Part shown: positions 1 through 19,373 of the stretch, one piece after another
How the letters are laid out: each line of letters starts with the position of its first letter
How positions within the stretch are numbered: position 1 is the first letter of the stretch
Origin: a virus
Lineage: Duplodnaviria; Heunggongvirae; Uroviricota; Caudoviricetes
Length of the DNA stretch: 19,373 nt
Virus record (IMG/VR): IMGVR_UViG_2617270959_000004
Reading direction: 5' to 3' (one strand)
Translations under genes and position numbers: made by a program
Notes under the pieces: generated by a model
What the model was told of the DNA's origin: nothing
Databases searched by the model: none
The model's input: the letters and a program-made list of their open reading frames with translations, nothing else

Positions 1-8401: not shown

Positions 8402-9145
8402 ATGACCACACCAAATCCACTGGCAAAGACGAAAGGTGCGGGGACGACGTTCTGGATGTATACCGGCAACGGCGATGCGTTTGCGAACCCTTTGTCGGAC
8501 ACTGACTGGCTGCGTCTTGCGATGGTGAAGGATCTGCAACCTGGCGAAATGACCGCTGATGCAGAAGATGACACTTATCTCGATGATGAAGATGCAGACT
8601 GGAAAACGACAACCCAGGGGCAGAAATCCGTTGGTGATACTTCGGCGACGCTGGCCTGGCGTCCGGGTGACAGCGGGCAGAAAAAACTGGTTCAGTTGTT
8701 CGACTCCGGTGAAGTCTGCGCGTTTCGTATCAAATATCCCAACGGCACTGTTGATGTTTTCCGTGGCTGGCTGAGCTCACTGGGTAAAACCATTGCCTCA
8801 AAAGACGTGATGACCCGCACTGTGAAAATCAGCGGTGTGGGGCGTCCGTATCTGGCAGAGGAAGGCACTGAAACCGTGAGCGTTACCGGGCTGACAGTAT
8901 CACCGGCGTCTGCCAGTGTAAAAGTGGGAGCAACCACCACGCTGACCTTTACAGTAAAACCTGACGGAGCCAGTGACAAAGCGATCAGTGTGCATTCGTC
9001 AGATCCACAGACTGCCACGGTTACCCTGAACGGACTTGTGGCCACGGTAAAAGGCGTGAAGCAGGGCAGTGTCAGCATTGTGGGCATGACCGCTGACGGG
9101 AATTTTGTGGCTGTGACTGCGGTGACTGTCAGCGCAGCAGGTTAA
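8402..9145 (+). CDS. V: Major tail protein V with C-terminal Ig-like domain
   Basis: AGGAGG 6 nt upstream; translation closely matches remembered lambda gpV (VKGAGTT, YLDDEDADW, NGTVDVFRGW...). Confidence 0.92.
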   Translation: MTTPNPLAKTKGAGTTFWMYTGNGDAFANPLSDTDWLRLAMVKDLQPGEMTADAEDDTYLDDEDADWKTTTQGQKSVGDTSATLAWRPGDSGQKKLVQLFDSGEVCAFRIKYPNGTVDVFRGWLSSLGKTIASKDVMTRTVKISGVGRPYLAEEGTETVSVTGLTVSPASASVKVGATTTLTFTVKPDGASDKAISVHSSDPQTATVTLNGLVATVKGVKQGSVSIVGMTADGNFVAVTAVTVSAAG

Positions 9146-9165
9146 CAGGACGATACTCATCATTT

Positions 9166-9189
9166 GCCCCGGTTATGCGGGGCTTTTTT
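9166..9189 (+). terminator. Candidate intrinsic terminator/attenuator between V and G
   Basis: GCCCCG-GUUAUG-CGGGGC hairpin followed by six T, 21 nt after the V stop. Confidence 0.55.
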
Positions 9190-9205
9190 GCAGGTGGAGA
9201 ACATG

Positions 9206-9592
9206 ATGTTTCTGAAACAGGACACGTTTAATTATGAAAAACAGTCCGTGGTGCTCAGTGAGCTGTCCGGGCTGCAGAGAATTGAATATCTGACGTTTGT
9301 TCAGCAGCGAACGGCAAAGTTTTATGCCGTGGAGGGAGAACTGCCGGAGGCTGAACGACAGATTGCTTTTCTGCGGATGGGGATGGATATCAATGCCTGG
9401 CTGGTTTCCCGCTCACTGTGGAATGCGGATCAGTCTAAGGATGTAGAGACGCTTTGCGCATCCGTTATTACAACATGGTCGTATGATGCCCTGGGTGCGG
9501 GGGCGGAGATGGTTCTGTCGCTGAGCGGTATGGGGGCCATTGATAATGCCGTGGATGATGAGCATGAGGCGCTGACGCCGGAAAAGTCCTGA
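9206..9592 (+). CDS. G: Tail assembly chaperone G
   Basis: GGAG at 9196-9199; begins MFLK... like lambda gpG; 128 aa; stop TGA 9590-9592. Confidence 0.85.
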   Translation: MFLKQDTFNYEKQSVVLSELSGLQRIEYLTFVQQRTAKFYAVEGELPEAERQIAFLRMGMDINAWLVSRSLWNADQSKDVETLCASVITTWSYDALGAGAEMVLSLSGMGAIDNAVDDEHEALTPEKS

Positions 9593-9930
9593 CGCGGGAA
9601 ATGCAGTTTGTCATGCGGCTTGCCCGGGAGTTCCGGCGGGCAGACTGGCGGCGGATGCTGTCGGAAATGTCGGCCACTGAGCTTGGTGAGTGGGGCGATT
9701 ATTTCCGGATGCAGAGCTTCAGTGATGTGTGGATGGATGCGCAGTTTGCCTCGCTGAAGGCATTGATCGTGAGAATGGTGTCCGGCAGCAGTGATGCTGC
9801 GGTGGCTGATTTCAGCCTTTTACCGGAAGAGAACGGGATACCGGAGCGAACGGACGAAGAACTGATGCATCTTGGGGAAGGTATTTCCGGAGGTGTGCGT
9901 TATGGACCAGATAGCCAACCTGGTCATTGA
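9568..9930 (+). CDS. T: Tail assembly protein T reading frame, expressed as a G-T fusion by -1 frameshift
   Basis: The -1 frame is open only from 9568 (TGA at 9565-9567) and overlaps the last 22 nt of G; no independent SD; arrangement is that of lambda G/G-T. Confidence 0.7.
   Translation, partial: GADAGKVLTREMQFVMRLAREFRRADWRRMLSEMSATELGEWGDYFRMQSFSDVWMDAQFASLKALIVRMVSGSSDAAVADFSLLPEENGIPERTDEELMHLGEGISGGVRYGPDSQPGH
9580..9586 (+). other. Candidate -1 frameshift (slippery) heptamer G GAA AAG for G-T
   Basis: It is the only A-rich heptamer within the 22-nt G/T overlap; lambda uses G GGA AAG at the equivalent place. Confidence 0.5.
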
Positions 9931-12900
9931 TTTGGGGATTGATGCGGCAGAGTTTAAAAATGAAATTCCCCGTATCAAAAACCTTCTGAATGGTGCAGCC
10001 AGCGATGCAGAACGGTCTTCTGCCCGTATGCAGCGTTTTATGGAGCGTCAGACTCAGGCCGCCCGGCAGACAACGCAGGCAGCTTCTTCGGCTGCAACAG
10101 CCGCATCCGTCCATGCGCAGACGGTGGAGAAGAACGCACAGGCTCATGAACGCATGGCCCGCGAGGTGGAGAAAACCCGCCAGCGCATGGAGGCACTGAG
10201 CCAGAAAATGCGCGAGGAACAGGCGCAGGCCATCGCTCTGGCGGAGGCTCAGGATAAAGCGGCTGCTGCGTTTTATCGTCAGATTGACAGTGTGAAACAG
10301 GCCAGTGCGGGGCTGCAGGAATTACAGCGTATTCAGCAGCAGATCCGACAGGCCAGAAACAGTGGCGGGGTTGGTCAGCAGGATTATCTGGCGCTGATTT
10401 CTGAGGTTACGGCGAAAACCCGTGTTCTTACGCAGGCTGAGGCAGAGGCTACCCGACAGAAAGTGGCGTTTATCCGTCAGCTTAAAGAGCAGGCAACCCG
10501 CCAGAATCTTTCTTCTTCTGAGTTGCTTCGTGCCAGGGCTGCCCAGCTGGGGGTAAGCAGTGCTGCAGAAGTGTATATCCGCAAAATGGAGCGGGCAGGA
10601 AAAGCCACGCATTCGCTGGGTCTGAAAAGTGCAGCGGCCCGCCAGGAGATAGGCGTTCTGATAGGTGAACTGGCCCGCGGCAATTTAGGGGCGCTGAGGG
10701 GATCCGGGATAACGCTGGCTAACCGTGCCGGATGGATAGACACACTGATGTCACCGAAAGGCATGATGCTGGGCGGGGTTATTGGCGGTATTACCGCGGC
10801 CGTCTATGGTCTGGGTAAAGCCTGGTATGACGGTCAGAAGGAGGGGGAAGAATTTAACCGCCAGCTGTCGCTGACGGGGCATTATGCCGGAGTCACTGCC
10901 GGGCAGCTGTGGACGCTCAGTCGTGCTATTTCCGGGAATGGTATCACGCAACATGCTGCAGCCGGTGCGCTGGCTCAGGTGGTGGGGAGTGGTGCATTTC
11001 GTGGAAACGATATCGGTATGGTGGCGAGAGCTGCCGCACAGATGGAGCGATCGGTTGGCCAGTCGGTCAGCGATACCATAAATCAGTTTAAGCGGCTGAA
11101 GGATGATCCTGTAAATGCCGCGAAGTCTCTGGACAATGAGCTGCATTTTCTTACTGCCACTCAGCTTGAGCAGATACGCGTCCTTGGAGAGCAGGGGCGG
11201 TCCAGTGATGCGGCACGGATAGCCATGTCTGCACTGGCAGAGGAAACCGGTCGGCGTACTGCGGATATTGATAATAACCTCAATGCGCTGGGCAGTACGC
11301 TGCAAACTTTGTCTGACTGGTGGAAGCAGTTCTGGGATGCGGCCATGAATATTGGTCGTGAAGATTCGCTGGATGCGCAGATTGCCACTTTGCAGGAGAA
11401 AGTGTCGCGGGCGAAAAGACTCCCCTGGACGGCATCATCTTCTCAGGTTGAATACGATCAGCAGCGTCTTAACGATCTTCAGGAGAAAAAACGCCAGAAG
11501 GATTTGCAGGATGCAAAAGAGCAGGCAGAGCGGAATTATCAGGAGCAACAGAAACGCCGTAATGCTGAAAATGCTGCACTGAACCGGATGAATGAAACGG
11601 AAGCTGCACGACATCAGCGTGAAATTGCGCGTATTAATGCCATGCAGTACGCCGATCAGGCTGTCAGGGATGCGGCGATACAACGTGAAAATGAACGTTA
11701 CGAGAAAGCCCTGGCATCCGGTAAGAAAAAAACACGCGAAACCCGTAATGATGAGGCCACCCGGTTATTGCTGCAGTACAGTCAGCAACAGGCACAGGTG
11801 GAAGGACAGATTGCTGCTGCCAGACAGTCAGCAGGCATTGCCACGGAAAGGATGACAGAAGCGCATAAACAGCTCCTGGCTCTGCAGCAGCGCATCAGCG
11901 ACCTGGACGGGAAAAAACTGACGGCAGATGAAAAGAGTGTGCTGGCCCGTAAAGATGAACTGATTCAGGCACTGACGCTGCTGGATGTAAAACAGCAGGA
12001 GCTTCAGAAACAGACGGCACTCAACGAGCTGAAGAAAAAAACAATTCAGCTGACCAGTCAACTGGCTGAAGAAGAGCGCGCTCAGCGTCAGCAACATGAC
12101 CTGGATATCGCCACGGTGGGTATGGGTGATCAGCAGCGACAGCGATATCAGGTACAACTGAGTCTTCGCCAGAAATACCAGCAACAGCTGGAGCAGTTGA
12201 GGCGGGATAGTGAGCAGAAAGGGACATATAACACGGATGACTACAGAAAGGCCGAGCAGGCGCTGACGGAGAGCCTGAACCGACAACTGAATGAGAATCG
12301 CCGTTACTGGCAACAGCTTGAAGTTGTGCAGGGTAACTGGAAAAACGGAGTCCTGCGTGCATTTCAGGATTTTACCGTGGATGCAGATAATACGGCAGAA
12401 ACAGCAGAACAGGTGTTCTCGTCAGCCTTCAGCAACATGGGAAATGGCCTGGCAACTTTTGTCACTACCGGCAAACTCAATTTCAAATCCTTCACCTCTT
12501 CTGTGCTGTCAGATATGGCGAAAATCCTGGCGCAGGCAACCATGATGAAATCGATAAAAGGGATTGGCAGTGTACTGGGATTTGATCTCAGCAGCCTTTC
12601 CCTGAATGCCAATGGGGGGATTTATCAGTCTGCTGATTTGAGTCGTTACAGTGGCACGGTGGTTAACCGTCCGACGTTTTTTGCTTTTGCAAAAGGCGCG
12701 GGTGTGATGGGGGAAGCGGGACCTGAAGCCATTCTGCCATTGCGTCGTGGTGCTGACGGTAAGCTGGGGGTTGTGGCGGATATTGGGGGTTCAGGTATGG
12801 CGATGTTTTCCCCGCAGTACAACATCGAGATCAATAACGATGGCACGAACGGGCAGATAGGTCCGGCTGCCCTGAAGGCGGTTTATGACCTCGGGAAAAA

Positions 12901-12967
12901 AGCGGCAGCGGACTTTATGCAACAGCAGGCCCGTGATGGTGGTCGGTTAAGTGGAGCATATCGGTAA
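9902..12967 (+). CDS. H: Tail tape measure protein H (1021 aa)
   Basis: GGAGG at 9889-9893; long Ala/Gln/Arg-rich coiled-coil-like protein; C-terminal region resembles lambda gpH; located between G-T and M. Confidence 0.9.
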   Translation: MDQIANLVIDLGIDAAEFKNEIPRIKNLLNGAASDAERSSARMQRFMERQTQAARQTTQAASSAATAASVHAQTVEKNAQAHERMAREVEKTRQRMEALSQKMREEQAQAIALAEAQDKAAAAFYRQIDSVKQASAGLQELQRIQQQIRQARNSGGVGQQDYLALISEVTAKTRVLTQAEAEATRQKVAFIRQLKEQATRQNLSSSELLRARAAQLGVSSAAEVYIRKMERAGKATHSLGLKSAAARQEIGVLIGELARGNLGALRGSGITLANRAGWIDTLMSPKGMMLGGVIGGITAAVYGLGKAWYDGQKEGEEFNRQLSLTGHYAGVTAGQLWTLSRAISGNGITQHAAAGALAQVVGSGAFRGNDIGMVARAAAQMERSVGQSVSDTINQFKRLKDDPVNAAKSLDNELHFLTATQLEQIRVLGEQGRSSDAARIAMSALAEETGRRTADIDNNLNALGSTLQTLSDWWKQFWDAAMNIGREDSLDAQIATLQEKVSRAKRLPWTASSSQVEYDQQRLNDLQEKKRQKDLQDAKEQAERNYQEQQKRRNAENAALNRMNETEAARHQREIARINAMQYADQAVRDAAIQRENERYEKALASGKKKTRETRNDEATRLLLQYSQQQAQVEGQIAAARQSAGIATERMTEAHKQLLALQQRISDLDGKKLTADEKSVLARKDELIQALTLLDVKQQELQKQTALNELKKKTIQLTSQLAEEERAQRQQHDLDIATVGMGDQQRQRYQVQLSLRQKYQQQLEQLRRDSEQKGTYNTDDYRKAEQALTESLNRQLNENRRYWQQLEVVQGNWKNGVLRAFQDFTVDADNTAETAEQVFSSAFSNMGNGLATFVTTGKLNFKSFTSSVLSDMAKILAQATMMKSIKGIGSVLGFDLSSLSLNANGGIYQSADLSRYSGTVVNRPTFFAFAKGAGVMGEAGPEAILPLRRGADGKLGVVADIGGSGMAMFSPQYNIEINNDGTNGQIGPAALKAVYDLGKKAAADFMQQQARDGGRLSGAYR

Positions 12968-13296
12968 TGGAGACGTTTCACTGGAAAGTGCGCCCGGATA
13001 TGAATGTGGTATCAGAGCCGAAAGTGGTGACAGTGAAGCTGGGCGATGGTTATGAACAGCGTCGTGCGGCGGGACTGAATAACCAGTTGTCGACTTACAG
13101 CGTGACGATACGTGTTCGTAAATGTGAACACCCATCTTTAAAAGCCTTTCTGGAACGGCACGGTGGCGTCCGTGCATTTCAGTGGACGCCACCTTATGAC
13201 TGGAAACCGATCAGGGTGGTTTGTCGTAAATGGTCGGCAAGCGTGGGGGCGCTGTGGGTAACCATAACGGCAGATTTTGAACAGGTCGTGGCATAG
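12967..13296 (+). CDS. M: Minor tail protein M
   Basis: TAATG overlap with the H stop; translation aligns with remembered lambda gpM over its full length. Confidence 0.92.
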   Translation: METFHWKVRPDMNVVSEPKVVTVKLGDGYEQRRAAGLNNQLSTYSVTIRVRKCEHPSLKAFLERHGGVRAFQWTPPYDWKPIRVVCRKWSASVGALWVTITADFEQVVA

Positions 13297-13305
13297 GAGG
13301 CTCTG

Positions 13306-14004
13306 ATGCAGGATATTCCACAGGAAACACATCATGAGACGACACGCCTCACTCAGTCAGCCCAGGTGGTGCTCTGGGAAATCGATCTGACAGAGGTCGG
13401 TGGTGAACGTTATTTTTTCTGTAATGAGCAGAACGAAAAAGGTGAGCCGGTTACCTGGCAGGGGCGGCAGTATCAGGCATACCCCATTCAGGGGACGGGA
13501 TTTAAACTGAACGGCAAGGGCAGTGCTGCCCGTCCGACACTGACGGTTTCTAACCTGCACGGAATGGTCACCGGGATGGCGGAAGACCTGCAGAGTCTGG
13601 TCGGCGGAACGGTGGTCAGGCGTAAGGTTTACGCCCGTTTTCTGGATGCGGTGAACTTCGTCAACGGAAACAGTGACGCCGATCCGGAGCAGGAGGTGAT
13701 CAGCCGCTGGCGCATCGAGCAGTGCAGCGAACTGAGCGCGGTCAGTGCCTCTTTTGTACTGTCCACGCCGACGGAAACGGACGGTGCTGTTTTTCCGGGG
13801 CGCATCATGCTGGCTAATACCTGCACCTGGACCTATCGCGGTGATGAGTGCGGTTATCACGGTCCGGCGGTCGCGGATGAATATGACCAGCCGACGTCCG
13901 ATATCACGAAGGATAAATGCAGCAAATGCCTGAGTGGTTGTAAGTTTCGCAATAACGTCGGCAACTTTGGCGGCTTCCTTTCCATTAACAAACTTTCGCA
14001 GTGA
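13306..14004 (+). CDS. L: Minor tail protein L
   Basis: GGAGG upstream; translation is nearly identical to remembered lambda gpL. Confidence 0.95.
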   Translation: MQDIPQETHHETTRLTQSAQVVLWEIDLTEVGGERYFFCNEQNEKGEPVTWQGRQYQAYPIQGTGFKLNGKGSAARPTLTVSNLHGMVTGMAEDLQSLVGGTVVRRKVYARFLDAVNFVNGNSDADPEQEVISRWRIEQCSELSAVSASFVLSTPTETDGAVFPGRIMLANTCTWTYRGDECGYHGPAVADEYDQPTSDITKDKCSKCLSGCKFRNNVGNFGGFLSINKLSQ

Positions 14005-14009
14005 ATCCC

Positions 14010-14753
14010 ATGACAGAGACAGAATCAGCGATTCTGGCGCACGCCCGGCGATGTGCGCCAGCGGAGTCGTGCGGCTTCGTGGTGAGAACACCGGAGGGGG
14101 AAAGATATTTTCCCTGCGTGAATATCTCCGGTGAGCCGGAGGAGTATTTCCGGATGTCGCCGGAGGACTGGCTGCGGGCAGAGATGCAGGGTGAGATTGT
14201 GGCGCTGGTCCACAGCCACCCCGGTGGTATGCCCTGGCTGAGTGAGACCGACCGGCGGCTGCAGGTGCAGAGTGATTTGCCGTGGTGGCTGGTTTGCCGG
14301 GGAGCGATTCACAAGTTCCGCTGTGTGCCACATCTTTCCGGGCGGCGCTTTGAGCACGGGGTGACGGACTGTTACACGCTGTTCCGGGATGCTTACCATC
14401 TGGCGGGGATTGAGATGCCGGATTTTCATCGCGAGGATGACTGGTGGCGTAACGGTCAGAATCTCTATCTGGATAATCTGGAGGCCACAGGGCTGTATCA
14501 GGTGCCGTTGTCAGCGGCGCAGCCGGGCGATGTGCTGCTGTGCTGTTTTGGTTCATCGGTGCCGAATCATGCCGCCATTTACTGTGGTGACAGCGAGCTG
14601 CTGCACCATATTCCTGAACAACTGAGCAAACGAGAGAGGTACACCGACAAATGGCAGCGACGCACACACTCCCTCTGGCGTCACCGGGCATGGCACGCAT
14701 CTGCCTTTACGGGGATTTACAACGATTTGGCCGCCGCATCGACCTTCGAGTGA
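14010..14753 (+). CDS. K: Tail tip assembly protein K (MPN/JAMM + NlpC/P60 domains)
   Basis: JAMM motif HSHP at 14211-14222 with downstream S..D; NlpC/P60-type Cys at 14370-14372 and His further on; start could instead be GTG 14001; 3' end overlaps I by 103 nt. Confidence 0.88.
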   Translation: MTETESAILAHARRCAPAESCGFVVRTPEGERYFPCVNISGEPEEYFRMSPEDWLRAEMQGEIVALVHSHPGGMPWLSETDRRLQVQSDLPWWLVCRGAIHKFRCVPHLSGRRFEHGVTDCYTLFRDAYHLAGIEMPDFHREDDWWRNGQNLYLDNLEATGLYQVPLSAAQPGDVLLCCFGSSVPNHAAIYCGDSELLHHIPEQLSKRERYTDKWQRRTHSLWRHRAWHASAFTGIYNDLAAASTFE

Positions 14754-15298
14754 AAACGGGGTCCGAAGCCATCCGGGCGCTGGCCATGCAGATCCCGGCG
14801 TTTCGTCAGAAACTGAGCGACGGCTGGTACCAGGTACGCATTGCCGGGCGTGATGCCGGTGAAACCGAATTGTCTGCCCGTCTTAATGAGCCGCTGGCAA
14901 ATGGTGCCGTGATCCACATCGTGCCGCGTCTGGCGGGAGCTAAAAGTGGCGGTGTGTTTCAGGTGGTGCTGGGGGCGGCGCTGATTGCGGTGGCATGGTG
15001 GAACCCTGTGGGCTGGCTGGGAGCCGCGGCTGTATCGGGTATGTATGCGGCAGGGGCCAGTATGATCCTGGGCGGAGTGGCGCAGATGCTGGCACCGAAA
15101 GCCAGGACGCCCACGGCAGCAAGTACAGATAACGGCAAACAGAACACCTATTTCTCCTCACTGGATAACATGGTTGCCCAGGGCAATGTTCTGCCCGTTC
15201 TGTACGGTGAAATGCGCGTGGGGTCGCGGGTGGTCTCTCAGGAGATCAGCACGGCAGACGAAGGGGATGGTGGTCAGGTTGTGGTGATTGGTCGCTGA
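14651..15298 (+). CDS. I: Tail tip assembly protein I
   Basis: MAATHTLPLASPGMARICLYGDL... matches remembered lambda gpI; hydrophobic Gly/Ala-rich central segment. Confidence 0.9.
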   Translation: MAATHTLPLASPGMARICLYGDLQRFGRRIDLRVKTGSEAIRALAMQIPAFRQKLSDGWYQVRIAGRDAGETELSARLNEPLANGAVIHIVPRLAGAKSGGVFQVVLGAALIAVAWWNPVGWLGAAAVSGMYAAGASMILGGVAQMLAPKARTPTAASTDNGKQNTYFSSLDNMVAQGNVLPVLYGEMRVGSRVVSQEISTADEGDGGQVVVIGR

Positions 15299-15316
15299 TG
15301 AAAAACGTTTTATGTG

Positions 15317-15336
15317 AAACCGCCTCCGGGCGGTTT
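15317..15336 (+). promoter_or_regulatory. Stem-loop in the I-J intergenic region, terminator-like attenuator candidate
   Basis: AAACCGCC-UCCG-GGCGGUUU 8-bp stem followed by UGUCGUUU, 19 nt after the I stop and 23 nt before the J start. Confidence 0.3.
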
Positions 15337-15358
15337 TGTCGTTTATGGAGCGTTAGGA

Positions 15359-18300
15359 ATGGGTAAAGGCAGCAGTAAGGGGCATACTCCGCGCGAAGCG
15401 AAGGACAACCTGAAGTCCACGCAGTTGCTGAGTGTGATCGATGCCATCAGCGAAGGGCCGGTTGAAGGTCCGGTAGATGGATTAAAAAGCGTGCTGCTGA
15501 ACAGTACGCCAGTGCTGGACATTGAGGGGAATACCAACATCTCCGGCGTCACGGTGGTGTTCCGGGCCGGTGAGCAGGAGCAAACACCGCCGGAGGGATT
15601 TGAATCCTCCGGCTCCGAGACGGTGCTGGGTACGGAAGTGAAATACGACACGCCGATCACCCGGACCATCACGTCGGCAAACATTGACCGACTGCGTTTT
15701 ACCTTCGGCGTGCAGGCACTGGTGGAAACCACCTCAAAGGGGGACAGGAATCCGTCGGAAGTCCGCCTGCTGGTTCAGATACAACGTAACGGTGGCTGGG
15801 TGACGGAAAAAGACATCACCATTAAAGGCAAAACCACCTCACAGTATCTGGCCTCGGTGGTGGTGGGTAACCTGCCGCCGCGCCCGTTCAATATCCGGAT
15901 GCGCAGGATGACGCCGGACAGCACCACAGACCAACTGCAGAACAAAACGCTCTGGTCGTCATACACCGAAATCATCGATGTGAAACAGTGCTACCCGAAC
16001 ACGGCACTGGTTGGCGTGCAGGTGGACTCGGAGCAGTTCGGCAGCCAGCAGGTGAGCCGTAATTATCATCTTCGCGGGCGCATTCTGCAGGTGCCGTCGA
16101 ACTATAACCCGCAGACGCGGCAATACAGCGGTATCTGGGACGGAACGTTTAAGCCGGCATACAGCAACAACATGGCCTGGTGTCTGTGGGATATGCTGAC
16201 CCATCCGCGCTACGGCATGGGGAAACGTCTTGGTGCGGCAGATGTGGATAAATGGACGCTGTATGTCATCGGCCAGAATTGCGACCAGTCGGTGCCGGAC
16301 GGCTTTGGCGGCACGGAGCCGCGCATCACCTGTAATGCGTACCTGACCACGCAGCGTAAGGCGTGGGATGTGCTCAGTGATTTCTGCTCGGCGATGCGCT
16401 GTATGCCGGTATGGAACGGGCAGACGCTGACGTTCGTGCAGGACCGACCGTCGGATAAGGTGTGGACCTATAACCGCAGTAATGTGGTGATGCCGGATGA
16501 TGGCGCGCCGTTCCGCTACAGCTTCAGCGCCCTGAAGGACCGCCATAATGCCGTTGAGGTGAACTGGATTGACCCGGATAACGGCTGGGAAACGGCAACA
16601 GAGCTTGTGGAGGACACGCAGGCCATTGCCCGTTACGGTCGTAACGTCACGAAGATGGATGCTTTTGGCTGTACCAGCCGGGGGCAGGCACACCGCGCCG
16701 GGCTGTGGCTGATTAAAACGGAACTGCTGGAAACGCAGACCGTGGACTTCAGCGTGGGCGCAGAAGGGCTTCGCCATGTACCGGGCGATGTCATTGAAAT
16801 CTGTGATGATGACTATGCCGGTATCAGCATCGGTGGTCGCGTGCTGGCGGTGAACAGCCAGACCCGGACGCTGACGCTCGACCGTGAAATCACGCTGCCA
16901 TCCTCCGGTACCACGCTGATAAGCCTGGTTGACGGAAGTGGCAATCCGGTCAGCGTGGAGGTTCAGTCCGTCACCGACGGCGTGAAGGTAAAAGTGAGCC
17001 GTGTTCCTGACGGTGTTGCTGAATACAGCGTATGGGGGCTGAAGCTGCCGACGCTGCGCCAGCGTCTGTTCCGCTGTGTGAGTATCCGTGAGAACGATGA
17101 CGGTACGTATGCCATCACTGCCGTGCAGCATGTACCGGAGAAAGAAGCCATCGTGGATAACGGGGCGCACTTTGACGGTGACCAGAGCGGCACGGTGAAT
17201 GGTGTCACGCCGCCAGCAGTGCAGCACCTGACCGCAGAAGTCACTGCAGACAGCGGGGAATATCAGGTGCTGGCGCGATGGGACACACCGAAGGTGGTGA
17301 AGGGCGTGAGCTTCCTGCTTCGCCTGACCGTGGCAGCGGATGACGGCAGTGAGCGGCTGGTCAGCACGGCCCGGACGACGGAAACCACTTACCGCTTCAC
17401 ACAACTGGCTCTGGGGAACTACAGGCTGACAGTCCGGGCAGTAAATGCGTGGGGGCAGCAGGGCGATCCGGCGTCGGTATCGTTCCGGATTGCCGCACCG
17501 GCAGCGCCGTCGCGGATTGAGCTGACGCCGGGCTATTTTCAGATAACCGCCACGCCGCATCTTGCGGTTTATGATCCGACGGTACAGTTTGAGTTCTGGT
17601 TCTCGGAAAAACGGATTGCTGATATCAGGCAGGTTGAAACCAGCGCGCGTTATCTTGGTACGGCGCTGTACTGGATAGCCGCCAGTATCAATATCAAACC
17701 GGGTCGTGATTATTACTTTTATATCCGCAGTGTGAACACCGTCGGCAAATCGGCATTCGTGGAGGCTGTTGGTCGGGCGAGCGATGATGCGGAAGGTTAC
17801 CTGGATTTTTTCAAAGGCCAGATAACCGAATCCCATCTCGGCAAGGAGCTGCTGGAAAAAGTCGAGCTGACGGAGGATAACGCCAGCAGACTGGAGGAGT
17901 TTTCGAAAGAGTGGAAGGACGCCAGTGATAAGTGGAATGCCATGTGGGGCGTCAAAATTGAGCAGACCAAAGACGGCAAACATTATGTCGCGGGTATTGG
18001 CCTCAGTATGGAGGATACAGAGGAAGGCAAACTGAGTCAGTTTCTGGTTGCCGCCAATCGTATCGCGTTTATTGACCCGGCAAACGGGAATGAAACGCCG
18101 ATGTTTGTGGCGCAGGGCAACCAGATATTCATGAACGACGTGTTCCTGAAACGCCTGACGGCCCCCACCATTACCAGCGGCGGTAATCCTCCGGCATTTT
18201 CCCTGACACCGGACGGGCGGCTGACGGCGAAAAATGCCGATATCAGCGGTAACGTGAATGCGAACTCCGGGACGCTCAACAACGTCACGATTAACGAAAA

Positions 18301-18754
18301 CTGTCGGGTTCTGGGAAAACTGTCCGCCAACCAGATTGAAGGCGATCTCGTTAAAACAGTGGGCAAAGCTTTCCCCCGGGACTCCCGTGCACCGGAGCGG
18401 TGGCCATCAGGGACCATTACCGTCAGGGTTTATGACGATCAGCCGTTTGACCGGCAGATTGTTATTCCGGCGGTGGCATTCAGCGGCGCTAAACATGAGA
18501 AAGAGCATACTGATATTTACTCCTCATGCCGTCTGATAGTGCGGAAAAACGGTGCTGAAATTTATAACCGTACCGCGCTGGATAATACGCTGATTTACAG
18601 TGGCGTTATTGATATGCCTGCCGGTCACGGTCACATGACGCTGGAGTTTTCGGTGTCAGCATGGCTGGTAAATGACTGGTATCCCACAGCAAGTATCAGC
18701 GATTTGCTGGTTGTGGTGATGAAGAAAGCCACCGCAGGCATCAGTATCAGCTGA
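15359..18754 (+). CDS. J: Central tail fibre / host specificity protein J
   Basis: GGAG at 15347-15350; 1131 aa; N-terminal ~980 residues nearly identical to remembered lambda gpJ; C-terminal ~150 residues diverged. Confidence 0.95.
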
Positions 18755-18772
18755 ATTTTATAACCCATATAC

Positions 18773-18798
18773 GGGCGCCAGAAATGGCGCCTTTTTTA
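18773..18798 (+). terminator. Intrinsic terminator downstream of J
   Basis: GGCGCC-AGAAAU-GGCGCC perfect 6-bp GC stem followed by six T, 20 nt after the J stop. Confidence 0.7.
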
Positions 18799-18821
18799 TT
18801 GCAGAAAAGCGAGAGGTAATT

Positions 18822-19373
18822 ATGCGTAAAGTTTGTGCAGCCATTTTGTCCGCAGCCATCTGTCTGTCCGTATCCGGTGCGCCTGCATGGGCATCTGAAC
18901 ATCAGTCCACGCTGAGCGCGGGGTATCTTCATGCCTCGACGAACGTTCCCGGCAGCGATGATCTTAACGGGATTAACGTGAAATACCGTTATGAGTTTAC
19001 GGACACACTGGGGCTGGTGACGTCATTCAGCTATGCAGGAGACAAGAATCGCCAGCTTACCCGTTACAGCAATACCCGCTGGCATGAAGATTCCGTGCGT
19101 AACCGCTGGTTCAGCGTGATGGTGGGGCCGTCTGTGCGCGTGAATGAATGGTTCAGCGCGTATGCGATGGCGGGTATGGCTTACAGCCGTGTGTCGACTT
19201 TTTCCGGGGATTATCTCCGCGTAACTGACAATAAGGGGAAAACGCACGATGTGCTGACCGGAAGTGATGACGGTCGCCACAGCAACACGTCTCTGGCGTG
19301 GGGAGCTGGCGTGCAGTTTAACCCGACCGAATCCGTGGCCATTGATATTGCTTATGAAGGCTCCGGCAGTGGT
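18822..19373 (+). CDS. lom: Lom-family (Ail/PagC/OmpX-like) outer membrane protein, 3' end outside window
   Basis: GAGAGG SD 5 nt upstream; signal-peptide-like N-terminus ending AWA; aligns with remembered lambda Lom ([25 protein letters not shown]); frame is open to the window edge, so it is absent from the ORF track. Confidence 0.88.

What the first reader, a model, noticed from the sequence alone, without database searches (positions are those of the whole stretch)
9568..9592. G-T programmed frameshift window of only 22 nt with a non-canonical slippery heptamer GGAAAAG
The T frame has no start of its own near the G stop and is closed by TGA at 9565-9567, so any G-T fusion must shift between 9568 and 9589. 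The only candidate is G GAA AAG (9580-9586), one base different from lambda's G GGA AAG. P-site re-pairing GAA to GGA is imperfect, so the efficiency or mechanism may differ from lambda.
Basis: partly seen in the sequence, partly recalled or inferred. Interest (0 to 1): 0.5.

Follow-up and report, generated by a model that had tools for sequence, protein, structure and literature searches.

The report
Lambda-like G-T frameshift site, N15-type
This is the usual ribosomal frameshift site that lets a lambda-like phage make a small amount of a fused tail-assembly chaperone (G-T); its heptamer, G GAA AAG, looks odd next to lambda's but is the commonest version in this gene family and was already annotated in phage N15.

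Summary
The window is the tail module of an mEp460/cdtI-like lambdoid coliphage. Gene G (Pfam PF06894) ends at TGA 9590-9592. The T domain (PF06223) lies in the -1 frame, which is closed upstream by TGA 9565-9567. The only in-phase slippery motif in the overlap is G_GAA_AAG at 9580-9586.

This heptamer sits at exactly the position of lambda's G_GGA_AAG. It is not an oddity:
- The N15 GenBank record annotates the same heptamer in its homologous genes 14/15 as the "slippery sequence for -1 translational frameshift".
- In a species-level survey it occupied the site in 47 of 59 distinct sequence contexts, against 6 for lambda's heptamer.
- The base before GAA is G in all 21 divergent lineages, although it is a synonymous position.
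- T-frame residues K and E upstream of ATG 9601 are invariant, while that ATG is not conserved.

The best reading is a -1 frameshift: tRNA-Lys slips AAG to AAA, and tRNA-Glu re-pairs GAA to GGA with a middle G·U pair.

This clade lacks the downstream stem-loop found in N15, phi80 and lambda. Instead it has GAGG 10 nt upstream, the dnaX spacing. That is a testable hint, not a result. No fusion protein or efficiency was measured.

Verdict: a new member of a known kind, of low to moderate interest.

The parts
9166..9189 (+). Rho-independent terminator-like hairpin plus T-run between the major tail gene V and gene G. It probably lowers G/GT transcription relative to V.
   Evidence: 6 G-C pairs followed by TTTTTT. 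The equivalent feature is annotated in the mEp460, N15 and HK97 records.
9203..9592 (+). Gene G, the tail assembly chaperone (129 aa from ATG 9203; PGAP uses ATG 9206). Stop codon TGA at 9590-9592.
   Evidence: Pfam PF06894 Phage_TAC_2, E = 4.9e-39. Translation. Annotations.
9565..9567 (+). TGA in the T (-1) frame. It closes that frame upstream, so the shift must occur at or after 9568.
9566..9569 (+). Shine-Dalgarno-like GAGG (GAGGTG in most close relatives), 10 nt upstream of the heptamer. Candidate upstream stimulator; inferred, not shown.
   Evidence: [quoted passage not shown] The spacing equals that in the dnaX-mimic mRNA AGGGAG-N10-AAAAAAG. Predicted anti-SD duplex energy is -6.8 kcal/mol for the window and -9.3 for the GAGGTG variant.
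9580..9586 (+). Slippery heptamer G_GAA_AAG, the site of the -1 shift. Zero-frame codons are GAA (Glu) and AAG (Lys). The -1 frame codons are GGA and AAA.
   Evidence: Only in-phase motif in the overlap. Orthologous to lambda G_GGA_AAG. Identical to the annotated N15 slippery sequence. Found in 47 of 59 distinct family contexts.
9586..9930 (+). T-frame part of the GT fusion (114 aa, VLTREMQF...PGH, stop at 9928-9930). The predicted GT product is 242 aa from ATG 9203, with junction ...ALTPEK|VLTREMQF.
   Evidence: Translation. Pfam PF06223 Phage_tail_T, E = 5.1e-15.
9601..9603 (+). ATG used by public annotation as an independent start of T. It is probably just internal Met12 of the T segment.
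   Evidence: Annotated as the start. The codon is CTG, CTT or CGN in most relatives (columns 22-24). The invariant residues K6 and E11 lie upstream of it.
9902..12967 (+). Tape measure gene H. Its start overlaps the 3' end of T by 29 nt. Given as context that fixes the V-G-T-H gene order.
   Evidence: Pfam TMP_2, Tape_meas_lam_C and TMP_4. Annotation.

Best explanation
This is the tail assembly chaperone recoding site of an mEp460/cdtI-like lambdoid phage.

Most ribosomes translate G to the TGA at 9590 and make gpG. A small fraction slip back one base while GAA (9581-9583) and AAG (9584-9586) are being decoded. They continue in the T frame from GTC 9586 and produce a roughly 242-aa G-T fusion. 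By analogy with lambda, its G part binds the tape measure protein and its T part recruits the major tail protein.

Mechanism (inferred): the driving event is re-pairing of the single E. coli tRNA-Lys (anticodon mnm5s2UUU) from AAG to the cognate AAA. The P-site tRNA-Glu (anticodon mnm5s2UUC) re-pairs from GAA to GGA, keeping G:C at position 1, a G·U pair at position 2 and A:U at position 3. That is why the G at 9580 is conserved.

The heptamer is intrinsically weaker than lambda's. Unlike N15, phi80 and lambda, this clade has no downstream stem-loop. An SD-like GAGG 10 nt upstream may provide the stimulation.

Shown here: the anatomy, the orthology, the nucleotide-level conservation and the lack of a conserved independent start.
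Inferred: the tRNA events, the role of GAGG, and the low efficiency.
For: Gene content and order:
- V, G (PF06894), T (PF06223) in the -1 frame, then H.

Orthology with lambda:
- The heptamer aligns exactly with lambda's G_GGA_AAG. The T-frame reads GK(V/A)(L/F)..E(L/M).F in both.

Prior annotation:
- N15 record NC_001901 marks GGAAAAG (10027-10033) as the "slippery sequence for -1 translational frameshift" in homologous genes 14/15.

Survey of 162 loci giving 59 distinct 77-nt contexts:
- GGAAAAG 47, GGGAAAG 6, AAAAAAG 3, GGCAAAA 2, GGGAAAA 1.
- Among 28 representatives below 85% identity, 21 have GGAAAAG. One search adds G_GTA_AAG, G_GAA_AAG+TAG (Proteus) and A_GAA_AAG+TAA. Every variant keeps an in-phase A_AAR.

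Nucleotide-level constraint:
- In the 21 divergent GGAAAAG lineages the preceding codon is GCG, CCG, CTG or TTG (three amino acids), always ending in G.
- The product of the family's own G3 codon frequencies is 3.5e-9 if the lineages were independent.
- GAA and AAG are fixed, although GAG and AAA are frequent elsewhere in these genes.

Evidence for translation in the T frame upstream of ATG 9601:
- K6 and E11 of the T frame, upstream of ATG 9601, are invariant in nine proteins that are 34-53% identical to the window's T sequence.
- ATG 9601 is not conserved.

Viability and prevalence:
- Phages with this exact site are viable isolates (mEp460, Tritos, HannyBb, Ayreon, PhiR55_1), as are N15 and phi80.
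- The allele is in 1846 of 5426 complete E. coli genomes.

Published support:
- A_AAG is the most shift-prone tetramer in E. coli (PMC4066793).
- NNA_AAG hexamers and G_GA-type P-site codons are recognised intermediates (PMC5009743).

Upstream GAGG:
- It meets the published SD-stimulator criterion.
Against: - No protein or reporter data exist for this phage or, as far as I could find, for any GGAAAAG member. The N15 feature is an annotation, not an assay.
- In a reconstituted E. coli system, AUG GAA AAG gave mainly 0-frame product and was used as the poorly slippery control (PMC6924986).
- A_AAG alone is at background (about 0.15%) without a stimulator, and even G_GGA_AAG gives only 0.28% (PMC4066793).
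- The window shows no significant downstream structure: z = +0.3 for 74 nt and -1.1 for 114 nt. Only 4 of 10 and 9 of 15 pairs of the family stem-loop can form (read against the structure).
- The GAGG overlaps a conserved Glu codon. The SD/stem anti-correlation (Fisher p = 0.024) is not corrected for phylogeny.
- Morganella has A_GAA_AAG, so the first G is not absolutely required.
Confidence: 0.85

Rival explanations
1. T is made as a separate 109-aa protein from ATG 9601, either by weak initiation or by termination-reinitiation after the G stop 8 nt upstream. No fusion is needed. This is how the public records annotate it.
For: - mEp460, cdtI and PGAP annotate T as a CDS from this ATG.
- The ATG is 8 nt after TGA 9590-9592, a distance compatible in principle with translational coupling.
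Against: - The ATG is not conserved. The aligned codon is CTT in Gifsy-2, CTG in Citrobacter and N15, and CGN in others.
- The invariant T-frame residues K6 and E11 lie upstream of it.
- The only purine-rich stretch, GGGAA, ends 2 nt before the ATG, too close for a Shine-Dalgarno site.
- In lambda the functional species is the GT fusion, present at about 1 per 30 gpG (PMC5009743).
- The heptamer and its first G are conserved at synonymous positions, which an independent start would not explain.
Confidence: 0.07
2. The shift is a single-tRNA event on the tetramer A_AAG (hexamer GAA_AAG). Only tRNA-Lys re-pairs, tRNA-Glu does not re-pair with GGA, and the first G is irrelevant to the mechanism.
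For: - A_AAG is the best tetramer in E. coli and NNA_AAG hexamers are documented -1 sites.
- All family variants share only A_AAR.
- Morganella has A_GAA_AAG.
- Peng et al. treat GAA to GGA as a second-position mismatch.
Against: - The first G is invariant in 47 of 47 distinct GGAAAAG contexts, across six codons and five amino acids.
- It is also invariant in 21 of 21 divergent lineages, where the chance product is 3.5e-9.
- The one exception (Morganella) has a stop codon directly after AAG, which is a different context.
Confidence: 0.25
3. The site is a decayed lambda-type site (GGGAAAG to GGAAAAG by one mutation) in a defective prophage, and little or no GT is made.
For: - It differs from lambda's heptamer by one base.
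- It is poorly slippery in vitro.
- No stimulatory structure is detected.
Against: - The same heptamer is in plaque-forming phages mEp460, Ayreon, Tritos, phi80 and N15.
- It is the majority state over many Enterobacterales genera.
- It is invariant in 82 of 82 close relatives and phage records examined.
Confidence: 0.02
4. The fusion arises by transcriptional slippage of RNA polymerase on the A4 run rather than by ribosomal frameshifting.
For: The site contains a short homopolymer (AAAA, 9582-9585).
Against: - Known prokaryotic transcriptional realignment needs runs of about 8 or more A or T (PMC3711429: An with n > 7, Tn with n > 8). Four A's are far below this.
- The conserved flanking G..G and the codon phase point to tRNA re-pairing.
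Confidence: 0.01

Closest known systems
Phage N15 genes 14/15 -1 frameshift (GenBank NC_001901, misc_feature 10027-10033)
   Same: - Homologous G and T proteins.
- Identical heptamer GGAAAAG at the orthologous codon positions.
- Same -1 direction and the same V-G-T-H gene order.
   Different: - N15 has 5 G-frame codons after the heptamer, where the window has 1.
- N15-type loci (HK225 folded; the N15 row of A2 is nearly identical) have a strong stem-loop starting about 5 nt downstream (z = -3 to -4.9). The window lacks it.
- N15 has no SD-like motif upstream; the window has GAGG at 10 nt.
- The window's T sequence is about 44% identical to that of HK225, the N15-type representative aligned.
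Phage lambda G/GT frameshift at G_GGA_AAG (Levin, Hendrix & Casjens 1993; Xu, Hendrix & Duda 2004, 2013, 2014)
   Same: - Same gene family (PF06894 and PF06223).
- Same position of the slip site.
- Same A-site event (tRNA-Lys AAG to AAA).
- Presumably the same purpose of setting a low GT:G ratio (PMC5009743).
   Different: - The P-site codon is GAA (tRNA-Glu, G·U at the middle position after the shift) instead of GGA (tRNA-Gly, a wobble-position change only).
- The overlap is 25 nt against 64 nt.
- Lambda has a significant downstream fold (z = -2.7); the window has none.
NNA_AAG hexanucleotide and A_AAG tetranucleotide -1 sites in bacteria (B. subtilis cdd CGA_AAG; IS3-context study of Licznar et al. 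2003; Sharma et al. 2014)
   Same: In-phase A_AAG with a preceding NNA codon, relying on the unstable AAG:tRNA-Lys interaction in E. coli.
   Different: - Here the base before NNA is conserved, so partial P-site re-pairing is possible. That makes it an intermediate between a hexamer and a heptamer.
- I could not read the Licznar paper, so the measured rank of GAA among NNA codons is not known to me.
G_GAN-type heptamers of RNA viruses (insect-specific flaviviruses, umbraviruses, dianthoviruses, mesoniviruses)
   Same: Non-canonical X_XX = G_GA, where the P-site tRNA for a GAN codon re-pairs to GGA (PMC5009743).
   Different: Eukaryotic ribosomes, different A-site codons, strong RNA stimulators and unrelated genes.
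E. coli dnaX A_AAA_AAG with an upstream SD-like stimulator
   Same: SD-like element exactly 10 nt upstream of a heptamer ending in A_AAG.
   Different: - dnaX also has a strong downstream hairpin and a fully canonical heptamer, and shifts at about 50%.
- Here the SD role is only inferred, and the expected level is a few percent or less.

Membership tests
Lambda-type tail assembly chaperone G/GT programmed -1 frameshift | Upstream ORF is a gpG-family chaperone. | tested here: met
   PF06894, E = 4.9e-39, covering 121 of 129 aa.
Lambda-type tail assembly chaperone G/GT programmed -1 frameshift | Downstream T domain lies in the -1 frame, overlaps the 3' end of G, and has no conserved start of its own. 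| tested here: met
   PF06223, E = 5.1e-15. ATG 9601 is not conserved, and the conserved residues K6 and E11 lie upstream of it.
Lambda-type tail assembly chaperone G/GT programmed -1 frameshift | The pair lies between the major tail protein gene and the tape measure gene. | tested here: met
   V (Phage_TTP_12 plus Big_2) lies upstream. H (TMP_2, Tape_meas_lam_C) lies downstream.
Lambda-type tail assembly chaperone G/GT programmed -1 frameshift | A conserved in-phase slippery sequence lies within the overlap. | tested here: met
   G_GAA_AAG at 9580-9586 is orthologous to lambda's site and conserved across the family.
Lambda-type tail assembly chaperone G/GT programmed -1 frameshift | A GT fusion protein is produced at a low ratio to G and is required for tail assembly. 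| not testable with these tools
   Needs a reporter assay, Western blot, mass spectrometry or phage genetics.
Canonical X_XXY_YYZ simultaneous-slippage heptamer | XXX are three identical bases, so the P-site tRNA keeps two Watson-Crick pairs after the shift. | tested here: not met
   X_XX is G_GA. After the shift, tRNA-Glu faces GGA with a G·U pair at the middle position (established anticodon knowledge; PMC6924986).
Canonical X_XXY_YYZ simultaneous-slippage heptamer | YYY are identical and allow cognate A-site re-pairing. | tested here: met
   A_AAG goes to AAA, read by the same tRNA-Lys.
N15-type GGAAAAG tail chaperone slip site | The identical heptamer sits at the orthologous position of homologous genes. 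| tested here: met
N15-type GGAAAAG tail chaperone slip site | A two-helix stem-loop begins about 5 nt 3' of the heptamer. This feature is seen here in N15, phi80 and lambda-type members; it is not a published definition. | tested here: not met
   In the window only 4 of 10 outer and 9 of 15 inner pairs can form, and the fold z-scores are +0.3 and -1.1. Family members have z = -3 to -4.9.
NNA_AAG hexanucleotide / A_AAG tetranucleotide -1 sites | In-phase A_AAG preceded by an NNA codon. | tested here: met
   GAA_AAG in the G frame.
NNA_AAG hexanucleotide / A_AAG tetranucleotide -1 sites | Only the A-site tRNA re-pairs, so the base 5' of NNA is free to vary. | tested here: inconclusive
   The 5' base is G in 47 of 47 GGAAAAG contexts, which argues against this. 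Morganella has A there.
SD-stimulated bacterial -1 frameshift (dnaX / IS911 type) | [quoted passage not shown] | tested here: met
   GAGG with a gap of 11 nt, against a background rate of 16-23% at other positions.
SD-stimulated bacterial -1 frameshift (dnaX / IS911 type) | The SD-like element measurably raises frameshifting. | not testable with these tools
   Needs GAGG to GAAG (synonymous) reporter mutants.

The most novel reading that the evidence does not exclude
Within one orthologous recoding site, the lambda-like tail chaperone family has swapped both the heptamer and the stimulator.

- Heptamers seen at the site: GGAAAAG, GGGAAAG, AAAAAAG, GGTAAAG, GGCAAAA.
- Most N15, phi80 and lambda-type members use a downstream stem-loop.
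- The mEp460/Gifsy-2 clade, including this window, has lost that stem-loop and relies on a dnaX-like SD element 10 nt upstream to make an intrinsically poor heptamer deliver the required trace of GT.

The heptamer is the one used as the non-slippery control in a kinetic study (PMC6924986). A further possibility in this clade only is that ATG 9601, 8 nt after the G stop, adds some free T by reinitiation.
Probability: 0.3. Interest if true: 0.45.

Novelty: new member of a known kind. Interest (0 to 1): 0.27.

Why it matters
Annotation:
- This G-T allele is in about a third of complete E. coli genomes (1846 of 5426) and in many phage records.
- It is annotated everywhere as two separate genes, with T starting at a non-conserved ATG.
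- The correct product is very probably a frameshift fusion joined at 9586. Annotation pipelines that look only for X_XXY_YYZ will miss the majority slip site of this family.

Recoding biology:
- The site is a natural, strongly conserved use of a heptamer that mechanistic studies treat as poorly slippery.
- The family offers a ready-made series of heptamer and stimulator combinations at one orthologous site. These could be used to calibrate quantitative models of -1 frameshifting.

None of this changes the established picture of G/GT function.

Tried and rejected
- **Downstream stimulatory structure in the window.** I folded 9587-9660, 9587-9700, 9590-9640 and 9560-9680. The z-scores ran from +1.2 to -1.1, so nothing significant. 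A 5-bp hairpin starting immediately after the heptamer has zero spacer and is too close to act as a classical stimulator.
- **One consensus structure for all GGAAAAG lineages.** RNAalifold found nothing (-1.6 kcal/mol). The reason is that the family is heterogeneous: the stem-loop is present in N15, phi80 and lambda types and absent in the window's clade.
- **Licznar et al. 2003 (NNA_AAG).** I tried to read it to get the measured rank of GAA. It is not held under DOI or the guessed PMC id. I rely on its summary in PMC5009743.
- **Literature searches.** Searches for GGAAAAG or "GAA AAG" with phage tail frameshifting found no paper on this heptamer in tail genes. Xu et al. 2004 is not in the library, so I cannot say whether N15-type sites were assayed.
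- **First viral-contig scan.** It returned only 100%-identical T proteins. That confirms invariance but says nothing about divergence. The genome-contig scan with an alignment query and tblastn on phages supplied the divergent set.
- **One script timed out**. I replaced it with the strand folding.
- **Rejected readings.** Transcriptional slippage (the A4 run is too short) and a decayed site in a defective prophage (viable phages carry it).
Full report
**What the window is**

The 767 bases around the finding match 17 phage records at 97-99.7% identity. These include mEp460, cdtI, Tritos, HannyBb, Ayreon and PhiR55_1, several of them propagated on laboratory E. coli. The same stretch occurs in 1846 of 5426 complete E. 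coli genomes.

Pfam assigns the four ORFs as follows:
- 8327-9142 is a lambda-type tail tube protein with an Ig-like domain.
- 9203-9589 belongs to PF06894, tail assembly chaperone G (E = 4.9e-39).
- The frame open from 9568 to 9927 belongs to PF06223, minor tail protein T (E = 5.1e-15).
- 9902-12964 is a tape measure protein.

This is the V-G-T-H block of a lambdoid siphovirus.

**Checking the observation**

The G frame ends ...GCG CTG ACG CCG GAA AAG TCC TGA, with the stop at 9590-9592. The T frame is the -1 frame relative to G. It has TGA at 9565-9567 and is open from 9568 to the stop at 9928-9930. The overlap is therefore 9568-9592.

An explicit scan of the overlap for in-phase X_XXY_YYZ or Y_YYZ motifs returns only G_GAA_AAG at 9580-9586.

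The heptamer alone is not rare: it occurs 4 times in the window against 2.5 expected. Its meaning rests on phase, position and conservation.

**Orthology with lambda**
- Lambda reads ...TCT GCG GGA AAG TGT TCG ACG GTG AGC TGA in G, and GGG AAA GTG TTC GAC GGT GAG CTG AGT TTT in T.
- The window reads ...ACG CCG GAA AAG TCC TGA in G, and GGA AAA GTC CTG ACG CGG GAA ATG CAG TTT in T.
- The T-frame peptides (GKVFDGELSF and GKVLTREMQF) align without gaps. K6, E11 and F14 are invariant in nine T sequences that are 34-53% identical to the window's.
- So G_GAA_AAG occupies exactly the position of lambda's G_GGA_AAG and differs at the third base only.

**It is already on record**

The N15 GenBank record (NC_001901) carries a misc_feature at 10027-10033, "slippery sequence for -1 translational frameshift", inside gene 15. 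That gene is annotated as the downstream half of the frameshift product. The bases there are GGAAAAG.

N15 genes 14/15 are homologues of the window's G and T. The mEp460, cdtI, Ayreon and phi80 records and the PGAP annotation of E. coli genomes show no frameshift. mEp460, cdtI and PGAP start T at the ATG equivalent to 9601, and Ayreon at an internal ATG further downstream.

**It is the majority form**

I collected divergent G-T loci in two ways:
- tblastn of the predicted fusion against phages gave 186 records.
- A scan of one genome per species with an alignment of T domains gave 78 loci.

I anchored each locus on the invariant ARE..R.DW motif, which lies 14 codons downstream. The 162 loci give 59 distinct 77-nt contexts:

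| Heptamer at the site | Distinct contexts |
|---|---|
| GGAAAAG | 47 |
| GGGAAAG (lambda type) | 6 |
| AAAAAAG (Stx/ASU11 type) | 3 |
| GGCAAAA followed by TAG | 2 |
| GGGAAAA followed by TAG | 1 |

Loci missed by the anchor add three more cases:
- G_GTA_AAG in Pantoea.
- G_GAA_AAG followed by TAG in Proteus.
- A_GAA_AAG followed by TAA in Morganella.

The GGAAAAG class includes Gifsy-2 (54% identical to the window's fusion), phi80, mEp213, HK225 and an Enterobacter Ravinvirus. It also includes prophages of Citrobacter, Klebsiella, Kluyvera, Kosakonia, Serratia, Providencia, Sodalis and others. Every variant keeps an in-phase A_AAR.

After reduction to 28 representatives below 85% identity, 21 carry GGAAAAG.

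**Nucleotide-level selection**
- In those 21 lineages the codon before GAA is GCG (9), CCG (7), CTG (4) or TTG (1). Over all 47 contexts ACG and GTG also occur, giving five different amino acids. The codon always ends in G.
- Using the G3 frequencies of Pro, Ala and Leu codons in these same genes (0.41, 0.33, 0.53), the chance of 21 out of 21 is 3.5e-9 if the lineages were independent. They are not fully independent, but the margin is large.
- GAA and AAG are likewise fixed, although GAG (43% of Glu codons) and AAA (64% of Lys codons) are common in these genes.
- The T-frame Gly codon that the first G helps to form is not translated if the shift is at the heptamer.
- The constraint is therefore on the RNA, as expected for a slip site in which the P-site tRNA also re-pairs.

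**Mechanism**

From established tRNA knowledge, E. coli has a single tRNA-Lys (anticodon mnm5s2UUU). It pairs poorly with AAG and cognately with AAA. This makes A_AAG the most shift-prone tetramer in E. coli (PMC4066793).

tRNA-Glu (anticodon mnm5s2UUC) moved from GAA to GGA keeps G:C at codon position 1, forms G·U at position 2 and keeps A:U at position 3. Peng et al. call this a second-position mismatch. They used AUG GAA AAG as their poorly slippery mRNA: it gave mainly 0-frame product at all EF-G concentrations, but frameshifting rose with EF-G domain 4 mutants (PMC6924986).

The Atkins review describes two relevant classes (PMC5009743):
- NNA_AAG hexamers.
- Intermediate heptamers whose X_XX is G_GA, G_GU or C_CA.

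The window's site is such an intermediate. I infer dual slippage with a weakened P-site re-pairing. A pure single-tRNA slip remains a live alternative, because Morganella lacks the first G.

**Stimulators**

Published values put the intrinsic strengths in context (PMC4066793):
- G_GGA_AAG gives 0.28% without stimulators, 3.8% with the IS911 stimulators and 43% with the IS3 pseudoknot.
- The Z_ZZN tetramers average about 0.15% (near background) without a pseudoknot; with the IS3 pseudoknot A_AAG is the most efficient of them (range 0.26-5.6%).

Context therefore matters.

In N15, phi80 and related members, the 80 nt after the heptamer fold far better than shuffles (z = -3.1 to -4.9). The fold has an outer helix starting 5 nt after the heptamer (GCCAGYGAGC...GCUUGCUGGC) that encloses a second helix. 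Lambda folds similarly (z = -2.7).

On a 48-sequence ungapped alignment, this structure has 75.7% of cells paired, against 25-40% when the partners are slid. It shows A-U to G-C exchanges at pair 16/84 (20 A-U, 11 G-C). The structure was taken from one member, which inflates the paired-cell measure, so I regard it as moderately supported.

The window's clade does not have it:
- Only 4 of 10 outer and 9 of 15 inner pairs can form (read).
- Its folds are no better than shuffles.

Instead, GAGG sits at 9566-9569, 10 nt before the heptamer. In most close relatives it is GAGGTG.
- This satisfies the criterion Sharma et al. used for experimentally validated SD stimulators.
- The spacing equals that of the dnaX-type mRNA AGGGAG-N10-AAAAAAG.
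- Predicted anti-SD duplexes are -6.8 kcal/mol for the window, -9.3 for the GAGGTG variant and -7.4 for dnaX. Lambda gives -2.1 and N15 -0.9.
- Across the 28 representatives, an SD-like motif in the 6-17 nt interval occurs in 11, against a 16% background.
- It is anti-correlated with an intact outer helix (2 of 11 against 11 of 17; Fisher p = 0.024).

Two caveats apply. The SD-bearing lineages are mostly the window's nearest relatives, and the GAGG overlaps a conserved Glu codon. This is therefore a hypothesis, not a finding.

**The rival start at ATG 9601**
- Only the mEp460 clade and one Edwardsiella locus have ATG there. The aligned codon is CTG, CTT, CTA or CGN elsewhere, including in Gifsy-2 and Citrobacter, the closest relatives.
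- There is no properly spaced SD.
- Conserved T-frame residues lie upstream of it.
- Reinitiation after the G stop 8 nt upstream cannot be excluded for this clade. It would be an addition to the conserved route, not a replacement.

**Verdict**

The feature is the ordinary G/GT recoding site of its family, in its most common form, and was already annotated in N15.

What is modestly new here:
- This widespread E. coli prophage allele is mis-annotated as two genes.
- GGAAAAG, not lambda's GGGAAAG, is the family's predominant heptamer, with selection on its first G.
- There is an untested suggestion that the window's clade traded a downstream stem-loop for an upstream SD-like stimulator.

No experiment on GT production or efficiency exists for this site, as far as I could find.

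Noticed in passing
L085, L088, L089, L125, L129, L130, L135 (80 nt after the heptamer); L003 1119-1192; alignment A2 columns 13-22/78-87 and 41-56/61-76: N15, phi80 and lambda-type G-T loci share a two-helix stem-loop that begins about 5 nt 3' of the slip site. Fold z-scores are -3 to -4.9. On the alignment 75.7% of cells pair, against 25-40% in slid controls, and pair 16/84 swaps A-U for G-C. It looks like a frameshift stimulator. I do not know whether it has been described for lambda or N15.
   Followed up: partly
window 9566-9569, and the equivalent position in L084, L106, L110, L113, L124, L126, L138: An SD-like motif (GAGG, AGGA or AGGTG) lies 6-17 nt upstream of the heptamer in 11 of 28 family representatives, against a 16% background. 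It occurs mostly in lineages that lack the downstream stem (Fisher p = 0.024, not corrected for phylogeny).
   Followed up: partly
window 9166-9189: A terminator-like hairpin (GCCCCG-loop-CGGGGC followed by TTTTTT) lies between the major tail gene V and gene G. It is annotated at the same place in mEp460, N15 and HK97. It may attenuate chaperone expression relative to the tube protein.
   Followed up: partly
L150-L162 (genome-contig hits): Lambda-identical G-T sequence sits on short, low-coverage contigs in assemblies of Neobacillus, Oceanobacillus, Kitasatospora, Shewanella, Pseudomonas, Leeuwenhoekiella, Enterococcus and others. This is almost certainly lambda DNA contamination. Similarly, E. 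coli prophage contigs were binned into Bacillota and Geobacteraceae MAGs (L100, L142).
   Followed up: no
L003 1071-1547 and L092 699-1160 (alignment A1 columns 140-174): Lambda and Stx-type T proteins carry an extra C-terminal segment of about 35 aa. It repeats the ..LM..A.G(I/L).GGVR(Y/F) motif that ends the shorter T proteins, including the window's, so it appears to be a tandem duplication.
   Followed up: no
L111 (Morganella), L115/L120/L121 (Proteus), L128, L166, L107, L109, L146: In several lineages the G stop codon (TAG or TAA) directly follows the heptamer, for example G_GAA_AAG_TAG, A_GAA_AAG_TAA and G_GCA_AAA_TAG. In these cases slow termination with tRNA-Lys in the P site could drive the shift by a different route.
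   Followed up: no
window 9902-9930: The tape measure gene H starts at ATG 9902 inside the last 29 nt of the T frame, so three reading frames (G, T, H) are used within 340 nt.
   Followed up: no

Follow-up and report, generated by a model that had tools for sequence, protein, structure and literature searches.

An Exchanged C-Terminal Module in Tail Tip Protein J of a Lambdoid Prophage Carries a Receptor-Binding Domain Nearly Identical to That of the OmpC-Using Chimera 1A2

Introduction

Host-range hybrids of phage lambda, such as h434 and h80, date from the 1970s. In tail tip protein J (gpJ), a 'specificity region' (residues 960-1132) has been described that is modular, with a phylogeny independent of the remaining J, and whose lineages are marked by indels at residues 1012, 1048-49, 1077-78, and 1107 (Maddamsetti et al. 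2018, PMC6646904). Structures of lambda gpJ are available for the closed state (8xck) and the LamB-bound state (8xcj; PMC11101478), in which four 'bottom loops L1-L4' are inserted into LamB, and the gpJ of A8 has been solved in the closed state (9wca) and bound to the OmpC of strain EDL933 (9wcb).

[quoted passage not shown] Nature 2024, PMC11338833). In that study, chimera 1A2 delivered DNA independently of LamB and in an OmpC-dependent manner, being efficient with EDL933 OmpC but not with MG1655 OmpC, while A8 worked with both, and 21 of the 23 OmpC variants were served by one or both chimeras. In a later preprint, 1A2 particles target O157 strains via OmpC (10.1101/2025.02.28.640725). OmpC is also used by the natural lambda-like tip of phi330, from an EHEC isolate, and by that of Gifsy-1.

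This study describes the J gene of a tailed virus genome fragment in which a diverged C-terminal domain is found on a lambda-type backbone. The locus is an instance of the specificity region and shows no conceptual difference from it. The feature is already known, both the modularity of the region (PMC6646904) and receptor-changing swaps, engineered and natural, together with the OmpC specificity of this particular allele (PMC11338833), so that conceptually nothing new is claimed. The additions are local: the crossover zone of this genome is located exactly, its allele is identified and linked to one with a characterised receptor, and the occurrence of that allele is counted.

Materials and Methods

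The window, that is, the whole stretch of DNA analysed, comprises 19,373 nt of IMG/VR record IMGVR_UViG_2617270959_000004, and all features given below lie on its plus strand unless stated otherwise. The reference for lambda J was OM418625 (1132 aa), which was globally aligned with the window J. Whether the divergence reflected a swap or local change was judged from sliding-window DNA identity and mismatch maps. Tip classes were taken from 243 phage records. Most sequences from a large protein search were gene fragments of at most 301 aa, and frameshifted ones were removed before modelling with AF2. For the census, complete Escherichia coli genomes (n = 5426) were searched with the window tip (nt 18305-18754) as query.

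The recoded genes of chimeras 1A2 and A8 are printed in the supplement of Brödel et al. (PMC11338833). They are given as recoded DNA, and a search for protein motifs (WPSGT and others) was therefore without a match. The 1A2 sequence came from a PDF whose conversion by machine had introduced indels, and a frameshift-tolerant alignment was therefore used; plain tblastn split the match over three frames.

Results and Discussion

Gene J and Its Divergence from Lambda J

Gene J, encoding the tip attachment or host specificity protein, is intact and occupies 15359..18754 (1131 aa), as judged from its open reading frame, translation, Pfam matches, and gene order. It begins with the ATG at 15359 and ends with the stop codon at 18752-18754; the program-made reading frame opens earlier, at a GTG (15314). 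From the N- to the C-terminus the Pfam domains are FNIII-A_GpJ (residues 86-207), Phage-tail_3 (330-496), Ig_J (610-714), Ig_J_second (716-818), Phage_Tail_Tip (845-972), and Ig_GpJ_C (1001-1131), all with scores far exceeding their cut-offs, and together they make up the complete gpJ architecture, with hub domains at the N-terminus and the receptor-binding domain (RBD) at the C-terminus. The order of the tail operon, K and I homologues followed by J and then lom, was evident from the window reading frames and from the annotation of a 99.9% identical prophage of E. coli 300033. Architecture, backbone identity, and operon position (with lom and the side tail fibre gene following) are all those of a lambda-type tip attachment protein J (central tail fibre/baseplate hub).

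The first-pass annotation had described the first ~980 residues of J as nearly identical to lambda J, with a sharp divergence from about residue 983 (nt ~18305). Both statements were borne out by the alignment with the reference, in which residues 1-982 differ at 20 positions (962/982 identical, 98.0%) and residues 983-1131 at 86 of 149 (42% identity), so that the C-terminus of J is far from being as conserved as the rest. The breakpoint with the maximal chi-square lies after residue 982 (chi2 = 472, none of 300 permutations as high, Fisher p = 7.5e-68), and the predicted position was exact: the codon of residue 983 begins at nt 18305, and the megablast match to lambda (95.8% nucleotide identity over 2991 nt) ends at query base 2991, which is window position 18304. 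The three motifs named as surviving beyond the breakpoint were also all present, WPSGT at residues 1015-1019, DRQIV at 1031-1035, and DMPAG at 1085-1089, and they are the same in lambda.

Three parts of J can accordingly be distinguished. The lambda-type backbone (residues 1-935, 15359..18163), with 95.8% nucleotide and ~98% amino acid identity to lambda J, includes the hub domains, the FNIII domains, the helical shaft, and most of the straight fibre. It is followed by the 5' part of the exchanged module (18164..18304), a fibre segment conserved at the protein level, in which a crossover zone (18164-18183) was located from the mismatch maps of VT1-Sakai and lambda. The diverged RBD itself (residues 983-1131, with Ig_GpJ_C at 1001-1131) corresponds to 18305..18751, and is supported by the identities, the PF12421 match, the AF2 model, and the match to 1A2. 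Two further reading frames overlap 18300-18754, one at 18037-18417 on the opposite, minus strand and one at 18258-18536 on the plus strand but out of frame with J; both lacked a family match and were rejected as spurious.

Just 3' of the J stop codon is a putative terminator-like hairpin with a T-run (18773..18800; one site against 0.3 expected in a consensus scan), and then a gene of the lom family of outer-membrane proteins (18822..19373; Pfam Ail_Lom, E = 5e-109), which runs off the end of the window. It represents a non-lambda allele, sharing ~50% nucleotide identity with lambda lom and 93-98% with the lom of phage 2H10, and in the comparison with lambda it is linked to the exchanged module.

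The C-Terminal Domain

The diverged part of J matched Pfam family PF12421 (Ig_GpJ_C, 'Tip attachment protein J, C-terminal receptor binding domain') with 128.3 bits against a cut-off of 26.2, and over the entire profile (positions 1-135 of 135). A sequence search of the PDB with the window tip retrieved A8 gpJ (9wca/9wcb, E = 1.4e-99) and lambda gpJ (8xcj/8xck, E = 3e-79). The AF2 monomer model of the tip is all-beta, a beta-sandwich with a mean pLDDT of 82, and its four best Foldseek matches were 9wca, 8xcj, 8xck, and 9wcb (E from 1e-19 to 2e-21), including the entry 'A8 gpJ 713 with OmpC from E. coli EDL933', with the next match at 3e-4. The structure prediction suggested by the first-pass annotation thus gave an Ig-like domain closest to the solved A8 and lambda tips, and the swapped part, as modelled, is an intact C-terminal RBD of gpJ with the Ig-like sandwich fold.

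Variable and indel columns, both within and across tip classes, fall in four stretches of this domain, which match the lineage-marking sites 1012, 1048-49, 1077-78, and 1107. Cluster 1 (residues 1007-1014, 18377..18400) aligns with lambda residue 1012 and appears as a loop between strands in the model. Cluster 2 (residues 1044-1053, 18488..18517) was recognised from the alignments and the model as a probable distal hairpin at the published 1048-1049 indel site (PMC6646904), and carries a 5-residue insertion in the A8 class. Cluster 3 (residues 1074-1078, 18578..18592), identified in the same way, is a probable distal turn at the 1077-1078 site of the same study. Cluster 4 (residues 1103-1110, 18665..18688), seen in the alignments and the mismatch map, has a one-residue deletion relative to lambda; within it, the D1106 codon (18674-18676) aligns with lambda D1107 and is polymorphic (D/N/G) within the allele class.

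In the AF2 model the chain, followed strand by strand, comes alternately to its fibre-proximal and its distal end. By this strand order, which is that of a monomer model, clusters 1-4 would be the distal turns, and would match the lambda bottom loops L1-L4, respectively. The motifs WPSGT, DRQIV, and DMPAG, as well as an invariant NG, occupy invariant turns or the ends of strands; by the same reasoning they would form the fibre-proximal side and the framework of the domain, which would account for their survival between classes.

The likeness to the lambda gpJ RBD (8xck, 8xcj; PMC11101478) extends to the same fibre, the Ig-like C-terminal domain, the framework motifs (WPSGT, FDRQIV, NG, DMPAG, KK..GIS), and presumably the mechanics of the trimeric fibre. 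The two differ in sequence (42-43% identity) and at all four loop clusters, with the one-residue deletion of the window tip placed next to lambda residue 1107, and while the lambda domain binds LamB, that of the window is assigned to OmpC, as argued below. The A8/2H10 tip, of the same family and fold, is the closest solved structure (sequence E = 1.4e-99, Foldseek E = 2e-21), with OmpC as its receptor. On either side of the RBD, in the fibre and the C-terminal tail, it matches the window sequence fully or almost so, but the RBD identity is only 63%, and the A8 tip lacks 4 residues in cluster 1 in addition to having the 5-residue insertion in cluster 2.

Allele Classes and the Match to 1A2

At least four tip classes were seen among the phage records. 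The window class (≥88% identity to the window RBD) comprises ~57 records, including VT1-Sakai, the PPompW prophages, long-tailed Stx1a/Stx2a phages, 2G7b, and several PhiR phages. A second class, 2H10 and its relatives, shares 58-64% identity with the window RBD, the lambda class 43%, and a fourth class (mEp460, WGPS6, and 2851) 39-41%. In pairwise terms, the amino acid identity of the window RBD was 42-43% to lambda, 63% to A8, and 98-99% to VT1-Sakai, PhiR5_1, and 2G7b. With this identity, four differing loop clusters, and a deletion beside lambda 1107, the window tip falls outside the LamB-binding lambda class.

The supplement sequences allowed these classes to be connected to the chimeras with known receptors. 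The A8 tail does not match the window but matches 2H10, whose tip shares 100% identity with PDB chain 'A8 gpJ 713'. The 1A2 tail was identical to the window at 193 of 201 readable codons, with 11 codons unreadable, so that identity cannot be claimed for each single residue. Of the eight mismatches, six make stop codons or resemble errors of PDF conversion, leaving two credible differences, D1106 (N in 1A2) and S1129 (T in 1A2), both of which coincide with natural polymorphisms. The tip of VT1-Sakai, 99% identical to that of the window, has N and T at these positions, as in 1A2.

Judged by sequence, then, the window tip is essentially the 1A2 gpJ allele, and the same RBD allele is carried by VT1-Sakai (Sp15), by PPompW, and by the long-tailed Stx1a/Stx2a prophages of EHEC. 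Like the window J, the 1A2 construct presents this tip on a lambda-type backbone; it is engineered, with its junction at residue 964 and a donor part of residues 965-1132 in lambda numbering, while the window J is natural, with a junction at codon ~936-942, and the two are further distinguished by D1106/N and S1129/T.

Receptor Assignment

The reading that best fits these data is that J carries an exchanged module with a tip of the 1A2 class, recognising OmpC and not LamB, to which we give a probability of about 0.85. The change in receptor specificity that the first-pass annotation had proposed is supported by this near-identity, 1A2 being LamB-independent and OmpC-dependent. Alignment with lambdoid J proteins of known receptor, one of its suggested checks, likewise placed the tip with OmpC-using 1A2 and not with the LamB-binding lambda allele. 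The receptor is thus very probably OmpC, as predicted from the characterised allele.

By this reading the RBD would sit at the tip of the trimeric central tail fibre, and its four distal loops would be inserted into the trimeric porin OmpC rather than into LamB. Binding to OmpC would then trigger a rearrangement of the fibre and opening of the tail as in lambda. The sequence of events assumed from the lambda model is that the three RBDs spread, the fibre twists, and the tail opens; the fibre above the RBD is 98-100% identical to that of lambda.

It could be argued that the tip, while of the 1A2 class, has had its specificity shifted by D1106 and S1129, either to other OmpC variants (for example, of the K-12 type) or to a porin such as OmpF. 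The lambda counterpart of residue 1106 is 1107, a site at which mutation is required before lambda can use OmpF (PMC6646904), the D/N/G polymorphism is reflected in large protein clusters (P0004 with D, 1940 members; P0005 with G, 4135 members), and A8 and 1A2 already accept different OmpC variants (PMC11338833). Against this, the remaining domain is essentially identical to that of 1A2, and in lambda single changes at the site were insufficient for a change of receptor, at least four mutations being needed (PMC6646904), so that such a shift is improbable. With D in place of N at a known specificity hotspot (lambda D1107), the range of OmpC variants could nevertheless differ from that of 1A2. 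A tentative suggestion, on balance doubtful, is that the D/N/G series at 1106 and S/T at 1129 provide natural fine-tuning, setting which OmpC variants each prophage can use, and that the range given by D1106 differs from that of 1A2, possibly including K-12-type OmpC or another porin.

A tip that still binds LamB, its divergence being neutral or of an immune-escape kind, would be in keeping with the fold and framework motifs held in common with the lambda RBD, and some natural relatives, such as phi21, do use LamB. However, the identity to the lambda RBD is just 42-43%, all four loop clusters differ, the near-identical 1A2 was screened on lamB-deleted recipients and reported to use OmpC and not LamB (PMC11338833, 10.1101/2025.02.28.640725), and the closest solved relative is OmpC-bound, all of which make retention of LamB very improbable.

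OmpC as the receptor finds weak circumstantial support in the PhiR phages with this tip, none of which (0/6) lists K-12 as host. Papers on the origin of the PhiR phages, which are ECOR-derived, were searched for, and none was found that gives their receptors. Phage phi330 was considered as direct evidence for the window allele and set aside: its closest relative, WGPS6, has a tip of the fourth class, ~40% identical to that of the window.

Module Exchange

The DNA-level comparisons revealed a clear mosaic pattern. Lambda and the window are nearly identical, with sparse mismatches, up to nt 18151; mismatch density climbs from 18184, and identity drops from >94% to ~50% across 18165-18300. The divergence from lambda does not end with J, as ~50% nucleotide identity persists from 18305 past the stop codon, across the intergenic DNA and lom, as far as the window reaches. 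VT1-Sakai shows the converse pattern, with dense mismatches to 18163, followed by just four in 18164-18420. The upstream J DNA of VT1-Sakai and PhiR5_1 is only 55-75% identical to the window (25-45% diverged), but identity climbs to ~99-100% from 18164 and ~18255, respectively, and PhiR5_1 is ~100% identical to the window from ~18255 to 18884. A cassette pattern was seen with phage 2H10, which is 93-100% identical to the window on both flanks, and differs only inside 18345-18700.

The foreign tract therefore starts, at the DNA level, at nt 18164-18183 (codon ~936-942), ~45 codons upstream of the protein divergence, since the proteins remain alike across the fibre segment that precedes the domain. 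The domain swapping that the first-pass annotation had proposed is well supported, as J genes with strongly diverged upstream parts share ~99% identity with the window over the last ~590 nt of J, and the cause of the divergence is module exchange, not local decay. From the mosaic pattern, the exchanged unit is a cassette bounded by conserved DNA. An origin in place, by point mutation speeded up under diversifying selection and with no recombination, would draw on the known fast evolution of the specificity region under such selection (PMC6646904), but has negligible probability given ~590 nt of ~99% identity in phages with upstream J DNA 25-45% diverged, an abrupt jump in silent-site divergence from lambda J, and the reciprocal 2H10 cassette with conserved flanks on both sides.

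Under the module exchange reading, the 3' end of J (from ~nt 18164) would be a horizontally exchanged specificity module, encoding an intact Ig-like RBD of a non-lambda allele class. The cassette may move between lambdoid phages by homologous recombination in conserved flanks, of which the upstream one would be fibre-coding DNA, and the downstream one the conserved C-terminal coding stretch of J together with the J-lom spacer and lom.

Occurrence in E. coli

Positions 710-19373 of the window are 99.9% identical to a prophage adjoining ydfJ (a Qin-type site), which is found in many human isolates. The lambda-like part of the prophage in the window is confined to the tail module, the head module being of the cdtI/mEp460 type. 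An IS1 element is inserted in the small-terminase-like gene of the window prophage, and J may therefore not currently serve the production of infectious particles.

Tip DNA of the window class was present in 3385 of the 5426 complete E. coli genomes (~62%), with a median of two copies per genome and mostly 95-99% identity. The lambda tip was found by megablast in 98 of the 5426 (~2%), in all cases with ≥99% identity, and the window allele was not among these matches. In E. coli, the window-type tip is the norm and that of lambda the outlier. The description of the J C-terminus as 'diverged' on a lambda-like backbone holds relative to lambda, but is a lambda-centred view, since the window allele is common in E. 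coli and that of lambda rare. The LamB-binding tip of lambda is accordingly the exception among its natural relatives, and the receptor of this E. coli prophage family, which is very common, may be called from sequence alone (OmpC, probably in EDL933-like variants). Several of the sampled carriers of the lambda tip were laboratory or K-12-derived strains.

Discussion

The head and packaging module of the prophage (925-6713), which specifies a large terminase of 699 aa, a portal protein, and an ORF in which a ClpP-like protease is fused to the major capsid protein, is not lambda-like, but of the same type as in phages cdtI and mEp460. The resemblance to lambda is confined to the tail module, so the 'lambda-like backbone' of the first-pass annotation is a label that fits only J, the tail-tip host specificity gene, and the other tail genes.

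Among the J-tip classes, the fourth shares 39-41% identity with the tip of the window and is about five residues longer. It is frequent in Stx2c/Stx1a phages and occurs also in mEp460 (NC_019716), with WGPS6 (NC_049945) and phage 2851 (FM180578) as further examples. Since WGPS6 has been reported as the nearest relative of phi330, a phage that uses OmpC, this class may be OmpC-specific as well.

The J gene of the Stx1 prophage VT1-Sakai (983-4455 of its record), which has the same tip as the window, is annotated as two truncated ORFs separated by a mutation. Its product is therefore probably non-functional, although the tip sequence has been conserved.

Downstream of the J stop codon, at a distance of 19 nt, a GC-rich hairpin with a trailing T-run (18773-18800) resembles an intrinsic terminator between J and the outer-membrane protein gene lom. 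The latter (18822-19373) is another non-lambda allele, sharing about 50% of its nucleotides with lambda lom and 93-98% with the lom gene of phage 2H10. Compared with VT1-Sakai, PhiR5_1, and 2G7b it is a mosaic, identity dropping to 72-79% around 18800-19100.

The 5' end of the window lies within an IS1 element (1-709, ending in its terminal inverted repeat), and the match to intact prophages begins exactly at 710. IS1 has inserted into the small-terminase-like DUF1441 gene directly upstream of the large terminase, cutting off all but the last 62 codons (728-916), so that the prophage of the source genome is probably packaging-defective; J is intact despite this insertion. The element encodes InsA (45-272) and InsB, the latter in two pieces (191-484 and 485-694), as a TAG stop at 482-484 breaks the insB reading frame (...EVVV*, then MTDGW...). 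The stop stands where canonical IS1 carries a Trp codon, so this copy may itself be inactive.

Follow-up and report, generated by a model that had tools for sequence, protein, structure and literature searches.

The window analysed here is a stretch of 19,373 nucleotides from the IMG/VR virus record IMGVR_UViG_2617270959_000004 (Caudoviricetes). It ends inside an open reading frame that begins shortly after a tail tip gene J and runs off the right-hand edge. This locus raises the question of whether the incomplete frame belongs to an intact gene of the Lom outer membrane protein family and, if so, whether that gene is a moron expressed by the lysogen, as the initial annotation had proposed. 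We consider the segment to be the 5′ 92% of lom, the accessory gene that is located between J and stf in lambda-like E. coli prophages (probability of about 0.9); the bare identification of 18822-19373 as lom is nearly beyond doubt. Expression in the lysogen is not shown by this sequence.

According to the ORF list, the frame opens with an ATG at 18822-18824 and its 184 codons stay open up to the end of the window. The product scores 363 bits with the Pfam family Ail_Lom (PF06316), for which the cut-off is 23 bits (E 5e-109; the match covers positions 1-184 of the 199 in the model). This is far beyond chance. It also matches PHROG 108, "Lom outer membrane protein", with E 9e-99. The membership in the Lom family, which had been recognised from the letters of the sequence, is thereby confirmed. 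The fragment also matches the Pfam family OMP_b-brl (E 1.7e-18). Its best NCBIfam match is PRK15240, "resistance to complement killing" (E 2.6e-28); however, the score of 99 bits does not reach the Rck equivalog cut-off of 258 bits, and the OmpX equivalog cut-off (PRK09408) is missed as well (87 bits versus 176). Thus, the product is a member of the Lom-type family and an orthologue of neither Rck nor OmpX. The position of the gene is that of the lambda-type locus: it lies on the same strand as J, which ends 67 nt upstream, and the order J-lom-stf is seen in E. coli THO-008, PhiR30_1, and lambda. The gene indeed has a Shine-Dalgarno sequence of its own (Table 1), and the GAGAGGT motif at this site is also kept in lambda. 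The antisense ORFs 18747-18932 and 19023-19280, which overlap lom, have no Pfam match, and no family was matched in an Rfam scan of the whole window.

Table 1. Coordinates of the features in and around lom, given as positions in the window.
Feature	Coordinates	Strand	Basis
Tail tip gene J	15359..18754	+	Alignment with lambda J and annotation of a 99.9%-identical prophage
Intrinsic (rho-independent) terminator after J	18773..18800	+	Stem GGGCGCCA/TGGCGCCT, loop GAAA, then TTTTTTATT
Shine-Dalgarno sequence of lom, GAGAGG	18811..18816	+	GAGG core 5 nt before the ATG
Coding sequence of lom, codons 1-184 of 199	18822..19373	+	PF06316, PHROG 108, 100% identical stretch of THO-008
Predicted Sec (SPase I) signal peptide, 24 residues	18822..18893	+	Cleavage predicted after AWA (AWA/S)
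Predicted extracellular loop 1, residues 39-49	18936..18968	+	Inserted columns, entropy 2.9 bits
Predicted extracellular loop 2, residues 74-94	19041..19103	+	Entropy 3.25 bits, 15 inserted columns
Predicted extracellular loop 3 (longest), residues 121-157	19182..19292	+	Entropy 3.0 bits, gap fraction 0.21
Block diverged from lambda (35-65% DNA identity)	18250..19340	+	Sliding identity, THO-008 locus versus lambda NC_001416

Comparison with identical copies indicates that the end of the window cuts lom 16 codons before its natural stop. The chromosomes of E. coli THO-008 and several other strains are 100% identical to the window over 18822-19373 and 99.8% identical over 18300-19373. In THO-008, the frame continues to DWRTDGFIVGVGYKF and a stop codon, giving a protein of 199 aa that is annotated as "Ail/Lom family outer membrane beta-barrel protein". 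The THO-008 protein ends with FIVGVGYKF, and the same C-terminal aromatic ending, which lies beyond the window, is present in the 107 intact IMG/VR copies; the length is exactly 199 aa in 107 of the 123 related copies. A stop codon shortly after 19373, which the initial annotation had counted against the gene, does occur in the relatives at a distance of 16 codons, yet, given that the identical and near-identical copies are 199 aa long, it represents the normal end of the gene. The stop codon in these copies is followed by a terminator, GACAGCCCGCC-GGTTCA-GGCGGGC-TTTTTT, also outside the window, and then by the start of the side-tail-fibre gene stf. Beyond 19373, one can expect GACTGGCGCACTGACGGTTTCATCGTGGGTGTCGGTTATAAATTCTGA, then the hairpin with its T tract, and then the start of stf. 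The side tail fibre genes that had been foreseen just beyond the window are thus found in near-identical prophages and phages. That lom is a decayed or truncated pseudogene has a practically negligible probability: although no stop codon is visible within the window and a minority of the lom copies in the databases are frameshifted or truncated, all 184 codons are open, the identical copies are intact with 199 aa, and every position conserved in the family is retained.

The closest known proteins are those of lambdoid and Stx prophages (PhiR30_1, CP-1639, Stx2a_WGPS8; PGAP WP_001615229.1), which are encoded by the same gene, are 199 aa in length, and have the same Shine-Dalgarno sequence. At the DNA level, the window lom shares 95-97% identity with deposited phages, and several E. 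coli chromosomes match it at 100%. These prophages share the J-terminator-lom-terminator-stf layout with the window locus and differ from it in nothing of substance; the window lom represents one of many alleles. Yersinia Ail (PDB 3QRA) and Salmonella Rck/PagC belong to the same family PF06316 and have the same small eight-stranded barrel, but they are encoded by chromosomal or plasmid virulence genes and not by genes of a prophage tail region. The loops of the window Lom cannot be aligned with those of Ail, Rck, and PagC, so their ligand specificities are not transferable. E. coli OmpX (PDB 1QJ8) is a homologous barrel; its eight strands align with those of Lom, and the T3 turn FNP.E and the C-terminal GVGY.F are common to both. 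However, OmpX is the product of a housekeeping gene and has much shorter loops 2 and 3.

The N-terminus of the product has the characteristics of the signal peptide that had been expected: an MRK start with two positive charges, a 16-residue hydrophobic core (mean Kyte-Doolittle value 2.15), and Ala residues at -3 and -1. The assignment was made by these features and not by a trained predictor. We rejected the possibility that the two signal-peptide Cys residues mark a lipoprotein, because a lipobox is absent and other alleles do not conserve these residues. The beta-barrel, also anticipated earlier, is supported by homology to barrels of known structure. When the full-length identical copy was compared with PDB sequences, lambda Lom (9wso_C, E 3e-49), OmpX (E 7e-18), and Yersinia Ail (E 1.5e-16) were matched, and the alignments cover residues 25-199 of the query.

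Strands and loops were mapped on an alignment of 44 sequences, which included the full-length copy, lambda Lom, OmpX, and 41 diverse representatives (29-88% identity). Eight conserved segments without gaps (entropy 0.9-1.6 bits) have hydrophobic residues in alternation, the pattern of membrane strands. Four segments, between strands 1/2, 3/4, 5/6, and 7/8, contain every insertion and reach the highest entropy (2.7-3.3 bits). We take these four variable segments to be the counterparts of the extracellular loops of OmpX, with the extracellular side assigned from the OmpX structure. Strand 8 lies beyond the window and is seen only in the relatives. As judged from the alignment, Lom is predicted to be an eight-stranded outer-membrane barrel with four variable extracellular loops and three short periplasmic turns. 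An AlphaFold2 model of the 184-aa fragment, constructed from a 24-row alignment of sequences 76-89% identical, was unusable (pLDDT 31, pTM 0.18) owing to the shallow alignment and the truncated query; a Foldseek search with this model gave only matches with E > 0.2, which were disregarded. The topology of Lom therefore rests on homology and the alignment pattern.

Lambda Lom (NP_040601, 206 aa; chain C of 9wso) has the same position between J and stf, the same family, the same type of signal peptide, and the same strand pattern, but the level of identity is 40% over the 184 residues encoded in the window. The strands are identical at 52 of 82 positions (63%), whereas loops 1-3 are identical at 16 of 69 (23%). 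By loop, the values are 2 of 11 for loop 1, where lambda has 8 extra residues, 4 of 21 for loop 2, and 10 of 37 for loop 3, in which OmpX is 17 residues shorter; all eight residues of loop 4 are identical (8/8). Strands 1 and 3 also share only 30% identity with lambda Lom. The kinship with lambda Lom and the divergence in the surface loops, both suggested by the initial annotation, are therefore supported, the latter for loops 1-3.

The divergence from lambda is not confined to lom. The diverged block of about 1.1 kb (Table 1) comprises the C-terminal (receptor-binding) end of J, the J terminator, and lom codons 1 to about 173. To the left of it, J is 90-100% identical to lambda up to about 18240; to the right, from about 19345, the identity is 83-93% over the 3′ end of lom, its terminator, and the first ~450 nt of stf. 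The right-hand junction is located inside lom at about 19342 (TTGATATTGCTTATGAAGG...), and lambda shares near-identical DNA at loop 4, strand 8, the downstream terminator, and the stf start. A cross-tabulation of 105 IMG/VR loci revealed that three J C-terminal types, mutually less than 80% identical, precede the same 199-aa Lom type, and one Lom allele was found with all three of them. A functional matching of J and Lom was rejected on this ground; the association of J type and Lom is linkage only.

The 107 intact IMG/VR copies contain 93 distinct lom sequences with 83-100% identity. Close alleles differ mainly in the signal peptide, strand 1, the beginning of loop 2, and loop 1, which varies most. 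These segments appear to be shuffled from one allele to another, which suggests frequent recombination among the multiple prophage copies of a genome. A single locus (L079, 9053-10312) has a different sequence upstream of lom. It is a degraded prophage in which an N-terminal terminase fragment is joined by a deletion to the lom Shine-Dalgarno sequence, and its lom is truncated at 157 aa and lies beside a DNA invertase gene. At first sight this locus points to a mobile lom cassette; that idea was rejected, because the locus is what deletions have left of a prophage.

Elsewhere, the window consists of a standard head-tail module with the large terminase, portal, protease-capsid fusion, G/T chaperones, and tape measure; K- and I-like genes for minor tail and tail-assembly proteins precede J. 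Positions 1-709 are unmatched in the best-matching E. coli genomes, where the alignment begins at position 710. Two pieces of a transposase (phrog_720), ORFs 191-484 and 485-694, immediately precede the large terminase gene (925-3024). The small-terminase region seems to be bordered, or to have been replaced, by an IS element or what is left of one. A single ORF of 739 aa at 4494-6713 has PHROG matches to both the head-maturation-protease and major-head-protein families, and its counterpart in the relatives is annotated by PGAP as "ClpP-like prohead protease/major capsid protein fusion". Such a fusion sets the head module apart from that of lambda, whereas the tail module is lambda-like. The pair of G/T-type tail assembly chaperones (9164-9592 and 9601-9930), which is the usual site of a programmed -1 frameshift, precedes the tape measure gene. 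Long antisense ORFs were noted inside J (15959-17983, minus strand, 674 aa) and in the L/K region (13357-14700, minus strand, 447 aa); they are probably by-products of a G+C-rich coding strand. In THO-008, the near-identical prophage ends downstream of the tail fibre genes (region 11119-13074 of locus L001), beside pinQ, ydfK, ynfT, and a truncated ydfJ. This neighbourhood is the Qin/Kim prophage locus in the numbering of E. coli K-12.

The ORF list places the start of J at an upstream GTG (15314); the real start was taken to be the one given in Table 1, and the TGA stop occupies 18752-18754. Residues 1-1131 of lambda J align with residues 16-1145 of the ORF (2340 bits), and the C-terminus is diverged from lambda over the last ~170 aa (55% identity over the last 200 aa). 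Behind J, the terminator scan detected a hairpin at 18773-18792 with eight pairs, six of them G-C, and a 4-nt loop, followed by the T tract; it is terminator-like on the plus strand only. The 67-nt J-lom intergenic RNA folds to -18.6 kcal/mol (z = -2.67 versus shuffled sequences). Homologous intergenic sequences were taken from IMG/VR contigs with the same lom start, which gave 24 distinct versions, 17 of which were aligned. In these 17 distinct sequences, the stem is paired in 97% of the cells, versus 32-61% when the 3′ partners are slid. Compensatory double changes were observed at two stem pairs (G-C to A-U and C-G to U-A; 8 cells), and the stem variants in the relatives include GCGCC/GGCGC, GCGTC/GACGC, and GCACC/GGTGC. 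Lambda has another hairpin with a T tract, different in sequence, at the same place after J. The preserved pairing and the different hairpin of lambda at this place indicate that the structure is conserved and not the sequence, as expected for a working intrinsic terminator. The J-distal terminator is under structural selection. Its presence between J and lom, pointed out in the initial annotation, agrees with the scan, the folding energy, and the compensatory changes.

The same annotation had called lom a lysogen-expressed moron. The Shine-Dalgarno sequence and the terminators on both sides of the gene, the upstream one in the window and the downstream one in identical relatives, agree with this label. 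The two other classical hallmarks of a moron, its own promoter and a foreign composition, were not seen. A sigma-70 consensus scan of 18400-19373 found 0 sites, although such scans may miss a weak or non-canonical promoter, and with a home-made PWM the best score in 18400-18830 was 6.2, lower than the median best score of the shuffled sequences (8.5). Only about 10 nt separate the end of the T tract (18800) from the Shine-Dalgarno sequence (18811), so a promoter cannot fit there, and any promoter would have to lie upstream of the terminator or overlap it. The GC content is 55.1% for lom, 56.7% for J, and 54.6% for the window, and GC3 is 60% for lom versus 67% for J; a base composition foreign to the neighbouring genes was not found in lom. 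Hence, the case for autonomous lysogen-specific expression rests on the lambda and phi24B literature and not on this sequence. RNA polymerase modified by Q passes the terminators of the late operon, which makes late co-transcription of lom with J almost certain.

A possible mode of action can be outlined from the family and from lambda. Sec would export the Lom precursor, cleavage would occur after AWA24, and BAM would insert the protein via the C-terminal GYKF signal located just beyond the window. During lytic growth, lom would be read on the Q-antiterminated late transcript, with the J terminator ignored, and in lysogens small amounts of Lom would be made from an as yet unmapped promoter; its loops on the cell surface may then alter the adhesive properties of the lysogen. 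The outer-membrane localisation of lambda Lom goes back to Reeve & Shaw 1979, as cited in PMC3342100, and adhesion to buccal epithelial cells is the only phenotype reported for lambda Lom. Since loops 1-3, the expected ligand-binding parts, are so different from those of lambda, the adhesion phenotype is not confidently transferable, and we would give a role of this allele in adhesion or lysogenic conversion an even chance.

Several other readings of the gene should be weighed. In the strictest sense of the word moron, lom would have its own promoter active in the repressed prophage, the J terminator would insulate it, and it would serve mainly the benefit of the lysogen. The own Shine-Dalgarno sequence and the flanking terminators are in line with this, as are published data on related phages: according to PMC7067206, which cites Barondess & Beckwith 1990 and Vica Pacheco 1997, lambda lom is expressed in lysogens and has a link to adhesion, and phi24B lom is expressed equally in lysogeny and induction, i.e., its expression is uncoupled from induction (PMC3342100). 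Moreover, plaque formation does not need lom, and its knock-down has no plaque phenotype (PMC10695390). Nevertheless, this reading is possible but on the whole doubtful, as there is no promoter-like site within 420 nt upstream, any promoter would have to be placed before or across the terminator, and the composition of lom is close to that of J and the window. In one microarray study of a lambda lysogen, lom went undetected, and little is known of the lom promoter, which is unmapped even in lambda (PMC2147009). Another reading makes lom a passenger of the late operon with a phage-directed role, transcribed with J and stf by Q-antiterminated read-through and acting during or after lytic growth; for example, the surface of the dying cell or its vesicles might be altered against the loss of progeny on debris, or related phages might be excluded. 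We find this unlikely. The fixed place of lom inside the tail-fibre region of thousands of prophages, the absence of a recognisable promoter of its own, and the replacement of the receptor-binding end of J and the Lom body as one block compared with lambda all fit it; on the other hand, the occurrence of the same Lom allele with three J C-terminal types contradicts a tight J-Lom matching, the knock-down mentioned above is without a plaque phenotype, and a search for supporting literature found none.

The initial annotation had also linked the Lom/Ail/PagC proteins to both adhesion and serum resistance. Serum resistance is documented for Ail and Rck; to our knowledge, it is not documented for Lom itself. 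In lambda, this property maps to bor and not to lom (PMC12656833). Thus, the adhesion part of the statement stands for lambda Lom, while the serum-resistance part applies to Ail, Rck, and lambda Bor. That the window Lom acts like Rck or Ail by binding complement regulators via loops 2 and 3 is quite unlikely, despite the shared Pfam family and the best NCBIfam match to PRK15240: the protein is an equivalog of neither Rck nor OmpX, its loops have unrelated sequences and far exceed those of OmpX in length, and the bor assignment in lambda also contradicts this role. The replacement of the J end and Lom from the signal peptide through strand 7 as one block, together with the absence of a visible promoter, leaves open a late-operon, adsorption-linked reading; still, it is highly improbable that Lom is a late-operon protein partnering the adsorption apparatus (by receptor masking or debris/vesicle marking) and not a host virulence factor. 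A structure of lambda Lom is represented by one entry in the 2026 PDB copy, 9wso, which is multi-chain and contains two Lom chains. A paper on 9wso was not found in the literature, and the entry is not among the J-protein PDB entries; it might carry new functional information on Lom, including on the adsorption-linked reading.

Whichever role lom has, it is a widespread gene. DNA at least 80% identical to lom is present at 14,281 places in 4,668 of 5,426 complete E. coli genomes (about 86%; the median number per genome is 2 and the maximum 13), and in 207 phage records, mostly of lambdoid and Stx-converting phages. In a collection of 5.8 billion proteins, lom-type clusters have up to 24,859 member sequences, and the whole family is represented by 392 sequences at 50% clustering (E <= 0.001), which is consistent with an enterobacterial family. 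The gene has been known since 1979. The window therefore contains a textbook gene in a textbook place, already known and automatically annotated by PGAP and PHROGs. What the locus brings to attention is that the allele class dominant in E. coli prophages is only 40% identical to the textbook lambda Lom, mainly through loops 1-3.
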